In this document: piece after piece, positions 1 to 64,000 of the stretch
How the letters are laid out: each line of letters starts with the position of its first letter
Numbering within the stretch: position 1 is the stretch's first letter
Origin: Eledone cirrhosa
Taxonomy: Eukaryota
DNA: 64,000 bases
Assembly (NCBI GenBank): GCA_964016885.1
Contig: OZ024741.1
Coordinates: 20,274,001 to 20,338,000, forward strand
Direction: 5' to 3'
The notes under the pieces: generated by a model
What the model was told of the DNA's origin: nothing
Databases searched by the model: none
Seen by the model: the letters and a program-made list of their open reading frames with translations, nothing else
Position numbers and translations under genes: made by a program

Positions 1-730
1 TTGGCAGTATCGGTAGAGGGTCGGACACCATGCTAGGGTGGAGGATTGGCAGTATCGGTAGAAGGTCGGACACCATGCTAGGGTGGTGGATTGGCAGTAT
101 CGGTAGAGGGTCGGACACTATGCTAGGGTGGTGGATTGGCACTCTCGGTAGAGGGTCTGACGCCATGCTTTGTAAGGGTGGTGGATTGGCAGTATCGGTA
201 GAGGGTCTGACACCATGCTAGGGTGGTGGATTGGCAGTCTCGGTAGAGGGTCAGACGCCATGCTAGGGTGGTGGATTGGCAGTATCGGTAGAGGGTCAGA
301 CGCCATGCTAGGGTGGTGGATTGGCAGTATCGGTAGAGGGTCGGACACCATGCTAGGGTGGAGGATTGGCAGTATCGGTAGAAGGTCGGACACCATGCTA
401 GGGTGGTGGATTGGCAGTATCGGTAGAGGGTCGGACACTATGCTAGGGTGGTGGATTGGCAGTCTCGGTAGAGGGTCTGACGCCATGCTTTGTAAGGGTG
501 GTGGATTGGCAGTATCGGTAGAGGGTCTGACACCATGCTAGGGTGGTGGATTGGCAGTCTCGGTAGAGGGTCTGACACCATGCTAGGGTGGTGGATTGGC
601 AGTGTCGGTAGAGGGTCGGACACCATGCTTTGTAAGGGTGGTGGATTGGCAGTATCAGTAGAGGGTCTGACACCATGCTAGGTTGGTGGATTGGCAGTGT
701 CGGTAGAGGGTCGGACGCCATGCTTTGCAG
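1..730 (+). repeat. 45-bp tandem repeat made of the tRNA-like 5' head of the adjacent SINE (runs off the window start)
   Basis: Unit GGTGGTGGATTGGCAGTATCGGTAGAGGGTCGGACACCATGCTAG, with occasional 50-bp variants and a 320-bp higher-order period. The last unit continues into a full SINE. Confidence 0.93.
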
Positions 731-868
731 CAAAGAGTTACGGCCCTTTATGGTCTGAGTTCAAATCCCGCCGAGGTTAACTTTGCCTTTCATCTTTATG
801 GGGTCGATAAAATAAAATACCAGTAATACACTGGGATAATTGCTGGCCTTGTGCCTAAAGTAGAAACA
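685..868 (+). mobile_element. tRNA-derived SINE with Meta/Sauria-like central domain
   Basis: A-box-like TGGCAGTGTCGG, B-box GAGTTCAAATCCC, central TTTGCCTTTCATC...GGGGTCGATAAAATAAA.TACCAG. Many similar copies occur in the window. Confidence 0.85.
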
Positions 869-1019
869 AATATTTTATACAACTACAAAGACAAAATTCT
901 GGAAAATATTTGGCTGGACAAAACAAAAAAAACAAAAAAAAACAGACAAAATACGTAAGGTGAAAAGTTGCATGGAAGAAATGTTAAAACGTACATAGCA
1001 TACATATGTGTACTGACAA

Positions 1020-1800
1020 GAATTTTACCTTTCATCCTCACCGGTAAAATAAAGTACCAGTAATACACTTGAATTGATTTAATCTACTATCCCCTTCCCC
1101 CAAATTGTTGGCCTTGTGCCTAAATCAGAAACCAATATTTAGCAACACATGAGGGCGGTGGAGTGGCAGTATTGCTAGGATGTCGGATAACATGCTTTGT
1201 GGCATAGAGTTACGCCCCTTTACATTCTGAGATCAAATTCCGCCTAGGTAAACTTTGCCTTTGATACTTACGGAGTCGATAAAATAAAGTACCAGTAACA
1301 CATTGGAGTCGATTTAATTAACTTATTCCCCTCCCCCCTAAAATGATTGGCCTGGTGACACACTGAAACAGGGCAGTAGACAGCAGACTCGTTAAATGAC
1401 TGACAAATGTTAAATTGTATTTCTTTCGGCTCTTTACTCTCTGAGTTCAAATCCCACCGAAGTCAATTCTGCTTATCATCCTTCTAAGGTCAATAAAATA
1501 AAGTACCAGTCAATATGGCGTCATAGCAGTATCGATAGAGCGTCAGACAACATGCTTTACGGCATAGAGTCACGGCTCTTTACGTTCTGACTTCAAATTC
1601 CGAGGTTAGCTATGTTTTTCATCCTTACGGGCTCGATAAAATAAAGTACCAGTCACACACTGGGGTTGATTTGATCAACTTTCCTCTTCCCTGAAAATTG
1701 TTGGCCTTGTGCTTAAATCAGAACCCAATATAATCAACTTTCCTTTTCTCCAGCCCCCGGACACCCAAAACTACTGGCCTTCTACAAACATTAGAAACCA
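1020..1800 (+). mobile_element. Cluster of 4-5 older/partial copies of the same SINE family
   Basis: Repeated TTCAAAT and ATAAAATAAAGTACCAG motifs near 1045, 1280, 1495 and 1640, all in the same orientation. Confidence 0.8.
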
Positions 1801-1934
1801 ATGTTTGTCAATAATATATATGGGAAGAAGAATCGGTGGAGTGCCGGGCTAGAATGATATGTAGTATTTAGTTATCTACCTTTACACTGTAACATTAATT
1901 CACGATATCGACGAGTTTGAATTTTCTACAATTG

Positions 1935-4900
1935 GACACAATAAAATATAATACTGTGGTCAATATTACACTGTGTGGTGTAATACTAACTATTATAACT
2001 ACACGTGTGGTCAATATTACACTGTGTGGTGTAATACTAACTATTATAACTACACGTGTGGTCAATATTACACTGTGTGGTGTAATACTAACTATTATAA
2101 CTACACGTGTGGTCAATATTACACTGTATGGTGTAACACTAACTATTATAACTACACGTGTGGTCAATATTACACTGTGTGGTGTAATACTAACTATTAT
2201 AACTACACGTGTGGTCAATATTACACTGTGTGGTGTAATACTAACTATTATAACTACACGTGTGGTCAATATTACACTGTGTGGTGTAATACTAACTATT
2301 ATAACTACACATGTGGTCAATATTACACTGTGTGGTGTAATACTAACTATTATAACTACACATGTGGTCAATATTACACTGTGTGGTGTAATACTAACTA
2401 TTATAACTACACGTGTGGTCAATATTACACTGTGTGGTGTAATACTAACTATTATAACTACACATGTGGTCAATATTACACTGTGTGGTGTAATACTAAC
2501 TATTATAACTACACATGTGGTCAATATTACACTGTGTGGTGTAATACTAACTATTATAACTACACGTGTGGTCAATATTATACTGTGTGGTGTAATACTA
2601 ACTATTATAACTACACGTGTGGTCAATATTTCACTGTATGGTGTAATATTAACTATTATAACTACACATGTAATCAATATTACACTGTATGGTGTAATAC
2701 TAACTATTATAACTACACGTGTGGTCAATATTACACTGTGTGGTGTAATACTAACTATTATAACTACACATGTCGTCAATATTACACTGTGTGCTGTAAT
2801 ACTAACTATTATAACTACACGTGTGGTCAATATTACACTGTGTGGTGTAATACTAACTATTATAACTACACGTGGGGTCAATATTACACTGTGTGGTGTA
2901 ATACTAACTATTATAACTACACATGTGGTCAATATTACACTGTGTGGTGTAATACTAACTATTATAACTACACGTGTGGTCAATATTACACTGTGTGGTG
3001 TAATACTAACTATTATAACTACACATGTGGTCAATATTATACTGTGTGGTGTAATACTAACTATTATAACTACACGTGTGGTCAATATTACACTGTATGG
3101 TGTAACACTAACTATTATAACTACACCTGGGTTCAATATTACACTGTGTGGTGTAATACTAACTATTATAACTACACATGTGGTCAATATTACACTGTGT
3201 GGTGTAATACTAACTATTATAACTACACGTGGGGTCAATATTACACTGTGTGGTGTAATACTAACTATTATAACTACACGTGTGGTCAATATTACACTGT
3301 GTGGTGTAATACTAACTATTATAACTACACGTGTGGTCAATATTACACTGTGTGGTGTAATACTAACTATTATAACTACACGTGTGGTCAATATTACACA
3401 GCGTGGTGTAATACTAACTATTATAACTACACGTGTGGTCAATATTACACTGTGTGGTGTAATACTAACTATTATAACTACACGTGTGGTCAATATTACA
3501 CTGTGTGGTGTAATACTAACTATTATAACTACACATGTGGTCAATATTACACTGTGTGGTGTAATACTAACTATTATAACTACACATGTGGTCAATATTA
3601 CACTGTGTGGTGTAATACTAACTATTATAACTACACATGTGGTCAATATTACACTGTGTGGTGTAATACTAACTATTATAACTACACATGTGGTCAATAT
3701 TACACTGTGTGGTGTAATATTAACTATTATAACTACACATGTGGTCAATATTACACTGTATGGTGTAATACTAACTATTATAACTACACATGTGGTCAAT
3801 ATTACACTGTGTGGTGTAATACTAACTATTATAACTACACATGGGGTCAATATTACACTGTGTGGTGTAATACTAACTATTATAACTACACATGTGGTCA
3901 ATATTACACTGTGTGGTGTAATACTAACTATTATAACTACACATGTGGTCAATATTACACTGTGTGGTGTAATACTAACTATTATAACTACACGTGGGGT
4001 CAATATTACACTGTGTGGTGTAATACTAACTATTATAACTACACATGTGGTCAATATTACACTGTGTGGTGTAATACTAACTATTATAACTACACGTGTG
4101 GTCAATATTACACTGTGTGGTGTAATACTAACTATTATAACTACACATGTGGTCAATATTACACTGTGTGGTGTAATACTAACTATTATAACTACACATG
4201 TGGTCAATATTACACTGTGTGGTGTAATACTAACTATTATAACTACACATGTGGTCAATATTACACTGTGTGGTGTAATACTAACTATTATAACTACACA
4301 TGTGGTCAATATTACACTGTGTGGTGTAATACTAACTATTATAACTACACATGTGGTCAATATTACACTGTGTGGTGTAATACTAACTAGTATAACTACA
4401 CATGTGGTCAATATTACACTGTGTGGTGTAATACTAACTAGTATAACTACACATGTGGTCAATATTACACTGTGTGGTGTAATACTAACTATTATAACTA
4501 CACATGTGGTCAATATTACACTGTGTGGTGTAATACTAACTATTATAACTACACGTGTGGTCAATATTACACTGTGTGGTGTAATACTAACTATTATAAC
4601 TACACGTGTGGTCAATATTACACTGTGTGGTGTAATACTAACTATTATAACTACACGTGTGGTCAATATTACACTGTGTGGTGTAATACTAACTATTATA
4701 ACTACACATGTGGTCAATATTACACTGTGTGGTGTAATACTAACTATTATAACTACACATGTGGTCAATATTACACTGTGTGGTGTAATACTAACTATTA
4801 TAACTACACATGTGGTCAATATTACACTGTGTGGTGTAATATTAACTATTATAACTACACATGTGGTCAATATTACACTGTGTGGTGTAATACTAACTAT

Positions 4901-7000
4901 TATAACTACACATGTGGTCAATATTACACTGTGTGGTGTAATACTAACTATTATAACTACACATGTGGTCAATATTACACTGTGTGGTGTAATACTAACT
5001 ATTATAACTACACATGGGGTCAATATTACACTGTGTGGTGTAATACTAACTATTATAACTACACATGTGGTCAATATTACACTGTGTGGTGTAATACTAA
5101 CTATTATAACTACACATGGGGTCAATATTACACTGTGTGGTGTAATACTAACTATTATAACTACACATGTGGTCAATATTACACTGTGTGGTGTAATACT
5201 AACTATTATAACTACACGTGTGGTCAATATTACACTGTGTGGTGTAATACTAACTATTATAACTACACGTGTGGTCAATATTACACTGTGTGGTGTAATA
5301 CTAACTATTATAACTACACGTGTGGTCAATATTATACTGTGTGGTGTAATACTAACTATTATAACTACACATGTGGTCAATATTACACTGTGTTGTGTAA
5401 TACTAACTATTATAACTACACATGGGGTCAATATTACACTGTGTGGTGTAATACTAACTATTATAACTACACGTGTGGTCAATATTATACTGTGTGGTGT
5501 AATACTAACTATTATAACTACACGTGGGGTCAATATTACACTGTGTGGTGTAATACTAACTATAATAACTACACGTGGGGTCAATATTACACTGTGTGGT
5601 GTAACACTAACTATTATAACTACACATGTGGTCAATATTACACTGTGTGGTGTAATACTAACTATTATAACTACACGTGGGGTCAATATTACACTGTGTG
5701 GTGTAACACTAACTATTATAACTACACATGTGGTCAATATTACACTGTGTGGTGTAATACTAACTATTATAACTACACGTGGGGTCAATATTACACTGTG
5801 TGGTGTAACACTAACTATTATAACTACACATGTGGTCAATATTATACTGTATGGTGTAATACTAACTATTATAACTACACGTGGGGTCAATATTATACTG
5901 TATGGTGTAATACTAACTATTATAACTACACATGTGGTCAATATTACACCGTGTGGTGTAATACTAACTATTATAACTAGACCCATGTGGTCAATATTAT
6001 TCTGTGTGGTGTAATACTAACTATTATAACTACACATGTGATCAATATTACACTGTGTGGTGTAATACTAACTATTATAACTACACATGTGGTCAATATT
6101 ATTCTGTATGGTGTAATACTATTATAACTACACGTGTGGTCAATATTATACTGTATGGTGTAATACTAACTATTATAACTACACGTGTGGTCAATATTAT
6201 ACTGTGTGGTTTAATACTAACTATTATATCTACACATGTGGTCAATATTACACTGTATGGTGTAATACTAACTATTATAACTACACATGTGGTCAATATT
6301 ACACTGTGTGGTTTAATACTAACTATTATAACTACACGTGTGGTCAATATTACACTGTATTGTGTAATACTAACTATTATAACTACACGTGTGGTCAATA
6401 TTTCACTGTATGGTGTAATATTAACTATTATAACTACACATGTAATCAATATTACACTGTATGGTGTAATACTAACTCTTATAACTACACGTGTGGTCAA
6501 TATTATACTGTGTGGTGTAATACTAACTATTACAACTACACATATGATCAATATTATTCTGTATGGTGTAATACTAACTATTATAACTACGCATGTGATC
6601 AATATTACACTGTGTGGTGTAATACTAACTATTATAACTACACGTGGGGTCAATATTATTCTGTATGGTTTAATACTAACTATTATAACTACACACATGT
6701 AGTCAATATTACACTGTGTGGTGTAATACTAACTATTATAACTACACATGTGGTCAATATTATTCTGTATGGTGTAATATTAACTATTATAACTACACAC
6801 ATGTGGTCAATATTACACTGTGTGGTGTAATACTAACTATTATAACTACACATGGGGTCAATATTACACTGTGTGGCGTAATACTAACTATTATAACTAC
6901 ACATGTGGTCAGTATTACACTGTGTGGTGTAATACTAACTATCATATATCTACACATATGTGACCAGTATTACACTGTGCGGTGTAATACTAACTATTAT
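1935..7000. repeat. 51-bp minisatellite array (~100 units)
   Basis: Unit GTGGTCAATATTACACTGTGTGGTGTAATACTAACTATTATAACTACACRT. It is homogeneous centrally and degenerates after ~6000. It explains the 17-aa periodic ORFs. Confidence 0.97.
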
Positions 7001-7462
7001 ATACCTATATATGTTGTAATACTAATTATTTTAACTATATATGTTGTAATACTATTATAATTATATATGTTGTAATACTAACTATTATATATATATATAT
7101 ATATATGTTGTAATAGTAACTATTATAACTATATATGTTATACTACTAAATATTATAACTACATGTGTCATCAGAATCTCACAGTATGTTGTATATCATA
7201 AAAGAGAATCTGGTCTCCGTCTGTCTGTCCATCACAAAATATATGTAGAAGGAGGAGGAAAGGGTAAGAGTGAAATGTCGTTGTGTTGAGAGAGAAACAC
7301 AGTGAAAGAGAGAATGTGTGTGTGTGAAAGAGAAGAGGATCGTTTATGACGTCAGAATGAAAGTGAGGACGACAGACTTAAAAAAAAAGAATTTTAAGTG
7401 CAAATCTGTCAATACGTTAGTTACAGTGAGAGAGAGAAAGAGCGAAAGCGAGGGTGAGAAAG

Positions 7463-7613
<151 letters not shown>

Positions 7614-7734
7614 AAGATAGTTTAAAACGTAATTCAGCTAATTGACGTATTTCAAGTTTTTTATTAAAAACGCTGGAATTTTAAGTGCGTCACCTGTGTG
7701 TGTATGTGGTGAGTGTGTGTGTCTGGTGTGAGTG

Positions 7735-8812
7735 TTAAATATTTTGGCGCTAGTTTTAACTGTGCATTTATAAACTATGTTTTTGTCTAAACAATTATTT
7801 TGTAAAGGGCAGTTTGATTTGATTCTACAGTTACAATTATTAGAGTTATTGTTGTTCAGAACGGTACCATTATTCTGAGTATTGTTGTTAGAAATATTAT
7901 TATTGCTATTTTGGTTAGTTTGGTTAGGGTTTAAATTTAAGTTTCTATTATTAATTCTATTTATATTTTGTGCTATGTTCATAGTATAGTAGTAGAGTAG
8001 GATAGTTTTATAGTGTGTCTGTTAAAAATAGAGTGGTATCTATGGGTTTTAGGAAAACATTTATCTAGTGCTTTAAAGAATAGCTTTGCTAAAGGTGTTT
8101 TAACGCTTAATTAGAATGGGGGAGAGTACCAAATAATATTTCTAGTTCTAGTTTTTTTGTTTGGTTTAGTGTCTAAGTTAATACTTGGATGATATATTAT
8201 GTTATTGTTATCTATGTATTTAATTCTATTTGAGTATCCTGCTGTATGTAAAACTTCATTATAATATTCAGCCTTATCAAAAATATTTTTATTAGCGGAG
8301 ATGCGTGAAATCCTTTGTTGGACGCTATTGACAATAGTGTTTTTAATACTTCTAGGATGATTAGAATTGAAACTTACATAATTTAAATGTTCGTTAATTT
8401 TATGGAAAGGATAGTAAAGATCTGTGCTAAGGTTTAAAGTTACATCTAATAAGTTAACGATTTTGTAGTTATTCCCTATTTCTAACTTAAGATTGTAGTT
8501 GTTGAAAAATTGTATTATGGATTTTCTTTTCCTATTAATATCACTATTGTTATGGTTTTCAGTTAAAAGCAACATATCGTCACGATATAAACCTCCAGTC
8601 ATCTCTGGCATTTTCCTATGCAGTACATTATTAATAAATAATCCAACCAGGTCTGTAAGTTGCGCCGAGTCAGATGATCCCATAGTGATATCAAAATTGT
8701 TTTTTCTGTCGGCTCTTGTCCAGAGATGATTATTAAATTCTATTAGTGTTTTACGTGCTGTTAGAATTATATTCATTTCGTCACTAGATAAGTCTGAATG
8801 TTTAGATGCGTA
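7735..8812 (-). mobile_element. Penelope-like retroelement fragment (RT core/thumb + start of GIY-YIG), probably Naiad-like
   Basis: ORF 8111-8839 has FDITMGSSDSAQLTDLVG, GGLYRDD, LLDVTLNL and NIIWYSPPF. ORF 7638-7982 has CNCRIKSNCPLQNNCL...IVYKCTV. Stops and frameshifts are present. Clade assignment is from motif recall. Confidence 0.88.
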
Positions 8813-8870
8813 TTTTATCTGATGATAGCGTACCAACATTTTTGGTACCCTTGAAATATATATAATAGAA
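8811..8870 (+). ncRNA. Type I hammerhead ribozyme motif in an inverted pLTR at the 5' truncation of the PLE
   Basis: TATTTTAT-CTGATGA-(GTACCAA...TTGGTAC stem II)-GAAA-TATATATA-ATAGAAAA. Confidence 0.78.
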
Positions 8871-9008
8871 AAAATATGGTTTTATAAATATAGTTTCTAT
8901 TTATTTAATATCATTGTATATTATACTCCAGAAAACTTGTTGAGTGCTCTGAATCAGTTATAAACATTTATATTTGTTGAATTACCAACAAATTGAATAT
9001 CCCTTCTG

Positions 9009-9092
<84 letters not shown>

Positions 9093-9336
9093 ATATTTTA
9101 TAGTTATGTTGCTAGTTGTTTGTGTACGTGTGTGTCTGTGTCTGCGTGTCTATGTGTCTCTGTGTGTATGTATCTGTATATGTATGTATCTGTGTGAACA
9201 TGTATGTGTCTGTGTATGTATGTATCTGTCTGTGTGTATGCGTGTATGTGTGTGTGTAAGTGTGTGTGTATGTGTGTGTATATGTGTGTGTATGTGTGTA
9301 TGTGTGTGTAAGTGTGTGTGTATGTTTGTATGTGTA

Positions 9337-9369
<33 letters not shown>

Positions 9370-9584
9370 ATCTACAGGAAACGTAGCGACGGGTTTCTTC
9401 TACTATTTATTATAACTCCATAGGATGTCAGTCTGTGATATTTGACTGAAGGAACTACGGCACTCTCAGCAAGAGAGAACGAATCCACCAATTGATTAGT
9501 TTCGATTTTCGTTAAAGACTCGTTTACTCATCACATTATCCATACAATGTTGTTATGAATGAAGGTATATATATATAACAGATA

Positions 9585-9775
9585 TAAAATAAAATAAAAT
9601 AAATAAGTCAAATGTTTAAAATTTGGCTTCGTTTATTACTGCTATATATATTTCGGTGACAGCCATCTTTGGCTGTGACATCTTCAGCTGAAGATGGCTG
9701 TCACCGAAATATATATAGCAGTAATAAACGAAGCCAAATTTTAAACATTTGACTTATTTATTTTATTTTATTTTA
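9585..9775. repeat. Fold-back palindrome centred on a hammerhead core
   Basis: ~90-100 bp inverted arms. The axis is TCTTCAG|CTGAAGA at 9687/9688. The minus strand reads CTGAAGA-TGTCACAGCCA-AAGA-TGGCTGTCACC-GAAA-TATATATA-GCAG. Confidence 0.85.
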
Positions 9776-9889
9776 CATTACTCCGGAGTAACCAAACTAA
9801 CCTGCGCACTTCGTCGAGTGCTCCACTCTGCATACTGAGGTGTTGGTATACAACCAGCATATACTCAAAATTTATAACAGATATATGTA

Positions 9890-10675
9890 GATATATACAT
9901 AGATATATGTTTTGTACTACTTACTCTTGACAACTTGAAAGACATAGATAAACAATGGATGAGAAGTGTTCCGTGAAAGACGAGACTAGTCAGTTCTATC
10001 AATATTTCAAACTGCCCAAGTCCTGAGGGGTTATCCACGCAGTTTATTTTCACAATGAGGCTAAATGGAGGTTTATAAAGCATATTGTATATGACTAAAG
10101 CATGTATGTATGTTCTCTTACTCTTAATTTCGAGTACATTTTTTACTGGCCACCTTCCTGGGGGCAAGGTTGTAAAAATAAAAAAAAGGAATTGTCATCT
10201 CTTGAATCGCAAGAATGTTTTGCAAATTTTGAAGGTGCCAGCTGTCGGTGCCATTTGTAGTCTATGAATTAGGGAACTGCGCTCTTTGTCCACAAATCGA
10301 AGTTCAGTTATATTTTGGTCCAAGCGGGTTGGTATATAACCTGTAGCTCCAATAATGATGAGTATAAAGCTGAAAGTGTATCTTGGATACTGGATCTGCA
10401 AACTCCTCCTCAATGGTCCGTATTTTTCTTACAACGTTGACATCAAATGTGCAGCTGATCTCTACAACAGAGCATGTTTTTAATGTGTGGTCCCCAATAA
10501 CTATATCACACCAACTTTAATTTGGTGGAAGATTTTATTTTAAGGTTCCACCAGTATTCTTTAGTGCCATCTATCTCAACATATTCCTCCTTATTTGTTT
10601 TTAATTTTGTTTTCTTAAGTGTGTTCCAGAAGGTTCTAGCTATAACATCGTGTCTCATAGGGAGGTAGTATTTTG
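9890..10675 (-). mobile_element. R4/Dong-type non-LTR retrotransposon 3' fragment (restriction-like endonuclease), degenerate
   Basis: Minus-strand YYLPMRHDV, EYWWN and YTFSFILIIIGATGY, homologous to ORF 42186-42695. Confidence 0.75.
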
Positions 10676-10754
10676 CATGTATGTATGTATGTATGTATGT
10701 ATGTATGTATGTATGTATGTATGTATGTATGTATGTATGTATGTATGTATGTAT

Positions 10755-11370
10755 GTCAGGTCACCAGTTGGTGCTACTGGTAACATGTATCCCAGTACAA
10801 CCTGTCTCATGGTCGGGTCGTTGGCGACTAAACTGGCAACCCCACCAAGGTTTCTTGGTGAGGAGGGTGACTTTGGACATCCTGCAGGACTAAAAACAAA
10901 ACCTGTCAAAGGGCAAAGGAGCTCTTAAGAGTCAATGGCCATCCAAAATTACCGGGAGAGATGACCCCTTAGCCTTTGTCAAGGCAGAATTCTAGGAGAA
11001 GGAAAACTCTGATATAGGACCTGCAACCCTGATGGTATCCAATGATGTTGACTTGTTCTTTTTGGTAAATATCATCTTGGTTAAGAGACTGGGACTGGCT
11101 TTGTGCAGTGCCTTTGCTCACTATAAAAGCTTCACGGCACAGGCATTGCTTTATATCTGGAGATCTCTCTGCACTTGTCGTCACATGGCACCAAAGGCAA
11201 AGCACTATGTGTCAATAACTGTCACAAGTGTAGTGTTTGTACCAGAGTTTTCAAGTCGCTGGCTGGACTAAAAAGTCACTCGTTGAGCGCATCGGTAGGG
11301 GTTCTCCTACATGGATATAAAGTAGTGGCCGTACTCGAAAACGAGTTGGCAGCCACCATGTATGTATGTA
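10755..11370 (+). mobile_element. Short internally deleted RTE derivative (~600 bp; 5'UTR + last C2H2 finger + (ATGT)n tail)
   Basis: RTE-type UTR motif CTAGGAGAAGGAAAACTCTGA. The 3' part encodes [20 protein letters not shown]. Closely similar copies at 47550-48165 and 22670-23168. Confidence 0.8.
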
Positions 11371-11392
11371 TATACGTATGTATGTATATACG

Positions 11393-11506
<114 letters not shown>

Positions 11507-11721
11507 GAGAGAGAGAGAAATGTACGCATGTGTGTGTGTGTATATTCACACACACACACACACATATATGTATAAATAAATATACATATATATGTGTGTG
11601 TGTCTGAGTGAGAATGAGTGTGCATGTGTGTTTGAACTGTTGTTGTCCCAAATGCAAATGACTATAATAATAGTCGATTGTTCTAAATAGACAGGAGCAG
11701 GTGGACAAAGGCGCCATCACT

Positions 11722-11857
<136 letters not shown>

Positions 11858-11881
11858 TGTGTGCTGTGTTGTGTGTGTTTG

Positions 11882-11934
<53 letters not shown>

Positions 11935-12550
11935 TTTGTATGTTAATGTACGCGTGTGTATGTGTGTGTGTATATATGTGTGTGTGTGGGTGGACCAGTA
12001 TTTTTTTCTGGTAAAATGGTGTACATTATTCGATATTTTCAGTAAAATCGATTCTCTCAATAGAACATCAAAAACCTTAATAATAAAAGGTGTGAAATGA
12101 TATATAGTATTGGCATAACACCAAGGTGTGTGTGTGTGTCCAGATTGTACGTACTGCAAGGGGAATCCATTAGGCCTTGCCGTATTGGAGTACCTGTGCA
12201 CAAATATGTATCTGGAGTGTGTCCAGAAATTGTATACCTGTGTACAAATATGTATCTGGAGTGTGTCCAGATTGTACGTACTGCAAGGGGAATTCATTAG
12301 GCTTTGCCGTATTGGAATACCTGTGCACAAATATGTATGTGCCCATCAGTGTGCAATGCATGTATGCGTTTATGTATGTGTGTGTGTCGGCACGTTTATA
12401 TCTATAGACATCAAAAGGTATGCAAATTTGTGTATATTTGTGTTGCACCATAGAACATATGTGTTTACGTATGTCATTGTGTTTATATGTGGGTAGAGAT
12501 GTATGCTGATGTAGGTATGTATGTTGACGTGTGTATGTTGTGGGTTCGTC

Positions 12551-13535
12551 TTAGGGAGAAGTGTTTAGACGGGGTCCGTATTTGTTAATAAAGTAAGATT
12601 CCTTGCTGATGCGCTGGGTGTGGGTGGCATTATCTTTAAATTTGTAGAGGGGAAAGATTCTGAAGTCGGGATGATTTGGGGCGGCACAGGTATCAATGTG
12701 TTCACTCAGTGGTATTTTCCTGTATTCCCGTATTTTAATTTGGGATCTATGGACAGTCATGCGTTGGCGGAGGCTGTTTTGGGTCTGGCCTATGCATTGT
12801 TCTCGACAACCTGAGCAAGTTAATACATATATTAGATTTTCTGATGCACATGTGAAATTGTGTTTTACTATAAAACGTTGTCCTTTGAAATAGAATTCCG
12901 AACCCTCTATTAGGTTGATGCAAATGCCACAGTTGGGTCTATCGTATTTTTTTACTGTGGGTTTTGTTGTTGTGGTTGGCAATACTTTGGCATGTGTTAG
13001 GATGTTTTTCATTGACTTAGATTGTCTTTTGCTGTTTATGATATCGTGTATTCGTAGGATTTGGTTCATTCTATGGTCCTTTTTCAACATAGGGATGTTC
13101 TGGAGAATGGTGTCAAAGGCCTCATTGGTGAAGGGGTTGTGTGTGGAGATGTATGGAAGAGCTTTTAGTTTCGGTTGATTTACTTTAGGGTGTCTAAGGT
13201 CCTGGGTACTGAGTTTTAGGGCACGTTGGATTCCATTGTCAATTAGTGATGCAGGGTAGTCCCTGCCTATGAGTGTGTCCTTTAGTTCTTGTAGCCGTAA
13301 GTAGCAGGTGTTTTTATTGGAGACTATAGTACAGATTCTCTTGACTAAGTTGTAGGGAATATTAATTTTAACGTGTCTAGGGAGGCAAGAGTTGAAAGGA
13401 AGATATTGCTTGGAGTCTGTGGGCTTGTAGTATATGTCTGTTTCTATTTTTTTGTTATGGATCTTAATGAGGATGTCGAGGAAGGGGAGTTGTTGATGGC
13501 TGTATTCCATCGTGAAGTTAATATTCGTGTTGAGC
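12551..13535 (-). mobile_element. Penelope-like element 3' half (RT thumb + GIY-YIG endonuclease), Neptune-like
   Basis: 319-aa ORF with LPFLDILI, TDIYYKPTD, NLIYVLTCSGCREQCIGQT, LRQRMTVHR and ESYFINKY. Confidence 0.9.
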
Positions 13536-13906
13536 CCATTTATAAGGGTGTGAAATTCTACCGACCAATCAAAATTGTTTTGACCACAAGAAATTTTGCA
13601 ACACGAATTGGCGCAAAACTTATTTTAATACCGCTGGAGCCACTTTTTTAACATAAAAACAGGTAGAATTCCCAAAACTAATCAGATCAGAGCAAACATC
13701 ACGGACGCTCTATCTCAAAATTATTTTTGAAAAGCATTAGAAATGCGCAACCGGTAAAACTTAAAACCAAAACTTAATACTAACCAATACTATTACTAAT
13801 TCTCACTTATTCGTAATTAAACTATTTTTCACTGTGAATAATTTGTCAGCATTTTCTATTCCGTTTACCAATATATCATAACTTGTGTGTTACACCTCTA
13901 TTCTTT

Positions 13907-13984
<78 letters not shown>

Positions 13985-13988
<4 letters not shown>

Positions 13989-14041
13989 GTAAGTATGTAT
14001 GTATACGTACATACATATATGTATACAGACGTACAGTAGCA

Positions 14042-14093
<52 letters not shown>

Positions 14094-14637
14094 TACATAC
14101 AGGTACACATACATATATGCACGCATCAGTTTAGCGGACGCTTATTATAACGCCGCTTTGTTCGTTTGTAAACAAACTGAACAGCCTGAATTTATGCCAT
14201 ACGGTGTTAAGGCAACCACGTCACCTTTTTGTTCAACACTGACACAGGAACGATGTACTAGTTTCAAGCTTGTTAGCTATCATCAGCACCGTTTACCCAT
14301 CTGCCAGATAGTTGAACGTTCGAAAGTATATACTTTCCTTATGAAAATTAACGGCTGAGCAGCCTAATTTGCATATTGAGTGAGTTAAATCGGTCAGACA
14401 TACCGAAAACGATAAGTTGAAAAAAAATGAAAACGAAATTTCATTTCTCACTCTTTGTATGGCACTTACTTAAATGTAAGTATGTATGTATACGTACATA
14501 CATATATGTATACAGACGTACAGTAGCATATACATAGTCTGTATACATATATGTATGTACGTATACAAACATACTTACATTTAAGTAAGTGCCATACAAA
14601 GAGTGAGAAATGAAATTTCGTTTTCATTTTTTTTCAA

Positions 14638-14640
<3 letters not shown>
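13985..14640 (-). mobile_element. Non-coding HHR-bearing tandem unit (~487 bp, 1.1 copies) with inverted 5' segment; retrozyme-like
   Basis: AAATGTAAGTATG... recurs at 13985 and 14472. 14536-14640 is the inverse of 14415-14520. HHR at 14249-14293. Confidence 0.75.
14249..14293 (-). ncRNA. Minimal type I hammerhead ribozyme
   Basis: AACGGUG-CUGAUGA-UAGCU AACA AGCUU-GAAAC-UA-GUA-CAUCGUU. Stem I pairs and stem III is palindromic (ACUAGU). Confidence 0.85.
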
Positions 14641-14704
<64 letters not shown>

Positions 14705-14778
14705 CGATCAAAAACCTTATGTTACTGAAATACATACAAGCATTCATACATACGTACGTACATACATAAAAACATACA

Positions 14779-14812
<34 letters not shown>

Positions 14813-14832
14813 CATACATACATACATACATA

Positions 14833-15496
14833 CATGGTGGCTGCCAACTCGTTTTCGAGTACGGCCACTACTTTATATCCATGTAGGAGAACCCCTACCG
14901 ATGCGCTGAACGAATGTGACTTTTTAGTCCAGCCAGCGACTTGAAAACTCTGGTACAAAGACTACACTTGTGACCATTATTGACACATAGTGCAGGGCCC
15001 ATGGTACCATGTGATGACAAGTGCAGAGAGATCTCCAGACATACATACATACATACATACATACATACATACATACATACATACATACATAAAAACATTC
15101 ATACATACATACATGCGTATAAATATACGTTATATTGCTTTCGTATTTTCGTAGTCATGTGAGCATGTATATATGTGTATATGTATGTGTATATATGTGT
15201 ATATATATGTGTATATATACACATATGTGTGGGGAGGGTATATGGGTGTTATATATATATATATATATGGATGGTAACTATTGGGTCGTTATGTAAATAT
15301 AATCGTGTCAAAGAAAATAACCTTCGGGGGACGATATCGGCGCCATTTTGAAGATAATATAAATTTATATGATTAACTTGGAATGCCAGTATAAACACCC
15401 GGCATGCATATACACATAAGTACATACATGCATACATACACACACACATACATACATACACATACACATACATACATACATACATACATACATACA

Positions 15497-15527
<31 letters not shown>

Positions 15528-16262
15528 CATCTTAACCAAGATGATATTTACCAAAAAGAAGAACAAGTCAACATCATTGGATACCATCAGGGTTGCAGGT
15601 GTTATATCAAAGTTTTCCTTCTCCTAGAATTCTGCCTTGACAAAGGCTAAGGGGTCATCTCTCCCGGTGATTTTGGATGACCATTGATTCTTAAGAGCTC
15701 CTTTGCCCTTTGATATATATGCATACATATAATATATATACATGGTGGATGCCAACTCGTTTTCGAGTACGGCCACTACTTTATATCCATGTAGGAGAAC
15801 CCCTACTGATGCGCTGAACGAGTGTGACTTTTTAGTCCAGCCAGCGACTTGAAAACTCTGGTACAAACACTACACTTGTGACAATTATTGACACATAGTG
15901 CTGGGCCCTTGGTACCATGTGATGACAAGTGCAGAGAGATCTCCAGATATAAAGCAATGCCTGTGCCGTGAAGCTTTTATAGTGAGCAAAGGCACTGCAC
16001 AAAGCCAGTCCCACTCTCTTAACCAAGATGATATTTACCAAAAAGAAGAACAAGTCAACATCATTGGATACCATCAGGGTTGCAGGTGTTATATCAAAGT
16101 TTCCCTTCTCCTAGAATTCTGCCTTGATAAAGGCTAAGGGGTCATCTCTCTCGGTGATTTTGGATGACCATTGACTCTTAAAAGCTCCTTTGCTCTTTGA
16201 TATATATACAGACATATAATATATATACATGGTGGCTGCCAACTCGTTTTCGAGTACGGCCA
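14833..16262 (-). mobile_element. Head-to-tail stack of truncated short RTE derivatives separated by (ATGT)n/TA tails
   Basis: The 3' end motif GCCAACTCGTTTTCGAGTACGGCC occurs at ~14843, ~15751 and ~16238. Confidence 0.8.
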
Positions 16263-16440
16263 CATACAACTCAAAACATACACATCCACACATACAATAA
16301 CATGCAGACATACATATCTGCCTAGTTGATGTTGTGTCAATTCCAATGAGAGAGTCTTGTGTCTATGTTAGAAACCGACTCTCTCTCTATTGGTAAAAAT
16401 TTGTGAAATTATAAAACTAGAACATATATACATACATAAT
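16262..16440 (+). mobile_element. R4/Dong-type 3' UTR fragment
   Basis: Reverse complement of ~41950-42140, the UTR downstream of the RLE ORF. Confidence 0.75.
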
Positions 16441-16496
16441 AACATAATACATATATAAATACATATTACATACATATACATACTTTACATGTATAA

Positions 16497-16583
<87 letters not shown>

Positions 16584-16626
16584 CAGAACAAAGTGGAGAT
16601 GTTATATTTGATATTTATTGCTCAAC

Positions 16627-16712
16627 CCGGTTACAAATGTTTCCCAGGCATTCGGCTCGTGATCTGGGGTCATCCCAGACCAGGTTCCAAGTCTGCCTGA
16701 TCCTCAGACCAG
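16627..16712 (-). ncRNA. Hammerhead ribozyme with extended, branched stem II
   Basis: CUGGU-CUGAGGA-UCAGGCA...(UCUGGG AUGAC CCCAGA)...UGCCUGG-GAAAC-AUUU-GUA-ACCGG. Confidence 0.8.
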
Positions 16713-18226
16713 TGTTACCGCAACAAAAATCACATCAAAGGCGAACCAGACACAAACAAGCCTTTAGAATGACCAATCACGGGCCTAGAATCCAACGGAC
16801 ACACGTAACCCGAGTATTACAAGAAACTAACCGTTATAAACAAAGACAAAAACAACAAATATATGTGATCGCACGCACATACACACACACACATACATAA
16901 AATACGCACACACACCCACACCCCCACACACACATACACACATACGTAGAAATTGTACATGACCATATATATATATACATACCCACACACGTACATACAT
17001 ATACATATACACATCCTCACACACACATACATATACATACACATACATATAAATACACGAATTTATATATGCATACATACATCATAAAAACACACGCAAA
17101 AAAATGCCAGATTTTACCCTCAAATTCCTGCCGAAGTTCATTGTGAGGGGGGTTCATACGGGATTTGAAGTAACCCTTTATATCCGAAGGGTCAGCGTCA
17201 GGTGTGATGCAGTCCGTGGCGGTGGCGTGGTCAAAAAGGTCAGCACGCCACTGCAACCGTTATGTAAATGAATCCGTGTACTGTACTGGATAGCAACACT
17301 TACCTGTGTAGGATGGAACAGTACACGGACTCATTGACCTAACGGTTGCGGTCTGTTCTAACCCCTGAGGCTCATCAAGTCGGAGCTTATCTCAGTTTCA
17401 CTGGCATTAAGCAACTTAAAGTAAAAGACTCTTCCCCGCTTCTATCACAGTGTTAACACAAACTGAGGTTTGTGTACACATTTTCAATTGTTTTGACTGG
17501 AGCAATATGAAATGAAGAGCTTTGCTGAACAACACAACGCGCCACCCAGTCTAAGAATCGAACCCATGACATTACGATCGTAAACCAAATACACTAACCA
17601 CTACGTGGGCATTCACTGTCTTCATACAAATAAAAACGGCTTGTCAAAACCGAAGAACCAAGCTGTTTTAGGTCTATGATTGAGATGATGACTACTCTCC
17701 CAATTTTAGGGGTCTAGCTGGCTTATTTTAAAAGAACAGGCCAAATATTCAGGGCCCTTTTGAGGCTTCTCCTTTCTCGGACCGATATCCTGGCTAAGTC
17801 CATCTCTTGTAGGTTCTATATAATCATACTTATATACGTATATATGAGTTCAAATCCCGCCGCGGTTAACTTTTCCTTTCATCCTTACGGGGTTGATAAA
17901 ATAAAGTACCAGTAATACACTGATGTCGATTTAATCGACTTTCCCCTCCCCAAAATTACTGGCATTGTGCCTATACTAGAAATCATACTTATATACGGAT
18001 ATACATGTACGTGTATGTAGACATACTTATATACGTATATATAATATATACTTATATACATACGCACATGCATACATACATTCATGATGGCTGCCCCCCT
18101 CGTTATCGAGTATGGCAATTGCACGAGAAAAAATAAAAACATAATAATAATAATAATAATTGTTTCTACTTTTTGGCACAAGGCCAGCAATTACCCAGTG
18201 TATTACTGGTACTTTATTTTATTTAT

Positions 18227-18280
<54 letters not shown>

Positions 18281-18292
18281 GACAACAACAAT

Positions 18293-21200
18293 GTTTTCTT
18301 TATTAACCACAAGGGTTCACATAAAGTAGACATTAAGGACAGTACAGGACAATACAGGACGGTACAAATGGGCATTTCTGCGTGTAAAAAAACAGAGGTT
18401 GAAATAAAATAACAAAGAAAAATTCCCCAATAGGGGGGAGACTTCCAAGGGACATTTGTGGAGAAAGCCCATTAAAAGACCACAGTGGCCCTGACCACCA
18501 GGGCAAGTGCCCTCTCCCAGTTTTCCACCTTTAATTTACAGACACATACTCAGAGAAGGCCCATTCATTCGGGCCATACTTGCTTCTCTCACCCATCTTT
18601 CAACAAAATGCTGGGAAGAGAGCACTTCCCTCTCTACCCTGATTTTCCGTTTCAAATGAAATTTGAAAAAGTTAATCAGGGCATCACCGAAGAGGTAAGT
18701 GCTCGTCTTCAGCCCTTTCAAACGTGTCCACCATACTATCTCTTTCGCTATGGCCACCAGACAGATAAAAACTGCCTGCCCTTCCAGGCTAAAGGAAGGG
18801 GGCGGGGCAATCCTCACGATGGACTCAGCTGATAGCTGGATCCGTCCTACACGTGACAGCAGGTGTTCGACATAAACCCACAAGTCAGCAATGCTCGGAC
18901 ACTGGACGAGTGCGTGCAGGATGGTTTCGTCGCCCTGCGCGCATCTCGGACATGCCCGGCTGACGGCACCTCCATGCCTGTAGAGTTTATCCCGAACTGG
19001 CAAAGCTCCTCGGTAGCACTGCCAGGCCAGGGATTTCTGGAAGTTGTCCATAGGCCCCGGCCCGAAAGTCCTTCCGAAGAGATTGGCTAGTTGATTTTCG
19101 TCGACGCCTAGAGTTTCTCCAAGTACGTCGTCGCTCTTCCCCTCCACTAATCCCCTATAGAACGCCAAGGTGGAGTTTCCACCGATCACATTGCCCGATT
19201 GGTCGAGGGCTGTGAGCGCCTGAAGACATTCCAGTCTCCAAGCGCTCCCTCTCGGTCTTCGCTTGACCCAGGACTGCAGCTCCGTCAAGGAGACGAGCTG
19301 GGGAAAAACGTGTCTTGCAAACGGCGACCACACCTGATCACCGTCGAGGAAGAGGTGGAGATGTCGTAGCCTGAGCGCGTGTCTGCGCATCATCAGCCAC
19401 GGCATGCCCAGCCCTCCACGTAGCGGGTGTTGACAGCAGATGGACCGCCTGACCATCGGAGCGCGTCCCTTCCACAAGAAGCGAAAGAGCAAACGCTCCA
19501 GCGCAGTCAGGCGGGGCTTAGGACAAGGTACGACGGTCGGGCGGTAGTAGATGACGGATGCGATGTACGCATTCGCCACCTCCGCTCGACCTTTCAGGGA
19601 TAGCTTCCTCTCCGCCCATTTCTGGGTGAGAGAAGCCACCCTGCTCGTCACCTCGTCCCAGTTTTTGTCCGTCTGGAGGTCTGGACCGAACCAGACCCCC
19701 AGCAATTTAACCGGTCCGTCCGTCCAGCGCCCGACGACGCTGTTGGACGGCATGGACCTGCCTCTCCAGGTGCCGAGCTGCAGGCCCACTGACTTTTCCT
19801 GGTTGATCATTGCTCCTGTCACCGCTTCGTATTCTCTTAGTGTAGTGCCGATCGCCTCGATGTGTTTGGCGTTCGACACCACTACGGTGACATCGTCGGC
19901 ATATGCTGACACGGATCTTCCGCATCCTAGTTCGCGCGGGACCCCCCTCAACGTCTCCAGTTTGTGCAGTAATGGCTCGAGAGTCAATACGTACAATAGG
20001 GACGAGAGGGGACATCCTTGGCGGACCGAGCGCATGATGTTGAACGGTTCCGAAAGGTGACCGTTCACTCTCACTACAGAGCAGATGTCGCTGTGCATGG
20101 CAGCGATCCAGCCTCTGAAGACGGGCCCAAAGCCAGCCGCCCTCAGGACTGCCGCTAGGTAACGATGGTCGACCCTATCGAAGGCTTTCGACTGATCTAA
20201 ATTGATGAAAGACCCACCCGTGCCAGGTTCCCTAGCTACCCTCTCTATGATGTATCGCATGAGGTGGAGGTTGTCGTGGATGGATCTGTCGGGAATGGCG
20301 CATGTCTGTGCCTCTCCCACCAGACCACCAACGACAAGCGCCAACCTCTTTGCTAGCACCTTGGCCAAAATCTTGAACTCTGTGTTTAGCAGAGTTATGG
20401 GCCTAAAATTATCTATGTTATCCCCCTTGTTCGGATCCTTTCTCAGTAGCGCCACCGCTCCTCGGCTCACAGAGCTGGGAATTCTCCCGTTCTGTTGCCA
20501 GTTGCAGTAGACGTCCGCCAAGAGGCCTCCGAACAAGTTTGGCATTTGTACGTAAAGTTCATAGGGCAGACCATCCAAACCAGGCGATTTACCCCTTGTG
20601 CAACTAGTCATTGCATCCCGTACTTCAGCGGTTGTTATCGGCTTTTCGCAACACTCCGCCTCAGTGGCCGAAAGCCGCGACAGTCCGTCGAGGTAGACAC
20701 TAAAGTCCATCCCTCGATCCGGCCCGCCACTGCCTCCGAACAGTTGAGCGAAGTGTCGCTGAAAAGCTTCACACATTTGCCCGGGATCGAGTAGCATGCG
20801 CCCGTCGTGGTCCACCAAATACCGGATCGTGGCTTTGTTGCCACGACGCGCCTCCGCCACTCGGGCCCATTGAACGGCTTTCGTCCCCTCGTGTCTGAGA
20901 GCACGCACCCTAGCTCTGACAACGCAACCTTCGTGCTTTGCATTGAAGAATTGGTCAAGGGCCAATTTCGCCGCAAGTACGTCGGTCGCGATGCCTTTGC
21001 TAAGCGCCTCATCTAATTTTCTAACTAATTCTCCCTCTGCTCTATTTTTCTCTATTGCTAAAGTCTTACTAAACCTAATGGACTCTATTCTAATTGCTCT
21101 TTTCAGAGCAAACCACCACTTGTTGTTGACGATGGCCCCCGTCAACGCCCGCTTAACTAGTTCGCTAATCCGGTCTCTGTAGGCCTTGCGCGCTGGTAAG

Positions 21201-22106
21201 GACGCGTTTAACTTCCAGTAGCCGGGTCCTCGTCTATGAAGCCTATCTAAGTCAAGCACACAGATCACGAATTTGTGGTCCGTGTAGCTTACTATCTTGA
21301 ATTGTGGACAGCCTATGCTAGACCTATCTATTTCCCTACAAAATACTCTATCTAGATATGATCTGGATGACCCTATGCGGTTTGTCCAAGTCCACATTGG
21401 CACATTCGGGAAATCCAATCGGTACCTGTCAGACAGTTCAATACGCCTGAGCAGGTTGGTGAGGCTCTTGCACCCTCCACCCCTATCCGCTAATCCCACA
21501 CAGTCCCAGCGTGCATCTAAGATCCCGTTCCAGTCGCCCACTAACACTAAAGAGCGCGACGTTCCAAGAAAGGTCTCCAGACGCCGGAAGAAATCAGGCC
21601 GCCCTGCTCCTGTCGGGGCATAGACGGCCACTAGCCTGAAAGCTTGCCCGTCTCCGCTGGTCACGTCCAGCACCACCAGCTTACCCTCTGGGTCCAGGAA
21701 GATGGCCCGTATGGCGAGATCCAAACCTCTCCGAAAAAGCACAGCAACTCCTCCACCGGATCCAGGACGGCTGGGAGATGCGTACACATCGTAGCCGCCG
21801 AAGATCGGTACGAAGGCCCGTGCTTCGGAGATTCTGGTCTCGCTGATGGCCACTACATCTATGTTTAGTGACCTGAGGTCGTTGAGCAGGTGACCCTGCT
21901 TCCATGACGACCCCAAGCCACGCGCATTTATGCTGCCTATTCTGAGTGAGGTCATGTTTAAAATAGAGTGGAAAAGATGGGAAAGACCACTTACCGTACT
22001 TTTGGTAGAGGAGGGATGGTTTTTACATCCCTTTTCACTTGATCGTCTGGTGAAGGGACCGTTGAATCGTCCCTTCGGCTGGTCGTCGGCTCTTCTAAGA
22101 GAATGT
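18293..22106 (-). mobile_element. 5'-truncated L1/Tx1-type LINE with 17-bp TSD
   Basis: TSD ATAACGACAACAACAAT at 18276-18292 and 22107-22123. The 3'UTR ends ...GTGGTTAATAAAGAAAAC. A probable ORF1 C-terminal remnant stops at 21991. Confidence 0.92.
18536..21955 (-). CDS. Intact LINE ORF2 (~1139 aa): AP endonuclease, reverse transcriptase, C-terminal Cys/His zinc knuckle
   Basis: Starts MTSLRIGSINARGL. Motifs: ISET, VGDWN, SYLDR, TDH, KSPGLDG, FRPITLLN, KAFDRV, RQGCPLS, AYADD, CPRC..ETILHAL..C. No internal stops. Confidence 0.93.
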   Translation of the reverse strand: MTSLRIGSINARGLGSSWKQGHLLNDLRSLNIDVVAISETRISEARAFVPIFGGYDVYASPSRPGSGGGVAVLFRRGLDLAIRAIFLDPEGKLVVLDVTSGDGQAFRLVAVYAPTGAGRPDFFRRLETFLGTSRSLVLVGDWNGILDARWDCVGLADRGGGCKSLTNLLRRIELSDRYRLDFPNVPMWTWTNRIGSSRSYLDRVFCREIDRSSIGCPQFKIVSYTDHKFVICVLDLDRLHRRGPGYWKLNASLPARKAYRDRISELVKRALTGAIVNNKWWFALKRAIRIESIRFSKTLAIEKNRAEGELVRKLDEALSKGIATDVLAAKLALDQFFNAKHEGCVVRARVRALRHEGTKAVQWARVAEARRGNKATIRYLVDHDGRMLLDPGQMCEAFQRHFAQLFGGSGGPDRGMDFSVYLDGLSRLSATEAECCEKPITTAEVRDAMTSCTRGKSPGLDGLPYELYVQMPNLFGGLLADVYCNWQQNGRIPSSVSRGAVALLRKDPNKGDNIDNFRPITLLNTEFKILAKVLAKRLALVVGGLVGEAQTCAIPDRSIHDNLHLMRYIIERVAREPGTGGSFINLDQSKAFDRVDHRYLAAVLRAAGFGPVFRGWIAAMHSDICSVVRVNGHLSEPFNIMRSVRQGCPLSSLLYVLTLEPLLHKLETLRGVPRELGCGRSVSAYADDVTVVVSNAKHIEAIGTTLREYEAVTGAMINQEKSVGLQLGTWRGRSMPSNSVVGRWTDGPVKLLGVWFGPDLQTDKNWDEVTSRVASLTQKWAERKLSLKGRAEVANAYIASVIYYRPTVVPCPKPRLTALERLLFRFLWKGRAPMVRRSICCQHPLRGGLGMPWLMMRRHALRLRHLHLFLDGDQVWSPFARHVFPQLVSLTELQSWVKRRPRGSAWRLECLQALTALDQSGNVIGGNSTLAFYRGLVEGKSDDVLGETLGVDENQLANLFGRTFGPGPMDNFQKSLAWQCYRGALPVRDKLYRHGGAVSRACPRCAQGDETILHALVQCPSIADLWVYVEHLLSRVGRIQLSAESIVRIAPPPSFSLEGQAVFICLVAIAKEIVWWTRLKGLKTSTYLFGDALINFFKFHLKRKIRVEREVLSSQHFVERWVREASMARMNGPSLSMCL

Positions 22107-22178
22107 ATAACGACAACAACAATAATAATAAATACATATATATATATACACACACACACATAAACATATCTACACACA

Positions 22179-22239
<61 letters not shown>

Positions 22240-22240
<1 letters not shown>

Positions 22241-22645
22241 ATAGCAACTAACAGCGCTGCGATCGAATGTGGCTTTTTAGCCCAGCCAATGATTTAAAAT
22301 GTCTTGCACAGAGTTGGCAACCAAAACATTCACTGGGAATAGTCGGCTGTGGTTGGAGTTCGTGTACTTTTGCATGTCGTTTGAGCCCTCCTGCTGATTT
22401 ACATTCTCTACCACATGTTTGGCAAGCATGATGAGTAGCATCTCCAACAGCAGCCTGGTAGTCAACCACTGGTCTCACTTTATGACTGCGAAGATGACTT
22501 TCGAGTCCAGCCTTGCTTAGGCAGAGTCTCGCACAGACGCTGCATGTCAGCACCATCGGAGGACTCTCGCCGTCTGGAAGTACAACAGCAATGCCCTTCC
22601 TCACATCCCGCTTTACTTTCTCGTATGCGATTCGAGATGCCTCAA
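22240..22645 (-). mobile_element. 3' end of the RTE LINE encoding three C2H2 zinc fingers
   Basis: ORF 22248-22664: CSVC..SHLRSH, CQTC..RHAKVH, CQLC..SHIRSQRC. Near-identical to 46697-47100. Confidence 0.88.
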
Positions 22646-22669
22646 GGCAACTTTCCCCATACATACATA

Positions 22670-23168
22670 CATGGTGGTTGTCAACTCGTTTTCGAGTACG
22701 GCCACTACTTTATATCCATGTAAGAGAACCCCTACCGAAGCGCTGAACGAGTGTGACTTGAAAACTTTGGTAGAAACACTACACTTGTGACAATTATTGA
22801 CACATAGTGCTGGCCCATGGTACCATGTGGCGACAAGTGCAGAGAGATCTCCAGATATAAAGCAATGCCTGTGCCGTGAAGCTTTTATAGTGAGCAAAGG
22901 CACTGCACAAAGCCAGTCCCACTCTCTTAACCAAGATGATATTTACCAAAAAGAAGAACAAGTCAACATCATCTCTCACGGTGATTTTGGATGGCCATTG
23001 ACTCTTAAGAGCTTTGACAGGTTTTGTTTTTAGTCCTGCAGGATGTCCAAAGTCACCCTCCTCACCAAGAAACCTTGGTGGGGTTGCCAGTTTAGTCGCC
23101 AACGACCCGACCATGAGACAGGTTGTACTGGGATACATGTTACCAGTAGCACCAACTGGTGACCTGAC
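22670..23168 (-). mobile_element. Short internally deleted RTE derivative (with further deletions)
   Basis: Same 5' head (CAGGTCACCAGTTGGTGC) and 3' end as 10755-11370. Confidence 0.82.
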
Positions 23169-23206
23169 ATACATACATACATACATACATACATACATAC
23201 ATTTAC

Positions 23207-23296
23207 CAGCAAGCTTCCATTGGCAGAATGCCTGATACCAAAAGAGAATTTCCAGTCAATCACACGCCAGAATCTAATGTATGACTGGTATGCTGC
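23207..23296 (-). CDS. Candidate 90-nt internal host exon (AAYQSYIRFWRVIDWKFSFGIRHSANGSLL)
   Basis: Non-repetitive island with ttttaaacAG acceptor and CTG|GTAAAT donor. Open only in phase 0. Protein not recognised. Confidence 0.35.
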
Positions 23297-23574
23297 CTGT
23301 TTAAAACTATTCCTCTAGAATTACTATTATAATAGGAATTCCTCTGAAGTCGCCATAACAAGAATTTAATCAAAGCCAATCAAACATCTGGTAAAAAACA
23401 AGGAATTTTGTGATCTACTGAGTAAATTTTAATTACAGGATTTTAATTTAAGCACAAGGTCAGAAATTTAACCCAACTCCTTGATAGGTATTCTCGGGTG
23501 GTTGGAATAAGACGGGTTTGGAATAAGCGGGGGTTCGGAATAAGAAGGGTTAGGAATTTGGAGGGGGGGGGGTT

Positions 23575-24360
23575 GATTAAATCGACCCAGTGTGTTACTG
23601 GGACTTTATTTTATCGACCTCATAAGGATGAAAGTTAAAGCTAACCTCGGTGGTATTTGAATTCAGAACATAAACGGCCATAACTCTATGCTGAAAAGCA
23701 TGGTGTCCGATGCTCTACCGATTCTGCCAATCCAACGCCTTTGATTTCAAATTATAATAATGATTTCTAATGACTTCTAGCATTAGAACAAGATCAGCAA
23801 TTGGGAGAAAGGAGATTATTATATCGACACAGCACTTAACTGGTACTTTATTTATCGACCTTGAAGGATGAAGTTCATCTCGGCCGGTTTTAAACTCAGG
23901 ATGTAATTTAAACAGAGTCGTAATTTAATACTGCAAGGGTTTTTATCCAACACTTTACAAATACCACCAATCCACCGCCTTTATAATCAGTGCTGGATTT
24001 AATGGGGGCCAAAGGGAGAATTGCCCTTCACCAACGACGGCCGTACTAATTTATTTGAGCCCTCAACTGGGCTTTTTAGTTTTAGGATGGTTAGAATTTT
24101 TTTTTATTTAATACCTGCTTGTGTAACTTTTAAATTACAATTACTTGCGCCAAGTTAACTGTGTATTCTAATTTTTTGTGTCTAAATTGGGCGGGCCCTG
24201 CTTATAATAGTTTCTAGCATAGGCACAAAATCAGCAAGTTTTAGGGATGGAGATGTCGATAAAATCGACCCCAGAACTTTTCTAGTACATTGTTTTATCG
24301 ACCTCAGCAAGATTTGAACTCAGAACGTAAAGGACCGTAACTAGATATTGCAAGGCACCA
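23575..24360 (-). mobile_element. Cluster of three diverged tRNA/Meta-type SINE copies
   Basis: TTTATCGACC...AGGATGAA...TTTGAA.TCAG motifs near 23610, 23850 and 24295. Confidence 0.72.
23988..24200. mobile_element. hAT-like MITE, degenerate
   Basis: CAG...CTG termini with imperfect TIRs and an 8-bp TSD TTTATAAT/CTTATAAT. Confidence 0.55.
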
Positions 24361-24660
24361 CACTATCATGCGACGGCAAAGGAAGGATTTAGTTACAGAT
24401 TGGTTGGGCTTGGATTACTAGAAAGAATTTGATTTTATTCACCATTAGTGGGTGCTAGTGATTCTACAGCGTGATAAAAGAGAAATTCCAGAGACCATAA
24501 TGAAGACAACATGGCTTCTAACTGGTTCATAATTCTGAAACTGAATAGGAGAGGTTAGTGTATTATCTCAGGTAGACTGGAACTGAGTGAGCTGATGGGG
24601 ATTTCAAGGAGAAAGACATCCAGTGATGTCACACACACACACAAAGATATATACACATAT

Positions 24661-24759
<99 letters not shown>

Positions 24760-24764
24760 ATATA

Positions 24765-25055
24765 TTGGTCGTTTTGGAAGCCTCATCAATGCAGATGGGT
24801 AAATCTCCGGGTAACAGAATCCGGTGGTGAAGAGAGAGATGTAAGGGAGTATAGAATGAGATGTATAGTGTGTAGAGGAACGTAGGAAAGAGCGTAAAAA
24901 ATAAAAATAACACGAGATAGAGTTACCTTGGGAGAGATTTAATTGTCCCTATATTTCGGATTCGCATCCATCAACTGGGAGGTTTTCCGGGGGGGGGGGT
25001 TATCTGTCGGAGAGGAACGGTAGGTGACCTCTGTTGTCCGCTGTTTGAGTTACAC
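24765..25055 (-). mobile_element. Dispersed non-coding repeat (also 41200-41563 + and 63712-64000 -) carrying a variant-core hammerhead-like motif
   Basis: Three clearly alignable copies. Motif: CCC-CAGUUGA-U-GGAU GYGA AUCC-GAAA-UAUA(UA)-GGG. Confidence 0.7.
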
Positions 25056-25520
25056 ACAGATATATATATATATATGAAAGGTATATATTGAGTTAGAAAC
25101 TCAAAATAGTCTCTTACAATTAAATAGCTCAAGGAAAAATATTTTTCCGGGCCGTGTAATATAATTGAATATAAAAGAGAGATAAACACAGGTATATACA
25201 TATATGTGTTCAAATCGTAAGGGGCCAGATTCGTTAGGGTGTAGAAAATACTAACTATGAACAATAGGGTTTACCAGACTCAATTTAAAAGAATAAATCA
25301 AGAAAAGAAATACAAAGCGATATTGGGGCAACTGCCAGACACCCAGACAGTGTCCCTTACGATATATGTATATATCTGTGTTTATCTCTCTTTTATATTC
25401 AATTATATTAAATTATATATATGTGTGTGTGTGTGTGTGTGAGTCCCGGGTTCAATCGAGGGTAACCATGAAGTGCTCAATACATTGGTAGATTATATAC
25501 AACATTTTATATAGAAATGG

Positions 25521-25570
25521 TTTCTACAGGACTAGAACTGTTTCATTCGAAAGAAATCATCAGGAAATCC
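25521..25570 (-). ncRNA. Hammerhead ribozyme motif (pLTR family shared with 26809-26860 and 30327-30378)
   Basis: UUUC-CUGAUGA-UUUC UUUC GAAU-GAAAC AGUUCUA GUC-CUGUAGAAA. Confidence 0.7.
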
Positions 25571-26017
25571 CAGGGATTTCATGCTACAGATTGAGCACTG
25601 TTTTCCGTGATCTTTCATCTACGGATTTTTACACATACATGCACACATGCACATATGCATACATGCACACATGCACACATGCTGGTACAAACGATATAAT
25701 TTTAAGGCAACATACCAATGAGGGTCGGAACACGATATAAAGTTGTTGGCATGGGGTTTGTCGTAAGGAATGTTCTAAACAAATTGATATCCAGTGTGTT
25801 GAAGTAAAACAAATTAGTTGTTTACATTTATAGGTACTGACTAATATCCGATGGAAATCCTATAAAACGAATCTCCGAGGAAAACATTGGAAAATTGAAG
25901 AAGTATTGAAACATGTATAAGAAACGCTGTTTAAATGAAGCGTTGAAAATAATTCCATGGTTTTCTGTAATAAGTTAACAATTTCACTATATATATATAT
26001 AGAAATGGCTTCTACTA

Positions 26018-26101
<84 letters not shown>

Positions 26102-26130
26102 GTGTGTGTGTGTATGTGTGTGTGTGTGTG

Positions 26131-26660
26131 TAGGAAAAGGTTCAGGACCCCAACGGCAGAGCTCAAGCCGTTTCGATGGCTATTTCTAGACCACTATCGG
26201 CTTCTCCACCAAGAACATCCCAGTTCCACCGAGAAAACTTTACCTACGGATGCTCACGCAAAAAATCGACCTGTTTGCGAAAAGATTGAGATGGAGAACA
26301 TTCTTCTACGACAGATACCGCGACAACCAGGACTTCGACACCAAGAAGAAATACGGATTCTTTACCTACAAATCTCCCCCACTCTGCTCTCACCCTTCGA
26401 GAACGACCTCTTCCAACTGGTCAAGGGTATAAATTTCAAACCCAGACACAACCGATTCCTACAACTCCGTAGCAAAATAACTGAGTATGAAAGCACCAAC
26501 GACATCCTGGTGCATAAGAAAGGTCCAGAAATAGAGGTCGAAACGACTTGAGCTCTGCCGTCGGGGTCCTGAACATTTTCCTATTACCCACTCTACTACC
26601 CAAAGTATCGAGTACTCTGGTGCGTTATGGTCCACCTGGTTCCTTACCACACTTTCATCG
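26131..26660 (+). mobile_element. Internally deleted PLE: N-terminal ORF fragment between inverted pLTR pieces
   Basis: ~60-bp inverted repeat, 26131-26191 vs 26522-26584. The interior encodes KRLRWRTFF..KYGF..SPP..PFENDL..VKGINF, resembling the N-terminus of Naiad-like PLE ORFs. Confidence 0.68.
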
Positions 26661-26661
26661 T

Positions 26662-26783
<122 letters not shown>

Positions 26784-26808
26784 TTTTGTTTTTTTATTTT
26801 ATAGAAGG

Positions 26809-26860
26809 AACTTCTACAGGACTAGTACTGTTTCATTCAGATGAAATCTTCAGGAAGCTG
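26809..26860 (-). ncRNA. Hammerhead ribozyme motif
   Basis: AGCUUC-CUGAAGA-UUUC AUCU GAAU-GAAAC AGUACUA GUC-CUGUA-GAAGUU. Confidence 0.72.
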
Positions 26861-27027
26861 GGTGTCATATTAAGTTCTGGTATTTATACATTTAGGTAGT
26901 GGCAAGGGAGGGTGGTGGAGGGGGGGGGGGGGTATTTAGATACACAGGACCACTACATGGCACAGGCCGTTTTTTCTATGGGGAGAGGTCAATTAGCCAG
27001 AGTGCTTTTTTGAAATAAATAAATAAG

Positions 27028-27058
<31 letters not shown>

Positions 27059-27431
27059 ATAGATAAATGAATAAATAATAAATAAAGAAATAAATAAAAA
27101 TAAATAAATAAATAAAAACCCCAAGAATAGTAATTCAACAGATATATAGTAGGGAAATGTTTAGGTGGGTTGGTAATAGAAATTAAACATTAAACAAGAC
27201 CGAATGATGGCACAGACTGGGGTGAGTGGTCAAGTTAACATACAAGCCACAGGTGGCCAGAGTGTTTTTGTAGGATGGAAAGAATAAAATATATTTACAT
27301 ACTTACAACCACATACAAAAACACTTACACACACACATACATATATACCTACATACACATACACACACACATACACATGTGTGTGTGTGTGTGCACACCC
27401 ACACATTCACACTCACACACACATACATATA

Positions 27432-27465
<34 letters not shown>

Positions 27466-27626
27466 GCACACACATGTGTGCGCATACACATACACACACA
27501 CACACATACATATACGCACACACACACACACACATACATACACATATATACATATATACACAGGAAAAACACAAACACACAAATATACACACACACACGC
27601 ATACACATACACACATATATATACAC

Positions 27627-27658
<32 letters not shown>

Positions 27659-28277
27659 ACACCTGCAAGTACGTATGTCTCTCTCGTGTAAACTATACTA
27701 TACATACACATACATACATTTGCACACACATACATACGCATACATACACATACACACACAAACACATACATTCACACATATATATACGTATATACACATA
27801 CACACACACATATAAGTTTTAAATTTTAAACTGGGCCTGATAGAGGATTAAAATAATTAATGTCACTATTAAGTTATTAATAGTATCATCAAGTAATTAA
27901 TTACTATTTATTATTTATTACTTACTATTTACCATTCACTATTCGTTACCTATCTTTTATCCTTTATCTAATACCTAATCATTCACTCATAAATTAATAA
28001 ATAAATGAAAGAGTTAACTAACAAACGAACAAACAAACAAGCAGATAAACAAATAAACCAGTAAATAAGCAAATAAATAAACAAGTAAATAAATAAATGG
28101 ATAAATAAATAAATAAGTAAATAAAGTAACTAAATAAATAAATAAATAAATAACTAAATAAATATACAAGTTAAATAGATAAATAAATCATGAACGTGTG
28201 CGTGCAGCATTTCATAACTGCAAGTATGCAAACATGAGCAGGTATATACGTGAATTTGTGTGTGCGGCCACGGAACT

Positions 28278-28850
28278 TTACTCAGAGGCATACAACACAA
28301 TATATAAGACCTGGAGGGGAGGAAAGAAGGTAATAATGAGAGATAGAGGGACGGAAATGGGAAGGGGGGCTGGGGTGGGGTGGTGATACGAGGGGGGGGG
28401 GGGGGCAGTCGGGGGGGGGGGGCTGTAGTTTTTGTAATTTGCATAGTTCTTGTGCATGCAATTAGGGGAGTGTTCCGAGATCTTGTTGAGGAGAGGGCCT
28501 TTGGCGAATAGAATCTCATAGCTCTCGGAGATACAGAGGTCACAGCAATTATGGCCTCCCGTGTATGATCGCGCTCTCTGGAGTAGTCTCCATAGGGTCT
28601 TGAAGGGGATGGAGTTCCTTTTTAGGTGCCAGATGTGGGCGGCGAGTGTAGTTGGCACCTAAAAAGGAACTCCATCCCCTTCATATATTGACGTTTTGAC
28701 GGCTATTTCTGGACAGTCCAGAAATAGCCGTCGAAACGGCTTGATCTCTGCCGTCGGGGTCATACATTTTCCTATTACCCACTCTACTACCCTAAGTATT
28801 GAGTACTCTGGTGCGTTATGGTCCATCTGGTTCCTTACCACAACTCCTTC
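28278..28850 (-). mobile_element. PLE GIY-YIG C-terminal fragment with fold-back and inverted pLTR at the 5' junction
   Basis: TTLAAHIWHLK...CDLCISE...LLNK..E...CMH. 28601-28630 is inverted at 28654-28683. A 17-bp-arm hairpin lies at 28698-28732. The pLTR family is shared with 26522-26660 and 40370-40513. Confidence 0.8.
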
Positions 28851-28901
28851 GTTATATATATATATACATAAATGTAATCTGAGTTTTTGAATATTAATAA
28901 T

Positions 28902-29082
28902 TGTTTCTACTTTTTGGCACAAGGCCAGCAATTACTCAGTGTATTACTGGTACTTTATTTTATCGACCCCGTAAGGATGAAAGGCAAAGTCAACCTCAGC
29001 GGGATTTGAACTCAGATCATTAAGGGACGTAATTATGCTGGAAAGCATGGCATCCCACCCTCTACCGATACTGCCAATCCAC
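28902..29082 (-). mobile_element. Full-length SINE with 11-bp TSD
   Basis: TSD ATATTAATAAT at 28891-28901 and 29083-29093. Confidence 0.88.
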
Positions 29083-29213
29083 ATATTAATAATAACATTC
29101 GATTCGTTTGCAATTACACAAACAAGCCTCAATTTTATAGCCATGTCAGTAGAATGAACATTTCATTCTAGCATATATTTTCACTAGCTCTGACAGTTTG
29201 GCAGGTGAACAGT

Positions 29214-29263
29214 GAGCTGTACTGATGAAGGGTGATACCCAGAAACATTAGTGTTTGCAGTTC
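29214..29263 (+). ncRNA. Type I hammerhead ribozyme
   Basis: GAGCUGUA-CUGAUGA-A GGGU GAU ACCC A-GAAAC AUUAGU GUU-UGCAGUUC. Confidence 0.85.
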
Positions 29264-29494
29264 TGTTCGCATGCCAACATAAGAGCAAGAATGAAGTGTT
29301 CATTCTACTGACATGGCTGTAAAATTGAGGCTTGTTTGCGTAATTGTAAACGAATCGAATGTTATTATTAATATTCGAAAAACTCAGATTACATTTATTG
29401 TATTCAGCCATGTAGAACGAAATTTTCTTTTTTTTATATATATATAACATAAGGAATGGAGAATCAGTAGTGCGACGAATTAAAATGTATTAGA

Positions 29495-29581
29495 CATATT
29501 ACAATCGTTTCTCTGGCGACCAGCTCGACACACGATCCGATGATCGAACCTGACTCTGAAATCGCAAGATCCTCAGATACG
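29495..29581 (-). ncRNA. Hammerhead ribozyme with extended stem II
   Basis: CGUAU-CUGAGGA-UCUUGCGA...UCGCCAGA-GAAAC-GAUU-GUA-AUAUG. Confidence 0.75.
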
Positions 29582-30326
29582 TCTCATCTTTCGAAGCAGA
29601 GTTTCCAAATGTTTCCATACGGACGCTTTAACAATGTTTCTATTGATCTTTCCAATTGCTAATACTATCTATCGGTCACAAATCCAGGCAGAAGGAACAA
29701 CGTTAAATAAAGTGTCTTGCTGAAGGACATAACGCATCGCCTTATATATATATATAAATATGTATATATGTGTGTGTGTGTGTGCATGCATGTATATGTA
29801 TATATATGGTTGTATATGTATATTTGTATGTATGTGCGTATATATGTATATATATGCGTGTGTGTGTGCGTGTGTGTGCGCGTGTGTGTGTGTGTGAATG
29901 TGCTTGCTGACACCCGGAATATAGCTTAAGAGAAACTTAACAATAAGGAGAGGCACCCTAAACTTAAACCTGTTTATAGAATTCTTTCTGCGTTTGTCAC
30001 TCTAAATTCGGCTTTAAAGAAGTAGCTTTTAAAGAATTTCTCTTTCTTTAAACCAATGACCTCCACCCATCCTGTAGACACCTGACATACAGGCATTGTT
30101 AGCTTAAGAGAAACTTAAAAATAAGGAGTGGCACTCCAATCTGAACTTGTTTATAGTATTCTTTCTGCCTTTGTCACTCTAAATATAAATTATAGCTTTA
30201 AAGAATTAGCTTTTAAAGAATTCCCTTTTCTTTAAACCCATCAACCAATGACCTCCAGCCATCCCAATCCCCACCCTCTCCTACCACCAGAAAAATATAA
30301 ATACCACCATATTTACTTGGACAGTC

Positions 30327-30378
30327 AGCTTCCTGTTGATTTCTCACGAATGAAACAGTTCTAGTCCTGTAGAAGCTT
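30327..30378 (+). ncRNA. Degenerate hammerhead motif (CUGUUGA core) in a pLTR, preceded by a ~180-bp direct duplication (29922-30262)
   Basis: AGCUUC-CUGUUGA...GAAACAGUUCUAGUC-CUGUA-GAAGCU. Confidence 0.55.
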
Positions 30379-30763
30379 TTCTATATTAAATATATATCAA
30401 CTGAATACTAACCCATACAATCACTAATACTCTTTTATTCCTAATTAAACCATTTTTCAACTGTGAACAATTTGTCAGCATTTTCTATTCCGTTTACCAA
30501 TATATATATATATATATATATATATAGTATTAATTATACTATTTATGGTTATGTAAATACAAAAACCTTTTGCAGTTATATGTATTTTTTTATACAAAAA
30601 TGTTTTGAACAGTTCTTTGATTCTTATATTTCATATATATATATATATAAGTTGTAATAAAATGAAAACGAAATTTCATTTCTCACTCTTAGTACAGCAC
30701 TTACTTAAATGTAAGTATGTATGTATACGTACATACATATATGTATACAGACGTACAGTAGCA

Positions 30764-30819
<56 letters not shown>

Positions 30820-30824
<5 letters not shown>

Positions 30825-32358
30825 TCAGGTTATCAATAATGTATAAATCACATAGGAGTAGAAATAGCACAGAATCACCACCATACATACACTACCGCAA
30901 TAGACACAATAATAGTCGCACACCACCAAACAGAAGGCGATGTAAGGAGTATATTTGGTACAACCCGGTCTATAACAACTCTATTAAAACCAATCTACCC
31001 TCACAATTCTTTCGATTAATTACAAAACACTTTCCAACATCACATAAATATAATAAAATCTTAAACCCTAACACTATTCGACTTTCATATTCAACCGCCC
31101 CTAATATTGAACAACATATAAAAAAGCTTAACGCAAAACGGTTGTATAAACGCCTTCCAACACATAACAATACACGTAAAACATTAGCTATAACATCACA
31201 AAACAATAAACAACATCCTGTCCTACATAAGCAACCTCATCAACCCATCCATGGCAATACAACAACGCAAAATTATAATTGCAACTGTGTCCAACCAGGA
31301 ATGTGTCCGTTGAACAATCAGTGTCTTGAACGCAACATCGTATACAAATGTACTATCGAATCGGATAGACAGAAGTGGTACTATGTGGGATCTACAGCCA
31401 CCTCCTTCAAATCACGCCTTTATAGACATCGTTACTCGATAAAACATGAAAACCAGCGTTATGTAACAACACTCGCAGACAAGGCTTGGCAGCTGCGTGA
31501 AAATAACCAACAATTTCACCTAAAATGGGATATAATAGCGGCTGCCCCCCCCCCCCCCCCCCCTATTCCCATGGACAGGAATTTTGTAAATTATGTAATG
31601 TAGAATTATTTTGTATTATGAAATCCAAAAACATTTTATTAAATAACAGAATAGAGCGATCGTTATACTGTAAACATCGCTTAAAATCTACATTTTCATA
31701 TTATAAATACTACCAGGATTGAACGCCTGTCTCTATCCCCGTTTGATTGTCAAAATAGATATTAACATTCTTTATTAGTCTTAATTCTATCAACTCTTCT
31801 ATTATTTACCTTTTAATACAAACTGCTATAGATAAAATGAGATTTCTGATTTCTTGATTCAATTCCCTAGTGCATATACCAGCTGGCTACTAGCATTGAT
31901 GTTATTTAGTAGCAATCGAAATCTCCCCCTTCCCCAATTGACACTTTATAATTAATACTACTGCACCAAATGACCAGCCCTGTCCACTGTCCAGTTGGTC
32001 AAGTAGAGATTAAAATTGGCACTCCCAAAATTCTTATTTAGATTTACTCATGGTATTCTCATTAGAAACCCATTATATACTTGTTTAGCAGTAAATTAAT
32101 TTACCATCTGTCATATACTATCCCCTCTGTTTCTTCCTCTATTACTAATATAAATACTTCAATTTTTCTGATTTTATCCAATTTATCCAAATTCTCTGAA
32201 GAAGTGACAACTGATTATACATTTGCTATCGAATACTTGCTAACATTATATAATTACGCAAGCAGCGATACATAGGTATTCCGTCTGTTACAGAAACATA
32301 TGTCAATACCTAATAAATTCCTTTTTTAAAAAAAGCACTTTCATTTTATATTCATCCT

Positions 32359-32360
<2 letters not shown>
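30820..32360 (+). mobile_element. 5'-truncated Naiad-like PLE (linker + GIY-YIG + pLTR) inserted in (TA)n
   Basis: YIWYNP, CNC..CPLNNQCL, IVYKC..YYVGST, FKSRLYRH and CKLCNVE, with a frameshift in the poly-C at ~31545-31563. HHR in the 3' region. Confidence 0.9.
32190..32310 (+). ncRNA. Hammerhead motif with ~90-nt stem II insertion
   Basis: CUGAAGA-AGUGACA...UGUUACA-GAAAC-AUAU-GUC. Stem I is weak. Confidence 0.65.
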
Positions 32361-32439
<79 letters not shown>

Positions 32440-33296
32440 CAGGTACACATACATATATGTACGTATCAGTTTAGCGGACGCTTATTATAACGCCCGCTTT
32501 GTTCGTTTGTAAACAAACTGAACAGCCTGAATTTATGCCGTACGGTGTTAAGGCAACCACGTCACCTTTTTGTTCAACACTGACACAGGAACGATGTACT
32601 AGTTTCAAGCTTGTTAGCTATCATCTGTGTGTGTGTGTATGTATGTGCATCTGTGTGCCCCTCTGTATGTATGTGTGTGCCTCTCTGTCTGTATGTGTCT
32701 GTGCCTCTCTGTGTGTATGTGTGTGTGCTTCTCTGTATGTATGTGTATGTGCCGCTCTGTCTATGTGTCTGTGCCTGTGTGTGTGCCTCTCTGTATGTAT
32801 GTGTGTGTGTGTACCTCTCTGTATGTGTGTGTGTGTGTGTCTCTATGTATGTGTCTCTCTGCCTCTCTGTATGTATGTGTGTGTGCCCTTCTGTATATGT
32901 ATGTGTGTGTGTGTACCTCTCTGTATGTATGTGTGTGTGCCCTTCTGTATGTATGTGTATATATGTGCCTCTCTAACTGTACCTCTGCCTCTCTGTATGT
33001 GTGTGTATATATGTGCCTCTCTGACTGTACCTCTGTATGTATGTGTGTGTACCTGGTCCCAGTTCAACCCAGTGCCGCAGTTTAAGTGGATGACATCAAA
33101 GAAATGAGTTTCATTGATGAAACGTTTACGTCTTTAGTTATATCAAATGAAAAATCGAAAACCAATTGAGTAATCGATACGGTTGTTTAACGTAGCCATT
33201 TCATTAAATTGCAGACAGTGTTTATATTGTAAGATATAAGTTACTGCAGTTTTACTGTCCAATGCAGCATGCACTAATTGTTCACGAGTTCGATTC

Positions 33297-33480
33297 ACTG
33301 GATTGGCAGTATCGGTAGAGGGTCTGACGCCATGCTTTGCAGCAAAGAGTTACGCCCCTTTATGGTCTGAGTTCAAATCCCGCCGAGGTTAACTTTACCT
33401 TTCATCCTTACGGGGTCGCTAAAATAAAGTACCAGTAATACACTGGGGTAATTGCTGGCCTTGTGCCAAAAGTAGAAACA
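33297..33480 (+). mobile_element. Full-length tRNA/Meta-type SINE (others at 34110-34273 - and 55185-55368 +)
   Basis: Near-identical to 685-868. Confidence 0.88.
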
Positions 33481-34526
33481 AAGATAAGTCCAGCGTTCAA
33501 TCCTACAGCCTGGCACCTTAGGCAAGTGTCATTTACCATAACTTCAGGGAAACTGGGCTGACGGAAACTGTTTGGAGGCCCGTCGGATGAACTGTATGTG
33601 CAATTAAAGGTGCAAGCTTTGTTGCACACAATGTCATGCTGGATCTCCCCGAGAATTAAGTTAAGGGTACACATGTCTGTAGAATGCTCAGCCACTTACA
33701 CGTTAATTTCCCGGGCAGGCTGTTCCGTTGATTGAACAACTGGAACACTCATCTTTGAAACTGGTGGAGGTCCATTCTACGGAATTCCTATGAGGGTTAC
33801 CTTTGTTTTATAGCAGCCCTATATTACAGGGATTCTCAATGTGAGCCCTTAGGTCCATAAGTGGGCCTGAGAATTTTTTTAAATAGGCCTATAGTTGGCC
33901 CAAGGAAAATAGGTGGGCTTTGAAGTTCTATTTTTGTTTCCGTTTGTGTAAAATTATAAAAACATAACCTGCTCTGATTTATTTTTAAAGGAAAATAATT
34001 CAAAAATTAAAAGCATAGCAGATACGTAAATCTATTCGTGAGTTTTATATCGAATAATAATATTCGATTTGTTTGCAAGCAAACAACCTCATTTTGTGTT
34101 TTAGATGACACAAGACCAACAATTACCCAGTGTATTACTGGTACTTTATTTTATCGACACCGTAAGGATGAAAGGCAAAGTTAACCTCGGCAGGATTTGA
34201 ACTCAGAATGGCAAGGGCCGTAACTCTATGCGTCAAAGCATGGCGTCCGACCCTCTACCGATAATGCCAATCCATAATAATATTGTTTCTAGGTTATTGC
34301 TCTCTGTCAAGATTTTCAGAGAAGAGAGATGCACGATCTTGACAAGGGCAATAACCCAGAAACAATATTATTGTCAATTGTTTCTCTCGGACACCGCTAG
34401 AACAAAAGGATGGTGATGGTCGTCTAAAGCCCATACCCTATTGAGGCTGTTTGCTTGCAAACGTATCGAATATTATTACAGATACACGCACGCGTGGATG
34501 CACACACAAACACACATTCACACACA

Positions 34527-34598
<72 letters not shown>

Positions 34599-34614
34599 TA
34601 TATATGAATATATA

Positions 34615-34655
<41 letters not shown>

Positions 34656-34679
34656 GTGTGTGTGTGTGTAAAAGGTAAA

Positions 34680-34800
34680 TAAATAAAGTAAACGTCACAA
34701 TACATTGAAGAAATATATTAGTTTAACGCTTGAAATAGCAGGAAAAGAGGCTTAATGTTTCGGACACTAGTCCTTTATCAGATGATTGAGTTAGAAATAG
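34680..34800 (-). ncRNA. Solo PLE pLTR fragment with minimal hammerhead-like motif
   Basis: CUGAUAA-A GGAC UAGU GUCC-GAAACAUUA, homologous to 49381-49500. Confidence 0.6.
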
Positions 34801-34896
34801 AAGATAGAATAGAATGATAAAGAGTGAGAAGAGAAGAGAGAGGAAGGAACGGGGAAAAAGGAGAATAAAGGGAAAAGGCACATGCGTATTCAGTCA

Positions 34897-34933
<37 letters not shown>

Positions 34934-35199
34934 GAAAGTATTCTTTGTGTAATATATCCTAGACGGGTAAAAATATAGGAAAAAGAAGTTTAAAATGTAA
35001 TTGGAGTCTTTAAGAAGGTTTATTTACAATAGATTATAACTTTACCGGTTTCATTAATGTCGTGATTTTCAAACGTTACGAGAGATGGAGAGATAGAGAG
35101 ATGTGTGATTATGCCGACTTGTAACTCGCAACTGATTTGGGTAATTTCTTTCAAATTTATGCAATAAAAGAGGCTCAGATTGCTATATGTTTGACATAC

Positions 35200-36016
35200 A
35201 ATTTGATAAATTGAAGAAGATCACGTGATTAGGCATCGAATTTTGCGGTGTTTCCGCCAAAAATTAGGACTGTCATGGTTCGTTCGGTTTTATGCAAAAC
35301 AGTGGCTCAAATTGTCTGAAGTATAGACACGTTCTCCGTTTCCAATTTAGTCGCTTCGGGCACAAACCCCGGTACTGCGACGCGCGTGCAGGGGACAGGA
35401 ACATAAGCATATACCGGACACTGTCCGGCCGCTTCCTCTTCGCACTGTTCGTTATCGAGACCTCCGTCGCCCTCAGACCCCGTCTCCAAATAATCTGAAC
35501 GTCAGCAGCCCGTCTGAGGAAGGAGCCCCACAAGTTGGCGTGGCTGTTGCAGCAGGTGTTGCTGGCTATTTTCGGCGGAAATGCCTTTGCAGTTTTTTCC
35601 GTGGGGCGTAGCCCAAACACCGCCACAGCCTAGGCCTTGAACCCATCATCCTCTTCCTTTCCCCCTCCCTTTCTTCTGTGGCCCAAGATTCCTTGCTTTT
35701 TCCCCTCCTTTTCCTCTCATTAATGTCATTTATAATCCCTTCTTCTTTCCCATACAGCCAGACCTGCCCCTCTTTACCTCTTTTCTCTTTTAATGTTATT
35801 TAATTATGCGTCACTCTTGTGGTTAATAAAGAAACTATTATCTAATTATGTGTTGTTTTTTTTTTCATATTTCCATGATTTGATTGGCTGAGGATAACTA
35901 CAGGTCACAGCAAAACCGGACATGAATTCATACTGTCCATACTCACGTTTTTTTTGGCGCGAAAGTACCAACAATTTCGGTGCCTAATCACGTGACTATC
36001 TTCAACTTATCAAATT
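35200..36016. mobile_element. TIR-bounded non-autonomous DNA element containing a Tx1-like 3' end
   Basis: ~45-bp imperfect TIRs (AATTTGATAA.TTGAAGA...TCACGTGATTAGGCA.CGAA). The interior ends CTTGTGGTTAATAAAGAAA at ~35835, like the Tx1 3' terminus. Confidence 0.6.
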
Positions 36017-36638
36017 ATACTTTAAACAGCTGGTGCTAAAGAACAACAACAATAGGAGCAATACACAGCGGCCATGGGATTCCAGTAGAGAGGGGGGGGA
36101 GAAGAAGAAGAAGAAGAAGAAGAAGAAGAAGAAGAAGAAGAAGAAGAAGAAGATATTAGTATAGTAGTGGTGGTGGTGATGGGGGGAGTGATGGGGGTGA
36201 TGATGATGGTGGTGGTGGTGAGGGAAGTTGATAATGATAACCATGATGGAGTTGATAAGGACGATGATGATGACGATGACGATGATGATGATGATGATAG
36301 TGGCGATGATGCTAACAAATAAAAATGGCGCCAGTCAGTTTCCTTTCGTTCCCACCTGACATTAACGTGTGAATCTCCTCTCACTAAAAGTACAATAGAC
36401 AAAACCATCGACCTATGTCTATCAAGGTACATTACACCTAGAAGCGCCTTTACATGTGTAGCTAATTTAGTTTCAGTTTGGCAACTCAAATGAATTATCT
36501 TCACACCAAATTAACAGTGACGTGTGAATTAGCTTACATTTATTATAAACTGAAAAAATTGTTTCTTCAATAAGTGAAAATTGACTGGCTGCCATATTTC
36601 TGTATGTCGTAGTTTAGAGTTTGCCTGGGAGATTGGTA

Positions 36639-36656
36639 ATGGCTGACGGAGAACAG
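36639..36656 (+). CDS. Candidate first coding exon (MADGEQ) of a host gene
   Basis: Kozak-like GTAATGG and CAG|GTAAAT donor at the end of a ~350-bp unique island. Confidence 0.25.
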
Positions 36657-36768
36657 GTAAATTGTGGGCCACACGATGTCTATAGTTTATAATATATAGC
36701 TCGTGGGAGTATATATCACACGAATCATAATTGTAGAATATATATATGTATGTGTGTGTGTTTGGGGG

Positions 36769-36863
<95 letters not shown>

Positions 36864-36877
36864 ATGTGGGGGGGTGA

Positions 36878-37070
36878 TGGCGCGTGATTTAGTGGTTAGA
36901 GTATCGAATACACAATCGTGAGGATGTGAGTTCGATTCTCGAACCGAGTGATGCATTGTGTCCTTAAGCAAGACACTTTATTTCACGTTCCTCCAGTTTA
37001 CTCAGCTGTTGAAATGAGTTGAGACGTCACTGGTGCCAAGCTGTATTGGTCATTGCCTTTCCTTTGGACA
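36878..37070 (+). mobile_element. Second tRNA-derived SINE family with CORE-like domain (remnants also near 17500-17605 and 29700-29740)
   Basis: TAGTGGTTAG A-box, GAGTTCGATTC B-box, then TTGTGTCCTTAAGCAAGACACTT. Confidence 0.72.
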
Positions 37071-37482
37071 ACATATATAGTGTATAATATATACTGTACA
37101 TAGAGTATATATATAATGTATATGTATGTTGTGACGTCACTGGTGCCAAGCTGTGGCGTTCAGTGCCTTTCCTTTGGGACAACATCGATGGTGTGGAGAG
37201 GGAAGACTGATGTGTATGGGTGACTGTTGATCTTCCACAAACAACCTTGCCCTGACTTGTGCCTCTGAAAAAAACTATATGTATGTATGTGTGTGCATGT
37301 GTGTGTATGTGTAATCAATTACCTGGTTCTCTTTCACATATTGATACTTATACCTTTCCCTCCCCAACCCCATTTCCCCCTACCACCACCTCTGCCAAAC
37401 AACTTTTTTTCTCCAACTCTCTTTATCTACAGAGAGAGAGGGGGGATAGATACAGATATAGATATAGTTATATGTATCTATC

Positions 37483-37532
<50 letters not shown>

Positions 37533-37569
37533 TACAGTATTTTCCGTTGTGTTGTAATATAAATATTAC

Positions 37570-40005
37570 ACACAGTAGATTATCGTAAAGATAGACCCTC
37601 TAACTTTGACATAACAATGGGCTCTAACGATTCGGCGGAAATAACTGATATTGTGGGGTTATTTATCGCCTTTAGACTCCAGGAAAAATTCAGCAATCTC
37701 CACGGCGGAATATACCGCGGCGATGTTCTCCTCCTAGCTAAAAACCTTAATAACCAAAAACTAGAAAAACTACGCAAAGATATAAGAAAACTACTACTCG
37801 AAATAGGACTAACTATAACATATGAATACAACCTTAAAGTAGTTAACTTCCTGGATGTCACACTCAATTTAAACTCTGGTTTGATTAAACCGTTTCATAA
37901 ATTGAATGAAAATCTCAAATACGTAAATGTTGGGTCTAACCACCCCATCTCTATAATTAAATCTATCCCTAAAAATATTTCCCTTAGAATCTCGGGTCTA
38001 TCTTCTAACATACAAGTATTTAAGGAACACGCCGAGTACTACGATAACGCCCTTAGTAAAGCAGGCTACCTCAACAAAATAGAGTACATAGATGGGAACA
38101 ATCAAAACACCCAAAATAAATCCCACATAGGTAGATATAATAACACAACACCAAACCACACTTACTACCATAGTATGCACACCAGTAAACCAACAAACAA
38201 AACTAATAGAAAGCGATGCAAAGAGTACTTATGGTATAACCCCGAATACAATAGTTCCATTAGTACAAATTTACCAGTACTCTTCTTTAAAATAATTAAA
38301 AGACATTTTCCTACATCACACAAATACCACAAAATCCTAAACCCTACCACTATAAGACTGTCATACTCTACAGCGTTAAACCTTGAACAACACATAAAAA
38401 AGATCAATACTAGAAGGTTAAACGAAAACACTAAAAACTTAAGTACAAAGAACACAAAAAAAAACAGTAGACAATACACTACAGAACATAAATAAACCAC
38501 ACCTAAGTTCGTCCGCAATACTACTCCAGAGAAAACCCAACGTACACAACTGTAACTGCACCTATCCTGACAACTGCCCCCTCGGCAATAACTGCCTGGA
38601 AAAAAATATTATTTATAAGTGTACCATTAAATCCGGAGGCAACGAGTGGTATTACGTGGGATCAACGGCAACATCGTTTAAATCTCGATTGTATAGGCAT
38701 TCTTACTCAATAAAACACCAGAGCCAAAGAAATGTAACAACTTTAGCAGAAAAAGCTTGGACGCTCAGGGATAGCGATCAAAAGTTTACCCTAAAATGGG
38801 AGAAATTAGCTAAAACCCAAAGCTTTTCCAGGAGCCAAAATTTCTGCAAATTGTGTAATCTTGAGATTTATTACATAATCACACACAAGAAGAAACTGCT
38901 GAATAACAGAATTGAACGAACATTATTCTGCCGTCACAGAACTAAAACCCTTTTTTCCCACTACAAGCCGAATATTACATAAAAGAGGGACATCCCCCAA
39001 CTATATAAACCTTAATCTAGTTAGAAAAATATAAAAACAATCTCTTCTCAACATATATTAATAACCTTAAATTACCACACTAATAATGGAAAGATATGCT
39101 GATGAGAATAGGTGCAAATATGCGATAATGAATGTGTCTAAAAACGTCCATAAGTATGTATATATATGTGAAAATGTATATAAATAAGTAAATATATATA
39201 TATGTTTGATGTGTATAGTTAGATGTAAGTGTATTCATGTATTAAAGTGCTTATATATATATATATATATTATATATATATATATATGTATGTATATATG
39301 TGTATATAGATGTGTATGTATGTGTATGTGTGTACACATGGACTAGAGTATGTATGTATATATGTGTGTGTCTATACGTGTGTATATAAAGATAAGTTGA
39401 GTATGAAAATGTATACACATGAGCGCGTATGTATGTACATGAATACATGTGTGTATATATATGTGTATGCATGTGTATATATATGTAAGTATGAATATGT
39501 GAATTGTGAGTATATGTATTTTGTAGAGGTGTGCAAATATATTTGTGTGTGAATGCGTGGGTGAAAGGGTACGTACACTTGAAAGAAAAATTTAAGTCTG
39601 AATATTAATTAAGTGCAAACACAAAACCAACCACGCATATCTTTACTATCTCTAATCCTTCTATAGATCTAGAAAAATAACCAATAATATATTCTATAAA
39701 AAATGTCAAAACAACAGATGGGAATCTAATTACTCACTGCCACCAAGAATTCTCACTGCTATCGAAAAACCACTCCTTCAACTATTCTTCTAACAACTTC
39801 ACCCCTCCCTCCTAATATTCTCTATAAAAACTAAATAGGTCCTCAGTAATATTATTCTGATGAAATGACAGTAAATAATAACATTGAAATATTGAATGTC
39901 TGCATAACTAAAAGTTTGTAGATAGCAGCTGTTTTAGGTTATGTAACTGTTATAGAAACACGTGTCAATAAATTCCTTTCAACTAAACTGTATCCATTCA
40001 AATCT

Positions 40006-40008
<3 letters not shown>
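37570..40008 (+). mobile_element. 5'-truncated Naiad-like PLE: RT core, GIY-YIG and pLTR with HHR
   Basis: FDITMGSNDSAEITDIVG, GGIYRGD (catalytic YRDD mutated), NFLDVTLNL, YLWYNP, YVGSTATSFKSRLYRH and CKLCNLE. Frameshifted near 38460-38540. Confidence 0.9.
39852..39971 (+). ncRNA. Type I hammerhead ribozyme with ~90-nt stem II
   Basis: UUAUU-CUGAUGA-AAUGACAG...CUGUUAUA-GAAAC-ACGU-GUC-AAUAA. Intact core and palindromic stem III. Confidence 0.82.
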
Positions 40009-40100
<92 letters not shown>

Positions 40101-40141
40101 TTCAAAATATTAACAAAAATAGACATTCGTGTGATCAAGTA

Positions 40142-40208
40142 TATTTTATTATACATATTTCAGAGGTACTGAGCTATCTTCAACAGTACGTCCTCATCAG
40201 ATAAAATA
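40142..40208 (-). ncRNA. Type I hammerhead ribozyme
   Basis: UAUUUUAU-CUGAUGA-GGACGUACUG...CAGUACCUCU-GAAA-UAUGUAUA-AUAAAAUA. Confidence 0.8.
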
Positions 40209-40325
40209 AGATGATGCATCACATACCCTGACATAGTAGATGTTTAAGATTCAGTCATGGTAGTGATTCTTTGATTTATTCATTGAACTTTGTTTAACCT
40301 TTAAATATATATATATATATGTGTG

Positions 40326-40367
<42 letters not shown>

Positions 40368-40709
40368 ACAAAGAAAGTGTGGTAAGATACCAGGTGGACC
40401 ATAACGCACCAGAGTACTCGATACTTAGGGTAGTAGAGTGGGTAATAGGAAAAGATTCAGGACCTCGACGGCTGAGCTCCGGCCGTTTCAACAGCTAGGT
40501 CCGGAGCTCAGCCGTCGGGGTCCTGAATCTTTTCATATATATATATATATATATATAAGCAAGAAAGTAAGTGTTGGTAAAATCCAGTACTTCAGTATGC
40601 GGATAGGGAGCACTCAACGAAGATATAAGTTCCGGAGTTATAATAGTGACGAAACATAAGTCAATTGCATGAACTCATAATCCTTTATTTACTGCTATAT
40701 ATATATATA

Positions 40710-41038
40710 CAATGATATTAAATAAATGGAAACTATATTTATAAAGCCATATTTATTCTATTATATATATTTCAAGGGTACCAAAACTTTGGTACGCTTT
40801 CATCAGATAAAATACAAAGTTTGATTTATAAATTTTGACATAACCAAGAAAAGATACCTTAACGGTTCAAGTTTTTCTTGGGCCGTTAAGCTATCTGTCC
40901 TTGGTTATGTCAAAATTTATAAAACAAACTTTGTATTTTATCTGATGAGGGCGTACCAAAGTTTTGGTTCCCTTGAAATATATATAATAGAATAAATACG
41001 GCTTTATAAATATAGTTTCCATTTATTTAATATCATTG
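40710..41038. repeat. ~330-bp palindrome with one hammerhead per arm (40754-40814 minus; 40934-40994 plus)
   Basis: ~160-bp inverted arms. Same family as 8811-9010. Confidence 0.88.
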
Positions 41039-41560
41039 AATATTATACTCCAGAAAACTTGCCGAGTGCTCTGAATCAGTTATAAACATTTATATTTGTT
41101 GAATTACCAACAAATTGAATATCCCTTTTGCTTGCCGCTGACTTCTGCCTGACCGACCCCATTTCACGCGCACGCGCGCTCTGCTGAATACCTCAGATAT
41201 TCAAAACAACGAACAGTGGAGGACACGTTTCGCACCCTTCCGACAGACAACCCCCCCCCCCCCGGAAAAAAACCCCACTTGATGGATGTGAATCCGAAAT
41301 ATATAGGGACAATTAAATCTCTCCCAAGGTAACTCTTTCTCGTGTTGTTATTTTTATTCTGTACGCTCTTTCCTTCATTCCTCTACACGCTACAGTCTTA
41401 TACACGCCACGCATCTCAACGTACACCCACTTACATCTCTCTCTCTGCCACCGGATCTTGTTACCCGGAGATTTACCCATCTGCATTGTCGAGGCTTCCA
41501 AACGACTTAAAGAAATTTACCTTATCATTCCACAATGCTTCAAGCAAACTTCAATACTCT

Positions 41561-41605
<45 letters not shown>

Positions 41606-41944
41606 TCGCAATCATTGACTTCTCAATAAACTGTTGTCTGTTTAATGTTTCGTGTTCCTATGAAATATAGATTAAACACATACACACACACACACACACA
41701 CACTTACATACACATACATACACACACCTATATATAAATTGGGTCAAAGTGTAAGCATGTTTCCATCTACGAGTGCGTGAGAGTATGTTTCCCTGTATAT
41801 ATGTATGTATGTATGTGTGTATGTATGTGTGTATGTATATATGTATGTGTGTATGTATATATGTATGTATGTATATATGTATGTGTATATATGCCCTACA
41901 TATGGCCGTTGTTTCCCTATGTATGTATATATATAAGTATGTAT

Positions 41945-43208
41945 GTATGTTCTTCTGGTTTTATAATTTCACAAAGTTTTACCAATAGAGAGAGAGTCGG
42001 TTTCTAACATAGACACAAGACTCTCTCATTGGAATTTACACAACATCAACAAGGTAGATATGTATGTATGTCTGCATGCATGCATGTGTAGATATGGATG
42101 TTATTGTATGTGTGGATGTGGATGTTTTGAGTTGTATGTGTGCATGTGTATATGCTTTCTATCTGTACATGTGTATATGCAGTTATTAGATGCAAAATGT
42201 TTGGAATGTTTTACATATTTTTACTGTTCCATTAATGGATTGTACTTGTAATTTCCTAACTAGTTGTGTTCTTTCTGTTCCTGTGAAGCCTAACTTCTCA
42301 AGATTTGTATTGAGGCAGTTACTAACATATCCCAGTGCTCCAATAATCACAGGCATAAATCTGAAGGTGTAATCAGGGTGGAGTATCTGCAGATTTCTCA
42401 TCAGTTCTGCATAAATATTCTCCTTTTCACTAATCTTTGATATTATATTGGCATCTGCTGGGCAGCTAATTTCCACTACTGTGCATGTTTTCTTCTCCCT
42501 GTCCCATATTATAATATCTGGTCTGTTATGCCTGCATTTTATTGGGGTTTTTACTGGAACATTCCACCAGTACTCTTTCATATTATGCACATGGATGTCT
42601 TCCACATTGTTGTAGCTTTTAATGTGTTTATCATCGGGGCTATCTTTTTTACGAACTGCATTGTACAGTGTTTTGGCCACTACATCATGCCTCATAGGTA
42701 GATAGTACCGCGATATCTTTGGGCAGCTGCTGATGACATGGGTGATATCCTCGATGTTAGTTCTGCAGAGTCTGCACTTGTTATCACATCTAGGTGTTTT
42801 GCCTGCATCCCTATCTCTTTTGTGAATCAGGTATTTCGTGCTAATCTCCTATTCTTGGATTGCAAAAGCGTATCCTTCAAAGTGGGAGCCAATATAGCGG
42901 TTGTTGGTCCAAGATAGACTACTTTCCTTATCTATATTACTCTCACTCTGGAGCTTCCTGGCAACATATCCATGCATGATTTTTTGCTGATAGGCATGCA
43001 GTTTTTCATCCGTGGATTCACTGCGATACTGTTGAGCGACATCCCTGGGTGTGAGTTTTTGATTATCACACAGGGAATATCTCTCAAGGAGTTCCTTCCC
43101 AACTCTCATGATCTTATCTGTTTCGTGCAGATAGACTTGCTCGAGAAGCAGGCTCCTACGCTTCGAGGTTCGTAGATGTTGTCGGAGAGATATGATGCGA
43201 CATTCAAA
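41945..43208 (-). mobile_element. R4/Dong-type non-LTR retrotransposon 3' fragment (CCHC + RLE + UTR + (TACA)n tail)
   Basis: EGYAFAIQE, CRLC..EDITHVISSC, RHDVVAK, NRPDIIIWD, VEISCP, EKENIY and PVIIGALG. Confidence 0.88.
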
Positions 43209-43507
43209 TGTTATAGAAATAATCGGGCTGGATGCCCGATCGCGCAGTTAAACCACTGGGAGTGAAGAACCCCTAGCCCTTGTTAGGGCATTCTTCTAGG
43301 AGAAGGCATCTCAGGAAACTGGGTTAACTCCGATATAAAACCTGCGGCTCAGTAGTTACCGATGATGTTGATCTTTTCTTCTTTTCGGGTTATAGCTACT
43401 GTCGCTCAGAGAGTGGGATTGGCTCAGTGCACAGTCTTTCCTCACTTTAAAAATATTCGTCACGCACAGGCATTGCACGAGTGCATTAATAATTATTAAT
43501 AGTGTAC

Positions 43508-43546
<39 letters not shown>

Positions 43547-43551
43547 TATTA

Positions 43552-43583
<32 letters not shown>

Positions 43584-43594
43584 CCAATTCAGTG

Positions 43595-46500
43595 ATGTTC
43601 CAGAACAATGTAAAAGAGATAATTGGCAATTTAGGTTCTGGAACAAAAAAGAATATTGGCAATAAGGGCAGGGGCCCCAAGTTATCACAGCCTGGGCCCG
43701 CTCGTCATCGTGCCATTGTAATAGAGCCAAACAGGGCATTTAGTCTTGGCTGCTGGAACGTACGGACGCTGCTTGACAGGGATTCTTTGGAGCGTCCTGA
43801 ACGAAGGACCGCTCTTGTTGCAAAGGAGCTTCAACGTTACGATCTTGACATCGTGGCTTTATCTGAGACGAGGTTAGCTGGAGATGGTCATCTTACGGAA
43901 TTTTTGGGAGAATATACATTCTTCTGGAAAGGAAGAGATGAAGGAACCAGAAGAGAGACTGGGGTAGGATTTGCTGTTAAGACTGTACTTGTGAATAAAT
44001 TAGAAGAATTCCCAGTAGGGATTAGTGAGCGTCTTATGTCCATGAGAGTTCCGCTGGACAAGGGAAGATATGCTACCCTGGTGAGTGTGTATGCTCCAAC
44101 TATGAATTCTGTCGATGAAGAAAAACTGTCCTTTTACCATGCCTTGAAAGGTGTTCTAAGAAATATCCCTCAGGCAGACAAAGTCATCGTGCTTGGTGAC
44201 TTTAATGCTAGAGTGGGTAGGGATTTTAACACATGGAATGTAATCGGAAGGCATGGGGTGGGAAAGTGTAACAGCAATGGTATGCTCCTGCTGCAGATGT
44301 GTGAGGAGCTGGATCTGTGTGTTACCAACACCATGTTCCAACAAAAGAACAAATTCAAGACCACATGGATGCATCCTGCATCTAAGGAATGGCATCTTTT
44401 GGACTACGTCCTAGTCAGGATGCGTGACAGACAGGATGTGCAGTGTGTTCGTGTTCTTCGTGGAGCTGAGTGCTGGACGGACCACCGCCTGGTACGCTCA
44501 AAAGTGAAACTAATCACCAAACGTAAAATCCGGGCTCCTGGTGTTACCCTGCCCAAAAGATTGAATGCTGCTCGTCTTAAGGATAAAAATGTGAAGAAAT
44601 GCAGGCTGCAGATCTTGGTGAGGATTGGCCGACCCTTAAAAAGTCGGTTTATGATGTAGGCAGGCGTGTTCTGGGATTGGTGCAGAGAAAACATCGGGAC
44701 TGGTTTAATGAGAATGATGTACATATAGAAGACTTGTTGGCTGATAAGAGGCGTGCTCTGTCACGCTACTTGACGGCAAAACCACAGGAGAGGAATACGT
44801 TGCATGAGGAACTCAAGGATGTAAAATCACGTGTTAGGCGGAGTCTTTCTCAGATGAAGGATCAGTGGTGAAGTGAGAAGGCTGGTGAGATACAAACTGC
44901 GTCTGATTCCAATAACACAAAGCTGTTGTACAGTCTCTTGCGTGAGGTTTATGGACCGTCTTCTTCTCTGGTGACACCGCTTCGCAGCAAGGATGGCAAA
45001 TAACTTCTTCGTGACTCACAAGGAATTCTACGAAAGTGGAGAGAGAACACTTTGATGATCTTTTGAATCAGCCGTCTGTCGTCAGTGAAGATTTCCTCAA
45101 TCTCATTCCAGAAAGTCCTGTGAAAGTAGCTTTCGCAGAACCTCCGACGCTTGTGGAGGTTGCAGTGGCTATTTCGAAGCTGAACAGTGGAAGATCTCCA
45201 GGTATGGATGGTATACATGCTGAGCTCCTACAATATGGTGGTGAGAGACTCCTGCAACATCTTCACTCTTTGTTTGGCAGGATATGGGCTAATGAATCCG
45301 TACCTGAGGACTGGAGAGATGCAGTAATGGTGGTCTTGTACAAGGGAAAGGGTAACAGGAATGATTGTGGGAACTACAGAGGTATATCATTGCTTTCTGT
45401 CGTAGGGAAAGTTTTATGTAGGGTGCTTCTGGACCGTCTGCTGACACACATTGCAGATTGTGTTCTTCCTGAAAGTCAATCTGGTTTTCGTGCTGGACGC
45501 GGCACTACTGATATGATCTTCTCAGCTAGACAGCTCCAGGAGAAGTGCATTGAACAAGGCTTGGATCTGTATCAGGTTTTTGTCGATCTGACAAAAGCTT
45601 TCGATACTGTTAACAGAGATGCATTATGGAAGGTTCTCCAGAAACTTGGTTGCCCTGATAAGTTCCTTGCTTTAGTTAGGTCTTTCCATGACGACATGAA
45701 GGCTTGGGTTAATGTCGGAGGTAACATGTCGGAGCCTATCTCAGTAAAAAAAATGGAGTGAAACAGGGGGATATTCCAGCACCGACCCTGTTTGCCATAT
45801 ACTTTGCAATGGTTTTCTGTATTGCATTCAGGAATTGCGAGCATGGTGTTTACATCCGATATCGAACCTCAGGCAGCATATTTAACATCAGGCGCTTTGC
45901 TGCGAAGACAAAAGTATTTACATCAATCATAAGAGACCTCTTGTATGCAGATGATTGCGATCTTGTTGCGCACACAGAGTGATATGCAGCACATTTTGAA
46001 TGCATTTTCTGACGCTTGCAATGCCCTGGGTTTGACTGTCAGTCTCAAGAAAACCGTCGTCATGTACCAACCTGCCCCTGGTAAGCAGTACACTGAACCA
46101 AACATCTATGTATATGGTAAACGACTTGGAGTGGTTGATCAGTTTGTCTACCTTGACAGTGAAATCTCACTTAGGATTAGGAAAGCAAGTGATGCTTTCG
46201 GAAAGCTAGAAAGGCGACTCTGGGGTCGGCGAGACATATGCAGGAGGACAAAGGTATAGGTGTACAGGGCATGTGTGCTCTCTTGTCTTCTTTATACCTG
46301 CGAGACCTGGGTCACATATCGACACCACCTTAAGCAATTGGAGCGTTTCCATCAGATGTGTCTCAGACGGATCCATGGCGTTCACTGGAGGGACCACATC
46401 AGTGATGTCGAGATTTTGGAAAGCTCTATGTGTGACAGTATAGAAGCTCTTGTGCTTAAGCAACGACTCCGTTGGAGTGGTCACCTTGCCAGGATGAAGG

Positions 46501-47093
46501 ATTCTAGAATACCAAAACAACTCTTTTATGGAGAGTTGGTTAAAGGAAAACGACCGCCACATAAACCAAAAAAGAGGTATAAGGATTCCTTGAAAGCCTC
46601 TCTGAAAGACGCTAACATCTCTGCTGATACATGGGAAAATATTGCTGCTGATCGTAATAAATGGAGAAAGACTGTATATGAGGGAAAATTTGCCTTTGAG
46701 GCATCTCGAATCGCATACGAGAAAGTAAAGCGGGACGTGAGGAAGGGCATTGCTGTTGCACTTCCAGACGGCGAGGGTCCTGCTATGGTGCTGACATGCA
46801 GCGTCTGTGCGAGACTCTGCCTAAGCAAAGCTGGACTCGAAAGTCATCTTCGCAGTCATAAAGTAAGACCAGTGGTTGACTACTAGGCTGCTGTTGGAGA
46901 TGCTACTCATCATGCTTGCCAAACATGTGGTAGAGAATATAAATCAGCAGGAGGGCTCAAGCGACATGCAAAAGTACATGAACTCCAACCACAGCCGGCT
47001 ATTCCCAGTGAATGTTTTGGTTGCCGACTCTGTGCAAGACATTTTAGATCATCGGCTGGGCTAAAAAGCCACATTCGATCGCAGCGCTGTTAG
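43595..47093 (+). pseudogene. Near full-length RTE-clade LINE ORF (APE + RT + three C2H2 fingers), disrupted; RTE-like 5'UTR at ~43210-43490
   Basis: WNVRTL, ALSETR, SVYAPT, LGDFNARVG, LLDY, TDH, YRGISLL, QSGFR, DLTKAFD, KQG, LLYADD and RLRWSGH. Several frameshifts and stops. Confidence 0.93.
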
Positions 47094-47549
47094 TTGCTAT
47101 CGTGTGTGTGTGTGTATAGATATGTTTATGTGTGTGCGTGTATGTGTATATATATATGCATATGTATATTATTATTGTTGTTGTCGTTATTATTATTGTT
47201 GTTATTATTATTAAATGCACTGGGATAATTGCTGGCCTGGTGCCAAAAGTAGAAACAATTATTATTATTATTATTGTCATTAATGTATATGTGTGTGTGT
47301 ATGTGTGTGTGTATATATGTATGTATATATGTATTTATATATATATATTTATTTTTTTTTTATTTTATTTTTTATTTATTTATTAATTTTTTTTTTCTCC
47401 TCGTGCAATGGCCATACTCGATAACGAGCTGGCAGCCATCATGTATGTATGTATGTATGTTTGTATATGTCTGTATATGTATGTATCTATATGGCCGTTG
47501 TTTCCATGTATGCATGTATATATGTATGTATGTATCTATGTGTATATAT

Positions 47550-48165
47550 GTCAGGTCACCAGTTGGTGCTACTGGTAACATGTATCCCAGTACAACCTGT
47601 CTCATGGTCGGGTCATTGGCGACTAAACTGGCAACCCCACCAAGGTTTCTTGGTGAGGAGGGTGACTTTGGACATCCTGCAGGACTAAAAACAAAACCTG
47701 TCAAAGGGCAAGGGAGCTCTTAAAAGTCAATAGCCATCCAAAATCACCGGGAGAGATGACCCCTTAGCCTTTGTCAAGGCAGAATTCTAGGAGAAGGAAA
47801 ACTCTGATATAACACCTGCAACTCTGATGGTATCCAATAATGTTGACTTGTTCTTCTTTTTGGTAAATATCATCTTGGTTAAGAGAGTGGGACTGGCTTT
47901 GTGCAGTGCCTTTGCTCACTATAAAAGCTTCACAGCACAGTCATTGCTTTATATCTGGAGATCTCTCTGCACTTGTCGTCACATGGTACCATGGGCCCTG
48001 CACTATGTGTCAATAATGGTCACAAGTGTAGTCTTTGTACCATAGTTTTCAAGTCGCTGGCTGGACTAAAAAGTTACATTCGTTCAGCGCATCGGTAGGG
48101 GTTCTCCTACATGGATATAAAGTAGTGGCCGTACTCGAAAACGAGTTGGCAGCCACCATGTGTAT
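47550..48165 (+). mobile_element. Short internally deleted RTE derivative, full length
   Basis: Colinear with 10755-11370. Confidence 0.85.
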
Positions 48166-48374
48166 ATATATATGTATGTATGTGTCTGTATGTATGTATG
48201 TATGTGTATGTATGTATGTATATGTGTGTGTATGTATATATATGTGTATCTATATGGCCGACATATGGCCGTTGTTTCCGTGCCAGAATCTCTTCAGCCA
48301 CCAATAGACACGTAAACCTCAATTGATTGCCAGGCTAAAGTCATGGCTTCCATCGATCAGAGACTGATGGACAC

Positions 48375-48700
<326 letters not shown>

Positions 48701-48789
48701 GTTGTTATCGTTGTTGCTAAACACCCACGTTGTCTATGCCCTCCGGTGTTCCCTTTGCGGGTCCTTACACATCAGATAAACGGGTCCTT

Positions 48790-49500
48790 ATACATCAGAT
48801 AAACTGTTTTACTGACCATTTGAGGGACATGGGACTCAGTTTGGATACTCCCGTTGCCCATCATTTCCGTTCCCCTGGTCACTCTTCCCTACATGTCTCA
48901 GTCCTGGGTGTCCTTTTAAATCACGGATCACAGGCCTCGCGCACCAGGACTGAACAGAGTCTGATTTACCACCTTGGGTCCTGTTTCCCTCATGGATTCA
49001 AATCCACTCCCCAATTTCTTTAATACCCCATCTGTTATCATACATGTGCTTGTACATTCACCCCTGGATTCCAATTGCTCTCTTATAGTCAGAAACATAT
49101 ACTCTTACAGCTAATACAGACCAACAAAATACGCACACTCCCCTTTTCCCTTCACAGCTCTGTATACACACACGTGCGCACAAGTATATCTCTTTATACA
49201 AAACGGTTAGACGCGCTCCATCATCCACTTAATTTATCCACAATATATCATACACAAAACACTAGCCCCAACAGTTTTCCAAGAGATGGCAACATGAATG
49301 GACCTGTTATTTTTATCTAAAAATATTTTCTTCCAATTCCACCCGGCCCGTCCCCTCAATCTATTTTATTTCTCATTCTTTCTTCTGATGAAGGACTAGC
49401 GTTCGAAACGTTACGACCCCCTTCCTGCTATTTCAAGCGTCAACCTAATATATTCCTTCCATTCCTGTACCGATTGTGTTGTTATTTCTGTTTACCTTTT
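48790..49500 (+). mobile_element. PLE GIY-YIG C-terminal fragment + pLTR with minimal HHR (49385-49415)
   Basis: FTDHLRD..PVAHHF..GHS..RTRTEQSLIYHLGS..PHGF, then CUGAUGA-AGGAC UAGC GUUC-GAAACGUUA. Confidence 0.75.
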
Positions 49501-49524
49501 ACATACATATATATATATATAAAC

Positions 49525-49846
49525 AGAAAAAATGAAACGAAATTTCATTTCTCACTCTTAGTACGACTGTTACTTAAATATAAGTATGTATACGTACATA
49601 CATATATGTATACAGACGTACAGTAGTATATATATATACATACATGCACACATATATATATATATGTACGTATGGATTCACCGAACATTTATTATAATGC
49701 TCGGTGTGTTTGTAAACAAACATCCCGAATTAAGCCGTACAGTGTCTAGCAACCATCGTTGCTCATTTGTCCAACACTGACAAACACACCGAGCATTATA
49801 ATAAATGTTCGGTGAATCCATACGTACATATATATATGTGTGCATG

Positions 49847-49891
<45 letters not shown>

Positions 49892-50359
49892 TACTGTATG
49901 TCTGTATACATATATGTATATACGTATACATACTTATATTTAAGTAACAGCCGTACTAAGAGTGAAAAATGAAATTTCGTTTCATTTTTTTCCGTTTATC
50001 ATTTTCGGTACCCCGGCCGATTAACTCACTCGATATGCAAATTAGGCTGCTCAGCCGTTAATATGCATAAGGAAAGTATATACTTTCAGACGATCAACCA
50101 TCTGGCAGGAAGGTATACGTTGCTGACGATAGCTAATAATCTTCAAACTAGTACAGCGTTCCTTTGTCAGTGTTGAACAAAAAAAGCAACGATGGTTGCT
50201 AGACACTGTACGGCTTAATACGGGATGTTTATTTACAAATACACCGAGCATTATAATAATTGTTCGGTGAATCAATACATACATATATATGTGTGCATGT
50301 ATGTATATATATATATACTACTGTACGTCTGTATACATATATGTTTGTAAGTATACATA

Positions 50360-50365
<6 letters not shown>
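49525..50365 (+). mobile_element. Second retrozyme-like locus: ~454-bp unit x1.3 preceded by an inverted partial copy
   Basis: ACAAA.ACACCGAGCATT at 49781 and 50235. 49525-49780 is in inverted orientation. HHR at 50117-50159: ACGUUG-CUGACGA...CAAAC-UA-GUA-CAGCGU. Confidence 0.75.
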
Positions 50366-50398
<33 letters not shown>

Positions 50399-50424
50399 CT
50401 TATATATATAAACATACTTATATA

Positions 50425-50481
<57 letters not shown>

Positions 50482-50543
50482 CGCGGAAGTTGTTTTTCGT
50501 TAATTCCTAATAAGCCGAAATACGATTCTCGCTAATTTATATT

Positions 50544-50574
<31 letters not shown>

Positions 50575-50575
50575 T

Positions 50576-50614
<39 letters not shown>

Positions 50615-50639
50615 GTATGTATGTATATATATATATATG

Positions 50640-50700
<61 letters not shown>

Positions 50701-51024
50701 TTTTTATGTATATATATATACAGAGAGGGGGTGGGGAGATACGTCTCATACATAAACTTTTTTAATGTGTCTCAGTTGCTGATTTTCCATTACATGTGTG
50801 TGTGTGTGTGCGCGTATGTGTGTGTGCGTATGTGTGTGTGCGCGTATGTGTGTCTGTGTGTGTACGTGTGTAAAATATATATATATCGTAAAGTTTCGCG
50901 GCCTAACCCGCTGATTGTGTTACGCCAATGATTCTGAAAGTAGTTAGCAGCCCCCTGTTAGCTCTAGAGGACTCAAGAGGTTCACTGGAAAGTAATGTGG
51001 TGGTGGTGGGGGGGGGGGACTTTG

Positions 51025-53400
51025 GAACATAAGCTATATAAGGAGAGCAGTGAGGTGATGTAGATGGTGGGGAAATTTGGAATGGTAAGCTATATAAGGA
51101 GAACAGTGAGGTGATGTAGATGGTGGGGAAATTTGGAATGGTAAGCTATATAATGAGAATAATGGAGGTGGTGTAGATGGTGGGGGGATTTGGAATGGTA
51201 AGCTATATAAGGAGAGCAATGGAGGTGGTGTAGATGGTGGGGAAATTTGGAATGGTAAGCTATATAAGGAGAACAGTGAGGTGATGTAGATGGTGGGGAA
51301 ATTTGGAATGGTAAGCTATATAAGGAGAATAATGGAGGTGGTGTAGATGGTGGGGAAATTTGGAATGGTAAGCTATATAAGGAGAGCAGTGAGGTGATGT
51401 AGATGGTGGGGAAATTTGGAATGGTAAGCTATATAATGAGAATAGTGAGGTGATGTAGATGGTGGGGAAATTTGGAATGGTAAGCTATATAAGGAGAGCA
51501 ATGGAGGTGGTGTAGATGGTGGGGAAATTTGGAATGGTAAGCTATATAAGGAGAGCAATGGAGGTGATGTAGATGGTGGGGAAATTTGGAATGGTAAGCT
51601 ATATAAGGAGAACAGTGAGGTGATGTAGATGGTGGGGAAATTTGGAATGGTAAGCTATATAATGAGAATAATGGAGGTGGTGTAGATGGTGGGGAAATTT
51701 GGAATGGTAAGCTATATAAGGAGAGCAGTGAGGTGATGTAGATGGTGGGGAAATTTGGAATGGTAAGCTATATAATGAGAATAATGGAGGTGGTGTAGAT
51801 GGTGGGGAAATTTGGAATGGTAAGCTATATAAGGAGAACAGTGAGGTGATGTAGATGGTGGGGAAATTTGAAATGGTAAGCTATATAAGGAGAGCAATGG
51901 AGGTGGTGTAGATGGTGGGGAATTTTGGAATGGTAAGCTATATAAGGAGAGCAATGGAGGTGATGTAGATGGTGGGGAAATTTGGAATGGTAAGCTATAT
52001 AAGGAGAACAGTGAGGTGATGTAGATGGTGGGGAAATTTGGAATGGTAAGCTATATAAGGAGAGCAATGGAGGTGGTGTAGATGGTGGGGAAATTTGGAA
52101 TGGTAAGCTATATAAGGAGAGCAATGGAGGTGATGTAGATGGTGGGGAAATTTGGAATGGTAAGCTATATAAGGAGAACAGTGAGGTGATGTAGATGGTG
52201 GGGAAATTTGGAATGGTAAGCTATATAATGAGAATAATGGAGGTGGTGTAGATGGTGGGGAAATTTGGAATGGTAAGCTATATAAGGAGAGCAGTGAGGT
52301 GATGTAGATGGTGGGGAAATTTGGAATGGTAAGCTATATAATGAGAATAATGGAGGTGGTGTAGATGGTGGGGAAATTTGGAATGGTAAGCTATATAAGG
52401 AGAACAGTGAGGTGATGTAGATGGTGGGGAAATTTGAAATGGTAAGCTATATAATGAGAATAATGGAGGTGGTGTAGATGGTGGGGGGATTTGGAATGGT
52501 AAGCTATATAAGGAGAACAGTGAGGTGATGTAGATGGTGGGGAAATTTGGAATGGTAAGCTATATAATGAGAATAATGGAGGTGGTGTAGATGGTGGGGA
52601 AATTTGGAATGGTAAGCTATATAATGAGAATAATAGAGGTGGTGTAGATGGTGGGGAAATTTGGAATGGTAAGCTATATAAGGAGAACAGTGAGGTGATG
52701 TAGATGGTGGGGAAATTTGGAATGGTAAGCTATATAATGAGAATAATGGAGGTGGTGTAGATGGTGGGGAAATTTGGAATGGTAAGCTATATAATGAGAA
52801 TAATGGAGGTGATGTAGATGGTGGGGAAATTTGGAATGGTAAGCTATATAAGGAGAACAGTGAGGTGATGTAGATGGTGGGGAAATTTGGAATGGTAAGC
52901 TATATAAGGAGAGCAATGGAGGTGGTGTAGATGGTGGGGAAATTAAGAATGGTAAGCTATATAATGAGAATAATGGAGGTGGTGTAGATGGTGGGAAAAT
53001 TTGGAATGGTAAGCTATATAAGGAGAGCAATGGGGGTGGTGTAGATGGTGGGGAAATTAAGAATGGTAAGCTATATAAGGAGAGCAATGGGGGTGGTGTA
53101 GATGGTGGGGAAATTTGGAAAGGTAAGCTATATAAGGAGAGCAATGGAAGTGGTGTAGATGGTGGGGAAATTTGGAATGGTAAGCTATATAAGGAGAGCA
53201 ATGGAGGTGGTGTAGATGGTGGGAAAATTTGGAAAGGTAAGCTATATAAGGAGAGCAATGGAGGTGGTGTAGATGGTGGGGAAATTTGGAAAGGTAAGCT
53301 ATATAAGGAGAGCAATGGAGGTGGTGTAGATGGTGGGGAAATTTGGAAAGGTAAGCTATATAATGAGGGCAATGAGGTGGTGTAGATGGTATGGAAATTT
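51025..53400. repeat. 56/57-bp purine-rich minisatellite (~42 units)
   Basis: Unit GGAAATTTGGAATGGTAAGCTATATAAGGAGAGCAATGGAGGTGGTGTAGATGGTGG and variants. Confidence 0.97.
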
Positions 53401-53522
53401 TAGAACTTAACGTGCATTAACGAGTCAATGGGGCAAGGAATACAGAAATTCGTTGCTGCTCGTAAACCTGTCACCTGTATCAAGCAAAATGATATATATC
53501 TATCATAATATATATATGTGTG

Positions 53523-53654
<132 letters not shown>

Positions 53655-53857
53655 CGCGTGTGTGTGTGTGTGTGTGTGTAGGTATGTATATATAAAGAAA
53701 ATTTCGTTCTACATGGCTGAATACAATAAAATGTAATCTGAGTTTTTTCGAATATTAATAATAACATTCGATTCGTTTGCAATTTTGCAAACAAGCCTCA
53801 ATTTTACAGCCATGTCAGTAGAATGAACCCTACATTCTTGCTCTTGTGTTGTTGGAA

Positions 53858-53907
53858 GAACTGCAGACACTAATGTTTCTGGGTATCACCCTTCATCAGT
53901 ACAGCTC
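53858..53907 (-). ncRNA. Type I hammerhead ribozyme (GUC triplet) within element 53695-54100
   Basis: GAGCUGUA-CUGAUGA-AGGGUGAUACCCA-GAAACAUUAGU-GUC-UGCAGUUC. Confidence 0.87.
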
Positions 53908-54540
53908 ACTGTTCACCTGCCAAACTGTCAGAGCTAGTGAAAATATATGCTATTTCTCAAAAATACACAGTGACTGATCGGCCTGATTTGCATATTAGCA
54001 GACAGGCTGATGAATCAGCTCTGCATATTAGCAGATCCACTGATCAGCCAGATTTGCATATCAGCAGACTGGCCAGTCAGTTTCCTGTATACGAGCGATA
54101 TTTTTTACCACATTCTATTGTTGCTATCAATAGTGTCATATTCAAAGAGGGTGGTGATGTTGTGGTCTGTAGCAATGGGTATAATCAAGAGTTTGGGGGA
54201 TCCAGCCGGGGACGGTTGCTTCTGACAGGACCCACTGGAAGGAGTTTTTGAGGACTCTGCCCTCGTGACCCTCTCTGAAATAAGTATGGTAGAAGAAGAA
54301 GAAGAAGAAGAAGAAGAAGAAGAAGAAGAAGAAGAAGAAGAAGAAGAAGAAGAAGAAGAAGAAGAAGAAGAAGAAGAAGAAGAAGAAGAAGAAGAAGAAG
54401 AAGAAGAAGAAGAATTGCTACAGACCACAACATCATCATTCTCTTTGAATATGACACTATTGATAGCAACAATAATATCAACGTATCTTTATGATTGTTC
54501 TGTAGAATAGGAATGTAATTATGTGTTTAAAATTTGCCAA

Positions 54541-54587
54541 TGCTCCGATGATTCCAAATGGCTGTTTGGAAGAAACGATTGTCAGCA
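54541..54587 (+). ncRNA. Hammerhead motif with U4C change
   Basis: UGCU-CCGAUGA-UUCCAAAU GGCU GUUUGGAA-GAAAC-GAUU-GUC-AGCA. It follows an inverted repeat (54115-54176 / 54414-54474). Confidence 0.7.
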
Positions 54588-54792
54588 ATAAAATGTATTT
54601 AACATAGATTTGATTGTTCTGTACTTTATATATATATATTAATGACTCTGTAGCTCGAGTAGAATGTTCGATGGAACCTTATACGATGAGAGCCTACTAC
54701 AAAAACTATACCTCTTGTTGAAACCATCTCTTTAAGGCTGCATTGAGTTCTAAAAACGTTATAAGCTCTATCATAAACAAGTGGATACCAAT

Positions 54793-54899
<107 letters not shown>

Positions 54900-55368
54900 T
54901 TTGCTGATGTTGGATGTGTGACTTTGAATACAACCTTAGAGATTCATAGCGAAAGGCCCTTAAATGTTTTTCATAAACATCCCGTATATTATTCAATATA
55001 CAACACGTATACAGTATATATATATATATATTTATATATATGTATGTATGTATATATATATATATATATTGTGTATGTGTGTACATGTACGAGCTTCTAT
55101 CTACACATACATTTACACACATACACATAAAAAACACCTGGTTATTCAATATACAACACGTACACATTATATATATATATATAGGGCGGTGGATTGGCAG
55201 TATCGGTAGAGGGTCAGACACCATGCTTTCCAGCATAGTTACGTCCCTTTACGATCTGAGTTCAAATCCCGCCGAGGTTGACTTTGCCTTTCATCCTTAC
55301 GGGGTCGATAAAATAAAGTACCAGCAATGCACTGGGATAATTGATGGCCTTGTGCCAAAAGTAGAAAC

Positions 55369-55443
<75 letters not shown>

Positions 55444-55844
55444 GTGTGTGTATGTGTGATGTGAGCACGTGTGTGAGCTGCTGTCTACACATACATTTAC
55501 ATACGTACATATAAAAACCCCAGCTCCGCAGTCGGTGGTTATTTCTGCTCAACTGATAAACAAGACTCCTACACAAACCCCACACGTCACAAAATAACGA
55601 CCTAATACTTTTGGCATAAGTGGCTTTCATTAAATATATATTACATATATGTTAAACAATCTTCGTTTAATGTGTCTATCAGACATTTCGATACTTTCGA
55701 TATCTAAACAAAACTCCAGCATAGTTTTAAAATGGCGACTATTGACATCGACAGATGCATAGAGGGGCTTTTAACTTTTTTCTTCTTGTTTCCTGTTTGT
55801 ATGTTGCGGGGAGGTGCAGCGGGGTTGGGGAGGGGCATTGAGTC

Positions 55845-55923
<79 letters not shown>

Positions 55924-56179
55924 CTCTCTCTCGCTCTCTCTCTTTCCTCTCTTTCTTTCTCTATTTTCTCTTTCTATATCACATTTTTAGGCGGTATGGG
56001 GCCTATTCTTTCACTTTAACCTCTCTCTCTCTATATATATATATATATTTGTGTATGTGTGTGTGTGTGTGTGTGTGTGTCATTCTCTGTTTTTTATTCT
56101 CTTCTCTATTTTTATTTTTATTTTGTAAATGTTTCCTTTCAAATATTTATGTTTCCGTCATCGTGTTTATATGTTGGAG

Positions 56180-56214
<35 letters not shown>

Positions 56215-56385
56215 CAACGACAACAACAGCAGCAACAACACAACAACAACAACTACAACAACAGCAACAACAACAACAACGCCAACAATACAACGACGAC
56301 AACAACAACAGCAACAACAACAACACAATAATAACAACAACAACAACTACATCAACAACAACAACAATCTGACATATTCTTACAG

Positions 56386-56431
56386 CGTGGAGGTGCCGGA
56401 AGGAAGATATCTGGCCAGGAAAGTAACATAA
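56386..56431 (+). CDS. Candidate 46-nt host exon (RGGAGRKISGQESNI in phase 0)
   Basis: CTGAC branch-like motif, TTCTTACAG acceptor and A|GTAAGC donor in a GC-richer unique island. Confidence 0.3.
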
Positions 56432-56536
56432 GTAAGCTGTTAATTTAGATATCAATATTAGGAATATACTTTGGTTTAAGGTTCTAAAACTGATTACTAC
56501 TTGATGTACTGGGGTTGGTGGATAGTGGAGCAGTTA

Positions 56537-59500
56537 CACCACACTACATCATATACTATACTGCTACTATACTATATGACACTATACTATATAACACTAT
56601 ACTACACCACACTACATCATATACTATACTGTTACTATACTATATGACACTATACTATATAACACTATACTACACCACACTACATCATATACTATACTGC
56701 TACTATACTATATGACACTATACTATATAACACTATACTACACCACACTACATCATATACTATACTGTTACTATACTATATGACACTATACTATATAACA
56801 CTATACGACACCACACTACATCATATACTATACTGTTACTATACTATATGACACTATACTATATAACACTATACTACACCACACCACATCATATACTATA
56901 CTGTTACTATACTATATGACACTATACTATATAACACTATACTATATAACACTATACTATATAACACTATACTATATAACACTATACTACACCACACTAC
57001 ATCATATACTATACTGTTACTATACTATATGACACTATACTATATAACACTATACTATATAACACTATACTATATAACACTATACTATATAACACTATAC
57101 TACACCACACTACATCATATACTATACTTTTACTATACTATATGACACTATACTATATAACACTATGCTATATAACACTATACTATATAACACTATACTA
57201 CACCACACTACATCATATACTATACTGTTACTATACTACATGATTCTATACTATATAACACTATACTACACCACACTACATCATATACTATACTGCTACT
57301 ATACTATATGACACTATACTATATAACACTATACTACACCACACTACATCATATACTATACTGTTACTATACTATATGACACTATACTATATAACACTAT
57401 ACTATATAACACTATACTATATAACACTATACTACACCACACTACATCATATACTATACTGTTACTATACTATATGACACTATACTATATAACACTATAC
57501 TATATAACACTATACTATATAACACTATACTATATAACACTATACTACACCACACTACATCATATACTATACTGTTACTATACTATATGACACTATACTA
57601 TATAACACTATACTATATAACACTATACTATATAACACTACACTATACCACACTACATCATATACTATACTGCTACTATACTATATAACACTACACTATA
57701 CCACACTACATCATATACTATACTGCTACTATACTATATAACACTCCACTATACCACACTACATCATATACTATACTGCTACTATACTATATAACACTCC
57801 ACTATACCACACTACATCATATACTATACTGCTACTATACTATATAACACTACACTATACCACACTACATCATATACTATACTGCTACTATACTATATAA
57901 CACTCCACTATACCACACTACATCATATACTATACTGTTACTATACTATATAACACTCCACTATACCACACTACATCATATACTATACTGCTACTATACT
58001 ATATAACACTCCACTATACCACACTACATCATATACTATACTGTTACTATACTATATAACACTCCACTATACCACACTACATCATATACTATACTGCTAC
58101 TATACTATATAACACTACATTATACCACACTACATCATATACTATACTGCTACTATACTATATAACACTACACTATACCACACTACATCATATACTATAC
58201 TGTTACTATACTATACTATACCACACTACATCATATACTATACTGTTACTATACTATATAACACTACACTATACCACACTACATCATATACTATACTGCT
58301 ACTATACTATATAACACTACACTATACCACACTACATCATATACTATACTGTTACTATACTATATAACACTACACTATACCACACTACATCATATACTAT
58401 ACTGCTAATATACTATATAACACTCCACTATACCACACTACATCATATACTATACTGTTACTATACTATATAACACTACACTATACCACACTACATCATA
58501 TACTATACTGTTACTATACTATATAACACTCCACTATACCACACTACATCATATACTATACTGTTACTATACTATATAACACTACACTATACCACACTAC
58601 ATCATATACTATACTGCTAATATACTATATAACACTCCACTATACCACACTACATCATATACTATACTGTTACTATACTATATAACACTACACTATACCA
58701 CACTACATCATATACTATACTGTTACTATACTATACTATACCACACTACATCATATACTATACTGTTACTATACTATATAACACTACACTATACCACACT
58801 ACATCATATACTATACTGCTACTATACTATATAACACTACACTATACCACACTACATCATATACTATACTGTTACTATACTATATAACACTACACTATAC
58901 CACACTACATCATATACTATACTGCTAATATACTATATAACACTCCACTATACCACACTACATCATATACTATACTGTTACTATACTATATAACACTACA
59001 CTATACCACACTACATCATATACTATACTGTTACTATACTATATAACACTACACTATACCACACTACATCATATACTATACTGCTAATATACTATATAAC
59101 ACTCCACTATACCACACTACATCATATACTATACTGTTACTATACTATATAACACTACACTATACCACACTACATCATATACTATACTGTTACTATACTA
59201 TATAACACTACACTATACCACACTACATCATATACTATACTGCTAATATACTATATGACACTATACCACACTACATCATATACTATACTGTTACTATACT
59301 ATACTATACCACACTACATCATATACTATACTGTTACTATACTATATAACACTACACTATACCACACTACATCATATACTATACTGCTACTATACTATAT
59401 AACACTACACTATACCACACTACATCATATACTATACTGTTACTATACTATATAACACTACACTATACCACACTACATCATATACTATACTGCTAATATA

Positions 59501-61035
59501 CTATATAACACTCCACTATACCACACTACATCATATACTATACTGTTACTATACTATATAACACTACACTATACCACACTACATCATATACTATACTGTT
59601 ACTATACTATATAACACTCCACTATACCACATACATCATATACTATACTGTTACTATACTATATAACACTACACTATACCACACTACATCATATACTATA
59701 CTGCTAATATACTATATAACACTCCACTATACCAAACTACATCATATACTATACTGTTACTATACTATATAACACTACACTATACCACACTACATCATAT
59801 ACTATACTGTTACTATACTATATAACACTACACTATACCACACTACATCATATACTATACTGCTAATATACTATATGACACTATACCATACTACATCATA
59901 TACTATATTGCTACTATGCTACACAACTACTATACTATACCACGCTACACTACATCATACACCACACTACATCATATACTAACTGCTACTATACTATACG
60001 ACACTATACTACACTACACTACTACACTATATTACACTATACTGTATACTACACTACAGCAAACTACTCTATATTATACTACATTATGCACTACACCACA
60101 CTCCAATACACCACACTACACCACACTACACCACACAACACCACACCACACTACACCACACTACACCACACAACACCACACTACACTACACCACACTCCA
60201 ATACACCACACCACACCACACCACACCACACCACACTACACCACACTACACTACACTAAACTCCAATACACCACACAACACCACACAACACCAAACTACA
60301 CCAGACTACACTACACCACACTACAATACACCACACTCCAATACACCACACAACACCACACAACACCACACAACACCACACTACACTACACCACACTCCA
60401 ATACACCACACCACACCACACCACACCACACCACACTACACCACACTACACTACACTAAACTCCAATACACCACACAACACCACACAACACCAAACTACA
60501 CCAGACTACACTACACCACACTCCAATACACCACACTCCAATACACCACACTCCAATACACCACACCACACAACACCACACAACACCACACTACACCACA
60601 CTACACTACACCACACTACACTACACCACACTCCAATACACCACACCACACAACACCACACTACACCACACTCCAATACACCACACTCCAATACACTACA
60701 CCATACCACATTCCATTACACCACACTAAACCACACTACACTACACCACACTCCACTACACTACACCACACCACACTACACCACACTAAACCACACTACA
60801 CTACACCACACTCCATTACACCGTACTACACCACACTCTACTACACCACACTACACCACACTCCATTACACCACACTCCAATACACCATGCTACACCACA
60901 CTACACCACACAACATTTTACTACACTACTCCATACTACACCACAATACACTACACCACACTACACCACACTCCACTACACTATACTCCAATACACCACA
61001 CTACACCACACTCCACTACACCACACTACAATACA
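56537..61035. repeat. Pentamer-based satellite (ACTAT/ACCAC), with 65-bp then 50-bp higher-order units then irregular pentamers
   Basis: Direct reading. Almost G-free on the + strand. Confidence 0.95.
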
Positions 61036-61103
61036 AAAGTGACACTCATATAACAAGCGTTTGTCACTATAAATTCTTATATATAAGCACATTCGGGACC
61101 CGG

Positions 61104-61390
61104 TAATTTGAACCAAAACTTCCTCACCCATTGGGGAAAGGTAAGCTTGGACTTCTTGGAACCATATACATATTGTGAACCTTTCGTTTCAACGAAGGGG
61201 CCCCATAATTTGAGCCAAAAGCTCCTCTCCTATTGGGCAAAGGTCGGTTTAGACTTCTTGGAACCACATACATATTGTGAGCCTTTCGTTTCAACGAAAG
61301 GCCCCATAATTTGAACCAAATGCTCCTCTCCCATTAGGCAAAAGCCAGCTTGGACTTCTTGAAACCATATAAATACTGTGAATCTTTCGT
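61104..61390. repeat. ~102-bp tandem repeat, ~2.8 copies
   Basis: TAATTTGA.CCAAA at 61104, 61206 and 61307. Confidence 0.88.
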
Positions 61391-61706
61391 GGCAGCAATC
61401 GAGGCATCAAGTGAGTCTGTGCCAATGAAATACTACCACTTCTATAGTTTCATCAGCCAAAAGATGTAGTATATATAGTGAGGACAGTTGTGATGTTCTT
61501 GTTGACAATGATGTTGTATCTTATGTTGAAGTGTTGTCGGTGCCGAGTGGGTGAAGTCATCTGGTTGTTTTATTGCTACATGTATTCGTTCCATATGAGA
61601 AGCCATTATGGGAAGGTTCTGCGTCTTCAACATGATAGAGGAAGGGGATGAGGAGTAAGAGCAAATGGTGGCTATACTCGATAGTGGGTTACAGCTATCG
61701 TATAGG

Positions 61707-61835
<129 letters not shown>

Positions 61836-61988
61836 CGTAAACACACACATATTATACACACATATATGTTTGTACATTCATATCTATATAAAGAGAGAGA
61901 TATGAATGCACAAACATATATATTAATATATATATATATATATATATATTAATATATATATATATAAATAAATATATATATATAAATA

Positions 61989-62061
<73 letters not shown>

Positions 62062-62064
<3 letters not shown>

Positions 62065-62983
62065 TATAAATTATGTCCTTAGAATCATTTGATAATATAT
62101 ATACTCAATTTCCTCTCCCAATTAACATAATCAACCACACACAAAAAAAAACAATTAAACCAGGCTATAAGATTAAAAGGCACCTGTGAAGAAATAGTAG
62201 ATAAATAAACGACAGCCATTTATTCGCGAACAACAGCCATAGAATATTTATCCATCATTTCAATAGCACATGGAAATCGATTAAATATATCGTCAACCAT
62301 ACACAATTAGGTATAAAATTAAAATTAGAAGAAAACAATGCATATACACATACCAGGATTACGTTTCTACCCTTTAGGGTTTCGTTTGCTTTCGGAAATA
62401 TCCTATCAAGGATAAATTATCGAGCTTCGAACTCATCAGGAAACAAACTTGGACAAAGATTTTTCTTAAATGATCCCCGCCAGAAACGAATTCAAAATGG
62501 CTAAGAACTGAGACGTGGCAGTGGTCAAGTCAGAAAGAATGTGATTGGTGGGTTACGGCTAGTAGGCTGGTTGCTAGAAAGCGCAGCCTAATATTGCCTA
62601 AATTGCATCTCAACCTTATGGGAGATTATCAAATATAAAGATTTACATATACACAAACTAGACAGAGTTATAGATATGTTTTTGGCAACATTCACGATGT
62701 GGCTCAATGATGAATTAATAAATTAAATAATCAGAGCAATATACTATAAATTATGTCCTTGGAATCATTTGATAAGATATATAGTCAATTTCCTCTCCCA
62801 ATTAGCATAATCAACCACGCTAAAAAAAAACAATTAAACCAGGCTATAAGATTAAAAGGCACCAGTGAAGAAATAATAGATAAATAAACGATAGGCATTT
62901 ATTCGCGATCAACAGCCATCATTTCAATAGCACGTGGAAATCGATTAAATATATCGTCAACCATACACAATTAGGTATAAAAT

Positions 62984-62987
<4 letters not shown>
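62062..62987 (-). mobile_element. ~680-bp non-coding unit x1.4 in tandem, containing an HHR, bounded by (TA)n
   Basis: 62062-62325 is repeated at ~62742-62987. HHR at 62363-62444. Confidence 0.75.
62363..62444 (-). ncRNA. Type I hammerhead ribozyme with a stable stem III
   Basis: GUUUC-CUGAUGA-GUU...AAC-GAAAC-CCU AA AGG-GUA-GAAAC. Confidence 0.85.
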
Positions 62988-63078
<91 letters not shown>

Positions 63079-63202
63079 ATCCACGGTAAGTTGTGGGGTC
63101 TAGTCTGCAAGAAGAACTCAACGTAATCCATATGTTGAAAATGTTGTAGGTTAAAATAAATCCCGGAAAACAATAAAACATTAAAAGGAAAACAGAGTCA
63201 TG

Positions 63203-63479
63203 ATATAAGTTAAAACAATGAAATAAAAATTCAAGTCATTAGAAATATATTTCACTGCTTTACGATCGTTTCTAGGTGATGATAATACATCGTAATCATA
63301 CTTCGTTATCGATCTATGTAAGGTTAGTTACAAAATATCAGATAAGGAAAATATTTACTTACTTGTATATCACCAGCTGATAACGAAGTATGGTTACGAT
63401 GTATTATCATCACCTAGAAACGATCGTAAAGCAGTAAAGTATATTTCTAATGACTTGAATTTTTATTTCATTGTTTTAA

Positions 63480-63486
<7 letters not shown>
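63203..63486. repeat. Fold-back palindrome carrying a hammerhead-like motif
   Basis: ~108-bp arms at 63203-63310 and 63379-63486. CUGAUAA...GAAAC-GAUC-GUA at 63377-63428. Confidence 0.8.
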
Positions 63487-63531
<45 letters not shown>

Positions 63532-63534
<3 letters not shown>

Positions 63535-63694
63535 GGCCGTCTTAACAGCATTATAGCCCCCCCCCCCGGGCAAAGCAGAGCACAAGGGCCCCTACCTACA
63601 TAGCCACTCACAGGAATAAAAATACAAATGGGCCCCCTATCCTCGTGGGGGCCCGGGCAACTTTCCAGCGTGCCCATGCGTTAAGACGGCCCTG
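63532..63694. mobile_element. 163-bp hAT-like MITE inserted in (TA)n
   Basis: Perfect 15-bp TIR CAGGGCCGTCTTAAC / GTTAAGACGGCCCTG. Confidence 0.85.
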
Positions 63695-64000
63695 CATATA
63701 TATATATATAAGAGAGTATTGAAGTTTGCTTGAAGCATTGTGGAATAATAAGGGAAATATCTTTAAGTCATTTGGAAGCCTCGACAATGCAGATGGGTAA
63801 ATCTCCAGGTAACAAGATCCGGTGGTGGAGAGAGAGATGTAAGTGGGTGTACGTTGAGATGCGTGGCGTGTATAAGACTGTAACGTGTAGAGGAATGCAG
63901 CAAAGAGCGTAAAGGATAAAAATAACAACACGAGAAAGAGTTACCTTGGGAGAGATTTAATTGTCCCTATATATTTCGGATTCACATCCATCAACTGGGG

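Follow-up and report, generated by a model that had tools for sequence, protein, structure and literature searches.

The window analysed, a stretch of 64,000 nucleotides from the 3.0-Gb genome of Eledone cirrhosa, contains an ORF-less unit of 445–487 bp with a type I hammerhead ribozyme (HHR), which underlies two head-to-head insertions. At locus 1, a sense arm of subfamily A (13984–14556, minus strand) spans 1.18 units of 487 bp and has its 3′ end at a site designated S1 (13984), followed by (AT)n, while an inverted arm of 0.22 unit (14537–14642, plus strand) ends at a second site, S2 (14642), also followed by (AT)n. The arms meet near 14530–14556, where the sequence is locally palindromic, so that the exact base of the junction is not fixed. 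The (AT)n target microsatellite occupies 13910–13983 on the S1 side, where it is held in common with the end of an adjoining Neptune-like Penelope-type element (PLE), and 14643–14702 on the S2 side. The sense arm includes an internal copy of the S1–S2 interval, or “tail,” of ~59 nt (14412–14471, minus strand), in which a conserved hairpin precedes S2. Locus 2 consists of a sense arm of subfamily B ending at S1 (49780–50366, plus strand; 1.34 units of 445 bp) and an inverted arm of 0.63 unit ending at S2 (49519–49784, minus strand). A first-pass annotation had described both loci as slightly more than one head-to-tail copy of an ORF-less unit, with an inverted partial copy on the 5′ side, and the arm lengths bear this out; its statement that the copies start at different registers holds for the 5′ ends and fails for the 3′ ends, since at each locus the sense arm stops at S1 and the inverted arm at S2. 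Overlooked at that stage was a third copy, a subfamily A arm whose 5′ part (32385–32625, minus strand) is separated from its 3′ part (30647–30817, minus strand; ending at S2) by a Hydra-like PLE (~30820–32362, plus strand) sitting in the internal AT run of the unit. The units of loci 1 and 2 are identical at 382 of 490 alignment columns (78%), and their variants, including those of the sister family described below, range from 424 to 487 bp with a GC content of 0.34–0.36. The longest ATG-initiated ORFs in three units (119, 68, and 50 aa) lack conservation. Two LINEs also lie in the window, an open frame of 1246 codons at 18539–22276 (minus strand), which we take to be Tx1/L1-like, and a frameshifted RTE-like element at 43493–46883 (plus strand). 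In protein searches, the named match of highest identity among the top matches listed was a LINE of Octopus bimaculoides (61%), which, taken with the repeat landscape, points weakly to an octopod host.

The hammerhead motif of locus 1 (14249–14293, minus strand), with predicted cleavage after 14256 (GUA), is composed of a 7-bp helix I, CUGAUGA, a 4-bp helix II over a U.U, GAAA, and a 2-bp helix III with a palindromic loop. Among the variants, helix I measures 6–7 bp, helix II 4–5 bp, and helix III 2 bp. The min-HHR of PLEs is described as having a long helix II (7–8 bp) and a short helix I without helix III, and the canonical metazoan type I HHR as cleaving in the form of a dimer in tandem repeats (PMC4209133). 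On the basis of its helix I, short helix II, and 2-bp helix III, the Eledone motif is therefore of the canonical metazoan type I; the earlier count of one HHR per unit stands, and the label “minimal” does not. Stem I differs in sequence between the two loci with pairing kept, as had been claimed. The HHR of locus 2 (50116–50160, plus strand) has CAAAC in place of GAAAC at 50144, a G12C change that is private to this copy (G is present in 97 of 99 subfamily B segments) and predicted to inactivate it. In a set of 12 hand-picked variants that includes the ~60%-identical sister family, the HHR core is invariant, 89% of helix cells pair vs. 23–44% in slid controls, and two-sided changes are found in 7 of 14 pairs; a shuffle test on the HHR is inflated by kinship among these 12 variants. 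The isolated HHR folds no better than shuffled sequences, and folding z-scores of -6 to -13.5 were set aside because an AT hairpin inflates them. The U.U at the base of helix II may reduce ribozyme activity. In Xenopus, eight of nine dimers are reported to have failed to cleave in vitro (bioRxiv 2026.07.22.740005). An Rfam scan of the window returned no hammerhead among the 150 of 177 matches listed, all of which were microsatellite-driven miRNA matches.

Exact genome-wide searches found 24,827 matches to the HHR pattern, which is a lower bound for the number of copies, together with 23,291 matches to the tail motif and 27,147 to the cleavage junction. Reversed-pattern controls gave no match for any of the three motifs, and the HHR matches are thus not due to chance. 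A looser HHR pattern (40,675 matches vs. 30 for its control) exposed a sister retrozyme family with a unit of ~466 bp, ~60% identical to subfamily B and colinear with it along the whole unit, which has a GUU cleavage triplet, compensatory changes in helices I and II, and two end sites as in the main family. One sister-family arm containing 31 HHRs stands head to head with an arm of 0.74 lap (L329–L340; G000:C1, e.g., 5738327–5752443).

A conserved ATGCAAAT octamer block, located at approximately 14367–14374 (minus strand) in locus 1, ~110–120 nt upstream of the cleavage site, is a candidate promoter element. Of its 314 occurrences in the sampled loci, 297 are intact, and it is common to subfamilies A and B and the sister family. 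Newt satellite 2 prompted the idea of an snRNA-type promoter. This was not supported, because the octamer is absent from all seven U1/U2 upstream regions of this genome that were examined (within 300 nt), and their proximal-element profile is unmatched in the unit. The U1/U2 genes themselves (L279–L298, L341–L352) carry TCAGT at about -57 and, at about -30, a TATA-like box.

The ends of the insertions were mapped in a position-sampled set of 90 regions around the first matches listed on contig C1 (30 merged and 60 fetched), which left out about seven listed tail sites. The 3′ ends of 146 of 170 arms lie at S1 (70) or at S2 (76), about 59 nt downstream of S1; the remainder lie elsewhere (12), in the AT block (10), or at a region edge (2). 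The S2 count reflects a window widened post hoc from 283–294 to 277–294, since alignments often halt ahead of a T run; the strict window assigns 70 arms to S1 and 62 to S2, and (AT)3 or more directly follows 117 of these 132 strict ends. The 5′ ends of the position-sampled arms are scattered along the unit. A pile-up of 5′ ends at whole laps, hinted at in similarity-selected loci, is absent from the position-sampled arms (34 of 169 in bins 221–300 vs. ~30 expected), and a 5′-end cluster at 403–417 was rejected as a real register, being an artefact of picking loci via the HHR pattern. Fixed termini had been named beforehand as evidence against a circular template. It is the 3′ sites S1 and S2 that are fixed, with variable 5′ ends, and fixed 3′ termini argue for PLE machinery rather than against an RNA circle.

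The two end sites are used in combination. Both ends could be assigned in 44 of the 58 head-to-head pairs, and every one of the 44 joins an S1 end to an S2 end (all 36 under the strict S2 window). The same pairing is seen in 30 of 33 assignable pairs among similarity-selected loci, the others being two S2+S2 and one S1+S1, and in all three two-armed insertions of the sister family. In the Neptune-like PLE adjoining locus 1, whose two termini lie 41 nt from each other, the pairing is the same in 11 of 11 two-ended insertions, a tally made by eye with one three-ended locus omitted. Twin priming of L1 provides an analogue, in which a second cDNA is primed from the other target end. A known feature of PLE insertions is an inverted 5′ copy, with a tail on just one of the two ends (PMC3846280, PMC8557442), and a PLE from anole is reported to have two internal reverse transcriptase (RT) start sites, to extend both target strands, and to be a predicted dimer (PMC11167929). 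In light of the S1+S2 pairing and of these reports on inverted copies and two RT starts, the most plausible reading of the inverted segment is a second cDNA that was primed at the opposite target end. Were the endonuclease instead to trim one end (PMC8557442), as it may, an identical S1+S2 pairing would arise. The near-strict pairing is in any case a constraint on any model.

A single sequence variant usually runs through the laps and the two arms of any given insertion. Among position-sampled loci, divergence is 2.8% between laps within an arm and 2.7% between the two arms of one insertion, as compared with 7.6% between loci bearing the same subfamily label and 15% across labels. The corresponding values for subfamily A are 1.0% between laps, 1.3% between arms, and 3.9% between loci. 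In the similarity-selected set of subfamily B, where laps diverge by 3.1%, inverted arms are no closer to the partner arm (4.3%) than to other loci (4.2%). One subfamily B insertion (L067, minus strand, near 2050) has a subfamily A-like stretch at its arm junction, which suggests a switch between templates. More than one lap is present in 69 of 167 complete arms and more than two laps in 13, with a maximum of 6.4. Because of the HHR-selection bias at 403–417, the test for run-off at the cleavage site was redone on tail-selected arms. These 83 arms cross the cleavage site 64 times and stop within 5 nt of it twice, vs. 1.6 stops expected, and cleaved linear monomers are therefore not the main template. 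Counting against a circle, a junction falls exactly at the cleavage site in two similarity-selected loci (L041 and L080).

The interpretation that we prefer, at a probability of roughly 70%, is that the family is a non-LTR retrozyme copied in trans by a Penelope-type RT/endonuclease, most likely on a unit-length circular RNA. Copying by a Penelope enzyme is likely because the two-armed insertions share the Penelope end pattern, and we infer from the genomic copies a circular RNA with multiple laps round the circle, with which the features of the insertions would fit simply. The first-pass view of a non-autonomous HHR retroelement is sustained as regards its PLE hallmarks and the reading beyond one unit. 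A circular RNA copied by a PLE RT has been proposed for retrozymes (PMC7229834). In the mechanism envisaged, loci with at least two HHRs would be transcribed, adjacent HHRs would pair as a dimer via the palindromic helix III and free a monomer, and a host ligase would close it into a circle in which the single HHR would be poorly active. A PLE protein, probably a dimer, would then bind the tail region and cut both (AT)n strands, and one target end would be primed at S1 and the other at S2. Each cDNA would extend for about one lap on average, at times for several, before a random stop, and the two cDNA ends would be joined head to head; a single arm would result if just one end were extended. 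A more specific version, in which one dimeric Penelope enzyme works on one ribozyme-made circle at two staggered sites, with each strand primed separately and both active sites circling, is tentative, its odds being somewhat short of even. If true, this single-circle model would account together for three features of Penelope elements, namely the inverted pseudo-LTR, the one-end tail, and the partial tandems, and the insertions would constitute direct footprint evidence that animal retrozyme circles serve as retrotransposition templates.

The alternative that survives best retains two-site priming by a PLE and substitutes as template an uncleaved linear multimer transcribed from an existing array, with the HHR incidental or acting elsewhere and the arrays renewed through tandem expansion at the DNA level. 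Uncleaved multimers predict read-through of the cleavage site equally well and, in the in vitro experiments described in PMC11167929, were the substrate predominantly used by the PLE from anole. Homogeneous arrays do exist, long sources such as the 6.4-lap arm or the 31 HHRs of the sister family could suffice as linear templates, and the arms, at a mean of 414 nt, are mostly short. Against this, a linear RNA possesses a 5′ end, and yet 5′ ends gather only at a palindromic hairpin (unit ~72–81) and at the AT block. Source junctions and flanks would also be expected to travel, yet they are not carried to other loci: 5′ flanks are seldom common to dispersed loci, among which no junction recurs save for one palindromic point and one local duplication. 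Linear lineages, moreover, would shrink by progressive 5′ truncation, and the HHR is maintained with compensatory changes across about 40% divergence. We consider a linear template unlikely, at perhaps one chance in five.

Candidate helpers for a retrozyme mobilized in trans are found in two young PLE families that are rich in long open frames and both end in (AT)n. Their clade labels are based on motifs rather than on a tree, and a Pfam search found no family in five PLE fragments. The Neptune-like family encodes 784 aa with GLKF, DKG, and a linker zinc finger, and the Hydra-like family encodes 785 aa with RWK, DKT, and CxCX5C, marks listed for the Hydra clade in PMC8557442. A young Neptune-like element (L121, G000:C5:17087000–17096900) measures ~4.7 kb, and its RT/GIY-YIG frame of 784 aa is overlapped, in a different phase, by an upstream frame of 455 aa. 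Near-identical copies with long frames are numerous, and no canonical HHR was seen by eye in the non-coding part. The insertion adjoining locus 1 (12551–13909) is a separate element of this kind, comprising a 5′-truncated RT/GIY-YIG ORF on the minus strand (~13560–12551) and an inverted end on the plus strand with a tail (~13550–13909). Several Hydra-like families were noted (window 37563–40010, 30821–32362, and 7700–8900; L145 and L301), one of which has many identical 785-aa frames and is apparently active. One Hydra-like PLE has a tail of ~95 nt and a hammerhead-like motif with a long helix II near its end. Short Hydra-like end pieces with hammerhead-like cores lie at 40120–40300 and 40690–41030, one of them a head-to-head pair of HHR-bearing ends. 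Locus 2 has as its direct neighbour the 3′ portion of a further PLE (48700–49510), in which a small hammerhead-like core lies near 49385, and a related end is found at 34663–34802 (or 34660–34802). Another small (AT)n-flanked element (L124:7000–7230, L226:1250–1480) has a CUGAUGA...GAAAC core and a fold-back structure.

In a further alternative, the unit would itself be the pseudo-LTR or 3′ end of an unsampled autonomous PLE, its copies being 5′-truncated, partly tandem insertions of that element. In its favour, 24 of 57 Xenopus retrozyme families are tied to transposable elements, with 21 of the 22 being PLEs, in the figures given by a recent preprint (bioRxiv 2026.07.22.740005), and the PLE families examined here are few, with candidate places in the tens of thousands. 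No homology to the unit was found in the Neptune-like family (including the element adjoining locus 1), the 785-aa Hydra-like family, or a third, Hydra-like family; S2 does look similar to the Neptune-like end, yet this similarity did not rank with the top matches in a 21-kb PLE library. Near the PLE loci inspected, (AT)n or other DNA intervenes between PLE and unit matches. Four of 80 unpaired 5′ flanks, from three loci, run straight into PLE DNA, which is not the consistent abutment on a PLE ORF that an ordinary pseudo-LTR (pLTR) had been expected to show. At L226 a retrozyme arm lies head to head with a Neptune-like end; at L271 a retrozyme S1 arm runs on into a Hydra-like ORF, the far end bearing the PLE's own tail; and at L237, which accounts for two flanks, the retrozyme has inserted into a PLE ORF, accompanied by a 9-bp duplication, and was partly recopied together with that ORF. 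The joins at L226 and L271 could be mimicked by later deletions. These three direct junctions differ in PLE family and register, consecutive units follow one another within arms for as many as 6.4 laps without an intervening ORF, and the canonical HHR of the unit differs from the long-helix-II motif of Hydra-like PLE ends. The unit is not an ordinary pLTR and its derivation from an unsampled PLE is improbable, its remote pLTR ancestry being possible. Least credible of all, and largely refuted, is a DNA-level repeat (satellite, MITE, or Helitron-like) spreading without RNA. The tandem arrays, the hairpins, the microsatellite core, and the inverted segments at the termini might speak for such a repeat. 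Against it stand 3′ ends that are fixed and 5′ ends that are random, lap numbers that are not integers, an inversion point that differs in nearly every copy, an S1/S2 rule matching that of an autonomous PLE, and a covarying HHR.

Copying of a retrozyme by a Penelope enzyme, as preferred here, bears on two broader problems. One is whether retrozyme circRNAs are templates for insertions, as proposed in PMC7229834, and by which enzyme they are copied; the other is the origin of the inverted PLE ends with a tail on one side, for which three differing explanations have been offered (PMC3846280, PMC8557442, PMC11167929). With ~25,000 copies, young members, mapped starts, and intact candidate helper ORFs in one genome, both can be put to the test through counts and in vitro assays.

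On every feature that could be tested, the Eledone family behaves as a non-LTR retrozyme, with cleavage and a circRNA as predictions from its DNA. Like the metazoan non-LTR retrozymes of coral, mussel, and axolotl (PMC7229834), it consists of ORF-less tandem units with a GC content of ~35% and one canonical type I HHR per unit, is present in thousands of copies, and shares its genome with PLEs; the U.U at the base of helix II also occurs in axolotl HHR_Amex2. At 424–487 bp, its units fall at the upper end of the 150–450 bp range given there. Circular RNA and cleavage were demonstrated for those retrozymes and are predicted for the Eledone family; fixed 3′ sites, tails, inverted arms, and (AT)n targeting, in contrast, are features of the Eledone family for which no counterpart was noted in that article. 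Li, Clavereau & Pollet (bioRxiv 10.64898/2026.07.22.740005) treat the same class and propose a PLE helper, on the basis of co-occurrence and pLTR homology in vertebrates; as presented, their survey includes no mollusc and favours local tandem amplification. Their link to PLEs is pLTR homology, which was not found in Eledone, where the link consists of insertion footprints. The first-pass suggestion that the family may be undescribed must accordingly be divided, as the class (PMC7229834) and a PLE origin (bioRxiv 2026.07.22.740005) are in print and the family itself is probably a new member of that class. No report of cephalopod retrozymes or of S1/S2 pairing in retrozyme insertions was found in the open-access literature, and neither “ribozyme” nor “retrozyme” appears in the main text of PMC13282606.

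The resemblance to insertions of EN+ PLEs (PMC3846280, PMC8557442) extends to 5′ truncation, partial tandems, a head-to-head inverted copy, a one-end tail, and AT-rich targets; the Eledone family differs in lacking an ORF and in its tail of ~59 nt as opposed to 30–40. The biochemistry of anole Poseidon (PMC11167929) likewise involves two internal RT start sites, although in the in vitro reactions reported the starts are alike on both strands, whereas the two Eledone ends are almost always at different sites. The MRC1-type elements of Chlamys (PMC8557442) are comparable as non-autonomous, multicopy, head-to-tail insertions of PLE type. To these known systems the Eledone family adds a quantified footprint, consisting of coupled start sites, one variant per insertion, and read-through of the cleavage site.
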